From Lama glama (taxonomy: Eukaryota), in assembly GCA_028534125.1 (NCBI GenBank), contig CM052816.1:76696001-76760000 (forward strand): a DNA stretch of 64,000 nucleotides. Reading direction: 5' to 3'. Numbering within the stretch: position 1 is the stretch's first letter; each line of letters begins with the position of its first letter. The position numbers were made by a program, and so were the translations under genes. The notes beneath the pieces are model-generated. The model had not been told where the DNA came from and did no database searches. It saw only the letters and a list, made by a program, of their open reading frames with translations. Below are positions 1 through 64,000 of the stretch, piece by piece.

Positions 1-1010
1 TCAAAGTGTGCAGACTTCCAAACCTGAACTCTTAGCCACTGTACTTACCTTTACCCAAGATTAACTGTACAAGGAACTCTTAATTCTGTTCTGACTTGGT
101 TCCAAAGATAGGGAAAAGTTTTCTGGCTCAGAGCTTTATGGATCCTAGAAGTCCCACAGCATCCTTCCCAAGGGTTAAAAGCAATGATACGTGCACACTG
201 TCTGTAAATGCCTAACTGGTGTATACCTCCTCGAGGCCCCTAAGGCAGTGTCAGCATTTACAAGAAAATCTCCTAAGGACTCCTTTTCAGTGTGTGCTAA
301 CATAGCTTCATTTCCCCCAATTAAATAGGCTGCAAAAATCTTACTGTCGACTCAACTTGGCCTTCACGGAATAGAATAAGCCTTCCTGAAAGCATAGGAG
401 CTCAGGCAGTCAGAGGAGAAGAGCTTTACATCAACCATTTGTGGCAACATCCCTTATTCCCAAAAGGCTACTTTGAAGATAGTGGTGAAGGCTGTTGGCT
501 GCCCTCTTGGACTCTGAGATCTGCCTTAGAGGTTAATATTTCACATGTCCTAATTCAGTGTCTCCGCTGAGACAGACCTAAAGTTCCAAAGGACAAGGAG
601 GCACATTCTCTGACCAGTACAAAGTACTGGCCACTCTAGCAAGGCTGTTTGTGCTGCTTTGTTCTGGATTCTCCTTAACTCCTTTCCCTGTGTCTATTTT
701 ATGCAGCTCTTTCTGAAAAGTTAACTGGTATGTGAAAGTCAACAGGGTTCTGACTTTGAAAACAGCTTCTAAAATACAGGTTAAAATCAGTGGAATTAAA
801 AAAAAAAAGGATAAAAGCATCAACATAAATAATAGGAAAGGAAGCACAGCTCACATTCAGTTTGAGCCCAGCGCCTTACTTGTGATTGATCTTGGGTTAC
901 TGAGTCCACTTCAATATTCCTCAGAGACACGTTCTTTCTCATAGAGCTGCCAGGATAAGGGCTTGGTAGGTTAGGTGTTTGTCCCATTCCCCTTAACATT
1001 AAAGACGAGC

Positions 1011-1115
1011 GGGGGGTATAGCTCAGTGGTAGAGCACGTGCTTGGCATATGAAAGATCCTGGGTTCAATCCCCAGTGCCTCCGTTAAGAAAAAACTTTAA
1101 AAATTAAAAATAAAA
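1011..1115 (+). mobile_element. tRNA-derived SINE (camelid vic-1 type)
   Basis: GGGGGGTATAGCTCAGTGGTAGAGCAC (A box)...GGGTTCAATCCC (B box), then A-rich tail. Confidence 0.88.
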
Positions 1116-2924
1116 GCAGGTTCTCTACCATTTGTGGAATGGGGCTACTGTTAAATAAGTCCTTAACTCAAGTTATTCCCTTTACCAGCATTGAGACAGA
1201 CCAGGAGAATTCCTCTCTGCTCAGAGTAATAGGGAAAAAAGGTAGACTGGGACGGAGGTGGTGAACACGTGGCACGATACCACTTTAGAACCCTGTAATA
1301 GTATCATTGCAGATAAGAAGCATTCCTACCGATGGAAAAGATAAGCATGAACAAGGAGGCACCAGTCAAACGTGTCCCTACGCAAATCGCCCCTATTCTG
1401 AGTATTCCAGGGTTCTAAATTCTTGCCTGAATCCCTTTAAGTACTCAATGAACTACAGCAGATTTTTCTTTCTAGTGCAAAGGACATAGTCATCCTAAGA
1501 TGATTCATACAGTCTTCTGGTATACGTTTTCTCAGAGCCTTCTCAGAAACCTAAAAAAAAAAAGGTTGCACAATCTCTCCTGGTCATCTGATTCCTGTGC
1601 CGTGGAAAGGGGAAGTCCTCACATTTTTTCAGGGTGATTTGTATTAATTCCAAGATCCAAGTTAGATATCTTCACTCAAATGCAGCTAATTTCATTGACT
1701 TAGCAGAGTTTCTTTTACAACTTCCTATTCTATATTAGGCTTAAGGGGTCAAGAATATGCAATACCCTAGATACTCATCTGTTTCTGTATGTATCTTTCT
1801 TATTTCTCTTCTCAAGCTTCTATAGAAGGAAACTGCTGGTTCCTAAGAAGTAGAATAACAAACCAGCTAGGTTTAGATGGGAAGCTGTTCGTGTGACTTT
1901 TTGTCTATGTTTTTGAATTTTGCTTTGTAATCCCTCTTTTACGGTAATAACCCTTGTGTGTGCTTCCTCATTAATTTTTAGTCTTGTTCAGAGGAGTCCC
2001 TGGGACTTAAGCCCAATGAGTGAAAAGGACTATCCTTGCTGGTTGTCCTACACCCACTTGTCCCTGTTTATTTTAAATAAAAAAGGCCTTTTACCTCACT
2101 AGAGCTATAAAACAGACCCCAGAGCTTAATGAAATCTAGACACGTTATTCAACCATGCCCTCGTTTGGGAACGTAGTCATGGGAAATGGTAGAGCATCTT
2201 TTGGCCCTCAGGTCCCTTTTTCAGGCCCAAATCCTTTGCAAAACCCAACTGATTATAAAACCTGCTGAGGGTTTTATGAGCACAGTTGACGATTCTGTAA
2301 CATTGTTGGAAGGATTATGTATTTGAATTTTAAATGTTGGATTTAAGTTGATTATTTCTACAGAGGGACTTAGGTCTGGAAGCAAGACTTCTTCCAGCTA
2401 CATTTCAAATGGTAACTCGGGATGGGAACTTTCAAATGGGAAAGTTTGCGATGAGAGATTTTCTTTTTGAAACTCGGGAGAAAGGTGAGTGTTTATCACT
2501 CTGGTATATACATAACTGGATGTACAATTCTGTTAAAATTTTTCAATAAACCTTTAACATTTCCTTACAAAGGGGTTTATCTTTGAGTCTTGGGGCCTAT
2601 GGGCAGAATCTACCTTCCAGTCATTTCAGGGAACATAGATACTTTTTAAGTTGTGTGGCCCACGATGCAGACCTGCCCTTGGCTATTACGAACCAACATA
2701 CTCAGCCCTTTTCTTTGAAGAATATGCTAAAATGCTGAAGAAACCTTTTCTCCCTATTTTTTTCCCTCTTGACCCCTATAACTGCTCATCCCCAAACAGT
2801 GAAAGGATATAGTCAAACGGTACCAAGTATCTTAAAGCAGTTCCAATGCTGTAAAAAGTTGGACTTCAGTGTCTAAAGAGAGAAGCTTTTGCTGTAAAAC
2901 CAAGGTAGTACCATTCATTTTATT

Positions 2925-3618
2925 TATTTCTTTTATTTTTAGGGGGTGTTTTTGATATGAATTGCTTTTGTTTTATTGGAGTATGGTTACTTTACAATGT
3001 TGTGTCAATTTCTGGTGTACAGTATAATGTTTCAGTCATGTACGTACATACATACATATATTCCTTTTCATATTCTTTTTCATTTTAGGTTACTATAAGA
3101 TATTGAATATATTTCCCTGTGCTATACAGTATAAACTTGTTGTTTTTCTATTTTATATATATAGTGGTTAGTATCTGCAAGTCTCAAACTCCCATTTTAT
3201 CCCCTCACACCCCTTTTTCCCCTGGTAAACATGAGTTTGTTTTCTATGTCTGGAGTTTGTTTCTGTTTTGTGAATAAGTTCATTTGTGTCTTTTTTTTTT
3301 TTTTGAGATTCCACACATGAGTGATGTCATATGGTATTTTCCTTTCTCCTTCTGGCTTACTTCACTTAGAATGATAATCTCCAGGTCCATCCACGTTACT
3401 GCAAATGGCATTATTTTATTCTTTTTATGGCTGAGTAGTATTCCATTGTATAAATATACCACAGCTTCTTTATCCAGTCATCTGTCAATGGACATTTAGG
3501 TTGTTTCCATGTCTTGGCTATTGTCAATAGTGCTGCTTTTGAGCATTGGGATGCATGTAACTTTTCAAATTAGAGTTCCCTCTGGATATATGCCCAAGAG
3601 TGGGATTGCTGGATCATA
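2925..3618 (-). mobile_element. 5'-truncated LINE-1 (3' end of ORF2 region plus 3'UTR)
   Basis: Minus ORF 3280-3462 (...KNKIMPFAVTWMDLEIIILSEVSQKEK...) is typical L1 3'-end sequence; T-rich tail on the left; imperfect TSD CATTCATTTTA / CACTCATTTTA. Confidence 0.9.
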
Positions 3619-4835
3619 CACTCATTTTAGAACTCTTACATTTGGCCCAGTCTGCTGACACTATATTTGATACCTATTTCTGAGTTAAGAGGTTGTCACA
3701 TCTTGTATCACTTTTATGACTAAACCACACACCACCATTCCCTCTCCCAAGCCCCCTCAGAGTGCTTTGTGGGTGGCACTTCTCAAATTTCTTTAAAATA
3801 CTCTCACTTTAGATTAAAATTTGCCGTATTTAATGAGCTAAGTCTTTTCTTGTCAGAAATAATATCCTACAGAAAAGTAAGATATCAGGCTTCAAAGATG
3901 AGCAACAAACTCTTATGCCAGGTTGCTTTCCAGCCAGAAATGGAGAGGAGGTAGAGAAAGTCTTTGGGGACAAATAGTAGCTGGGATGGGTAGGAATATG
4001 GGAGAGAGGAGCTCTGCTAATTTGAAAAGGGAAGGAGTGAAAAACAAAGAGTTTTTTAAAAGAAATGGGAAATACTTAAGAGTCTCACATATAAAATGAA
4101 AAAGTCTGTCTTTGTCCTAAATCTAAGGGAGCCCAAAGGTTAAGTAGGGGAAGCTTCCAACATTATTTTAAATTTAGAGGAACTTCATCATTAAAAAAAA
4201 AAATTCAGATTATCCCAATTCAACAAATACAAGCCATGGACTGGAGCCTCAAATTTGCCATGGGAGCAAAACATGGGGGTAGAGGGGTGCACAAAAATGT
4301 ATAGGGGATTCTGATGCATGTAGTCAGATGCCCCAAATGAATGAAAGCAAGATGGTTGGATTTGGTCAGGAGAGCCACCAGCCATTGGATTTGACTTTCT
4401 GAGACTAGATTTGAGATGAACAGTCCTCTGGGGAAGGGAATATGAGAAGGCAGAGGGAAGATGACCAATCAATTTTAGATGTTTAGATCATGAGATGATA
4501 ACCAGAGGATGACAGGGTCACACTGAAGTGTTTCCCTTAGTTCTAAGATGAGATAAGCAACTAACATAGGGAAGTGTCCACTGGGGAGAAGGTGAGGATG
4601 CAGGAGGTGAATGTTGATGTGTCTCCTTAGATCAGAGCATAGTCTCACCTCCTGATGTTGTTCACATGGGTAAATATCCTCTTGATTTGGACTAAATTGT
4701 CTAAAATTGACAAAATTATTTTTGGCTTCTTAAAATTAGAAGAGTATGGTTAGGACTAGGAGATTCATCATGTTACCAAGAAATAAATCTTAGGAACCAG
4801 TGAGACCAATCAAGGCACACAAAGTAGAGGTGTGG

Positions 4836-5275
4836 TGTCACTTTCCGAGGGCAGCCATAGGCAAATGATGCAACACGGGGTTGCCTGAAACAACAGAGAT
4901 TTATTGTCTCACAGTCCTGGAGGCCCACGGCCCCAGATCAAAATGTCATCAGGGTTTACTCCTTCTAGAGTCTCTGAGGGAAAATTTGTTCTCTGTCTCT
5001 CTCTCAACGTCTGGTGAACATTGGCAATCCTTGGCATTCCTGATTTGTACAGGTGTCTGTCCAATCTCCGCCTTTGTCTTCACATCACCTCTTCCATGTG
5101 TCTCCCTTGCATTTCCTTTATAATGACATTTGCTATGGGATTTAGGACCCTCCTTAAATCTAGGATGATCCCAACTCAAGATCCTTAACTTAATGACAAT
5201 TGCAAATGCCCTTTTTTCAAATAAGGTCACATTCAAAGGTTAAGGGTTTAGGACTCAGGACATATCTTTTTCTGG
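4836..5275. mobile_element. MLT1-family (ERVL-MaLR) solo LTR
   Basis: AAACAACAGAGATTTATTGTCTCACAGTCCTGGAGG...AAATAAGGTCACATTC hallmark blocks. Confidence 0.8.
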
Positions 5276-6624
5276 GTGGGGAGTGGGCACTGTAGGTATA
5301 TACTAGAGCATCTCTGTAACTAGCATGAGGCTTTGCATATGACATTCATTAGTGGAGTGTTTGAGGAGCTCTGACTTGCAGCCAGACAGCCTGGGTTGGA
5401 GACCTGGTTTCAACTTAGCAGCTGTGTTGTTTAAAACCTCTGTGCCTTGGCTTTCCCTCTGGAAAAGTGAAATAATACTGTATCATAATACTCGTAGGGT
5501 TACCATGAATATTCTGGAGTTGGTGCTGCTAAAGGGCTAATAGTGCCTGGCCCCCAACTAAGGCTTGAGTAAACAGGTCTTAGAGTCCTCTATGGTCTTT
5601 CCCTGTAGGTAGATCATCTCCCTGGCTGCCTACCAGTCAGGTGTCTTTGAGCAAAATTAACTACTGAATCTTCAAATGAAATAATTCAGATAACATTAAC
5701 CGTATGTATTTGTGTATGTGTGTATTTTTTAAAACTATTAAGATTTGTAAAGACTGTTGAAAGACTCCTGGGTGAAGCGATTAAGTGCTGACCTTCAGGA
5801 AAACATGTTGATGTTTAGGAAAGAAGATAAGTACCATTTAAGCTGACTGAGCGAAAACTTGAGGCTTACTTTTTATCCTTTAAACATCTAACAAATAGCG
5901 TGTATTGCCTTGCCATGTGGTGCCCTTGGTCCTTGAATTTAAAATCTCAAATAAATGGGTGCTGTAGGCAGAGAACTAAGAGAGCTTTGGGGGTGGGAGG
6001 AGCGTACTAGCCCATGGTGGTCTTAACAGGAGTAACCCTGTGAATGGCTGGTCTTCGCCTTTGCTCTTCAGTCCATGCAGCAAGCTCACGTTCCCTAGCT
6101 CTCTCAGGAGCTCAGTAGGGATTGTGACGCCTGGGAGGTGAAAGGACCTTTTGAAATGTTAGTGCACTTCTGCGTGCTTGCAGTGACTTAGCTTTTTTCT
6201 GTTTCACTTACCACGATTCATGGGGGAGCTTTAGGAGAGCACATCCCACAACTGTTTTGAGGATAATAATGCTGAGTAATAGAATGAAGTTTGGACCTTC
6301 AATGAGACACCCCATAAATCCCTTCTTTCCCTGATACGTGTAAGTGTTAGGGTCAAAAAATGGATGTCTTTTCAAATATAGTGCTCAGATTGCCCTGGAA
6401 ATCATATGCAGAATCCTAACATTGAAAAAAAAGTATTTATCAATATGAATAAGATAAAAATTCATCACTCTATGCATCACTGTCCATATAGTTCAGTGAT
6501 TTTTTGAAGAACCAGAATTTTTAATGTCCAGTTTCAGAGGCCGGTTGCAATCTTCTGAGGCTCAACATTTAATTTATTTCAACTTTGCTATGAAACTTTG
6601 TTTCTCTATGTGTGACATGTCTTT

Positions 6625-6902
6625 GTCTGTTTGTTTTGTTTTGTTTTCCTTTTTCAGTTTTCTCAGGTAGAATTATTACAGTTTGACTGCACATATACAT
6701 TATACTGCATGTAAATACATATACACAATATACTGCACATATTTTTTTTAGTTTATATGTATGTACTGATCGTTGTTTCTAAGAACAGATTAAAGTTTTA
6801 CCTTTTTTAACTTACATAGTTATCAAAGGAATAAAGCCAACCACAAAATAAGAATCAACAGAATGCAGTAATCCAATCATAAAGGACAGTCAAATGTGCT
6901 TA
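6625..6902 (-). mobile_element. TSD-flanked retro-insertion of unidentified origin
   Basis: 18-bp direct repeat TATGTGTGACATGTCTTT at 6607-6624 and 6903-6920; degraded T-tract at the left end. Confidence 0.75.
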
Positions 6903-6989
6903 TATGTGTGACATGTCTTTTATACTAGATTTTTATGCCAAAGTTGCAACATGAATTTCTTAGCTAGATAATAATGTTATTTAAGAAAA

Positions 6990-7180
6990 AAATTTTATTG
7001 TGGTAGAGTTGATTTACAACATGATATAAATTTCAGGGGTACAACATTAGTGATTGACATTTTGAAAGATTATACTCTATTTATAGTTATTATAAAATAT
7101 TGGCTATGTTCCCTGTGCTGTACAATATATCCTTGCAGCTGATGTATTTTATACATCGTCATTTGTACCTATAATCCCAT
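6990..7180 (-). mobile_element. LINE-1 3'-end fragment
   Basis: TTTTATTGTGGTAGAGTTGATTTACAAC...TTCCCTGTGCTGTACAATATATCCTTG typical of laurasiatherian L1 3'UTR. Confidence 0.75.
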
Positions 7181-7517
7181 TAGACATTACCAGATATCAA
7201 TTCCTCAGAGAAAAATCTGGTAAACATCCCCTTTTCATTTTAGAAGGAAACAGTCCTACCCACTCCCCTGCTGTCAGAGTTCAGTCTCATGGAGAAGAAA
7301 GAACACAATGACTCTGAAGAACCACAGTCACAAATCACTGGTTGTTGCCCATTAGGATATAAAGCCTGGGTCTGCTGTGTTATGATCTCATTACGCCTCT
7401 ACCCTCTGCCCACAGGTGTCTGGAGCAGGTTATGTTTGTTTGAGACGTCTCCAGTGGGGATCGCCTGGTGTCAGTGAGCGTCTGCTGGTGCTGGAGTTTG
7501 CTGTCTGCCTTCTTGCC

Positions 7518-7608
7518 ATGTCTAACGAAGTAGAAACGAGTGCAACTAATGGTCAGCCTGACCAGCAGGCCGCGCCAAAGGCACCGTCAAAGAAGGAAAA
7601 GAAGAAAG
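7518..7608 (+). CDS. DAB2: DAB2 first coding exon (exon 2); exon probably starts at 7416 with 5'UTR
   Basis: GCCATG at 7518 encodes MSNEVETSATNGQPDQQAAPKAPSKKEKKK, the DAB2 N-terminus; acceptor CCCACAG ends 7415; donor AG|GTATGG after 7608; 91 coding nt. Confidence 0.97.
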
Positions 7609-8576
7609 GTATGGAGAGGTCCTCTTGAGGCCAATGAGGGGAGCTAGTGGTGGTTACCAGTGAAGATGTGAAGTTCGAGGCAAAGTAAGAGCTGGCCCTT
7701 GCCTTGATTTAATCTCAGCCAAGTCTCAGGTTCTCCTAAACAGGAAAGTACGACTTTGACAAAGGAGACTGGTTCAATCTATATATGATAAGACAGATCT
7801 CTGAACCCCGTGACTGCACCAACTTACTGGGAAGCTTTCATAAATCTTGTTCAACTGGGAAATGCAGCAGTCAAGTATTACATCATTATCTTTCAGTAGC
7901 CTCTTTACCACCTTGCTTTACTGAAGCAGCTGTTTGGTAAAAATCAAGACTTTCATGAGACCGTCTTGTTTTGTTCCAAAGTACCACTGAAAGTGCCACC
8001 ATCCTTAATCACTCATAGTTTGAGAATATGCCATAATTTCCTTGCCTTTAATGTCCACACTTTAGAAATGGAAATGAGACTACACAGATCTTTTAAGAGA
8101 AGCAAAAGACATTATAAAGCTGGAATAATTATCTTAACGATTTTCAAGGGAATTTACCCATAATTCTCTTCTGCTTTATTGACCATTGAAAAATTTTAGT
8201 AAATAGTGCAGTGGCTTATTTTTCTTTCATTAAAAAATAAGTATTATCATCCTTATATTCTTTTTAAAAAATATTTTTTAAACTATGATGAAGAATATCC
8301 CCCAATCCCACCTCACGTTAAGTTTCCCATAACTCAGTCCATTCTGTATCTTTAAGAGTTTATTTTCTCTCCGCCCCAACTCCATACATAGTATCACAAA
8401 GTATGGTTTTGCTCAAAGGAAATGAGGATAAAGGTAGAATATTGCATATTTGATCACCTGTAGTATCGTTGAGATTTCTACTGCTCAGATTTGGAGATCT
8501 GGGAGCATATTTGGTCATACCTGGGACTATTTCAGTGCACTTAAAAACTTCATCGTCTATTTCTTTCCTTTCTCAG

Positions 8577-8716
8577 GCCCTGAAAAGACAGATGAGTATC
8601 TCTTGGCCAGATTCAAAGGTGATGGTGTGAAATACAAGGCCAAGCTGATCGGCATTGATGATGTGCCAGATGCAAGAGGGGATAAAATGAGCCAAGACTC
8701 TATGATGAAACTGAAG
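8577..8716 (+). CDS. DAB2: DAB2 exon 3, start of PTB/PID domain
   Basis: TTTCTCAG acceptor; (G)[46 protein letters not shown]; donor AAG|GTAGAA; 140 nt, phase-compatible. Confidence 0.97.
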
Positions 8717-9416
8717 GTAGAAGGGGGGAGTGTGCTTTGTCTCTATCGTAAATAAACGTCCGACAGAGGAAATGAAATGGGAAGTTTGTATTAACCTATG
8801 TCCCAGTGATTGGAAAGAAGAGCTTTTCTGATCACGTAACTGATCCAGCAGTGCCCCGATTTATGAGAAACCATCAGTTTGTTTGCTATTTTGCCCATTG
8901 CTTTAGAGACTTGATTTAATCAAGTATATCAGGACTCCAATGCCTTTTACTTTGAACAAACCACGTTTTAGAGCCTGGAGGTGTACAGATAAAATTCAGG
9001 ACTCTTTTTGGAAACTAGCATTCTTTAGTGTTAGCCCTTTGGATTTTTTTTTTCTTTCAATTTTTAAATTCTAATGCTGCTGCAATGTAAACCTAATTAA
9101 GGAAATAATACTGGTTAAATAAGACAAGGCCCAGAAGGAAGATGTTTGCAGATCTAGTCCAGTCTTCTTGTCTTTGCCAGTGACTATTCTGAGGCCAAGG
9201 GGATTGGAAGGACTTGTCCGAGTTCACATAGCTAACTAGTGATCTCCTGGCTCAATATCTTCTATTCTACTCCACTGTTTCTTATGAAAGATGCCTAATC
9301 CTTTCATGGATGGTAAACCAAGCTGAAAACAAAGCTGGCTGTCTTTTAAAACTTTGGAATCAGAAGCATCATAGGGTACTTGTAACTAATTTTTCTTGTT
9401 TTCCTAATTTTCTCAG

Positions 9417-9515
9417 GGAATGGCGGCGGCTGGCCGGTCTCAGGGACAACACAAACAGAGAATCTGGGTCAACATTTCTCTTTCCGGGATAAAAATAATT
9501 GATGAGAAAACTGGG
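9417..9515 (+). CDS. DAB2: DAB2 exon 4 (PTB domain)
   Basis: TTTCTCAG acceptor; GMAAAGRSQGQHKQRIWVNISLSGIKIIDEKTG; donor GGG|GTAAGA; 99 nt. Confidence 0.97.
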
Positions 9516-11184
9516 GTAAGAATTCACTTTCACTGACACCTTTCTGACCACCTGAGTCTGACACATAATTTGTGGCTGAAGTTTTAGCTCCTCCTTTTCC
9601 TTTTCAAAATTCTGTAGGAAAAAGAACAGTGCACATTACTGCACTTCTCCAGAAGTAACAGGCAGAAAACAGACAGGGTGGGCGGTGAGGAGTCAAGATA
9701 CTTTATTTTGAAATTGATTTCCTCTAATCGATGTAAAGCTCAAGACTGTAAACACAAGTATGCTGTAAATACCACTTGGGTATTTTCTGGACCGAGATAC
9801 ACAGCACTAGACTAGTCCTAACCCTGGCTTGTGACACTATCATACATCTATATGTGGGTCCCATCTTAATATATTGGTCACATGTGAACTTACTGGCTAA
9901 CGATACACCGACTATTATTTGCAATACATCTACCTTTTTTCCTCCTCTCTTTTCCCTTCCTCCTCACCCTACAGATGTAAGCTTGCTCATTGTTTTGGTG
10001 GGGGGTGGGTACTGTTGTTGTTCTATCATGAAAAACCTTGCTTATTTTTTCTTTGTTTGAGTCTCATCAAAAAGCTATCATAGTTCAAGTCTTCTGGGAT
10101 GTTTTTCTCTCCTCAGTGTAACGTCATACGATTCATCCACTTAGAGTGTTTTTCATTGCTGAACAATATTTCATCAAGATACTGTAGGGAAACCCCCAGT
10201 TACTTTTCTGCCCTTCCTAGAGGTTCCTGTATCTAAAATGCAGAATCATTGGTCAGACTTAGGGTGCCGGAGCCCTGGTACATGCTTGCTCCCCTTGCTG
10301 GTCCTCATGCACTCCAACGTCTCTTATCTTTCAACTCCTGTTTTCACAAGCCCACCCGAGACTGGTGGCAGGTTTCCCTCACAAGCAGTCTCTCATTCCC
10401 AAACCTTCTAAGATGCCCGTATAAACTTTTCAGGGCATTTGGAAACAAAAGCCAAGACAAATTTTAAACACTTAGAAATATCTCTGAAGAGTTGAGCCCT
10501 ACAGTTTACTTGAGAGGATCAAGAGAAAGTGGGGCAGGCAATCGAGGCGAAGGGACTGCCACACCAGTAAACCCCTGCTGCCTGAAACTCCTGGATAAGG
10601 ACGTGGACATCTGTGTGCGGTTGACAAACACTTGATGACAGCATTTGGTGACTTCCAGAACGTTCTGGGAATACTGAGTCGTGCCAATGATACTTAGAAT
10701 GGTGCTGTGGCCACTGTGAGCCATCGTCAAAGGGTCCTCGTGAACACTCCTCCAGCTTAGTTCTGCTGTTCACTTGAGCTTGTCTTTGAGGAGGGAAGGG
10801 AGACCTACTTGGAATGCTTAGAGGTTATATGCCCCGTCCTCACTTTAGGAATTCCTGGTCTCCTAATCCTCAGTCCTTCCTTGCTATGGGGCATCATATC
10901 TGTGGGACAGAGAGAATCAAGTACCAGTATTTCAAGCATCATTCTTCGCATTTTTGTTTTCTACTCTTTGTTGTTGGGTTTTTTTGTTTGTTTGTTTGTT
11001 TGTTTTCTTTGGAGCCCTTCCTGGCAAGGATATATGTAGCTGTAACTTTCCACCAGGAGTGAACAATTCTTTCTTTAAATGTTTTCGCCTTTTCACATAT
11101 GCCTAGGTATCTGATGCTTAGTTGTGCTAACCTACAAATAGATTCTAGTTTTCTCAATAAATTATTTTTATGCTCTTTTTTTAG

Positions 11185-11316
11185 GTAATAGAGCATGAAC
11201 ATCCAGTAAATAAGATTTCTTTCATTGCCCGTGATGTGACAGACAATCGGGCATTCGGTTATGTGTGTGGAGGAGAGGGCCAGCACCAGTTTTTTGCCAT
11301 AAAAACAGGACAACAG
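11185..11316 (+). CDS. DAB2: DAB2 exon 5 (PTB domain)
   Basis: TTTTTTTAG acceptor; [44 protein letters not shown]; donor CAG|GTAAGC; 132 nt. Confidence 0.97.
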
Positions 11317-11802
11317 GTAAGCTCTCAGCCTTGAGGAATACCTGGAGGGGGACTGGAGCATAACAGAGTCTGTCACTCAACTAGAGAGCTTGCTGGAAGA
11401 CAATTGGCTGTAGGAGGACTGAGCAATACTTCAGAGGACGGCTGTCTGTAATTGGTCTAAGGAATCTTTTTAAAATGTCATTGATACCCATGTAGTGTGT
11501 GGCACAAGGATTGTTAGCGTGGACTTTCTCATAAGGTCACTGCTGACTTTAGGACAATAGTGAATTATTGCCAGGAATCCTGAAGGGACTTGGAAAATTA
11601 TCATGATGCATCTTGTTTTATCCACATCCTTTATGAATCTGGGGGTGGGGATGGAGGTGGTGGTGATGTTCCACAACCAGAGGAGGGTAGCAAGGAGCTT
11701 TAAGAGAAAGGAAGAAAACGGTAGTAATCAGAACTGATAGGGGACAAAAGGAAGAAAATAGTCAGATTAAAATGCTGATAAAGATGCTTTCTCTTGCTTC
11801 AG

Positions 11803-11883
11803 GCTGAGCCATTAGTCGTTGATCTTAAAGACCTTTTCCAAGTTATCTATAATGTAAAGAAAAAGGAAGAAGAAAAGAAAAAG
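11803..11883 (+). CDS. DAB2: DAB2 exon 6 (end of PTB domain), GC donor
   Basis: TTGCTTCAG acceptor; AEPLVVDLKDLFQVIYNVKKKEEEKKK; donor AAG|GCAAGT; 81 nt. Confidence 0.93.
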
Positions 11884-12318
11884 GCAAGTACTACTCAACA
11901 CAGGCTCTATTAAACTTAACACAATATTCAAGACCGTGTCTGAACATTATATGAACAGGTGGCCTGTCTGGAGAGTTGGCTTCTCTGTGACTCTTCAAAG
12001 TATAGAAAGTGTAGAAATGCATTGTCATTCTTAACAGGGATGTTCCAGTTAGGCCCTTCTGATTTCTAGTCCCTGACACTTGCTTTTTCTCCCTACAAGC
12101 TTCACACTGATTCCAAGGACAATACAGGACTACCCAGCCCAGTAACTGTATTCAAATCCAGTGTTGATATGAAAGTGGGAGGGGAACGTAGGGCAGAAAA
12201 AATTCGCAAGATGCTCTCTTGCTTTATGCCCATGAACCCAAAGGTATATTTGTTTCTTTATTTAACTCGCTCTAACTGTTATTTACTAAGATCATTGAAT
12301 TTGTGTCTTTCTCTTTAG

Positions 12319-12345
12319 ATGGAAGAAGCCAACAAAGCAGTAGAG
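12319..12345 (+). CDS. DAB2: DAB2 exon 7, 27-nt microexon
   Basis: CTCTTTAG acceptor; MEEANKAVE; donor GAG|GTAAAA; phase 0-0. Confidence 0.88.
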
Positions 12346-12587
12346 GTAAAACAGCATCTTTACTTCTGGTGAATTGCACGTGTGATGTGTGTAAGCCCTT
12401 GTTGGCCACCTGCCCGAGCATGCTTCCCTCCTGGTTTATTACTACGTGTTCATGACCAATCTGATCATAGAAGATGTACGGTTGAATGATTAGTGCCCAA
12501 ATCATAACTGCTTAGCAAGTCAGTACACTAGGAAATTGTGTAGGAAAAACTCACCAACTAAACCTTTACCATTTGCCGTCTTTTCAG

Positions 12588-12641
12588 AATGGGAGTGAGC
12601 CCCTAATGAATCTTGATGACCAAGCTTGCAAACTGAAACTG
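12588..12641 (+). CDS. DAB2: DAB2 exon 8
   Basis: TCTTTTCAG acceptor; NGSEPLMNLDDQACKLKL; donor CTG|GTATGT; 54 nt. Confidence 0.9.
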
Positions 12642-12847
12642 GTATGTATGTGATTTTTTATGATTCTTACTTACCTTAACACAGGTTCTACTTCCTAAAA
12701 ATGTTGCTCAGCCAAATCTGTATTGAATCTGTATGAGAATCCAATTGTGACAACTCTTTCCCTAAACAGTAGTATAATATTTATGTTAATATACAAAGTA
12801 ATCTTTTAAATAAACACTTCTAAATCTAATCCAAATACTTTTTTAAG

Positions 12848-12908
12848 AGTGTGGATCAGATGAATTTGTTTGAGGACGTCTACACTTCATGACCTAAATA
12901 ACCTAATA
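12848..12908 (+). pseudogene. Decayed duplicate (pseudo-exon) of DAB2 exon 9
   Basis: Same TACTTTTTTAAG acceptor; AGTGTGGATCAGATGAATTTGTTTGAGGAC--GTCTACACTTCATGACCTAAATA aligns to exon 9 GGTGTTGACCAGATGGATTTGTTTGGGGACATGTCTACACCTCCTGACCTAAGTA; 2-nt deletion, TGA, no GT donor at the equivalent position. Confidence 0.9.
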
Positions 12909-13042
12909 TCAAATCTGTATTAGTTAAGTGAAAATCCAATTGTGACAACTGTTTTCCTAAACTTTAGGAAACAATTGCAACAATATACAAAGTGATCTTT
13001 TTTAATAGACACATCTGAATCTAATTCAAATACTTTTTTAAG

Positions 13043-13105
13043 GGTGTTGACCAGATGGATTTGTTTGGGGACATGTCTACACCTCCTGACCTAAGTAGTC
13101 CAACA
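13043..13105 (+). CDS. DAB2: DAB2 exon 9 (63 nt; skipped in a known human isoform)
   Basis: TACTTTTTTAAG acceptor; GVDQMDLFGDMSTPPDLSSPT; donor ACA|GTAAGT. Confidence 0.95.
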
Positions 13106-16100
13106 GTAAGTGTTTGTTTTTAAATTTGCAATGTAATGGAAATGACATCTATAACTCAAATTGGCAATTAACCAGAAATCTTGAGCATCTCATTGATACT
13201 TGGAAGGTGACTGCTGATTTTTCCTGCAAAAATGTAAATGGCTATTAGAACAAATTTGCATCTTAAGTCACCATGGAAGCCTATCAGCACTAATTCAGAT
13301 ACATTAATATTGCTTAGAGGTTAAATCTGAGTGATGGCTCAGACAGCGTAGTCCGTCTTGGTATTACTTAGGATCAGAAGGAGGAGCTGAATATTAATTC
13401 TTGGTATAAGCCTACTTGAAGAAAGTATGTTTGTTAGGTGATTAATTGTAAAGTCTCCTGGCCTCTTCTTTTTTTTTTTTTTCCCTATTCTTTCTTTTGC
13501 TATTTAGCAGCATAAGCTTGGTATAAAGTAAGACCTAAAACAAACAAGAGGCTCAGTTATGTTTAACTAAAGCTTGTCTTTGTTCAAAAAAAAAAGTATT
13601 GCTCGTTCTTTACAGGATATTATGGTGTATCCATTCTTCTTAGCATTCACTGATCCATTACAACTCTGCGAGAAGGGAGCAGTGTTTCCCTTTACAGATA
13701 AGGAAATGGGAATTCAAAAAACCCCTCATTTACCGAAGCAGAGGCCCAGATTCAAGGCTTAAGCCTGTCTCAAACCTTCCAAAATGGGCCTCAAGTGAAA
13801 TTACTCGTAATTTTGAATGACATCTTACAACTTACTCTATTTACTTAACAACTTCTTCAGTACTTGCTATTTGCAGGGCACAGAAGTGAGATTCACAGTG
13901 TTAATGACATCATGGAGTTTACGGTCTAGCAGAGAAACCAACACTAAAACTAAGCACAAAGACTACTGGTCGATGTTATTTACAAGGTATTTATCTAGTT
14001 TAGAGGTTCAGATAATGCCTCTGAGTGAGTGAGTTTCTGGACTTGAACATAAAAGGTGAGACGGCAATGACCAGACAGGAAGGACACCAGTCGAGAAGCA
14101 TGGGGAGGGTGTCCATCTAGGAGTCTCACACCAGGGGATTATCCCGCCAGCCTCTGTGACTGAGGAGGGCACAGGAATGAGAGCAGCAGCAGACCAAGAA
14201 CTGGGTAGGACTCTCACTTGCCAGAGTGGTGCAGACCATGGCAGGCCTATGAAATTTCATGTCAAATGCCCAGGTGCAGTGAGACTGAGAGGAGCAGGAG
14301 CTGTAGACACTCTGCCCCCAGCTCTGTGAGATTCGCAGTGTTTTCAGAGGCCCTAAAAAGCCTGCAGTCTAGAAGCCTGTTTAATGTTCTTTCAAGTAGC
14401 GAATCCTAACTCATTTGTCTATAAAACCTTCCGCTCCTCGTAATGTTTGTTACCCTTGTAGGGATAAAGTTTTTGAAATATCAGATTTGATAATCCTGAA
14501 AGGTCCATCCTAGCTCAGAGGTTTTTTGATTTCTAGGCAACTCTGCCCCTTCCTCCATTAGTAACTGTCTTCCAGAGTAAGTTGATGTCTGAATGACCTT
14601 CTTCCCAAGTATAACTGACGTTCAAACAAGTAGTCTATTGAAAGAGATCAAAATCCTCAAGCTATGAAGTAGAATCCCAGTGGGATAGGCAAGGAAGTGC
14701 TGACTGCTTAATCTGCTTCTGTAGATGTCTAGAAAGTTCTAAAAAAGGAAATGAAAAACATTAATAATCTTGAGTCTCATTTATATTAGACTTGGTGCAT
14801 TCTAAGAATTTTTGGTTTATAGAAATAAAATGCAAGCTTCAGTTAAACTAACAATAAATTAAAATGATAAATACCATCAAAATGATGGTATCTGCTAAGG
14901 AAGAGAATGCTAACGATGCTAATTATGTGCTGGTTAGACTTTGCCAGTGTCTTCTTACATACTGGCTCCATATTTGTAGGTCACAAAACAGATTTATCTC
15001 TACTTGATAAAACCAGCATGTTTAAAACTTTTGAAATCTCACAACAGTTGCTCTGGCAGAGATGAAGAGAAGCAGAAATCCAAATTACCTAGACTTCATT
15101 AGTGCTTCCCTGACCCGTCTGCCCCTTCCCCAACGTTTATACAAAACAGTCTTACGCATTTCAAATACAGCTCATGTTGCAAACTAAGTGGCATCCTTGA
15201 GAGCATAATTTTCATCAGAAAACCACTGGAATATTCTGCCATACTGTATCTATCTCCAAAAAGGAAAAAAAAAAAAAGGAAAGGAAAAGAAAAAAGAACA
15301 AAAAGACTTGGTCTCTAACTTTAAAAACCTGACCATTTGAAAGCATGGTTTTTACAAAAAGAATTTAAGGTGCAGGTCTCCCATCAAATCTGGGACGGGA
15401 ATGGGATTGGGGCACAAAGCACAGTGTCATGTACACGTAAGATGCCATGGTGGGCACAGGTGAAGCTGGAATAGAAGGATCAATGGGAAAAGGTTTTGTA
15501 AAGGATCTGAACTTGCACTGGGTCTTTGAAGTATGTAAGAAAAAGAGAGTAGCTAGGCTAAAAGTAAGTGAGGTCCCATGTGGGTCATTTTGAAAGTCTG
15601 GCTAATGAAGATTATTTTAATATAGGGAGTAGCAAGAAGCCACCGAAGGCTTTGTGTAGGGAGGTCCAGGATTTGGCAGGCTGGAATGGTTAGGGAGGAT
15701 GAGCTCCCTGGAGAAGGGCTAGTCTGTGGAACTCAGAATTTAAAACCTTGCCTGTGCAGACACCTCCGTGGTTGCCCGCCTGCCCCTCTTTCTGGAGCCC
15801 CTTAAGAGCAGGGAGTGTATTTCACGTTCATGTTGCTAGTTCTTGCCTCTCAGATGCTCACATGATGGCCAAGTGGATGCAGTGTTTACAGTCCAACAAA
15901 GAGTTAATGAAGCGCTCGCTGACTGAGGGGGTGGATGACAAGTCTTCCATCTTTCAGTTGCGGTCTATGAACTAGACTCTTAATCTTGGGTTCCAGCAAA
16001 CTCAGTCTGAGGAGAGCCTTATACATTTTACTTATAGGGTGACTATTCAGAAGTCTAACATTGTGGCTCCTGTTTGGTGTCCTAAGAAGTTCTTCTGAAG

Positions 16101-17822
16101 TATTTGAAGGAGAACTCACCAGCTGTGAACACTCAACAGTTCTAACCCAGAGGTGGCTCATAATAAATGAATAAATACTGCAATCACAAGCTTTTGTAAT
16201 ACATTTTGTCCTACCTTTTGATTTTTTTTGATTGTTAAAGTTCCCTACGTTAAGAAAATTTCCAATCAAATTCTTTGATTTTTTTTAAGTTTTTTTTTTT
16301 TTCACAAACTCTCTCTGATAAGTTCTTCTGGTTATAAAGAGAAAAGCTGGCTTTTTAAAACTGGGTCTTTATACCGAACAGTAAAGGAAGCCAAAAGATA
16401 GAATACCAATTAGGTCTGATTTAGGATTTGAACTTTTAAAAAATTTATTCTTAAAGCCAAGGGGGCCTGTTCAGTCTTCTTTTTTATTTACTAGGTTGAG
16501 AATTTCATACTCCCTTGATCACTGTCATGATCATTGCCCCAGTGACCAAAATATTTCATAGTCTTCCCAGGGTAATGCTAGAAAACTAACTTTCATTTCA
16601 GCTGGGTGGTTTTTATTGTTTATATTCTTCTGTGGCTAGCATAGCCAAGTATTTAATTGATCAAACTCAATCAGAAGGAAGGTCTGTCAATATGACAGCT
16701 ACCTCGCAGGGTGAGTCCTAATTAACTGCGTCATTGCCCTGAATAAAGACATGTCAGATTTATCAAGTTTGCTGCTTTTATGCTGAGAAGGATGTCTTAT
16801 CTAACAATTGAGAATCCAAATAATTAATATGTCTAAAACATGATAGAGAAGGAATAGAATTTGTAGAGTTATGCATTTTGTATGTCTTTCAAATTATGTC
16901 TCAAATGGACATCTCCACCTTACACATAAATTAAAGATGAGATTATACATAAATTAAAGATGAATGAAAGACTTGTTGAATTTATCCACTAAGTAGATGA
17001 GATTACTGTCACAACACAGGCAACTCCAAACCATGTTCTGAAAAAAAGTACAAATAAGAGAGGTTAATGCGATCTGTTAGATTATATCAGTATTTTGAGA
17101 AAGACATAGACAGAAGGGTATGTCCAGAGAAGAGATTGGGTCGATGAGGATGGGAGGTTCAACTTGACAACACCTTCCAAAGGATCGTTAAGTATTTAAA
17201 GAGGTGTATTCAACAGGCTCTGATATGAGGGAAAAATCTTTTTTGCCCTCCCTTGAGGAAAGACCAATTATAGGGAAATACATTTGACCTTAAACTTTAT
17301 TACATCCGGAACTATGAAATATGAATATATTAGCTAGCGAATTTGCTCATTCAGAAAGGTGATGTTATGTGACTCTAGGGGTACAACAGAAGGGACTGTA
17401 CATCAGTAGGAAATGGGCCTCTGAGGTCATTTTTTATTTTTAAGCTCAGTTAGTTAGTCACTTAGAGTGACTCTCAATCAATCCCCTTTAAGACTCAGGG
17501 CATGAACTGAAACAATGATGATTATGAACTCAGCCAGTCTGACAGTGTGAGATGAGACATGAATAAAGCAAATAACAGTAAGATTTCACTTAATGACGGG
17601 CCAACAAAGTTGAGGCTTAATTCAAAGGGCCTAGTGGGGCAGGGAGGACCTATTCTACAACTAGTAAGTGCACTCACGGATGTGGTTGGAGAAGGTAATG
17701 GTCACCCAGTAAGACCAAAATCTAATGGAACCGTTGATAATCCCGGTCATCTTATGTAGCTTTCTTATTTGAAGTCACAATGTGGACTAACAGTCTCTTT
17801 TTTTTCTTTCCAAATGTGATAG

Positions 17823-18476
17823 GAAAGCAAAGATATCCTGTTAGTGGATCTAAACTCTGAAATCGACACCAATCAGAATTCTTTAAGAGAAAATCTGTTC
17901 TTAACAAATGGGATCACCTCCTGCTCTCTTCCTCGACCAAAGCCTCAGGCATCTTTCTTGCCTGAAAATGCCTTTTCTGCCAATCTCAACTTCTTTCCCA
18001 CCCCTAATCCTGATCCTTTCCGTGACGATCCTTTTGCACAACCAGACCAATCGACACCTTCTTCGTCTGATTCTCTCAAATCTCCAGATCAGAAGAAAGA
18101 GAATTTGAGTAGCTCGTCTACCCCTCTGAGTAACGGGCCTCTGAATGGGGATGTTGATTACTTTGGTCAGCAATTTGACCAGATCTCTAACCGGACTGGC
18201 AAACAGGAAGCTCAGGCAGACCCGTGGCCCTTATCAAGTATGCAGACACAGACAGCAGTGAGAACTCACAATGGGGTATCTGAAAGAGAACAGAACGGCT
18301 TCCATATCAAATCCTCCCCGAACCCTTTTGTGGGAAGCCCTCCCAAAGGACTGCCCGTGCCGAATGGCGTAAAGCAGGACTTGGAAAGCTCTGTCCAGTC
18401 CTCACCACATGACTCCATAGCCATTATCCCACCTCCACAAAGCACCAAACCAGGAAGAGGCAGAAGGACTGCTAAG
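17823..18476 (+). CDS. DAB2: DAB2 exon 10, 218-aa p96-specific central exon (clathrin/AP-2 binding)
   Basis: ESKDILLVDLNSEID...DPFRDDPF...PWPL...NPFVGSPP...GRGRRTAK; 654 nt, phase 0-0; donor AAG|GTGAAT; LLVDL clathrin box and two DPF motifs. Confidence 0.97.
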
Positions 18477-19460
18477 GTGAATTGTCTGCTCCACATATCC
18501 ATTGGCAGAATGCATGTTCGGTACCAAAGGGTGGTGTGATGCAAGCTCTCTTTCCTGCTGCTCTTGTAGTTTCCTGTGTGGCTGTGACATAGAAGGTGGG
18601 ATAAGGCGCATCGTTCTCCAGGAGTACTTTCTTCTAATCATCATCCTTGTTAAGCTTCTCACTCAGCAGTGTTTGTCACACCCTGCTTTCCCTTTGCATG
18701 TCTTGTCACTTACTGTTAACTAAACACAAGTTTTTCCATTTTTAATGCTGCTCTGCTTCTGTACCTCTGGTAAGTCTGATCGTCATGTTCTGGGAGGGGC
18801 GGGCGAGGGTCCTTGTGATTCCCTTCGTACCTTCCCCATACTAACACACATCCCCACATACCCCTTGTTTTGCATTAATGTCCCGGGTGGTGGTGTAAAA
18901 TCCTCGAGTTTGTCTCCTCTTTTAAATCCTAACCAAATGATCCCTTGTCTTGACAGAAACGTTTATGTTTACTATCACCACTTCATTCAAAAGCAGTTTA
19001 AAAGGTGGTTTATATAAGTTTCACTTTAAAAAAATCTCACTGGAATAGGCAGACTGGCCTAATGATTTGTCTACTGTATCATCTTTATGCAGAATGATTT
19101 AAGTCCAGGAGAATGATCAAAATATTTAGGCTCCTTACTTACAGTTGTCCTTTCCCAGCTTCAAGCTTTTGGCTGTTGAGACCAGACAGAAACAAATGTG
19201 TAAATGAGCAAAACAGATTTCACTTTGAGAATCCACCAATATTGGGTCACCAAGACCCAATATTCTGTCTATTGCCAGGAATTTGTGTCTTTTTTTCTTT
19301 TTTTTTTTGGTCTTTTTGGGTTTTTGTAGTAATTTATCCGTAACGAGGAAAAGTTTTTCTTTTTGTGTTTTCAAGTTGGAGGTGCACAGTAGGATAGAGA
19401 ACAGAGCTGAATTTCACTGTTACTGACTAACTCCTCTGTGTCCCCTCTCTGCCCTGTCAG

Positions 19461-19620
19461 TCTCCAGCAAAAGACTTACTTGCATCCGACGTCTTTGCTC
19501 CTCCTGTCTCAGAACCTCCAGGCCAGATGTCTACAGGACAACCTGCAACCCTACAGACCAACCCTCTGGATCTCTTCAAAGCAAGTGCTTCTGCCCCAGC
19601 GGGGCCCCTTGCAGGTCTAG
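19461..19620 (+). CDS. DAB2: DAB2 exon 11
   Basis: CCCTGTCAG acceptor; SPAKDLLASDVFAPPVSEPPGQMSTGQPATLQTNPLDLFKASASAPAGPLAGL(G); donor TAG|GTAGGT; 160 nt. Confidence 0.93.
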
Positions 19621-21430
19621 GTAGGTGCCTAGAGATGGAGTTGGGTTTGGCGGCATTGCTTTCACTCATAAGATGACAAGTCGTAGGAGGAAGCACTTCA
19701 CATTCATAGAGGTTCCTAGGGCATAAGATTTGAGCAGCCTCAGGAGCCTTCTCCCACTTTTACTTCCCTGTGGTACTCTCTACTCGTAACTGAAGTTTGG
19801 CTCCTTAAGTTGGCATGTGAGAAGAAATCTGCGTTTAACATTGTACTTACCTGAACCAGCTGGTAAGGGCTCACGGAAGACAACTGTAAGGGATTCAGAA
19901 GCTCAGACCGGCTTCGCTGGAGAAACAGGGTTAAGACAAGAGAGACTTGTCTATTGTCTCTGTTTGAAAAAAGTAGCACTATGCATGTCCTCCATGCAGT
20001 TTGCCATTACTAAATTGAGGCCCTATCCCCTGTTAAACTGCTAGACACCCCAAAAGGGCTATAAGTTAAGTTTGAAGCAAGTGTAAGTCATTGAATGAAA
20101 GTCCCAGGCTCTGAGCCCAGTTCTGTTCCTGGGCACATGGTGGGTGTGGGACAGGCATATATCCTGATCAGCCTCTGAATACTGAAGCCTTAGCTGCTCC
20201 TTGCTGACATTTTGGCTAGTTGAATGTCTTAGTAAAGTGAGAAGATAAGTTGTAGACATCTGAAGCGGAAAAGAACCCAGAAATAAGGGGAAAGATGAAA
20301 TTTTACCAGAGACCTGAGATGTGCAGGTGCTGTCATTCATCACTGTGTCCTGAGCTCATGTAAGCCACCGAGCCACCCTGTGGCAGGAATAGCTGAGAGC
20401 TGGCCCCGCGACTGTCCGTCCACAGCCTCCCGCATTTTTCTGCTTTTGTGGGACAGTCTTCCGAAACCCCGATAATAGTCTTTGCTTTCCTGCTGGGGAC
20501 TCTCTTTGTTCTTCTACTTCTTGGCACCTCTACAGGTTCCAAATAGACTCTGTCTTGGGAGGGGGTTGAGAAGGCTCTGGATGGAGAGGGATGGGTTCTC
20601 TTCCCGATTTTATAAAATTTGTCCAGGGATATTGGTTTTCTCTGCCTCCTGCTGAGTCGATCATCAGAACTCTCTTTTTGTTTGCTTGTTTTTTTGGTCT
20701 TCTGCTGGTTTGTTTTTTTTATAAAGGAAAATATTTTGGTTTTATCACATTAAATCTCTGCAGTCCTATCTGGAGTATGGTGGCAAACTGCTCAGTGGCT
20801 GAACTCCCTGCAGGTATGGGAAGGCAACTTGTTTCAGGTCTCTGCTTGTGTTCATACTCTCAAAAAACTCTCCCTAAGCACCTGATGTCTCTTCCCCTTT
20901 CTGTACCACTTTTGCCTGTATCCCCGGCTGGAGCTGGTTGGTGCTTTTCCTGCAGAAGGAGAGAGAGCTAGCAAGCAATGCCCCCGACCAGATCACATCA
21001 CAGGGCTTTGTAGCCTAATATCAATGCCCCGAAGAATTTTTACAGCCAACATTTAACAAGTCAGCCTGAAAATACAGCTGGACCCTATAACTGTTAATTT
21101 ATTCAGACAAAGTGAAGCTTTTTGGCTAGATGCCCCTGTTGAGGCCTTGGGGTATACAAGTGCAGAATACTGATGATTCTTCCAAGTTTGGACATGGGAC
21201 TCAAACTGAGCCCTACAGTATAGCCCTGTCCACCAGCAGGGATCCTCAGCCAAACCCTGGATGGTTGTAGGTCTGGCTTCTGCTGGACCCAGCTGGGACA
21301 CTGTCTCCCCTGGAGAACTGGGGGTGGGGAAGGGGTCCTGTAGAAAGCTGAGCTTTGACTCCCTGCCCTGTGTTTTAATCTAGCATCAGAAGGTGATAAG
21401 GATGAACTTCTTACACCCACACTTTCTTTT

Positions 21431-21641
21431 TTTTTAACATTTTTTATTGATTTATAATCATTTTACAATGTTGTGTCAAATTCCAGTGTAGAGCACAATT
21501 TTTCAATTATACATGAACACATATATATATATATTCATTGTCACATTCCTTTCTCTGTGAGCTACCGTAAGATCTTGTATATATTTCCCTGTGCTATACA
21601 GTTTAATCTTGTTTACCTATTCTACAATTTTGAAATCCCAG
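21431..21641 (-). mobile_element. Young 5'-truncated LINE-1 3' end with TSD
   Basis: Poly-T then TTTTTATTGATTTATAATCATTTTACAATGTTGTGTC...; 13-bp TSD CACACTTTCTTTT at 21418-21430 and 21642-21654. Confidence 0.85.
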
Positions 21642-22063
21642 CACACTTTCTTTTCCTTTACCTTCTGCCTCTACTTTCTCCAGCAGAGCCTTAAGCATCC
21701 TGGAAACACAATGCATGATGGGAATGCAGCCTGGCTTAAGTAGACACTGGGAAAGCCTTTCATTCCTGGCAAATATATTTGTCTCTTTTGCCAATATTCC
21801 CACTAATACCACCTCTGCTGTTATGACGAAAGCCACACATTTTCCTAAGGAAAGGCACGTCATCTGCCATGAAAGATGATAAAATTCTACCCAGTTTGCA
21901 CATCCAAGTGGTGTAAATTATGAGTGACTGGCTTCAGTTAATAAAATTTAAATGACTTGTTTTAAAATGCTAGCAATAATTTTGTTCAAACTCAACCCAC
22001 CTCTAGCAGCCTGTCTCATAGAATCTAAGAGAGCGTTTCCCTTGATCGGTTGTGAAAGGAACA

Positions 22064-22597
22064 CAGGCAGATCTTGTTTTATTGCACGTCACTTCCCTGT
22101 GCTTCACAGGTATTGAATTGTTTTGTTTTGTTTTGTTTTTTAACAAATGAAAGGTTTGGGGCAGCCCTGTACCAAGCAAGCCCACCAACGCCATTTTTCC
22201 AATAGCATTTGCTCACTTCATGTCCCTGTGTCTCATTTTGGTGTTTCTTGCAATATTCCAAACTTTTAAATTATTATTATATTTATTATGGTGATCTGTG
22301 ATTGGTGATCTTTAGTGTTACTATTGCAAAAAAGATTAAGACTCACTGCAGGCTCTGATCATGGTTAGCATTTTTTAACAATAAAGTATTTTTTAATTAA
22401 GTTATATGTTCATTTTTTTAGACCTAATGCTATTACATACTTAATGGGCTACTATATATTATGTTATACTATATAGTATAAACACAACATTTATATGCAC
22501 TGGGAAACCAAAAAATTTATGTGACTCACTTTTTTCCCATATTTCCTTTATCACAATGGTCTGGAACCAAACTTGCAATATCCCTGAGGTCTGCCTA
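22064..22597. mobile_element. Internally deleted Tigger1-family (TcMar) DNA transposon
   Basis: TIRs CAGGCAGATCT...AGGTCTGCCT; Tigger1 5' block (...TTGCTCACTTCATGTC...GTTACTATTG) joined near 22326 to the 3' block (GCAAAAAAGATT...GCACTGGGAAACCAAAAAATT...). Confidence 0.85.
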
Positions 22598-23312
22598 TAT
22601 GCATATTCCTTAGTGTAAATGAAGTCCAATTTCTATATATGTAAAATAGATATTCGAGTCAATATTCCAATAAAAAAGTATAGTTCTGTTCCTTGATGCC
22701 CAGGAGACAGAACAGGAGGACAGGGTGCTGGATCAGAGGTGGTATGCCTGAGTTTTAGTCTCTACCATCACAGACTGCAATCTTCCCAATTTTAGTAATT
22801 ACTATTTTTGTACCCAGCTTCCTCCCCTCAAAAACAAGCAGGTTAATTTAGTAAGCTGACCCTTTTGGAAGCCCACCACTCTCTGTGAGCACGCCTTATG
22901 TGTTCGTGACCAGATGACTGGTGTTCCTGATGACAGCGGAGTCAAGTAACACCAGGCTCCAATCCTGAGAAAATTTCAGATAGACTGCCTTGCTCCATCA
23001 GCCCCTGAACCCCATTTGGAAAATCTTTCTCACTGTGGAAACAAAAACATTCCTAACCCAAGTTTGAAGACCTTTTGCTACTTTGGTTAGAAAGCTTTCG
23101 TAACTAAAGAACGCTCTGCTCTAAAAGCTCAAAGCAAGTAGGTTTTGAGAGCAAAGCTTCGTTCATGAATAGGTCTGAGGTTGAATTCAGGTTTTCTGTT
23201 AGTGGTGACAGTTTAACTGAGCCATTAATACCCTGGGGAGGATGCAGAAGAGAAAATGTCCTATGTATTAGAACAATATGTAGGGGATGAGCGTCTCAAG
23301 AAGAGTGGGAAA

Positions 23313-23620
23313 TAACACAGGGAACTATATTCAGTATCTTGTAGTAACTTATAATGATAAAGAATATGAAAATGAGTATATGTGTATATATATGCATGAC
23401 TGGGACATTATGCTGTGGACCAGAAACTAACTGACACTTGTAACTGACTATACTTCAATAAAAACAAAACCTACCACGAAAAAACAAAAATGAAAATGAA
23501 TATATGTATGTATATGTATGACTGAGCTATGATGCTGTACACCAGAAATTGACACAACATTGTAAACTGACTATACTTCAATTAAAAAAGGTTAAAATAT
23601 TAAAAAATTAAAAAATTTTA
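23313..23620 (+). mobile_element. Two tandem LINE-1 3'-end fragments
   Basis: Two units each ending ACTGACTATACTTCAAT plus A-tail; flanking repeat AAGAAGAGTGGG at 23298 and 23621. Confidence 0.8.
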
Positions 23621-24598
23621 AAGAAGAGTGGGGAAACACTGGAGAGACCTGGATATTAGTGACATAGCTAATTATGAATCTCCTTGGCAAGGATGCAGGT
23701 GTGAGGGCCATTCCCCTACAAAGATCACACGCCTGGACATGGACAATTAGGTACATTGCAAGGGGGTTTTTGGTTTGGTTTGGGTTTTGCTTAACATTCT
23801 CTTCTCTCCCTCCCTCCCTCCCTCTCTTCAATACTCTGTTCTAACTTAGGGCAAAGTTTAGTGAGTGGCACATGGCAGGAAGCACTTATTTGAAACAACT
23901 CTCCCAGGATAAACCAGCCTTTCCTCCATGTCTGTATAAAAACGTCTAAAACTGTCTTGGCATCAACCAAATTGTATCATCCTTTTATATAGCTGTGTAA
24001 ACCTTGGCCGCATTTAAAAACAAAGAAACTTTGAAACTGTTTCTCCGGGATGTAAGTACGCTGAAGCCTAAAGCAGATGCCTGATAACTGGTTTCCATAA
24101 GATCCGGACAGGAGCCAGTTGCCAAATGAAGAGGTTAAACCAGTGACTCAAGAGCACCCAGTGGATGATCTTAATTAACTATGTTGTAATCAGCATGGTT
24201 TATATACGTAAATGTATTTACTCAACATCTCGGTTCATGCTCTTGACATGCTCTTGACAGGCTGTTTCAAATATATCAGTGTACATATGATAGGGGCTCA
24301 TTTTTTTTTTATGACTAGGTACTTACAGACTGTATGACTCATCTAATGAGGAAAGTTAGAAAGGTATGGTAAAAAAAAAAAAGGACTTCGAAATGCAACC
24401 AGCATTAGCTATACTGTATTAGCTAATTAATCTTTAGTGATTTACTCTAATAAAATCTGTGTCTGCCTCGAGGCTTAAAGAAGGTTTGTCATGTAAATGC
24501 TCTCTATAAATGCTCTCCAGAGGACTGTGCTTTCTGAAACTCGAGTCCTCTTTGAGCTGGTCTCCTGAGAAGTCCTTTCTGCCGCTTCCTCCCTTCAG

Positions 24599-25231
24599 GT
24601 GGTGTGTCAGTTATACCCCCTCAGGCAGGACCATGGAACTCAACCTCTCTAGTCTTCGGTCAGTCCACGTCAGTGGTCCCAGGCACTCTGATTGCTGGTC
24701 AGCCTTCAGGATTCAGCCAGCCACTCATCTTTACCAATAGCCCAGCTGTTCCAGGTTGGAACCAACCTTCATCCTTTGCAGCCTCAACTCCCCCTCCAGC
24801 CCCTGTTGTTTGGGGCCCATCAGCATCTGTGGCACCCAATACTTGGTCGTCGGCCAGCCCTCTGGGGAATCCTTTTCAGAGCAATGTTTTTCCAGCTCCT
24901 GCTGCGTCAGCCCAGTCCCCTTCTGGGCTCTCCTCTCTCCTGGTCCCTCCTCCTCAACCCCCTCCCAGAACTGGCCCTCCCAAGGACATCTCCAGCGATG
25001 CCTTCGTTGCCTTGGACCCACTAGGGGACAAAGAAGTCAAGGAAGTGAAAGAAATGTTTAAGGACTTCCAACTGCGGCAGCCACCTGTTGTCCCGGCAAG
25101 GAAGGGAGAGCAGAATTCCTCTGGAGCATCAAGTGCCTTCTCCAGTTACTTCAACAACAAAGTTGGCATCCCTCAGGAGAATGCAGACCATGACGACTTT
25201 GACGCCAATCAACTGTTGAGGAAGATCAATG
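24599..25231 (+). CDS. DAB2: DAB2 exon 12 (proline-rich region, myosin VI-binding SYF)
   Basis: CCCTTCAG acceptor; ...LGNPFQSN...PPPQPPPR...KEMFKDFQLRQPPVVPARKGE...SSYFNNKVGIPQENADHDDFDANQLLRKIN; donor ATG|GTGAGC; 633 nt. Confidence 0.97.
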
Positions 25232-25965
25232 GTGAGCTACCTACTTCTCTGTCAGCCGTCCCGACAGGTATTTCACTGTCATGTGGCCCCACAGAGTCCC
25301 TCAGAGGAACCCTTTTGCAACCCACCAATAGCCTTACTCTTGTGCTTTTTGCTTATCAGGAGTTGTGGAGGCTACTTAACCATTTACCTATGGAGTTAAC
25401 TGTTTACCTTAGCTCTTCCCAAGGGCTGGCCCAATGCTGCCCTCTTGTGACAAGTCTTAAAAAGGCTACCAAGAGCCATTGAAATTCAGTGGGTTGTGGC
25501 ACCTGGAGGGCTGTTTGTGTGATGATAAGGGCTCATTTTTTCATGAGTAGGTATATGTGGACGGCACTACCTGTCTAACTGGGAAAGTCAAAGTTTGCTT
25601 CAAAACGCAGCCAGAATTTGCATGCTAGATACACTGTATTAGCTCGTTAGTCTGCAGAGTGGTTTAAACTCTTGGGAGCCTCTATTTTGGTGTTGGCCTC
25701 GAGGCTTAATGAAGGTTTGCCATGTAGGTGCATTTCAGTGAGGGAATTCTGAATCTCTTCACTTGAAGTGAATATACTTGGCTTTCCCTTCCGAGAAGGG
25801 GTGGATCTGCCTGTAAGAATCATCGGGAGTCTTAGTATTTGGTGTTGATTTTTGTGCCATTGATGTCAATTTCAAAGTATGGAACTTAATTTCTAAGATA
25901 AGCCTGGAGAATTTGTGCATGTGTTTGAGGAGAGCTTGTCTGCTAACTCTTTTCTCACCTTCTAG

Positions 25966-26075
25966 AACTACCAAAGCCAGCTCCCAGACAAGGTGCCCTG
26001 CCAGTTACCAAATCTGCTGACAATGCATTTGAGAACCCTTTCTCTAAAGATTCTTTCCGTTCATCACAGGCCTCT
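25966..26075 (+). CDS. DAB2: DAB2 exon 13
   Basis: CCTTCTAG acceptor; (E)LPKPAPRQGALPVTKSADNAFENPFSKDSFRSSQAS; donor TCT|GTAAGT; 110 nt. Confidence 0.95.
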
Positions 26076-26179
26076 GTAAGTATCAATTACTAGAAGCTGT
26101 TGCTTCAAAGTATGTGCCACACAGTGTTACTACCTCCTGAATTAACCTTGCTTGTATTTTGGACGGGAAAGGACACTTA

Positions 26180-26468
26180 TTTTTGTTTTTCTTTTTTTAA
26201 TTCTATTATCTTTTTTTTTTAGTTTTAATTCTTAATTTTTATTAAAGTGTAGTCGATTTACAATGTTAGTTTCAGTGTACAGCAAAGCGATTCAGTTTTA
26301 CATAGACATACATATATATATTTTCAGATTCTTTTCCATTACAGCTCATTACAAAAAATTGAATATAGTTCCCTGTGCTATGCAGTAGGTCCTTGTTGTT
26401 TATCTACTTTATATATAGTGATGTGTATCTGTTCATCCCAAACTCCTAATCTATCCCTCCCCCCCAGT
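26180..26468 (-). mobile_element. LINE-1 3'-end fragment
   Basis: T-rich tail, TTTACAATGTTAGTTTCAG...GTTCCCTGTGCTATGCAGTAGGTCCTTGTTG; TSD-like AAGGACACTT / AAGGACATTT. Confidence 0.8.
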
Positions 26469-26937
26469 TAAGGACATTTGAATAAGATTTATTATTGAGA
26501 ACCATCACAGTATGAACATCAACTCAAACTGGGGATATATTTTTTCGCAGGAATTACTCTCTTGAACTTGAGAAACAAATACCGTATAGAAAAAGTCCTT
26601 TATATCTCACTTAACTTAGCTCGTGAAAGCACTTTGCAAGAAATTGAGCCAAAATACTATCTTTAAAAATCTTTCAAAAATTTAAGTTCCTAATTTCCCA
26701 CTCATTATGATTTAGCTCATAAAAATAATATTTGGCATTTTGGGAAGACCAAGATAATTCTGAATTGTGGTTTTGATGTAATCATAAGCAGGCACGCACA
26801 AACCATCATAGACCCATACAATATCTGATTTGTCTGTGACCTAAGGGATTTTTAAAGGAACTTGAGAAGTCTTAATTATAGATGTTTTCTTATTATTGTA
26901 ATTATAGTTATTGACTAGATGGTTTTTATCTCCATAG

Positions 26938-27003
26938 GTGGCTTCCCCTCAACCTGCATCTTCTGATGTGTATCGGGATCCATTCGGAAATCCTTTCGCC
27001 TAG
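26938..27003 (+). CDS. DAB2: DAB2 last coding exon 14 (exon runs on to 27008)
   Basis: TCCATAG acceptor; VASPQPASSDVYRDPFGNPFA*; TAG 27001-27003, then CTTCT|GTAAGT; summed CDS 2310 nt = 769 aa + stop. Confidence 0.96.
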   Translation: MASPQPASSDVYRDPFGNPFA

Positions 27004-28940
27004 CTTCTGTAAGTAGAAGATCCCACTAAGCTTTGGTTTGGTGAGAAAGGGTGGCACAGAGGGTGAGGGTGGAATTTTAATTTTAGAATTGGGAAAAAGT
27101 CAAGTCTCTGTAATGGAGAAGTAAAAGATATAGAAATCTATACCTTAATTCAATAATGACTAGACTGGGCATTTATGAATAGAATTCTAATACATGTAAA
27201 AAATAGACATATACTTTTAGGAATATAGATTTCCATCCTGTGTTTTTGATATTTCACTTCTGTATGGAAGTAAGACTCAACATAACACATAACGGTTTTC
27301 TAGATTTTTGACCTTCATACTGAAGTGATTGCAAAGCTTCCTAGTAATTACTTGGTTTTCTGTAGAAGCTTGAAAATCTGAAGACCTTCTGAAGCCACCA
27401 AACAGGTCACCAGATACTGATCACAACACTTCTGCCTCCCAAATCAATGTGTATTTCTTTGTGAGGGGCCTCAAAGTTAGTCTGAAATAGCCTGTTGGTA
27501 TTAAACGCCAAAATGGTGGCAGCTACTGCTCTTTCCTGCAAAAGCAGCATAAGTTTAGGTGGGTCTGCTGTGGGTTTCATGCTAGGTGAATTACTGGGTG
27601 TTAAACCACCTTTGACTGAAACCCTGGAGTGCACGTGTGCACGTGTGGCAGAGGATGGGGGCCGGGTCTTTCTTTCTCAACAGTGAATGGAAGCAACTTT
27701 ATCTGATCTTGAAAGATTGACGTTACTGGAGGAGAGGAGGTTCACCTGCATTTTAGGGGAGGTAGGGCATAGCTGATGGGAGAACAACAGGAAAAATGAC
27801 AAGAACCCAAATCCATTTTTTTTCAGTCTTGCCTCATCCGAGTGAGACTACCAAACTATGTCTAGACCTATCTAGAATTTAAATTTTTAAATAGATAAAT
27901 ATCTTACATCGGACACCAACAATAAGATTTGAGTTTACTTGCAATTTGGATTACCCCCCCCCTTTATTTCTACAATTACTGTATTTCTTAAAGTGCTTGT
28001 CCATAAGAATCAGCTTCCGAGAACTAAGATTATTGAAAAGACAAATTCCTGGGCCCTGGTGCTAAGGAATCCCCTGAGGAAAGGCTGCATTTTAACAAGC
28101 ATCCAGAAGATTTCTAATGTTAACAAAGCAGTGACGCTACTGAAGGGCTGGAAGTCTTAATAGGGACTCACTCTTACCTCCTCTCCAGGGGAGGCACACA
28201 TGGACCAACAGAAAGGAGTAAACTACATTGAACGTCTGGGAGAATTGTTTGTGCTAAATTGAATTGACTGAGAGTTCTCTTTGGAGCCCCTTTACTCTTT
28301 AGGTCACGAAGAAAGGATAATTTTGGTCAACTTGTTACATTTATAGGTTGGGGAGTTGGGAGGAGAACTCTCACGGGAGGAGGTAGCTCACATGACTGAG
28401 TGTTACTGTGTTAATCATTTCGTTACAGGTTCTACGTGGGCTACCTTATTCAGTCCTCTCGCATCAGCCCTAGGAGATACTGTTACTGACATTTTAAATA
28501 ATGACTTGATATTTAATGCGTTGATGTTCTATCCCCAAATTCTAACCATGGGTTTTCCCCTTTCCCATACTTCCCTAGGAACTTGGCAAGCTGACTATCC
28601 AGAGGAACGAAAAGGTTGGCCTTAGTAGTGAAGGACAAAGCTAATAGGCAGAAAAGTCCTGACCTCTGCCCTTGTTCTAGCTTTAGCACATTATTATCTG
28701 TTGCCTTATGTCTCGCTGCCTCTTCAGCTTGTAAAAAGCCTTTCACTCTCTGTTGAGCTAAACTGAATCGATGGCTTTAAGTAAATTAAGAACCTAAACT
28801 CTTTAGCTTAAATGTAAATGAAGTAGTTTCCCTACTTGAACCCTTGCCTACTCTGCCCCTGGAACCTTCGAGAACACTTGACCATGTATCCCCTGGTTGG
28901 CCAGTGCAACCATCACAACCCCTCAGATCATACTGTTTTG

Positions 28941-28946
28941 AATAAA
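28941..28946 (+). terminator. Candidate proximal poly(A) signal of DAB2
   Basis: AATAAA followed about 25-40 nt later by GT/T-rich sequence (GTGTTTGGGGGTTCTGTTTT). Confidence 0.65.
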
Positions 28947-29865
28947 TTTTAAAATCCTTACTGTTCAAAGTGTTTGGGGGTTCTGTTTTAGAGCTTAAAC
29001 CTAAAGATTGTAATCTAACAAGGCATTTTCTTAAATCCTGCTTCAGACTGTCACTTACAGAGAATTTTTAAAGTAAAATGGAAGCAAGTCCAGCTTCTCC
29101 TTAGACATTTTGGAGCCTGACACACCTAAGAACCTTTTTTTAAGGTATAAGTTCTCTTTCTGAAGATTATTTTGCTCTCCAGGATGAGTGTCCTTTCTCC
29201 CAATCTCTTGCTGGCTATTGCAAATGAGGGAAAAATCATTTTTCACCTGTCCCCTTCTTTTCCCTTTGATTCTCTTTTCAGTCATTTTGGCTCCTGGATT
29301 CATACAGCATTACCTCTCCATCACAAACAACAGAGTTTTGTTGGGGGGAGGGGACCAAAATCTAATGATTCACAGATCTGAAGCCTGTCTGCCTTCCCAG
29401 TAATGTCTAATCCCAGTAACTAGAACTGCAAAAGGGCACAACCTTTATCCTTTCTATGGAATAGGAGGCCATCCTCTTGAGCTGAAGTTCCAGAAGAGCA
29501 GTTAACGTTGAAGGAAAATTCAACTCAACTCAGCAATGAAGGACTGTATTCCGAAGAGCAACATCTCACAAAGTTAAATGTGGTTGTGCCAAATATATTA
29601 GGTGCTTATTCGGGGTCATGCCAGAACTTTATCATTAACTGGAAAACTTTCTTGAAGCCACAATCTCATAGCTAGTAGGAATATAAATGGGAGGGGGAAA
29701 AAAAAGCAGTAGAACAAGTACTTGGTGTTATCATTAAAAATCTAGTGTCTGCAATATTTTTCTCCTCATAACCTTGGAAAATTTCCCAGTTCACTTTCAG
29801 TCCTAATGCTGGCACAGTTCTGAAGAGTTTGTTCTTGCTGTAATGAGTTTTGTTTTATATTGGGT

Positions 29866-29978
29866 TGTTTTTTTGTTGTTGTTCTTGTTGTTTGGTAAAT
29901 GGAGGTACTGGGGACTGAACCCAGGACCTCAAGCATGCTAAATGCATGCTCTACCACTGAGCTGCACCTCCCCTCCCC
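29866..29978 (-). mobile_element. Antisense vic-1-type SINE inside the DAB2 3'UTR
   Basis: GGAGGTACTGGGGACTGAACCCAGGACCTC...CTCTACCACTGAGCTGCACCTCCCCTCCCC is the reverse complement of the SINE head. Confidence 0.88.
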
Positions 29979-30429
29979 ATGTTGGGTTTTTAAATGCTGT
30001 CTCTTGACCCCTGGTGCTCAGGTTCTTGTGGGTGTTAATCAACCACATACGATGTTATCTTTCGGTAGAAGAAGAGGATGACTGCTCAGGACCTAAACAA
30101 GATGGTGGCCTCATGAAACTCCATTGATTAGCCCCAAGTAGTCCCAGCTGAAGTCCTGTGGTTTTATGTTTAATGGTAATAGCTGATCATGTACAAAATC
30201 ATTTTCCATCTGACTTCCTACTCAGCCTTTATAAACACAGACTTGAAATAATATTTTGTATGTCTAAATACCCAAGTGTGCTAAACTGGAGGCAATTATT
30301 TCTACATAGCTGAATTTTTGAAAGTAGAAAAATTTTGGAAGTGATGACCAGCCACACGATTGTTTTGTACATACTTATTTTCCTGTGCGCTTTTCTGTAT
30401 GCGAAGAAAGCTATAAATTTACTTATTTC

Positions 30430-30435
30430 AATAAA
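30430..30435 (+). terminator. Candidate distal poly(A) signal of DAB2
   Basis: AATAAA preceded by TGTA elements and T-rich sequence. Confidence 0.65.
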
Positions 30436-33400
30436 CTGGAATGGCAGAATCTCACGTGTCACCATCAGTTTATTTGAACACTGCTTTGAATTGGTGGATT
30501 AGGGTCAAGGTATAAAGTGTATCAGTGTAAGGGGAGCAAATGTTAGATATAATACATTCTGGATTGTCACAAAAATGAGAAAGTGAAAATCCATCAAATG
30601 GGACCACGAGTAAATCACCATCTGATGTCCTTCAAGCCTTTATTATTTTCCTTTCTCAGACCTTACATACTCCCTTTCTGAGAGTTTAATGGGACCCCAG
30701 TGAACAACACTTTACCAGAACAACCTCAGTTATGTCTAGTACAAAAATCATTAGTGAACCGTTGGCTCATGCCTTTTGCTTCCTCTTATTCTTAATTCAA
30801 CCGTGTTTGATTTCATCAAAACACACCTGTGTGGACTGGTCCAGGCTGGTGTAGGCTACTCAAGAGAGCTTCAGAGTGAGGTGGTCAAGCTGGCGATCAA
30901 ATGTCTACAGCACAGGACACTGCTAAACACTCTCCTCTATTAAAAAAGGTTCAAGGCTCTCATTCATTTCAAGAAGACTTAGAGCTATGGAAAGCTGACC
31001 CCACGGCAGACATTGCTTGAGTATAGAAGCCGTGGTGTTAAAGTTGATTTCTGTAGGAATCAGATGAACTTGACAGGGTAGGTGTCAGTGGTTGGCATTT
31101 ACTGTTATATTTGATATTACTGCCATACCTCTCCCCTTAACTGAAATATTTGATCTCTTTTTGACAAGAATGAGTAGAGTATAGAGAAATAGACTCCACA
31201 CGTGACCAGCTTCCAGTAAGCCACAGATGAGCTGGGAAAGGCTGCTGATAAGAACATGTTGCGCAAATTATCTGGCTTCTCCGGATGCTCTGTAGCGTGT
31301 CTAACCCCCTGAGCCTCTGTGATATTCCACGTGGCTTAAGCAAGAACTTGCCGAGGTTAACCCTTGCTCGTGCGTACGAGGGGATGGCATTGACTTCAGT
31401 GCAGTAGGAACTACTGTTGACCAAGCAGAGGAAGGTGCTTACTGAAGTGTCCCTGCAAGCTGGAAACAGACCTCCTCTCCATAGTCTCTTAGTAGCAGTG
31501 GTGTTCACACCTCTAAGCCAGAAGTTCGGCTTTTATGGTAACCCTGTTATCCCCAGAAGAGGGTTTCATTTAGGTGTCACATAAAGCTAAACTAAAAGAT
31601 GAATTTAGCAGCCAGTGTGCCCCCAAACTTCTCACATACAGGCAAGACAAAGGGAGAAGGTATTCATGTTCTCGAGATAATCTTGCATTTGCCAAGTGCT
31701 TTACCACTTACACAACATAACTTCATTCTGTGGATACTGTAATCCTGCCAGGTGGGATCAGTTACTGTTCCAGCTCATCTGAGACCAACATCCATGCTTT
31801 CCAATGGCTACAGTCTGCTCCAACTCCTTAAGTGAATGGTTTCTGTGGTATTTTATTGTAAAACTGTGTATCGCGGTAGGGAGATCTTTTCATTCAGTGA
31901 TTTCAAACTCCTCCATCAAAATGTTAACTGTGGTGTCTAGAGAGCCAAAGAGAAGGTGATTCCTGTGCTGAAAGCGGGCAGGGGAAAGAACAGAGGATGC
32001 AGCTAACTCAGGAGTTTGGCTGACCCTGCAGCAAGCTGGTGAGTGGAACCTCTGACCCTTATTCCTGGAATAGGTTCAATATAAGGTCTCCTGGTGAAAG
32101 ATAGGAGTGCCCCAACAGTCCCTGGTAAATATTTAAGCTATTATAACCATTGGAGGAGATTGCTAAATAATAAAAGTCCTAAATTCCTGCTGGGAAATGT
32201 TATGTTTTAACTAACTTCCTTCTATTGAAAACAACTAAGACTCACGTTCTAAGCTGATATGCTGAACATGGACACACACAGGCGGTGTGGTGGCGGCAGC
32301 CCTGATACCGTGTCCTAATTACAGCCACGCTGATGGACAAGGCTCAGCCGTGTGGCATCTTACTTAACGAGGGACCAAGCCCCTCTTTTTCCCTGGCTTC
32401 TCTGAAAGCATGTGCTTAATTACTAGACCTCTACTATATGCTGAAATCATACAAGTGCCAATCTCCAGGGTTATGACAATGTGGGCTATTCAGTGGCAAA
32501 GAAACTGGGCTTCTGCAGGGACCAAAGATAAAGCAGTTATAAAAGGAGGGGGAAAAAAAACCCCTGTGAAAGTCCTCATGACTATATTTTCCTTATGATG
32601 TTAGCTGTGGAGTTCTCTCTCAATTTATTTGTCATTTTCTTGACTTCTTACTATTATTTTACCTTAATTGTAAGAAAGGGAAATTATTGCTGTTGCAAAA
32701 GTTACAGGTGACCAGACTGGGCTGACACCGGGTTTCGGATGTCTCTGGGGGTATGTATGAGGCCACCGCCACCAGGTACCAACTTACACTGATTAATCAT
32801 CACATATCTTTTTGTTTGGGGGCTGCTAAGAGGAGCGTTGGAACACAGGGGAACACAGGAGCTAGCAGAGAGAGACAAAGAAGAGAACAGAAGGGTTAAT
32901 GAGACATGTACCTCCCTGCCTCCCTCACTGGCTCACGAGACTGGTTAAGCGCCTTGATGGTGGAAATGATAGGGCTGCAAGCAGGAAGAATTGTCTTCTT
33001 TTGATGAAAGACCTTGGGCACAGGCAGTTCATAGCACACATGTCCATTAGTAATGAATGGACAACAGCAACGGAAAGGCTAACCGTGGCTAAAATTAGCA
33101 GGAGGGTATTTTTCTCACATAAAATTCTAGATTGATGGCTGCTGCTGTTGGCTCAGCAGTTCAACAAGACCCTCAAGGACACAAACTCTTAGGTTTTCAC
33201 TCCAACTTTTGCAGCCTTTGGCTTTCTGTTCTTATGTTTATTTCCTAATGGTCACAAGATGGCTGCATAGCTCCAAATGCAATGTTACTGTTCAAAGAGT
33301 GCAGAAAGGGAAAGGCAGTGCAATCAACGTCTGTTCCTCGTACCAGGAATTTCAGTTTTCCCCAAGACTTTCCAGTAGATTTCAGCTATGTCTTAATGGA

Positions 33401-35078
33401 CAGAATGTGGTCACGTGGGCCACTGCTAGGTGCAAGGGAGGCTGGAAAATCAAGCTTTTAGGATTCCCAGCTTCTACAGTAAAGGTAGTTAAGGAAGAGG
33501 CAGGGCTGGCTACCCCATCTGTGGGGCCCAGGGGGAAATAAAAACAGAGGAATGCATTGTTCACAAAGCAGGAAAAAAGCAGGAAAAAGTGTCATTAAAG
33601 GCAATAAAATATAAAGGTATTTCCTTTCTTCTGGAATCTCTCTCTTAACATAATGTATTTTATTTGCCATTTAATGTTGTTCTAAGTAAAGAAAAATTAA
33701 AATTTTAAAGCATTAGCATGAGCTTTACCTTTAATCTTTAATTCATATGTGGAATCATTGAAATCACAGTTTATATTTCATAACTCATACGCATGTGTAT
33801 TTGCATGTATTTCATTCTTACCAGAACAGTTAGAAACACTGCACAAAACTAACTCAACTGGTTTTAATTCACTTCTTGACGCATATATATTTTACCAGCA
33901 CTGCTCACTAATGAGAAAAGAAGGACGGGGGAAGAAAGAAACTATGAGTAGTTCTATCTTTTTCTTTCCTTCTGTGTCATTATTTTCAGCATTACATGGA
34001 TGGTAATGCAGGGCAGGGACACTAGTAAGAAAGATGTGATCATGTTTCTTGGTTTATTTGAGGAGGGATTTTTATGTGCTGGAAGCAAGTTCTGGTTCAG
34101 AGAGTGTGACCCCTCAGGGCTGTCAGTGTCCCCCATCCCCTGTCCCACCTCACCACCCCCAGCTAACTCAGTCTTAGACATAACACCCTTACCTTATACT
34201 CACTTTTGCCTTGAGGCACTGAATTACCACACTTCATAAATCTACCTGAATTCCATGTTCACGGAGCAACAGAAACACTACATGCGGATGGGGTGGCATG
34301 GAAGGGGTGACACATAGTACGAATTTGGTCTGCTCCTGCACATGCTCCACTTCCCCATCAAACTTTGCTTTCAAAATAAAAGTCCAAGCATATAATTCAG
34401 AATTTCAAAATGGCAACAGCAGAGCATTAAACCAAATGCGGGGCCCTTCTGAACACTGAGCCCGGAGCTACTTCAGTCCTGGCAGGAAGGCCTTGGAAAT
34501 GGGTGAGGAATTAGCTAATGTGTCTTCCACATGCCTGGGGCATAGTTTAACCCCAAATGGGCCGACCTCCAAATGCAGATCACAGCAGTCTTTGACTCAT
34601 CACACCCTCAGGGCAGAAGAGAAGCACCCAGGGAGAGCACAGTCAGCAGAGCTCAGGATAAGGCCTCAGGGCTAGAAGGTAGAAGCTAAGGGATGCAGAG
34701 GACTGGTTCCTGTGTCTTAGAACCAGGAGGGTTACCAGAAGAAATAAAAGGTGGGAGGGGAGGGGCGCTGAAGGCCAAGCACTGCGCAGGAGGCTTTACT
34801 GTTAACACAACCTTGAACCCGGAGGCATGTGCTATTTCAGTTGAAAGGATGCTGAGCAGAGGACTGTAAAACTCCTGAGGAATTACTTGCTAAAGGGCTT
34901 TGCAAGTCTTCATTTTACTTCATTGCAAGCACAACACTGCCAGCTTTGAACAGGAAGAGTAGTGGATTCAGGGATGGTCCATAGGAGTCTGAATAATCCC
35001 AGCAAAGACCTACCCAGCATTTACCGTGGCAGACACTCTTCTGAGAGTGTAAAAATCAACACTTCAAGTTCCATATTA

Positions 35079-35214
35079 AGGAAGCAGGGTATAGCTCAGT
35101 GGTGGAGTGCATGCTTAGCACGCACGAGGTCCTGGGTTCAATCCCCAGTGCCTCCATTAAAAATAAATAAATAAATAAACCTAATTACCTCCCCTCTTCC
35201 AAAACAAAAATAAA
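35079..35214 (+). mobile_element. vic-1-type SINE
   Basis: A/B boxes, AAATAAACCTAATTACCTCCCC tail; TSD TTCCATATT at 35069-35077 and 35215-35223. Confidence 0.9.
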
Positions 35215-35825
35215 TTCCATATTCACTCTATGAAGTGGGCTACTACGACACTGACAGTTTTTAGGGGAGGACACAGAGGCACAATGCCCTTGAGTAGCTA
35301 TCCAAAGTCACAGAGCTGGTAAGCGACAGGAGTGGAATCCCAACCCAGGCTCCAGTGTCCTTGCACTGAACCTCAAGTTGACCACTTTCTCCCTCCACTG
35401 CCCCCCAAAACTGGTACCGTTGCCTCTACGCTGGCATATCTGATGTTCACCGAGACTGTATTCTCTTCACAGCACTTCTCTCCTCATGCATTCTATAACC
35501 GATGTGCCTACCACAAAACTGAACGGAAAAACACCTTTCACCCATTTTTCATTAGGCAAGTTGATCTTCCTTTGGCCTTTCCAGAACTCAATTTCAGGAT
35601 GAATTAAGTATCACTTCAAAGCTTGAATTTTTCTAGTTGTTACAAATGCAACACACCAATTTAACCTCATGCTCCGTTCTTCTAATTCAAGTACTTCCTA
35701 TCAGCATGTTTAAGTGCTTTTAATGTAAGCCTCAGGCTGCTCACAGCAAATATGAGTTGTCAGTGGTAGTCTCCCAATTGCTTCTACATTGGGTTTTTTT
35801 TTTTAATTCAAAGAATGACATTTCT

Positions 35826-36080
35826 TTATTATTATTGTTATTATTATTATTATTATTATTGAAGTATAATCAGTTTATAATGTTGTGTTAATTTCTGGTG
35901 TACAGCATAGTGATTCACTTATAAATATATATATATTCCTTTTCATATTCTTTTCCATTATAGGCTATTACAAGATATTGAATGTAGTTCCCTGTGCTAT
36001 ATGGTAGCACCTTGTTGTTTATCTATTTTCTGTATGGTAGTGCGTTTCTGCTAATTCCGAAATCCCAGTTTGTCCCTCCA
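35826..36080 (-). mobile_element. LINE-1 3'-end fragment with (TTA)n tail
   Basis: (TTA)n then GAAGTATAATCAGTTTATAATGTTGTG...TTCCCTGTGCTATATG. Confidence 0.8.
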
Positions 36081-37701
36081 TCTGCCATCTTCTATGTTGT
36101 TAATAGCAAACTCTCCTGCATCCGGTGCATGATCCACAGTCAGTGAGGAAAGCGCTTCATACAAGCACATTCTAAAAACCATAATACTGTTGTACAGTTT
36201 TGTCAAAATCTAACATCCTAGTGAACTGGATCAAAACCGATGACACACAGTGTATTTTTACACCGTGCTTTCTCATTCTCTCCTCCTCAGTTCTTCAGGG
36301 TTTAAAAAAGCCATCAGACTCTTTACATCTTTTACGTTGACAATCACAAACCCTAGAACACAGAGACTAGAAACTAACAATGTAAAGCAGAGAGACTCCT
36401 TGCAGCCCATCAGCAGTACACATAAAACCCCAAGACAAAGAAAAGCTCAAATCAGTAGAGGAAAAAAAAATAGAGATGATGTTGGAACAGAAACAGGATT
36501 AAGATTCTAACTTAAATCCTCTATAGTTATCGCCTGGCCTTGTCCCCAGAGAAGGAGGATTAGTAGAACGTGTCTGGAGAAGACAAATGTACCTCTGAAA
36601 CAAGGTCAGCATTTTGCTTACACTACACTCAGGTGCAGAAAGAAAATGTATCCACGTTCTTTTTTCTTTTTTCTCTTTCTTTTTTTTTGCAGCAAATCTT
36701 ATCTTTCTTACAAGACTCCATCCTGCTGGACCCGGATGCCAACATCCAGTCGGGTCCTGGAACCTCAATCTAGACATTAGGAATCCCTCTTTAGGTAACA
36801 CTGTCTCTTTCAGATATGAGCACAGTGTTTCAGACTTCTTCCCCCTCTTCCTGATCTTCTCCACAATGATGATAATTTTATGTGAGATGTGGAGGGGGTG
36901 TGGAGAAGGGGCTTAGATTCTCTGACAGGTCCTTACACAGTCTTCTGGTTCTTCCAGTATTTACAGCATCTATCTCTCCCACCTGGACCCTACCTTTTGG
37001 CATCTGTAGCTAAAACTTTTGGCTGAAGAATGGAGGATCTGCTCCTCTCCATGTGGTTGGGGGACTACCAGGCCTGGTGGTTCTCCCTGCTGCCTAGGCC
37101 CCCACCTCGGCCCTCACTAAAACTAGACTCCTGAGGTCAGACTGTACGTGCGTCTCCATCCCTGCCCTCTGCTCTAGACCCACTTTGTCCTTGACGTAGC
37201 AAGCCTGCCAGCTACCCTCGTCAGAACAGAGGGAGACAGATATCCTCTGTGACACATGACAGCCAAAGAAACCATGGAAGTCAGAATCAATACTTCCTTC
37301 TCTGCCCAAACACACAGCACAAACACTTTTATTCTGATTTGGCGTTCCCTAAACTGGAGAAGTCTGGAAGTTGTTCCCCCCAGAGTCCCAGAAGGCAAAG
37401 ACAGAAACATCTGTCTTTGACCTCAGTCTACTTAACACGCTGGCCTCATTCTGGAATTTGGCCTGAAAAAGTTACTCAGAACACACATCTCCGAGCCTGC
37501 CTCTCCCCTCTCCAGTCCTCTCCTTCTTCCAACTTCTCTGAGCCCGAAAAGAGGTCTTTTCACATTCTCTGTAACCTGTGCAGTCCCCGCTGCTTTGAGA
37601 TTCCCAGGTGACCAATTGCTTCTTTATTTCACCATCTTCCCTGGGCATTAAGCCTCAGGCTTCAGCCTTGAAATTGCAAAGTGTCAAGAAAATACTTTAA
37701 G

Positions 37702-37850
37702 TGGGGAGAATATAACTCAGTGGTAGAGCGTGTGCTTAGCATGCACAATGTCCTGGGTTCAATCCCCAGTACCTCCACTAAAAAATAATAAAAATAACAA
37801 TCAATCAATAAATAAACCTAGTTGTCCTCCACCCAAAAAGAAAAAAAAAA
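37702..37850 (+). mobile_element. vic-1-type SINE
   Basis: TGGGGAGAATATAACTCAGTGGTAGAGCG...GGGTTCAATCCCCAGTACCTCC plus A-rich tail. Confidence 0.88.
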
Positions 37851-38857
37851 CAATTTTAAAAGAGAAAATTAGAGAAAATTTAAGATTTGCAAAGCACCTC
37901 ATCCCCTGTTATATTTAGTTGTGTTTACATAGTGTTAACTAATAAGTCTACATGTAGTTTGGTCCCCAAATACCAGTGTTGTTCTGTCAAAGTCCCAATT
38001 TCCAGAAGCCAAATATATTTGAACCAAGTGAAATCAACTGATCATTCAGTAACTACAAAATAACTATGAAGGAATCATAATAAACCTATTTAACACTATT
38101 AAAATATTAATGCAATAAAAATACAGAGATAACTTTGAGATATAGAAACATAGCAACCAGAAAGACAGGGTGGGTGGTGACTAATTAAAGTAAATAAGGA
38201 ATATAAAAAGAGCTTCCTTGACAGGGACAGGGCAAGAATTATGCTATCGATTTTAGACATGGCAAGTTCAACTTATCATGGACAATTAAAGTCCACCTGG
38301 AGATTTCTTAGAAGTATCTGAAGATTATTAAGCTGGAAAGTAACACGATAAGCTTTGCATTTTTTTTTTGAAAATTATCATTTCAAAACAAGAACCCAGA
38401 AGATTCTGGTAAAGGAACTTCAAAGAACTGCCCTTCGAGATTTCTGGTTCTGAATGACAGGCTTAATCTTAAGAGTAGGTAAGAAAAGCAAGTGTAGACT
38501 AAAAAGGGAAGAGGACAGAGAACAGACCCGCAGGGAAGAGTAGCGTTGGCTTGATGGACAAGGGAGAGGAGCTAACAAATGAGAAGCAAGAGAACAGGAA
38601 ACACTGTATCACAAATTCTAAAGCATAGGAGCAGCTCATAGGGTCAAATGCTTCTATGAGGCAAAAAGAGGACCAAGAAAAGTATCTGAAATTTAACAAT
38701 AAAGAGTCCTTGAATGGAGTACAAAAGACACAGGCAGTCTGCAGAAAGTTGAACATAACCACGCAGTAAAGGAAGACAGCTCACACAGACTACAAAAGTT
38801 TGGTTGCCAAGGGTGGTAGCAATAAGAGAAAATCCAGGAATTCAGTATAGTATTCAA

Positions 38858-39215
38858 CTGAAGTATAGTCAGTTTATAACGTTACATCAATTTCTGGTGC
38901 ACAGCATGGTGCTTCAGTCATACATGTACATACATATATTCCTTTTCATATTCTTTTTCATTATAGGTTATTACAAGATATTGAATATAGTTCCCTGTAG
39001 AACTATATCGTAGAAACCTGTTGTTTATCTATTTTATATATAGGCGTTAGTGTCTGCAAATCTTGAACTCCCAATTTATCCCTTTCTGCCCCCTTTCTCC
39101 CCTGATAACCGTAAGTTTGTTTTCTATGTCTGTGAGTTTGTTTCTGTTTTGTAAATAAGTTCATCTGTGTCATTTTTTTAGATTCTATACCTGAGCGATA
39201 TCATAGGGTATTTTT
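38858..39215 (-). mobile_element. LINE-1 3'UTR fragment
   Basis: Colinear with the L1 at 2925-3618 (GAAGTATAGTCAGTTTATAAC...AAGTTTGTTTTCTATGTCTGTGAG). Confidence 0.85.
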
Positions 39216-42200
39216 ACTTGAGCATATTCACAAGGCTGATGAGAAGGAACTGATCAAAATGAAGAAATGGAGGGTGTCAGAGGGAGAACAGCTAAGGCAA
39301 CAGAATCCTGGAAATTCCAGGTCTAACTACAGAGCCCAGATTTCTGTAAATAAAATCAGGCTCCCTCTTCCTCTGAGATTTGACGGAGATTCAGGGAAGT
39401 TGCCATGAGAGGCACCCACTGGAAACCAAAGGTTTTTCTGAGTTTCTTGGGAAAGTAACAGGTGAAAGAGCCACTAAGACAAACGGGGAAAGAAACTGTC
39501 CAAAGTCCAGTGAAAAAAACAGGTAAACAGAGGTGAGTGTCTAACTAGACGCAGGCAAAGCAGCAGAAAACTGAATTGGCAGCACTGATCCCAGGAGGAG
39601 AGCTTGTAGGTGAGGATTAGAAGTCAAAGGGCGGGAGAGGTGGGAGAGGGTGAGCTTGCAAGAGGAGCTGGTTAGTGGGCAGGGAATCCAGACAGAGGAG
39701 GAAAGGAAGAGAGGCCAGCAGGAGGGCGTTAATCTGGAGGAAAATGGAGACATCAAGGAGCTGGATGTCTCAATAAGCCAAAGAAAAGGGATAGTGAGAG
39801 TACTATGGGAGTGAGGCAGCTGGAGGAACTGGAACTTGTGGGCAGAGAATAGGATAATGACATTCCAGAAGGTAAAGCCATTCTGGGGGTTGGTATGAAG
39901 CCAAGTAGGGCAGTGGACTGAACGGAATTCAGACAAATATTGATGAAGCTGATGGAATCAACACAGTGAATCGGGGTGGTGCCTGTAAGAATGGTGAAAT
40001 AACTAACGTGAAGGCTGCAATTTGAGTGGAGAGGGAAATTACAATGCAATGTCAGAGCCTTTGCTGAAGGTAGACAGTCAAGAAAGTAAGAGGAAGGTAA
40101 GAGGTGGCAGAGCTAGAGTTTGTGAACTTCAGAAGAGAAAGGGACGGTGTTGACTCTTCCCTTGAAATGCAGTCAAGTGGACCCTAAGTAGTTCCATGTG
40201 ATTGTAAACCGATCTGAGCCACAGGAATCTTCCTCACTGTAAAAGGATAACCAGACTTACATCACCCCCACCAAACTTCACAAACAGCCCCGGAACTGCT
40301 CAACAGAGAAATTCTTTCTCCTCTCTTATAAAAGAGCTCGTCTGAAAGTACTGTAATGAAAAGGGCACAGAACCGGCAGTGAAGAAAGCTGGAATCTAAT
40401 GCTGCCCCTGCCCTGACTGTGTGATCTTGGGTGTGTCACTCACCTTCCTGGACATCATTTTCATTCACCTATTAATGCATGTAGTTTACAATATCTGTGG
40501 AGACTTAATATGTAAAAGGCACAAGCCTAGACATTAAGGACACAGCAGCAAGGAAGACGTACCTACAAGGAAGACACACCAAGGAGCCTACACTTGATGG
40601 TCATCTCCAAGTTCTCCCTATTCAATAATTCTGATTATCTGCAGCAAGTGCATGTGTGGTAAGCAAAAGCACTACAAGTTCATGACATCGAAAGAACCAC
40701 AGATCCTTGGGGATTTGGTTAGAAGCAGATGTGGAATGAGACAGTGGTTCCCAACTTGATGTCCTTGGACACTAAAAGGGAGTCCATGAAATTCTTAATA
40801 ATAAACTTTCAAAAAACAGTTCCTCTCACTTTGAAAGAACCAAGTGGAAATTGTGCTCAACACATTTATATCACCTCAATAAAAATTCAATGTTTCCGCC
40901 CGATGATCACCCATTCTAATGTACACGAGTGCATGTCCTTGTGTTAAAAATGGGGAAAAGCATTATTTTTGTGCAATAAATATAATTTAGTCCCTCAAAG
41001 TTTCCAACAAATTGAAACCAATGAGATTTTTGTTTTTTAATTTTAAAAGGCTCCTGAGTGGTGAAAACTTTGATAACGCCCAGCAGAGTGGAAAACTCTG
41101 GAATTATGTTTGAGGACATGGTTTGTTCAACTCCTACCTCTGCCAGTAGCCTGGGCTCTGTTTCTCTGAGCTTCATCTGTAAGACTAGACTGAAAGCTTA
41201 CTTTTATGGGGTTGAGAGGATTTAGTGAGGAATTTTGTAGTTTGATGATGTTTCACGTGACATAATTAGAATAATAACAGGACCAATGGTGCAGTGGGAA
41301 GGGCCTGAGATGGTGGAGCTGGACACACCAAGTTCAAGTTCCAGCTACTCACCACTGGGGGTGGGTGATGCTGGACAAATGATGCCATTTAACTGCACCT
41401 CAGTGTCCTCCACTGTAAAATGGGTTACCTTCAGGATTACATGAGATTACACATATATAATCTGGCATATCATACAAGTTCCATAAACATTTATTCATTC
41501 CGTTCTTTGGCAGCCATTAAGTGTTACACAAATTTAAAAATGTATTTATTTTCACTTCTCCAATGCATCCTGATGCTTTGTTTCTCTCAAATACACAATG
41601 AAACATAAACTTTATTTCAAAATATGTCTGATAATAACATGTCTGATAATAGATGTTAAGGGCAAAGAAGAGTTAAAAGCACTACAAAAATGTAAGACAT
41701 ACTATATTTTCATAATTATTATTTCATATTATTATTTCATATTATTATATTTTCATAATTATTATATTACTGTCACACTTTATTCCCTTCTTTACTTGCC
41801 TACTTTTTCTTTTAGCCTGAACCATGGGGAAAAAAATAAATATAACTATTACAGAGCGATTCAGCACTCAAACCAGTCAGCTAAGAAATCCCCCCTCCCC
41901 TCCCCTCCTCCAGTGAGTCCATCTCAGAGAAAAGAGGGGGTTTTTCAGTCTCCAGCCACATCTAATTGTCAAGCCAATGATCACAATCTAATCAATTAGC
42001 AGTCAGTCTAATTAGCATAAAGCATCGTCCTACCCTGCCTGCTTCAAAGTCCTTCTTTCCATATGTATCTGGGCAGGATCCAGGGAAGCCATGTGAGAGT
42101 CCTCAGCACTGCTCCACTATATCTGACAGATTCATACTGTCTCTGGATACAGCCCACTTGTCTTTAGCAAAGATTCCCAAGAAGTGTCCTTTGGGTATAG

Positions 42201-43269
42201 ATCTATCCATCAATGTAGTTACAAGTGTCATCACACACGCTGGAACCACCTTATTCTTTAGCAATTCTGCACGGCCTACATGTCGACCATATAAACTGTC
42301 TACACGGCAGACTCAGGAGCTGGTGAAATCCGTCCTGTGGGGGAGCTCTAGCTCTCTGCATAAAAAGAAGTGGGGGCAAGAAGGGGTGATGAGGGTAGAG
42401 AGCTGTTACTCTAGGCAGGACCAGGGAAAAGATGCAACAGGTAGAGAGTCCTGGGAAAACGAGCTCTGTTACTTTCCCAACTCTGTCCTCTGTTTGCTGG
42501 ACTTTATATGTGCTAATGTTTGGAAATTGCCTACTTATCATTAACGAGTACTTATGGAGGCCCCTTAAGCGTTAGCAAATTTTAGAAAACCGATAGTATA
42601 TCACACCTCATGTGTTTCTTCTCAAGCTGGTCCTTTGAAATTTTGACCCTGCCCCTACATTTGAACGATCCAGAAAGCTTTGCAAAATTCTGATGCGGCG
42701 GCCCATCCCAGGTCAATTATTAGGATCAGCTCAGGGAGGGTAGGCATCAGTGTTTTTTCACAGGTCTCCCTAGTCATTCTATTGTGCAACCAGTGTTCTA
42801 AAAGCAGCTGTGATGTCCTCCCTCTCCAGTACTTCCAAAATACCCTGCCCTTTCCACAAGTCCTGAAGAATGTAAAAAGGAGGGGTTGGAGCAAGGGTAT
42901 ATTCCATCTCAGAATTTACCTGGCTGACAGGTGTGTTTCTGAGATAAGGAGACCATATCCTTCAGGAAGATACGGTAAATGCCTTAGAGGGTGTGCCTAG
43001 ATTCTTCAAAAAGATCCACTACACCTATTTTAAAAAAAAGCCAGGTCTGTAAATGCATTTCCGCATTGCCCATGTGGAAATAGCCCACACAGCTCACCTG
43101 CAGACTGGAACATCTGTGTCTGTGCCTTCCTTCCCATCAGTGCAACTCTCATACTAATTTTGACTTTATGCCTCTATGAGATCACCCACAGGACTTCGTT
43201 TCCCCCAAAACGAAGATCACCCACAGTCCTTCATCATCCCCCCCAGAGTCTCCCAAAATGAGAGCCACT

Positions 43270-43525
43270 GCCGTTGTTTGTTTGTTTTGTTTTGTTTTTC
43301 AGCGGAGCACTGCTGCTAATCTAAGCTGTTTAGCATTCCCAGGCTCGAGGCCCCAATACACTTATCAGTTGATAAATACATTCTTGGGCCAAACAGTAGA
43401 CCAAGAATTATGAAATGACTCTCCTTCGAATGGACTTTGGCATCCAGGAAGCCCAATTCAACAAAAATCCTGAGCAGAAACAAACAATAATAGTTCCCCA
43501 GTTCGGAGCCGCCCTGCTGGAGCTG
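43270..43525 (+). promoter_or_regulatory. C9 proximal promoter / 5'UTR with hepatocyte TF motifs
   Basis: TGGACTTTG (HNF4A motif) 43431-43439; TTATGAAAT (C/EBP-like) 43408-43416; FOXA-like TGTTTGTTT near 43276 and AAACAAACA 43478-43486; inverted GATA pair CTTATCAGTTGATAA 43361-43375. Confidence 0.6.
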
Positions 43526-43602
43526 ATGTCTGCCGGCCGCACGCTTGCCTTTGCGATATGCATTTTAGAAATAAGTGTCCTGACAGCCGGGACCACTCCC
43601 AG
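43526..43602 (+). CDS. C9: Complement C9 exon 1 (signal peptide)
   Basis: MSAGRTLAFAICILEISVLTAGTTP(S) matches the C9 leader; donor CAG|GTGAGT; 77 nt, phase 2 fits exon 2. Confidence 0.93.
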
Positions 43603-45356
43603 GTGAGTTGCTTTTCTCTTTGTCTCTGGAATTTTCCTGTGGGCTTTGATATTTCAGAGTCCACGTGTTTAGCAGCAAAGCAGGTAAAACATTTTAACCC
43701 ACTTTGAGAGATGAGGCCCCAGGATTTAAACTTTGGAAAAAGATGGGCAAGAGGCCCCAGTGTGTCTTTGAGAGCTGTCTGGGGAAACCTACTGCTGTTG
43801 CCAGGGATTGCTTTTTAACTAGGTGTTCAAATGTTAAGGCTGAGATATTTTTTCAATACTGGACTGATGAAACAAAGCTGATTTTTACTAGAGGATGAGA
43901 AACCTGGGTTTCTCAGTACCTAAGGTCTAAGAAGTTTAAATTTAAGGAAGTGAATCTTTCTCTCACTCTGCCTCAGTGTCTAACATTCTAACTTGCATAC
44001 ATTCCCCTTTTGCCTCCACATTAGGCAAATGTAAACCATTTTGCTTCCCCTCCTTGACACCCCAAGCTATGTTCACATTTTGTCCTTTAGTTAGGGTGGT
44101 GTTTCTCCCATTCAAGAAGAATGACCATGCTGCAGGCCTGTTGGCCAGGCTTCCAGCAAAGACACTTTCTCTCCTTTCACTCTAACCCTAATTGGGAACA
44201 TGAAGCCCACGCCAAGCTACTCCAGGAAATAAATCAACCAGACGGCACATGCTTACTGACCGTCTCCGCTGTACCCACAATGGCCAGAGAACACACAGAC
44301 CTGTGTCATCTGATCCGGCATGATCCCATCTGGTGATGGTATTGAAATATCCTGGGCTTTGACAGTATAGCTGGGGGAAAATATCCACCCAAACTCTGTC
44401 CCTCTGCCCAACATGACCTTGACCTGTATTTAATTCCCCTTTGGTCATTGGACTCTTGGTTTAACCAAACTCTGTTTTGGACTCTGATGTCCATCTCAAG
44501 CACACCTTTGCCTGCCTCCGGGCTGCAGTGGAGGCTGCTGTTCCACCAGGGCCCCACCAGGCACGTGGTTTGCTCATAGAGCTGCATCTTCCAGGAAGGG
44601 CACCTGGAGATGCGACACAGACCAGCCTGGGCTTAGGTGGAGCGTTTGGCCACACTTTCCTTTATCCCATCACTTCCTCTTCGTACTTTATCTAAGAAGC
44701 ATTATTATAGGCAGAAAATATTTTCGTGTGGTGGGCATTGGGTACAAAGGAGATTTGGGAAGTCAGTTACCAAAAGTTGCTTTAGCCTTCTTGTACTTAC
44801 CCTGATCCTTTCTTAAGTTAAAACAATAATTTATACAACACACATTCCTAAATTGTGACTCCTGCTGATCAAAAATGAGAGGCCGTGGGGAAGGCTTCCA
44901 CTGCTTTGAAGTTCGTACCCCCTGGGTCCTGGCCACTCTCAGCTATTTCAGGGAGGACCAGAAAGGCCCCTTGGCTGGCCCCACAGCCCCAAACAGCTGC
45001 ACCGCCAGCTTGGACTTGGCTGTAAGCGCCCGCTGCCTACCCTCGAGAGTTTGGTAGGGTTGCCCCGCTCTGAACACTCTGGCTCTGCCCTTTCATACAG
45101 GGTTGAGGTCAAAACAAAATGTTCAGACCAGTCAGGAAGTCAGTCAGACACCTAGTTCAGCCAAAGAACTGATGACTGCAAATGATTTTTAAAAATACAA
45201 ATTTGATCAGAATGGAACACTGCTCTGGAACTCAACTTCCCAGGTTGGGTTGAGGTGACGTTACTTACTGCTCAACCATATAGGTCTGGGCAACCTCTCT
45301 GAACTGTTACTTAACCTCTCTGTACCTTGGTTCCTTCATCTGTAAGAGGATGATGG

Positions 45357-45930
45357 TATTCATTTCCTAGTGCCACAAATTAGATGTCTTCAAAGAACAG
45401 GATATGTGTTGAGGGGAAGGTATAGCTCAGTGGCAAAGTACGTGCTTAGCGTGCACAAGGTGCCTCCATTTAAAAATAGATTAAAAAATAGATAAATAAA
45501 TAAACCTAAATTTTTTTTTTAAAAAAAAGAGGAGAAATGTGTCATCTCACAGTTCTGGAGCCTACATGTCTAAAACCAAGTTGTCAGCCGGGCCATGCTC
45601 CTTCTGAGACTCTGGGTAGGATCCTTTCCAGGCTCTGGTGGTGGTTAGCAATCTTTGCCTTCCTTGGCTTGCAGCTACATCATTCCAATCTCAGCCTCTG
45701 TTATCACATGGCCACCTTCACCTTGTCCCCTCTCTGTGCATGTCCATCTGGCTCCAGATTTCCCCTTTTCAGAAAGACACCAGTCAGATTGGATTAGGGT
45801 CCATCCTAATGACCTCAGTTTAACTTATTTACCTCTGCAAAGAACTTGTTTCCAAATAAGGTCACATTCTGAGGTCCAGGGAGTTAGAACTTCAACATTT
45901 CTTTTTGAGGGGACACAATCCAGCCCATAA
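45357..45930. mobile_element. MLT1-family LTR interrupted by an internally deleted vic-1-type SINE (about 45412-45530)
   Basis: TCTCACAGTTCTGGAG...TTCCAAATAAGGTCACATTCTGAGG; SINE head GGGGAAGGTATAGCTCAGTGG lacking the B-box segment. Confidence 0.8.
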
Positions 45931-46589
45931 CAGTGACAATGACAGCCTCTACCTAATAAAGCTCTAGGTGAGCATTCAATCATTCTACTTGCAATGTACT
46001 TACACCGTCTGTGCCTGGCACGCTGTAAGAACTCAATCAACATAAAGGATTCTTTAAAACCTTGCTATTCCTTTCACTTTGATATGCTTCCTGGTTTAGG
46101 AGAAGAGGAGATAGAGTTACAGCTAACCTGCAGGGACCATCACGTGGCTGCAGATGTTGAATCTGCCCTGCAACAGTGAGCTACTGTTGCTGCTGAACTA
46201 TTGGGGGTTTTCAATGATCATTTGTCTATAAACATAAGGATGCCCAAGAGAATAGGTCATGAGGGGAATATCATCTCTTATGTTTTTCAAGGGAGAATAG
46301 AAATGTTAAAAACAAAACAGAAACCACCGTGGGAGTAGAATAACAGCTTATAATAGAGGTCCTAGAGCCATGGATTCAAGTTTGAGGTCCACAGTTTACT
46401 GGCTCTGTGACCCCAGACAAACTTCTGAACTGCTCTAAACCTGTTCCTAGCACCTGCATAGTGGGAATAAAATGGCACTTCCTGTGAGGAATCCCCCAGA
46501 TCATCAATGCGGTGTGTTCAGCACAGAGGCAGACAAGCAGTGAGGGTGATATGGGTACAATTATCATTTGTTTTTCCTTTTCATTTGTA

Positions 46590-47420
46590 AGTAACAAAAT
46601 ATTTACGTGGTTCGAAGATTCAAGAATATAACAAGTTTACACTGAGAAGTGTAATTTCCCCACTCCTAACTTTTCATGAGATTTGTGTTGTCTCTCAGGT
46701 ACTTAGAATACTCCGCCACCTCCCACCTCACCCTTCCCCGACAGGGAATCACCTTTGTTAGTTTCCTGTGTTTCCTTCCAGTGTCTTTATGTGGATCAAA
46801 GCACAGAGCCAAATGCAGTCTTACCCTCTCCCTTTCTTTCATAAAAAGTATCAGATTATCTATACTATCTTGTACTTTGCTTTTCTGCTTTTTCACTTTG
46901 CAATATAGCCCGGAGACCTTTCAGTATCAGTAGAAAAGGAACTTCCTCCTTTACCTCACAAATGATTAATTTTGCATTGTCTGGATAGTTTAGATAACTG
47001 GTCTTTTATTAACGAACATTTGGGTTGTTTCCCATTTCGTATTATAAGCCATGTTGCAATGAATATCCCTATTCATATGTCATTTGGCAAATGGATCACT
47101 GTACCTGAGGATTAACTCCCAAAAGTGATATAACTGGGTCAAAGGTATCACCTTGGAGACTTTGCTGAAATTGCCCCAAGCCCCTGGGTTGAGATAATCT
47201 TACTCCTTCAGCAGTGGAGTGTGGATGTGCCAGTTTCCCACAGCTTCACCAACAGAAGCTCTATGACAATTGGACGTTTGCCAGTCTCACAGGTGAAAAA
47301 TGGTATCTTGGAATAGTTTTAATTTGCCTTTCTCTTATTAAGTCAGATTGCACTAGACTCAATGTTTAAAGCTATTATGTACTTTTTTTTTGCATAAACT
47401 ATCCATATTCTTTGCCGATT
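46590..47420 (-). mobile_element. Old L1M (L1ME-like) fragment
   Basis: AACATTTGGGTTGTTTCC...TTGCCAGTCTCACAGGTGAAAAATGGTATCTTG...TTTAATTTGCCTTTCTCTTATT. Confidence 0.65.
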
Positions 47421-47466
47421 TTCCTGAGCTTACAGTCCAGTGAGGAAGGAAATCAAGTAAATGGCA

Positions 47467-47598
47467 GTGGGGGAGGGTATAGCTCAAGTGGTAGAGCGCA
47501 TGCTTAGCATGCATGAGGTCCTGGGTTCAATCCCCAGTACCCCTATTAAAAAATTAAATCAATAAACCTAATTACCTGGCTCCCCCCCCAAAAAAAAA
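47467..47598 (+). mobile_element. Full-length vic-1-type SINE
   Basis: Intact A/B boxes; perfect 13-bp TSD CAAGTAAATGGCA at 47454-47466 and 47599-47611. Confidence 0.93.
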
Positions 47599-47889
47599 CA
47601 AGTAAATGGCAATTGCAACTCAGCCAAATTTTCTGAGTGAGGCCCATGATGCTGAGGGAGATCTGCTCCCCTGACCCCTGACCCCAACTGGTCAACTTAT
47701 GCCGTGGCTTCTACTCCTTTGTTCTAGGACTTTGCTGCTTTGATTCTGCCCATTCTCCTGCATCATCAATATCTCCTTGTGTACTGAATGATTCCCATCA
47801 GTGTGCGGACATGTAATATTTCCTTTAAATGTTGGCTCAGTCCTCAGCCTTCCTCCAGACCTACCCCCACACATTCAGCCCCCATGGTG

Positions 47890-48560
47890 TGAAATTTACT
47901 GCTTATAATCTGACAACTCTCAAGTTTCTATCGATGCTGCAGACCTCTTTCCGGAGCCCAATGTCCAGTTACTTAGTCGACACCTCTTGAAGACGCAACA
48001 AGCATCCCAAACTTAACATGACTAAAGCATACCTATCGTCACCCAGCCCGCACCACAATTCACTGAGTTACTCCGGTCAGAACCTGGGAACCATACTTGA
48101 CTCCTCTATTGTAGTCATTCTCACGCACAGTAGAAGAGCAAGTCCGGTTGGTATTGCCTTTAAAATATATCCCTAATCCACCCACTTCTTACCATCTCCA
48201 CTGTGACCACACAGTTTCTATCATTTCTGCCCTGCATCCATTCTTGTCCACTCCCAATAGTCATTCTCCATCCAACACTTAGAGAAATCTTTTGAAAAAT
48301 GTATCTGAGTGTTACTCCTGCCCTCATATTTCTCTAGGATTCCCATCAAGCTCAGAATCAAATCCAGTCTCCTCACCACAGCCCCCAAGGCATGAGCTGC
48401 AACTGCCTGCTTCTCCAGACACATCTCACTCTCCTTCATGCTCACTCTGCTGTTTGCTGTGCCTCCAGCATGCCACCCCACTTACTTTCCCCGAGCTTAG
48501 AACACAGTTTTTCCAGACACTCACATAGCTGTTCCCTGAATTCGTTCATTCATTCAACTA
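47890..48560 (+). mobile_element. LINE-2 fragment
   Basis: AAACTTAACATG...TGACTCCTC...AAAATATATCCCTAATCCACCCACTTCTTACCATCTCCACTG is L2-like. Confidence 0.65.
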
Positions 48561-48567
48561 TTACCTC

Positions 48568-48842
48568 CTGTTCTGGTCATTTTTTGTTGTGAAATAAATC
48601 ATTCCAAAACGGCAGCTTAAAACAATACCAATTATTCCTTTTGGCTCATGAATCCAGGGGTTGACTGGGCTCAGTTAAGCAGTTGTCATGGGTCTCCAAC
48701 ATGGATGTCATCAGATGGTGGCTGGGGCTGGGGTCATCATGATAGCTTCTTCATTCACATGTCTGTCATCTGGGCTGGGAAGATCCAAACAGCTGGGGGG
48801 CTGGAGAAATTGATTCCCCTTAGGAATCTCTTTCTCTCTCTC

Positions 48843-48874
<32 letters not shown>

Positions 48875-49135
48875 CTCTCCACGTGGTGGACTCAGGATAG
48901 CCAGCTCCATCTATAGTAGCAAAAGGCTTCCAAAGCAAGGGTCTTTAGATAAACCAGCAGAACTTGCAGGACCCTTTCTAATCCAGCCTTAAAAATCACG
49001 CAGGCTCACTTCCACTGCATTCTGCTTGTCAAAGGCATTCATAAAGTCCCATCAGTTTCAAGAGGGGGCTACCTAGACCCCATCTTTGATGGGCTTAATG
49101 TCAAAGACTTTGTAAACATACTTTTACAGCACCAC
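48568..49135. mobile_element. Old MLT1-type LTR containing (TG)n at about 48850-48873
   Basis: GCTTAAAACAATACC...GGGCTCAG...CACTTCCACTGCATTCTGCTTGTCAAAG...CCCCATCTTTGATGGG. Confidence 0.6.
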
Positions 49136-50354
49136 ACCTCCTCTGAGAGGGTTTGCTCACACCCTCTGTAAGAAATCTCGCCCCCCGACCCCAGCCCTGT
49201 GGCACGTCCTGTCCACCTACCCTGCTTTATTTTCCTTCACAACTCACTTTTCTTAACTGATAGTGCCCGTTGCATTTTCTAGTATACTCATGTATTGCAT
49301 CTCACCCACTGCAGTGTAGGCTCTGTGATAGTAAAGATGTTGTCTTGTGGCCCCAGGATGACACAGAGCAAACACTCCATAAATGTTACTGATTGTTGTC
49401 TCATCGGAAGCAAGTGAGAGAAGCTCTTAATGACAACATAGGGAATCAGGAAAGGTCCTGAAATTTAGAGCGTTGGCCACTGCCGTTATATTATCTTTTC
49501 ATCCTGATAAATTGCAGGAATGAAACAAATCGGCAGGTCCACAGGTTAAGAATGCAGCCCTAATTAGCTTCTATTTCTCCACTCAAAGGAGCCAAGTTGT
49601 CTTATTTATTGACAAAAAGATTCTTTCCTACAGCAGGTGTTTTCTTGCCAGGGCCTACCACAAAGTGTCCTGGCGTGCGAGCTGCCCCTGAGGTGTTCTT
49701 TTTCTAAAGCTGGAAACCTCCCTTCGTGGCAAGGAGGTGGGACCCAGGGCACACATCAATGGCTCTTCCTCGAATGCATTTCTGGCCCAGAGTTAGACCT
49801 CCTGCCATGTGGATGTACATCACTTTGATCTAGGAAATGACTTTCAAGCTGGGATTGAAGCACTTGGGCATAGGCTTCACTTGATAAACATTTCATCTAA
49901 GAGTCCAGAAAAGCGCTTTACAAATACTTCTCTACTGAGCCTAAAAGCTCAGCAGGGTGAAAGGCAGGTGGAAAGCGTTGAACATTCACAGTCTTTGAGC
50001 TACAAAAGATTATCTGTCTAGTGAGTAAAAGGGGCTGGGGAGGGAGTTGCTGGGCTCAGAAGGTGCTGTCCAACATCACTCATCTTCTTTCTTCATATTT
50101 ATAGAGTGCACCCATTTCAACACCACATTCTTTTTGCATAATCTATTAGACCCTCCTAATATTTTGCTTCTAACTATCCAGGTACCTGGTACAGTGAAGG
50201 CCAAACAGCCAGGGATGTTCACACAATTTTCAGTTTATTTTTGCCTAATTTGACAACATTTAGGTGTAAGCTTAAAAGACATCAAGGCAAGAACCAGGTT
50301 GTCCAATTGGTGTGCTTTACCTGGAGCTGCTACATTAAAAATATATATATATCT

Positions 50355-50648
50355 AAAAAAATGACACAAACTTATTTACAAAACAGAATGAGACTCACAG
50401 ACACAGAAGGTAAACTTATGGTTACTGCTGTGGGAGGCGAGAGGAAGGGATAAATTGGGAGTTTGGGATTGGCTGATACAAACTACTATGTACAGAACAG
50501 ATAAACAACAAGGTTCTATTGAACAGCACAGGGAACTTACATTCAACGGCTTGTAGTAATCTGTAATAAGAAAGAATATATTATATATATATAATTATAT
50601 ATATAATTAAATATATATAATTATATATAATTAAATATATATAAAAGA

Positions 50649-50694
<46 letters not shown>

Positions 50695-50750
50695 ATATAT
50701 AACTGAATCACTATGCTGTGCACCAGAAAAAAATAAGTAAATAAATAAAA
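50355..50750 (+). mobile_element. LINE-1 3' end containing (TA)n/(CA)n microsatellite
   Basis: ACTTATTTACAAAACAGAATGAGACTCACAGACACAG...ATAAACAACAAGG...AACTGAATCACTATGCTGTGCACCAGAAA; (CA)n about 50657-50688. Confidence 0.85.
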
Positions 50751-52667
50751 GCTTCAAAATATATATATATATATATATCCTTATTAACTTAATTGTCTCC
50801 AAATGTCTAAAAATCATCAAACTGTTACATCCAGAAATTATTGAATAAGCTATGACCCTTTAGATTATTTCAAAGAGGATTTGAGTTGTAGGGGGAAGGC
50901 AGCACAGGAGACAGGGCAAAATTGCCATGAACTAGGAATGGAGAGACATAGATTTTAAATCCGGTTTTGCTCTTAACCGTCCAACTTTGAATAAGTAGCA
51001 TAATTCCCTGCTTTTACTTTCCCATGTGTGAGACAGGTGAACAATCCTTCTCATCTGCCCCCATCACTGACTGGGTTCTAGGCTTGCCAAGCAAAAGACT
51101 GTAATTTACTCTGCAGTTTCTGCAGTAGGTTTCACCCAGGATCGTTCAGTCTGTGCTGTACCCTCTGAATTAGGTATTCATTGAAGCTGGTCTCAATGGC
51201 AGATGAGAAAAATATGGTGTCATGCCACTGGTCTGTTGAGGGTGAGGTTTCTAGAACCAAGGAAGTAATCTCTTTGGAGGAGATGCTAAAACAAAATGCT
51301 AACATGATCTTCTAAGTAAGTGAAAAAAAAAATAGAAAGATAGGAAACGATTCCAGTTGAAGGCTACAGAACTAATATTGGGGAAACTAGAAGACATTGA
51401 AAAGATCCATGGAGGCACTGACAGATGAAGCCTAGAGTAAGTCCTGAAACCAGTGGTCAACCGCTCAGCAACTCAGGTCAGGGGTGATCTCAGGCTTGAG
51501 TTATATGATATGATGGGCACCCCCAAACTTGAATTCCACCTCCTCAGATTTCATGGATGTCCACCAGAGAATAGCAAAGAGATTTTCTCAACGGTGCGTG
51601 AACATGAATCACCTGGGATACTTCTTTAAAACATCGATGCCTGAAGCCCACCCTCAGAAAGCCTGATTTAATTGGCATGGAACAGGGAATCACAGTTTTA
51701 TAATTCCTGTTTTCAGCATCTGAGGATGATGATATGCCGTGAGTATTGAGACCTATTGATACCAGTCATAAAGCTGCATCTGCCATGGCCTCTTGATAAG
51801 GCCGGTCAGTTCCAGATGAGGATTTAGTTTTATGGAAAGTTTCTGGCAGAGAGTTTCTCAGCCACGTGGTTTCAATAGACAGTAATACTCATACTTTCAT
51901 GAAAGCAGGTTCTTTAAGGAGTTTTGGCAACTTGCATAATACATGTTTATCCTATACTTTTAGAAGCTCATCAGGCCTGAGTTTCTGGATATTGTAGGCA
52001 AAAGTCAGGTATACAGAAATAGCATCTCCAGTCATGCAGGTTGCCTAGTGACAAACATGTCTTGCAAAACTATGATGTGGGTAGATCATCAGGAGATCAT
52101 AACCTAGAGAAATGCAGGCCTAGGTATGCCCTAAACCACATGATAAAGGACTTTCTTCCCCTTCTTGCACTTAGTTATTCATTTACTCATTCCTAAAATG
52201 TTTCTTGGCCACCTACTATGTTCCAGACACTTGGTACACATGCTGAACAAGATTGAAAAGTTCCGCAGCCCCTTGTTTTGTGGTTTTGCATACCATTGTA
52301 TCCTCCATGGCTGGCAAATAGTAGGCAATTAATAAATAAATGACTGAAGAAATAAGTTAAGTGAATGAAGTATGTCATTGCAAAGAGACTTTTGATAAAA
52401 GATGCTATAATATGTACATATAAGAACACAGACATAGAATTAATTACCTGATGGGTTAGGGAAGGTTCTCTGGGGGAGAAAAAAATTATGTCAAAGATGA
52501 GACCAGTGTGGTGACTAGGAAACAGTAAGTTTAAAGGCCTGAAGACGTGAGAAAAAGTAGCTTATCTTGAGAATTTCAAGTTCAACGTGGCTGGTGCTTA
52601 GAAGCGGGAAAAGTGAAATCGAAGAATTGGGAAGGAGATAGGCCATGTAGAGCTTGCTGGACCATGT

Positions 52668-53142
52668 GGCTTAGTTTCCTGTTGCAGCTGTAACAAACTA
52701 CCACAAATCAGGGGCTTAAAACAACACAGATTTATTATCTTACAGTTGTTTAGGTCAGGCATGTGAAATGAGTCTCACGGGGTAAAATCAAGGCTCCGGC
52801 AGGGCTGTGGTCCTTTCTGGAGACTCCAGGGGAGAATCTATTTCCTTGCCCCTTCCAGCTGCCTGCATTCCTTGGCGAGACTCCTTCTACCTTCAGAGCC
52901 AGCAACAATGGGTGGAGTCCCTTTGAATTTGAATTTCTTTGCTTTGAATTTCTCCTCCCACTTCTGTCTTCACATCTCTGAATTATTCTGCTTTTAAGAG
53001 CTCACAGGATTGGAATGGGCTCACCCAGATAATCTAGAATCGTCTCCTATTAATCACATGCTCAGAGTCTCTTTTGCCACGTAAAGGAACATATTCACAG
53101 ATGCTGGGGATGTCTTTGGGAGTCATTATTCTGCCTACCACA
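52668..53142. mobile_element. MLT1-family LTR inserted into L2-derived sequence
   Basis: TTAGTTTCCTGTTGCAGCTGTAACAAACTACCACAAA...GGCTTAAAACAACACAGATTTATTATCTTACAG...ATTATTCTGCCTACCACA. Confidence 0.8.
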
Positions 53143-55011
53143 TCATGTTAGAAGATTTGGACTTTATCTTAAAAGCAGAGGGAAGCTATCAGAAGAGTTT
53201 CAGCAGAGGAATGAATGATCAACTTTGCGTTTTTGAAAGACCTCTCTGGATGATTTATGGAAACTGGATTAGAAAAAAATTATTGTCATCTAGGAGAGAT
53301 GAATGTTAGTATAGACCAGAGAAGAGTCTGGAAGAGATGGATTTGAGAGTCATTTACGAGACTGTAAACAACAGGTTTTAGTGGTGGATTCAATATGGGG
53401 GATAAGCACGGATAAGACCAGTACCACCCAAGTCTCCAGTTAGGGTGACTGCATACATGGAGATTCTGTTCACCAAGACAATAAATGCAGGAGGAGGAGC
53501 AGCTTTGAGAGAAGAGGACAAATAATTAATTTGTCCTGGGACATATTAAATTCAACAAGCCGTGAAAACATGCAAGTGCCGATGTCCAGTTGGGAGTTAT
53601 ATCCAAGAGTTTAAAATTGGGAAGAGATGTCTGGACTGCAGACTTATCTCTGAGTGTTGTTAACATTCACATGGAAACCAAAGCCCTGGGAAAAGCATAG
53701 AGAGAAAAAGATCCAAGGGCAGGCATTTAAGGAAAAACAGCATTTCGGAGACTACCAAAGGAGAAGGAGTCTGCTTAGGAGAATAAGAGAACAGGACAGA
53801 GGGGAAGGAAGCAATTAAAGGGGTGGTGTCACTCAGTCCAATGGGAAGAGATTATTTTAAAGAGCAAGAGTGGACAATTGTATTGACCACTGTGTAAGAT
53901 ACAGACTGAAGGGAACCAAGTGAACCGGCCACTTGGAGTCATTGTTGACTTTGGCAAGAGCCATGACCCTGAGGCAGGAGGGCTGAGCCATGATTGGGAG
54001 GTAAGCAACAAGCGACCAGGGCACAAACTACTTTTTCAAGAAAGTTGGCCTAAAAAGATGAGAGAATTTGGGACATAGCTAAAACGAGGAGGAGGCGAGT
54101 TTTTGTTTTTTGGGGGTTTTTTTTGTAAAAGAGAGAAACAGAAATATGTTTACAGCAATTTCTTTAAGTGTCATTGTGAAGGGGAGAGGGAGAGATGGGG
54201 GTAGCTGGAAGAAAATGTGAAGTTCAGAAAGAGGGTTCTATTTGCTCATACAATTGTTTATGTTTAAGGTAAAAAACTTGAACACATTGTACTACAAATG
54301 GGAAGGAACTGGTACTAAAGGAGAGTTTTAAATGGAGAAGATGTTCAATTGATCAAGGTCTCAAAGAGATGCTGGGATCTAGAGCTCTAGGGGAGGGATT
54401 GGCCTTAACCCAGCCATCCCTCTGGAATGAAAGTCTGCACTGTGAAAAGAATAGGTGCCAGTTCCAGAAAGTGGGGCAGAAAGTTTCTGATTCTTGTTTC
54501 TTGGCTTTTGTCTTTGGTTTTCCTTCTCTCATGAGATAATAATCCAAGGTGGTGTTGCAACTGAAAGAGGACCAAATGGTGAACCAAGAGAAAAAGAAAA
54601 GTTCAAAGCAGCAAAGACTGGTGAGGGGTAGGAGGGAAGGTTCTAAGTGCCAAAATACATATGTTGAAATTTCAGAAAGATGAGGAATAAGTCCTGGAGT
54701 GGAATGTGAAGCAATAAGGCTTCCAGTCCAGAAGATATAGGATGAAGGGCTAGGAAAGCTTGATTAATGAGGTGCTTGCGGCAGGAAGGGCTGAGTGGGT
54801 TGGCTTAAATTTGCAAGAAAACCAGGCTACCTGAGGCTTTGCCAGACTCTCTGGGTGTTGGGGTATGGTGAGTGGGGTTTACAAAATGAAACAAGGTTTC
54901 TAGCTTCAATGAGTTGGTAAACCAGTTGGAAATATAAGACTCATCATCAAAAAACTCATAGTAAGAGGACTTGCTAGTTTTCTTCAACACCATTATTATG
55001 TAACAAGGAAC

Positions 55012-55132
55012 TTTTGGGGGGGGGATGGGTAATTAGGTATTCATTTATTTTAACGGAGGTACTGGGGACCGAACCCATGGCCTCGTGCATGCTAAGCACA
55101 CACTCTTCCACTGAACTATACCCTCTCCGCCC
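55012..55132 (-). mobile_element. vic-1-type SINE
   Basis: Reverse-complement SINE head; flanking repeat CACCATTATTATG at 54988-55000 and 55135-55147. Confidence 0.88.
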
Positions 55133-55377
55133 ATCACCATTATTATGGTTGTTGTCACTGTTAGGATGAAGTTGAAATTACCATGCAGTACAAGAATTAA
55201 ACAAAAAGATGAATTGAAAATACAAAACAGCGCATGATCAAAGGTCAAATGAGAGAGTAAAAGGTAAGTACTGTGATTCGGGAGAGGAGAAGTCAATAAA
55301 AAAACTGGTTTGTGAAGACTTTTTGGAAACAAGCACACTTTATGGTCAGTACGAGCTGACATGCTTTATTATCTTAG

Positions 55378-55483
55378 TTACGACCCGGAGCCAGGGCAGA
55401 GCGGTGACACACCATTGCCCATTGACTGCAGGATAAGCCCATGGAGCGGATGGTCAAAATGTGACCCTTGCCTCAAACAAATG
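55378..55483 (+). CDS. C9: C9 exon 2 (start of TSP1 domain)
   Basis: ATCTTAG acceptor; [35 protein letters not shown] with WxxWxxC motif; donor ATG|GTAAGT; 106 nt. Confidence 0.96.
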
Positions 55484-55652
55484 GTAAGTGTTCATCCCCG
55501 CTCCCCGCTGAAGTCCCCGTATGGAAACTGTATTGCCAGCATCTCTAGGAAAATGACTATGAGGCAGGCAGCCCTCCAGTTGAGTTCTAAACCCAGAAGG
55601 AAAGGTAAGTATCTAGATGGTTGAGGCTGGGAAATCTGAATGTTGCCATTTA

Positions 55653-55762
55653 TTAATTTTATTTTAATTTTTTTCCCTTAATGGAAGCGGTGGGGATAAG
55701 ACCCCAGGACTTCATGCACGCCTAGCATGTGCTCTGCCGTTGAGCTGCACCCCCTTACACCC
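55653..55762 (-). mobile_element. Diverged vic-1-type SINE in C9 intron 2
   Basis: CCCAGGACTTCATGCACGCCTAGCATGTGCTCTGCCGTTGAGCTGCACCCCC; TSD TGAATGTTGCCATTTA / TGAACGTTGCAATTTA. Confidence 0.8.
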
Positions 55763-55997
55763 TGAACGTTGCAATTTAATAAATGAGAATCACGAGGGAC
55801 CATAGCCTGTAGAAGAGACGCAAGCCCTACAATGTGAGCTGTTACTGCAAATAACACCAGGAACTGCTCTCAGAGCTTTCATCTTAAAATCACGGACTCA
55901 CCTGAGCTTAGAGGGCTGCAGAGGTGTGGGGGCGGCTTTGGATCATAATCTCTTTTTGGCATTAGAAACTCTGACATTTCTAGCTGGTTTTGTGCAG

Positions 55998-56142
55998 TTT
56001 CGCTCAAGGAGCATTGAGGCCTTTGGGCAGTTCGGTGGGCGGAAGTGCGCGGACGCCGTGGGAGACATGAGGCAGTGCGAGCCCACGGAGGCCTGCGAAG
56101 ACCCCGAGGACGACTGTGGCAATGACTTCAGGTGTGATACAG
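55998..56142 (+). CDS. C9: C9 exon 3 (TSP1 end, LDLRA start)
   Basis: TTTGTGCAG acceptor; [48 protein letters not shown](G); donor CAG|GTAATC; 145 nt. Confidence 0.96.
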
Positions 56143-56388
56143 GTAATCCTCGCGCTCCCGCTGCCCGGGGTGGGTTTCTGGGAGCGCTCGTGAGCGGAAA
56201 GAAACGCCCGTGCGTCCAAATATGAAACGGGCCAACGGAAGGGCCGTCTCTATACTCTGTGCGAAAAGCTCAAATCTGTGTGCGGTCCCTCCCCTCTACC
56301 GTTAAAGTGTATCTGGTAACTTCAGGGGAAAAAAGAGGAAATTTGGCATTAGATAGATGCATGAAGTCTTTCCTGATTTTGACTGCAG

Positions 56389-56536
56389 GCCGATGCATAA
56401 AGAGGCGACTTCTGTGTAACGGTGACGACGACTGTGGGGACTTTTCAGATGAGGATGCCTGTGAAAGTGATCCCCGTCCCCCCTGCGGTGACAGAGTGGC
56501 TGAAGAGTCCGAGATGGCACAGACAGCAGGCTACGG
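56389..56536 (+). CDS. C9: C9 exon 4 (LDLRA domain, start of MACPF)
   Basis: GACTGCAG acceptor; [48 protein letters not shown](G); donor CGG|GTCTGT; 148 nt. Confidence 0.94.
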
Positions 56537-57656
56537 GTCTGTATTCCACTAGGATGTTTCTAGATGAAGATGAGTGAAGCAGGCTCCCTCTCTCCTGCCG
56601 AGCTGCAGCAGTAGAGGGTTTGAGCCGCTGTAAACAGTAGCCTATGGGTCTCTGTTCTGTTTGAATTACATTTGGACTTGAAAGAAGGTAGGTGCTGAAT
56701 TAGTATCTCGTGATACTTCAGACAAACTACCGGGCCTCTGTAGGGGTCTGCAGAATGGATTAGACCATCAGAATGGTAGGAGATTACTTCCACATCCCGT
56801 AGGAGATGAGACACCTTGTTTATCAACCCCTGGAAGACTGTAGCAATATTGAAGTAGCTTGTTAACATTTGAAATTGAGTTGCCAGGAGTAGGTCTGGCA
56901 ATTCAAGTCAAATATTTGAATAACCAGGAAGACTGTCTTCTGTTGGAACTTCTCCTGCCTCTATTCCTGGATATAAGTTCTCAGTGGAGTGGGGTGGGGT
57001 GGCGGTTCCAGCATTCTGGAGTTCACTCAAGAGGAAAAGTTCAGAGAAAGTAGTTCTGATGCCAAATAGGGCTGGTGTAGAGAATTCTGGTTCTCATGAC
57101 AGAGCCGAAGTTTCCCAAACCATAGGCGTTCTGGCAGGGTAAGCTCGGAGGAGACGTCTTGGACAGTCTAGAACTTAGACTGATACAGGATAGAGACCAT
57201 TTGCAGAGATCTGTGCTCTCAGAGCTGGAAAATAACAGACGTCTGGGGTGCTGTTCTGTTCTATTTCATTTAGTTAGCGAACCCTCCAGGGATGGCCACA
57301 GCATAGCTTCCCTGAGTTGTTCTGAGCAGTTTTCAGTAAAGCACTCTGGGTGGATTTGTCGGTATATTGATAGAGATTGCACAGGGCTGTGTTTCTTTGC
57401 CTGTAACACAGTATGTCTCTTCATCCTTGTGACCCAGTGCCTGGTTCATAGTAGGCACACAATAATACCAGTGGGTGGATAAACAGATGAATTAATTAAT
57501 TTAAATGCTTCTAAAATATGTCAGTTGCATCAGGTAGGATGAAAATGGGTCCCTGGAAAGAAATTCAGGTTCAGGCCTGCGGTAAGAGGAAGGGGGATGA
57601 GGAGAGGAAAGAAGATGGGGTGATGATAAAAGCAAAGCTGATAGAGGGACTAAGGC

Positions 57657-57868
57657 AGTGGTTCTCAGCCAGAGGGGATTTCTCCCCAGGGGACTTTCGG
57701 TCATGTCTGGAAATTGCTAGTGGTCATGACTGTGGAACATGGAGGTGGGGAGCTTGTGGGGGTGGGGGCACCCCTGGCACCCAGTGGGTAGAGGCCCTGG
57801 GTGACGCTGTGCATCCTACAATGCACAGAACAGCGAAGTGTCAATAGTGCTGAGGTTGAGCAAAATCT
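57657..57868. mobile_element. MER20-like hAT MITE
   Basis: CAGTGGTTCTCA...CAGTGGGTAGAGGCC...CATCCTACAATGCACAG...TGTCAATAGTGCTGAGGTTGAG. Confidence 0.8.
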
Positions 57869-60054
57869 TCCACTAATGAACTGGGCAGTTTCTAAGATAG
57901 GACCTCTGTGTCTGGCTTGGCTATAAGTGGAAATGCCTCCTCTCTCTAAGGCAGATGAAACTTCCAGTTGTTTAATCACCAAAAGGAAAAAATTCCAGCA
58001 TATCAGGAATCAGACCCCAGATACAACATTTCACATATCCTTCATTCACTTTATAAAATCTTATCGCGGCGGAGTTCAAATATGATCCGCCAGTGCCTTT
58101 GGCCCTTAGCCTAAAGGTAAGACTCTTGAATCAAATGGATGGTCTTGAGCCCCACACTCAGCAGGGCCTCTTAATAATTGGTGGAAATGAACAGGGGTTG
58201 TCCAAAACTGTGTAACCATATCACTGCAGGCACCAGTGAGCTCTGACTCCTCTTGCTGCCTCCCTCAGGGAAAGGATGTGAGTCTGTGGTGAGAGCCCAT
58301 CACTACTGTATTTTGTGTTCTTTGGGATCCAAGAAACGGTTTTTTCTCTGATCTAAACAAACAGGCTTAAAGCAGGGTGTTGCATATATTACATATTCTC
58401 ACTCCATGCAAATTTACATCTGGTTTTATAGGAAAAGGATACAGAAATCATAACCCTCTTGGATGCAAAACACTCATTTGTCATCTATAGATTTCCTTTG
58501 TTCGGGAAAAAGAAAATTTGTTCTATAGCATTTGCCAGGGAGCTTCATGAGGCATCCCAGAGAGTAGCTAGGACCCCTTCAACACCTCATGCCTTACCCC
58601 AGTCGGGACTGGAGGTGGGGACCCTCGCCCGGCTGAGCCTTCAGGACTAAGTGGTTGCGTGGGGCCCCAGTTCTGGGAAAGGTTGACTGAGAGGCGGAAA
58701 ATGAGGTAGGCTCTGATAGAATCAGCCCACCAACTTTTTTTTTTTAATTAGATTCCCCATCACCATGTGCCATCCCCTATAACTAGTCTTCATAAAACCT
58801 ATTGTTCTCTGACAGCTTTCATTAGCATAATGCTTTGAATTTTTCAAAACCTTTTGCACGTTCTTTCCCTTAGCTGTGAGATTGTTAGGGGCAGGAGTAT
58901 ATGTTTTATAGGTAAGAACTGAGTGAAATAAGTAAGACCATTTGGCTCATTCGTTGCTAGCAGATCTAAAACCCAAGTTTCCCTGACAGATCGAAAACTA
59001 TCTTTTTTTTATCATGCCACCTTTCCTGCCCCTTCTCTCCACAGGCCTGCCACCACCCACATCACTTCCCCCACATCATTACAGAGCCCCTAAGTCAATT
59101 CCCTAACTTCAAAGCAAAACTAATCTTAGAAAATGAAATTCCTTAAGTAGCTATTATGATTATTATTACTCAGATATTTTAATTAAGAATTTAGAAGAGT
59201 ATTATAAACCATTAATTAATATTTAAGAAGAGGTTTCAAAATAACATGCTTTATTATATGTATGATATTCTTCAATGCCATTAATATCACATATTTATTT
59301 ACTACACATCTCCATTACTCTTATTTGGGGCGATGGGACTACACTGAAGCAGAGGTAAACATTCTAATCATAGCAACATGCTTATAAACCATCCAGACTG
59401 GAAAACCTCAACAAGTCTCACCAGCAGTCATACAGTCAGATTCTTTTCCATGTGAAAATCACGAGTATTTATAGTAATTAATGTATACTTTTTTTTTTCC
59501 ATTTGCAGGACTCTCGTGTAAATTCTTATGCCAAGAGAGTTCATTTGTATCACAAGTTCTTGTCTTGTTGTAGGCATCTGAGATTCTCCAGAAGTATTTA
59601 GGGAAATCCCCAAGCCATCTCGCACTCATTGAAAAAAAGACAAATCCAAACCAGCCGTAAATGGTGTACAATACGCAAGGAATGACTTTTTTGTGTGATG
59701 GAAGCACAACACCACTTCTGTGGAGGGAGACTTCTCTGCAGTTCACCTGGTAAATTGGAACTGCCTGTGGTTCTAGGTGCAGGTGTGAAAACAGGCATCT
59801 CCAAGTGCTGCCAAAGAACACATGTTTTTTATTTCCCAGGCGATGACATTCCATCCGTGAGAAGTTTTCATGTTTCTTGGCAGAGAAAATATTGGCTCAT
59901 CCTAGACTAGACTGGCTGTCTCTGTAGTAGTGGAACCAAGTCAAAAGTTTTGAAACATTTCTTCCTTAGTTGTACTTTAGACTGTGCATCAGCTTCCCTG
60001 TAACTTTCCAGATGGATCCAGCCAACTGGTCAAGTTGCTGTTCCATAAAACAAA

Positions 60055-61430
60055 AACCTTCAAACTGGGGTGTACATACCATGGGAGGAGAAAGACTTTC
60101 AAAGAGGGGAGACAGGTGATTTTTAAGACAATAGTTTCCTCAACTCTTAGATACTGAACTAATCTAGCTAACTAATAATAAATCTTCAATACCGTATGTA
60201 CAGCTTTTTCGTAAAAATCGATAAGCTTGATGACGTAGCTGCATTCAAGCTGTCAAGCCTATTCTCCTTTCTCACCTCCCCTTTTATAATCACCTAACTC
60301 CCACTTTCCAAAAGAAGTGTACACCCTTGACCCATCTCACATTTTATTATGGGGTAAAAAAAACAAGAAACAGCTCCAAACATTGATATTCAGTTGGACT
60401 CGGATTCTAACGTCTTAAAGTCAAATGCTCTCCAGTTCTTTTTACCAGCAACATTGTAAGGTGTCCCAATTGATTGCTAGTTAATGGACTTTAAAAGTAG
60501 CTTTTAATGAAAGACTAGTATGTATTTTTTTGGCATAAAACTCAGAAGATCAAAGAATTGAGTGACATTGCTATGACAGAATTCCTTCAATTCTTATCTA
60601 CTTATTTATGTGGGTAAAGTTCCTCAGCATTTACGTCTATAAAAATGGAAACTAGAAATAAAATTGATACTGAGCCCACCCTGTCTTTTTCTAGAAATAA
60701 GTAATATTCATCCATGTTTGCAGTAACTAATCCATTAAATAAAAAAGCCTCACTCATTTCACTGAGAGAGAATTTTCCAATAAAATTTTACTTACATTCA
60801 CTAACTATTTTTAAATTTTAACATACTTAAATGTGCTACTAATAATGGTAACACAATAGAAGAATTTTTAAAGTACTTAGACCTTATGGTCGAAGGATAT
60901 TTAATGTTAAAAAAATTTCAATTAATAGCTTTTAGGTACAGAAAAGTGTGAAAAGTGATCATTTATAACTTCCAAACATAAAACTACGTTAGGTTACAAT
61001 TCTGTGGCAGAAACGGGATAGAAATATAGATTCAAGCATAAAAGGGGGTTAGGGACATGCAGGAAATCTCCGTATCATCCACTCCTTTTGCTGTGAACCT
61101 AAAACTGCTATAAGAAATAGTCTATATTTTTTTAAAAGGAAGAATCAAAAAGAATACCATAAAACCTCCAGCTGTTACAGAGATATAAACATTTCAGTCA
61201 CTTGATATTTACCATTACTACAGAATTTATATCCCATTGGATTTATTTTAAAAAGAGGCAAAATAATTATATTTTAAAATGTAAATATTTATAGCATGCT
61301 GGGAAACCATATCCTTTGCAACTACTTAAACTTAAGAGGAAACATTTTTAGATATCAAACTAAAATCGTACAAGGAAGCATAGCTTATGAACATTTTTTT
61401 AGAGAGTAGACAAGCAGAAAATCTGAAGAC
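60055..61430. mobile_element. hAT-Charlie DNA transposon fossil with a nested short L1 3' end (about 61040-61135)
   Basis: AAAGAATTGAGTGACATTGCT...TCTACTTATTTATGTG...CTCAGCATTTACGTCTATAAAAA...AAATTGATACTGAGCC resembles a decayed hAT transposase C-terminal region. Confidence 0.6.
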
Positions 61431-63380
61431 TGCTATGCAAAAACATGCCGTACACATCTCCACCTCCAGACTTCTGTACATTACTCCCTCCTGCCCTTCA
61501 GGCCCCATGCTTCAAAATACAAATCAAATCCTACTCCTTCTAAAATGTTTTTTATGACCCTGCCATGGGGACCTCTTCCTCTTGGGAACCTGTCTGTCAC
61601 TTACCTGAACTGCTCATCAGGCACATGCGTTTTCATCCATGGACTGATTTCTGGAATTAGTGATTGTGTGTCCAACTACCTACCCTGAATACAATTTTCA
61701 TGAGATCAAAGACTATTAACCGTCTTAAAATAACCCACTGTTTATTAAAAACACTACGCTACGTGTAGATATAGTAGTCACCTAAGAATTCATCATCATT
61801 ACAAAGATGAATGTCATTATTCGCAGAAAGGGAAGAGGTACAGGGTCTCTGTTAATGCAGATATATGGAAGACAAGTTCACTACGGAATAATGAAAATGT
61901 ACTTGATGTCTTGTTGAAGAAACAGACACAGATCATTTGTTTCCAGTATTCTATGTCTTTGTATCAAACCTTTAGTAATATTGTTTTTAAATATTTATCC
62001 CTCACAAGTCCATAGATACAGGGATGGGTGAAAAATTGGAGCCAAAATTTTAATCTAGGAAAAGATATTTAAGAAAATAAACTAGATATATAGTGTTTCT
62101 TTTTCCCTCTCTTTCTTATTCATGTGACTAGGTCTAATTTTTGGCCCTTTATTAGAACTTTAGGGCCATAGCATTTTTGATGAAAGATATTTTTGGTAAG
62201 GCAAGAAGAAGTTCATTTTAACTATACAGTCAACCTTGAGGAAGACAGTCCTGAAGCAGTTCCTTAACTTGCCTTTCGTTAAAGTTGAGCTATAATGTTC
62301 ATCTCCTTCGTAGATTCAAAGTTCGTTAAGAGTGTGCTGTTTATATAAAGAGCTTGTTTTTAATGAACTCACTGGAAATAGGATACCCTTCCAGTTATTT
62401 TTCTTGCGTTAGCGATGGGTTTGCAGTAAGCCATCCACACCCTTTGACAAATTGCTCTTGAAACCAACATCCGAATTGGTAATCCAGCCCATTGGAGTTA
62501 GGGATGTGGTCCAGAGCAATTGAAGAGTTTATGCTTTTGTGCCAAGCTGAGTTATAGATGTGAGGAGCAAGCCTCTATTTTGGTCTCCCTGTCCTGGGGC
62601 CATTTGTTCCAGACCCCATCTAGAAATGACTCTTCCTCTAATTAGTACTTCATAAAGAAGGAAATGCTTCTTGTTCATATTTTAGTTTTTGGCCTACAAA
62701 TCAAAATTAACAATTTTTTTAGACTGAACAAGATTCCTATTTCTGAATTAAAGCTTGCCAAATAAAAATATTTTGCTGGGAGAAAAAAAGTAGAGCTTTT
62801 TGAGAATGCCTTGCCGGATGATGACATTTTTGTGTTTCTCTCGGAAAGTGTAATAGGCATCAAATAAGCCTGGAGGGGATGAGGTTCTTGACACGTGATG
62901 AGACAGCTGGAGAAAGAGGTTTGAGTTTGAAGAGAATGGGGAGAGAAAGAGCCCCAATGTTGCTTCATAGATTAAAAATTACGTGCCTACGTTCTACTGC
63001 TCCCCGAGATGCTCTGTTCCCAAATAATTTAAAGCGGTGGGATCACAGCGTTGGCTCTTAATCCACTGAGGGAGGTTAGCTCAGAGTTACAACAGCGGAG
63101 TCTGGCTCCAGGAGCCAGATGTTCTCTTGCTTCCTTTATTGCATTTTGTTCGTTGTGCCCTCAACGGTGCCCTTGTTGCCTAAAAGAGTTTATAAGAGCT
63201 TCCTAAGGTATACTTCCTGGCTGGGACACAGAGCTGGGGTGAACAGGCTCTCACATCTATTCCTGATTGCATCACTGAGCGCTGGGGACTTGAGCCAGTG
63301 CTCTCTTCCCCAGCGACAGATGGCTGCCTTGCATTGGCTCCTGGCATCTCCACAGCTGATGCTGCTCTGTCCATTCCTAG

Positions 63381-63519
63381 GGTCAACATCCTAGGGGTGG
63401 ATCCCCTCGGCACGCCTTTTGACAACAAGTACTACAACGGGCTGTGTGACCGAGTTCGGGATGGAAACACCCGGACGTACTACCGCAGACCCTGGAACGT
63501 GGCTTTGCTGGCCTATGAA
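63381..63519 (+). CDS. C9: C9 exon 5 (MACPF domain); gene continues beyond the window
   Basis: CATTCCTAG acceptor; [46 protein letters not shown]; donor GAA|GTAAGT; 139 nt. Confidence 0.96.
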
Positions 63520-64000
63520 GTAAGTCTCTTCAGAAAAAAACATGCTGTCCAGCTTTTAGCTGAAAAGTTGTTTCAATGAGTTTAACACTAAATATTGTGA
63601 AAAATTCAGTAGAATTAGAATTTAATGTGAACACAAGATTGACTTAAAGAAAAGGATACACAGCTGGGTCTCTTTAGAAAATATACAACAAAATATGAAG
63701 ACGAATATATGTGTGTGTATGCATGACTGGGACGTTGTGCTCTACACCAGAAATGGACACATTGTAACTGACGATATTTAGTGATAGAGTTTTGGCAAAT
63801 ACCTAGGCTCTGTAGAAAGAATCATCCAGGGTTCTGATGAAACTAAAATTAAATTAGTGCTGATTTAAGGACCGAGTACACTGCTTCCATGCTCAGTTTT
63901 TGCTAGTCTACCGATGAAAGCCCATCCTCACGTTTGTTCCCCTTCAGTAGCCCCCTTTGTAAAGCCTGCTTGACACGTGTTGGGTTATTAGCTGGTATTA

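Follow-up and report, generated by a model that had tools for sequence, protein, structure and literature searches.

The DAB2 locus and the duplication in intron 8

The window analysed here, a 64 000-nt stretch of Lama glama DNA, contains DAB2 on the + strand and then the start of complement C9, whose first five coding exons (43526–63558) lie downstream on the same strand. Compared with the annotated DAB2 of Vicugna pacos (P0123) there were no mismatches in the exon 10 and exon 12 matches, versus 3 (exon 10) and 7–8 (exon 12) mismatches with Camelus DAB2 proteins, which marks the gene as that of a South American camelid. Exon 8, placed by tblastn with camelid DAB2 proteins and by splice-site context, occupies 12588–12641 (+ strand, 54 nt, GT donor at 12642), and is followed on the same strand by intron 8 (12642–13042, 401 nt, or 206 nt when an upstream acceptor is used), exon 9 (13043–13105, 63 nt, residues 209–229, with a weak acceptor, a donor matching 6/9 consensus positions and the behaviour of a cassette in placental mammals) and exon 10 (17823–18476, 654 nt), which is joined to exon 8 in the isoform that skips exon 9. 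Elsewhere in the gene, exon 6 has a GC donor at 11884–11885 that matches 7/9 consensus positions, and in the alpaca models P0126 and P0128 an alternative donor at about 25230–25270 of the window lengthens exon 12 by 12 residues.

Intron 8 and exon 9 contain the tandem duplication of ∼197 bp that was reported in the preliminary description of this DNA: self-BLAST aligned 12713–12900 with 12910–13097 at 80.1% identity over 191 columns (E = 7e-42), and the shared blocks that had been named in the two units were seen in the alignment of both. Unit 1 (12713–12909, + strand; similarity at an offset of 197 begins at 12713) holds a decayed duplicate of the 3′ portion of intron 8 and of exon 9, and unit 2 (12910–13105, + strand) holds the functional 3′ part of intron 8, with its branch-type A at 13024, and exon 9 itself. 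That the duplication is an assembly artefact or a chance similarity is scarcely credible, because the E value of the self-match excludes chance, while the divergence of about 20%, the polarised decay and an ancestral base retained in unit 1 exclude an assembly duplication. Self-BLAST found no third copy in the window, nor was one present in the flanks, the other listed self-matches being dispersed repeats, and Tandem Repeats Finder at score 50 did not report the duplication. The 3-nt sequence of 12709–12711 recurs at 13104–13106, which could reflect either a microhomology-mediated event or chance. The beginning of unit 1 (12714–12737) also contains a short direct repeat of about 9 nt that is missing from unit 2, and RNA folding of 12900–13130 was no better than that of shuffled sequences (z −0.09).

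The exon 9 copy in unit 1 (12848–12908, + strand, 61 nt) agrees with exon 9 at 49 of 61 aligned bases and differs at 12. It had been called a dead copy carrying a 2-nt deletion, a stop and no donor; the deletion was found, as was the stop (12890–12892, + strand, codon 15 when reading from 12848 in frame with exon 8), and the homologous donor is indeed absent, but weak GT sites remain, of which the best between the two acceptors, at 12928 and 12992, each match 5/9 consensus positions. Since ten correctly placed real donors of DAB2 score between 5 and 8 of 9, weak cryptic donors in this interval could still function. Homology between the units stops at the last base of exon 9, and thus, judging from the breakpoints, the upstream copy probably never had a donor and never could have been a cassette exon. 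In front of it, the duplicate acceptor region (12826–12847, + strand) has a branch-type motif (A at 12829), a short U tract and AG, and the retention of the motif and of the same 3′ splice site was confirmed, the motif lying 19 nt upstream and the last 14 intronic bases being identical to those at the real site. As also predicted beforehand, splicing to 12848 would give an exon of 258 nt (12848–13105) with a premature stop; it is in frame and contains six stops, the first at codon 15, and by the 50-nt rule such a product is a substrate of nonsense-mediated decay (NMD). The upstream copy belongs to the known class of pseudogenic exons: it derives from an exon of DAB2 itself, a frameshift and a stop disable it, and its substitutions follow a neutral-type pattern.

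Decay and age of the upstream unit

Outgroups for polarising the differences came from exon 9 pattern scans, which gave one locus in metagenome contigs (L001), one spliced cDNA fragment in genome contigs (L002) and none in viral contigs; no mammalian intron 8 was found in any of these three contig sets. L001 is a bird locus whose exons 7–9 translate like a named hoatzin protein. L002:1-310 is a 310-nt contig within the genome of a bacterial species and corresponds to a spliced rodent-type Dab2 cDNA (exons 8, 9 and 11); it is contamination, and the annotation lists its product, P0144, as a hypothetical protein of bacterial origin.

These outgroups assign 10 of the 12 exon differences to unit 1 and the other 2 to unit 2. 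One of the latter, at exon position 56, coincides with a rat-type substitution present in only 5 of 83 proteins; this change more likely also occurred on unit 1, which would then carry 11 of the 12. The unit 1 changes affected 8 of 28 G/C sites and 2 of 33 A/T sites, mainly by loss of G/C, and transitions make up 10 of the 12 differences. The remaining unit 2 change, at exon position 53, bears on the age of the event: an Asn-to-Ser change is present in 14 of 14 cetartiodactyl-type proteins and in none of 69 other mammalian proteins with the motif, and unit 1 retains the ancestral base. Hence the duplication is most likely older than crown Cetartiodactyla, the alternative being a back-mutation in unit 1. 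The unit 1 branch is 0.19–0.21 substitutions per site (95% CI 0.09–0.35, from 10 changes in 61 sites), and the distal intron gave about 0.13 per branch. With neutral rates of 1.5–3.0e-9 per year, the unit 1 branch corresponds to 62–138 million years, a figure that is probably too high, because the G/C-rich sequence of the exon is quick to decay.

The duplicate acceptor and the neutral expectation

The two acceptors are closely similar: both have A at −3, 11 pyrimidines in the 17 positions from −20 to −4 and a YTNAY branch-type motif at the same distance, and they differ at +1, which is G at the real exon 9 and A at the copy. Among 12 DAB2 acceptors examined, A at −3 occurs at the real exon 9 site alone, which is also tied for the fewest pyrimidines. 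Because A at −3 and a 6/9 donor of exon 9 are likewise present in the bird locus, whose intron 8 has a single unit, these weak sites are ancestral.

It had been proposed that the duplicate acceptor may compete with the real one as a decoy or poison site. We compared it with a composition-aware neutral expectation derived from the G/C and A/T change rates of the unit 1 exon copy, a paralog test of low power (one pair, about 25 informative sites). Over the last 14, 20, 25, 30 and 40 nt of the intron, 1.3, 1.9, 2.4, 3.2 and 4.5 differences were expected and 0, 1, 1, 3 and 5 were observed (P 0.24–0.72), thus the acceptor is not better kept than the body of the pseudogenic exon once base composition is allowed for, and this part of the preliminary description gained no support from the test. 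A flat-rate model gave the region a mildly conserved look, with a lowest P of 0.067 for the last 25 nt. In the distal intron, 20 differences in 91 sites compare with 20 expected on two neutral branches. In simulations of neutral decay, AG, branch motif and pyrimidine tract all survived in 29–45% of runs. The longest identical run, an 18-nt block shared by the units, was considered as a specially conserved element and rejected (permutation p 0.26). Retention of the acceptor is therefore as the neutral model predicts and, within this weak test, the intact duplicate acceptor needs no selective explanation; the decoy or poison idea has no support at the level of sequence.

Proteins give a weak view of acceptor usage. 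A search for truncated proteins ending in the pseudogenic exon, which is insensitive to NMD targets and thus a weak proxy, returned 15 matches from 21 candidates. Two of the 15 stop after exon 6; the other 13 extend beyond exon 8, in every case into the true exon 9 and in none into the copy. None of the DAB2 proteins collected for the isoform count contains two exon-9-like motifs.

Skipping of exon 9 in mammals, birds and reptiles

Exon 9 had been equated with 21 residues missing from a known short isoform, and the annotation agrees: these 21 aa are absent from the 746–749-aa isoforms annotated in alpaca, camels, gorilla and many other species. We take human DAB2 to have an isoform without them as well, and the human short isoform was not among the 15 members listed of a cluster of 118. 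Among the 120 mammalian matches to exon 10 that were counted (the best 120 of 663), exon 9 is present in 61, 54 have a junction of exon 8 to exon 10, and five are other models. Besides alpaca, camels and gorilla, annotated isoforms without exon 9 come from elephants, manatee, tamandua, rodents, bats and carnivores, and the form is also seen in assembled transcripts; its annotation covers all four placental superorders (Xenarthra, Afrotheria, Euarchontoglires and Laurasiatheria). Skipping of exon 8 alone occurs in none of the same 120 matches, and was seen in one tamandua model (P0505). Ten proteins from a 50%-cluster search included no identifiable marsupial or monotreme DAB2.

The sauropsid set consists of the best 120 of 703 matches to a bird exon 6 query, from which seven short fragments were dropped to leave 113 proteins of at least 400 aa. 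No clean skip of exon 9 occurs in these 113 bird and reptile proteins: 110 have exon 9, and in the remaining three the reading continues beyond exon 6 into intron-like sequence, with exons 7–9 missing together. Of 62 further cluster members, 54 cover exon 6, and every one of these 54 contains exon 9. Sauropsid models (P0173–P0339) often skip exon 7, exon 8 or both, or part or all of exon 10, which is the reverse of the mammalian pattern, in which the small cassette is exon 9. One fish-type protein (P0353) lacks exons 9 and 10 together. Clean skipping in placentals, unseen in the sauropsid proteins, suggests that something changed in mammals, in a comparison of two sets that come from different queries and different annotation depth, are not independent, and consist of isoform models that depend on RNA-seq depth.

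The intron upstream of exon 9 also differs in length, at 181 nt in the bird locus versus 401 nt in the window, or 204 nt when one unit is subtracted. Intron 8 of the window is thus about double the ancestral length, as far as the single-unit bird intron represents it. Human intron 8 is presumably also about 0.43 kb long.

The form without exon 9 is, we assume, p93. DAB2 splice forms p96, p93 and p67 have long been known, with p96 and p67 as the main regulated pair (PMC5122593, PMC2527319, PMC3806822); the same region is skipped here, and the form shorter by 21 aa is annotated across placentals. The passages on splice forms in these three papers leave the exon missing from p93 unspecified and do not mention an intronic duplication, and a search that left aside most subscription journals found no publication on a duplication in DAB2 intron 8.

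Explanations for the duplicate unit and for exon skipping

We consider it probable that unit 1 is a neutral, decaying pseudogenic exon and that exon 9 is skipped because of its own weak splice sites of ancestral origin. In one old tandem duplication, the terminal part of intron 8 (about 135 nt) would have been copied together with the whole of exon 9, as far as the 3′ edge of the exon and without the donor, and unit 1 would have decayed neutrally since, as the comparisons above indicate within their low power. Splicing would normally choose the downstream acceptor, which has G at +1, exon sequence under selection and, 63 nt further on, a donor that permits exon definition; if the upstream acceptor were occasionally used, NMD would remove the resulting 258-nt exon with its early stop as noise. 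The low power of the paralog test and the flat-rate result for the last 25 nt weigh against this neutral reading, as does the clean skipping of exon 9 in placentals, unseen in the sauropsid proteins. Section 9 of PMC9225289 adds that splicing usually favours the upstream of two equally strong acceptors when the upstream intron is short, thus the site 206 nt from the exon 8 donor may well be engaged.

The pseudogenic exons described in PMC2718932 (Morais and Harrison 2009) are found in 0.4–1.0% of mammalian genes by the account given there, and the DAB2 copy resembles them: it arose locally from a coding exon of its own gene, carries a frameshift and a stop, is decaying, and would cause NMD if spliced in. 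Unlike them, as they are described in that paper, it has an acceptor without a donor, and so could serve only as an alternative 3′ splice site. Those supplements of PMC2718932 (one) and PMC6097662 that could be searched do not list DAB2.

A second explanation, which we regard as unlikely, holds that the sequence of unit 1 is neutral and that its length matters. Growth of intron 8 from about 200 to 401 nt would have abolished intron definition and left the weak exon 9 reliant on exon definition, thereby making it a skippable cassette in placentals. The switch from intron to exon definition is placed at about 200–250 nt in the part of PMC9225289 that treats it, and the added 197 nt would have carried intron 8 over this boundary; the bird intron has 181 nt, and that of the window has 204 nt without one unit. 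Lengthening of the intron would also fit the exon 8 to exon 10 junction in 54 of the best 120 mammalian matches and four superorders, set against no clean skip in 113 + 54 sauropsid proteins, and the unit 1 branch of 0.19–0.21 (CI 0.09–0.35) allows a placental-wide age. However, among mammals the duplication has been seen in this window alone, the distal intron at about 0.13 per branch favours a younger event, the bird intron is a sample of one and the protein sets derive from different queries (best 120 of 663 and of 703), and the fish-type protein P0353 lacks exons 9 and 10 together.

Quite unlikely, and third in our ranking behind the neutral fossil and the effect of intron length, is a duplicate site that binds U2AF/U2, engages the exon 8 donor and so tunes DAB2 output, either non-productively, through exon 9 skipping or intron retention, or productively, through the 258-nt exon and NMD. 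What speaks for such a decoy is the intact branch-type motif, U tract and AG, with the last 14 nt identical, the short distance of 206 nt to the exon 8 donor, at which an upstream acceptor is favoured, and precedents for decoy 3′ splice sites in the portions of the literature on caspase-2 In100 and on the decoy exons of erythroblasts that describe them. Against it are acceptor retention no higher than neutral, the change of G to A at +1, and the lack of a trace in the 13 short proteins, itself a weak test. The taxonomic pattern of skipping leaves room for a causal link, but a longer intron would account for this pattern no less than a decoy.

The precedents also fit imperfectly. Decoy exons of erythroblasts (SF3B1, OGT, ARGLU1), as presented in the relevant sections of PMC6097662, are highly conserved cassettes with both splice sites, mostly in introns >1 kb. 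The DAB2 copy is like them an intronic, non-coding, exon-like element able to engage a neighbouring splice site, with inclusion leading to NMD; unlike them, it is decaying (the low-power paralog comparison of conservation with neutrality being the one given above, P 0.24–0.72), lacks the homologous donor (best cryptic GT 5/9) and sits in a 401-nt intron. In100 of caspase-2, in the description in PMC2082412, acts as a repressor of the preceding exon and depends on a PTB domain that lies further downstream. It shares with the DAB2 copy an acceptor-like sequence with branch point and pyrimidine tract, no donor of its own and a place near a cassette exon, whereas the DAB2 copy lies upstream of the skipped exon 9 and arose by duplication, and In100 lies downstream and binds PTB. 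In DAB2 the 401-nt intron is followed by the skipped exon, an arrangement that matches neither the geometry of In100 nor that of the decoy exons.

A broader proposal covers both mechanisms, namely that exon 9, which seems to be constitutive in birds and reptiles, became a cassette throughout placentals owing to a duplication in their ancestor, via spacing, a competing acceptor or both. We think it possible, though on the improbable side.

Significance

The duplication is real and old, and is most likely ordinary decaying debris. As a fossil it would be of little importance, since hundreds of pseudogenic exons are known per mammalian genome. The doubled length of intron 8 may nevertheless have helped to make exon 9 skippable in mammals. 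A cluster of phosphorylation sites at DAB2 residues 221–231 is linked to mitotic arrest or nuclear localisation in the passage of PMC7869483 that deals with it, and because exon 9 (residues 209–229) overlaps this cluster, the short isoform may differ in regulation. If skipping of exon 9 was caused by the duplication, the locus would be a compact and testable case of a constitutive exon becoming alternative through gene architecture alone. If true, a conserved alternative-splicing event, by which an endocytic adaptor loses a phosphorylated segment, would have its origin in one dated mutation.
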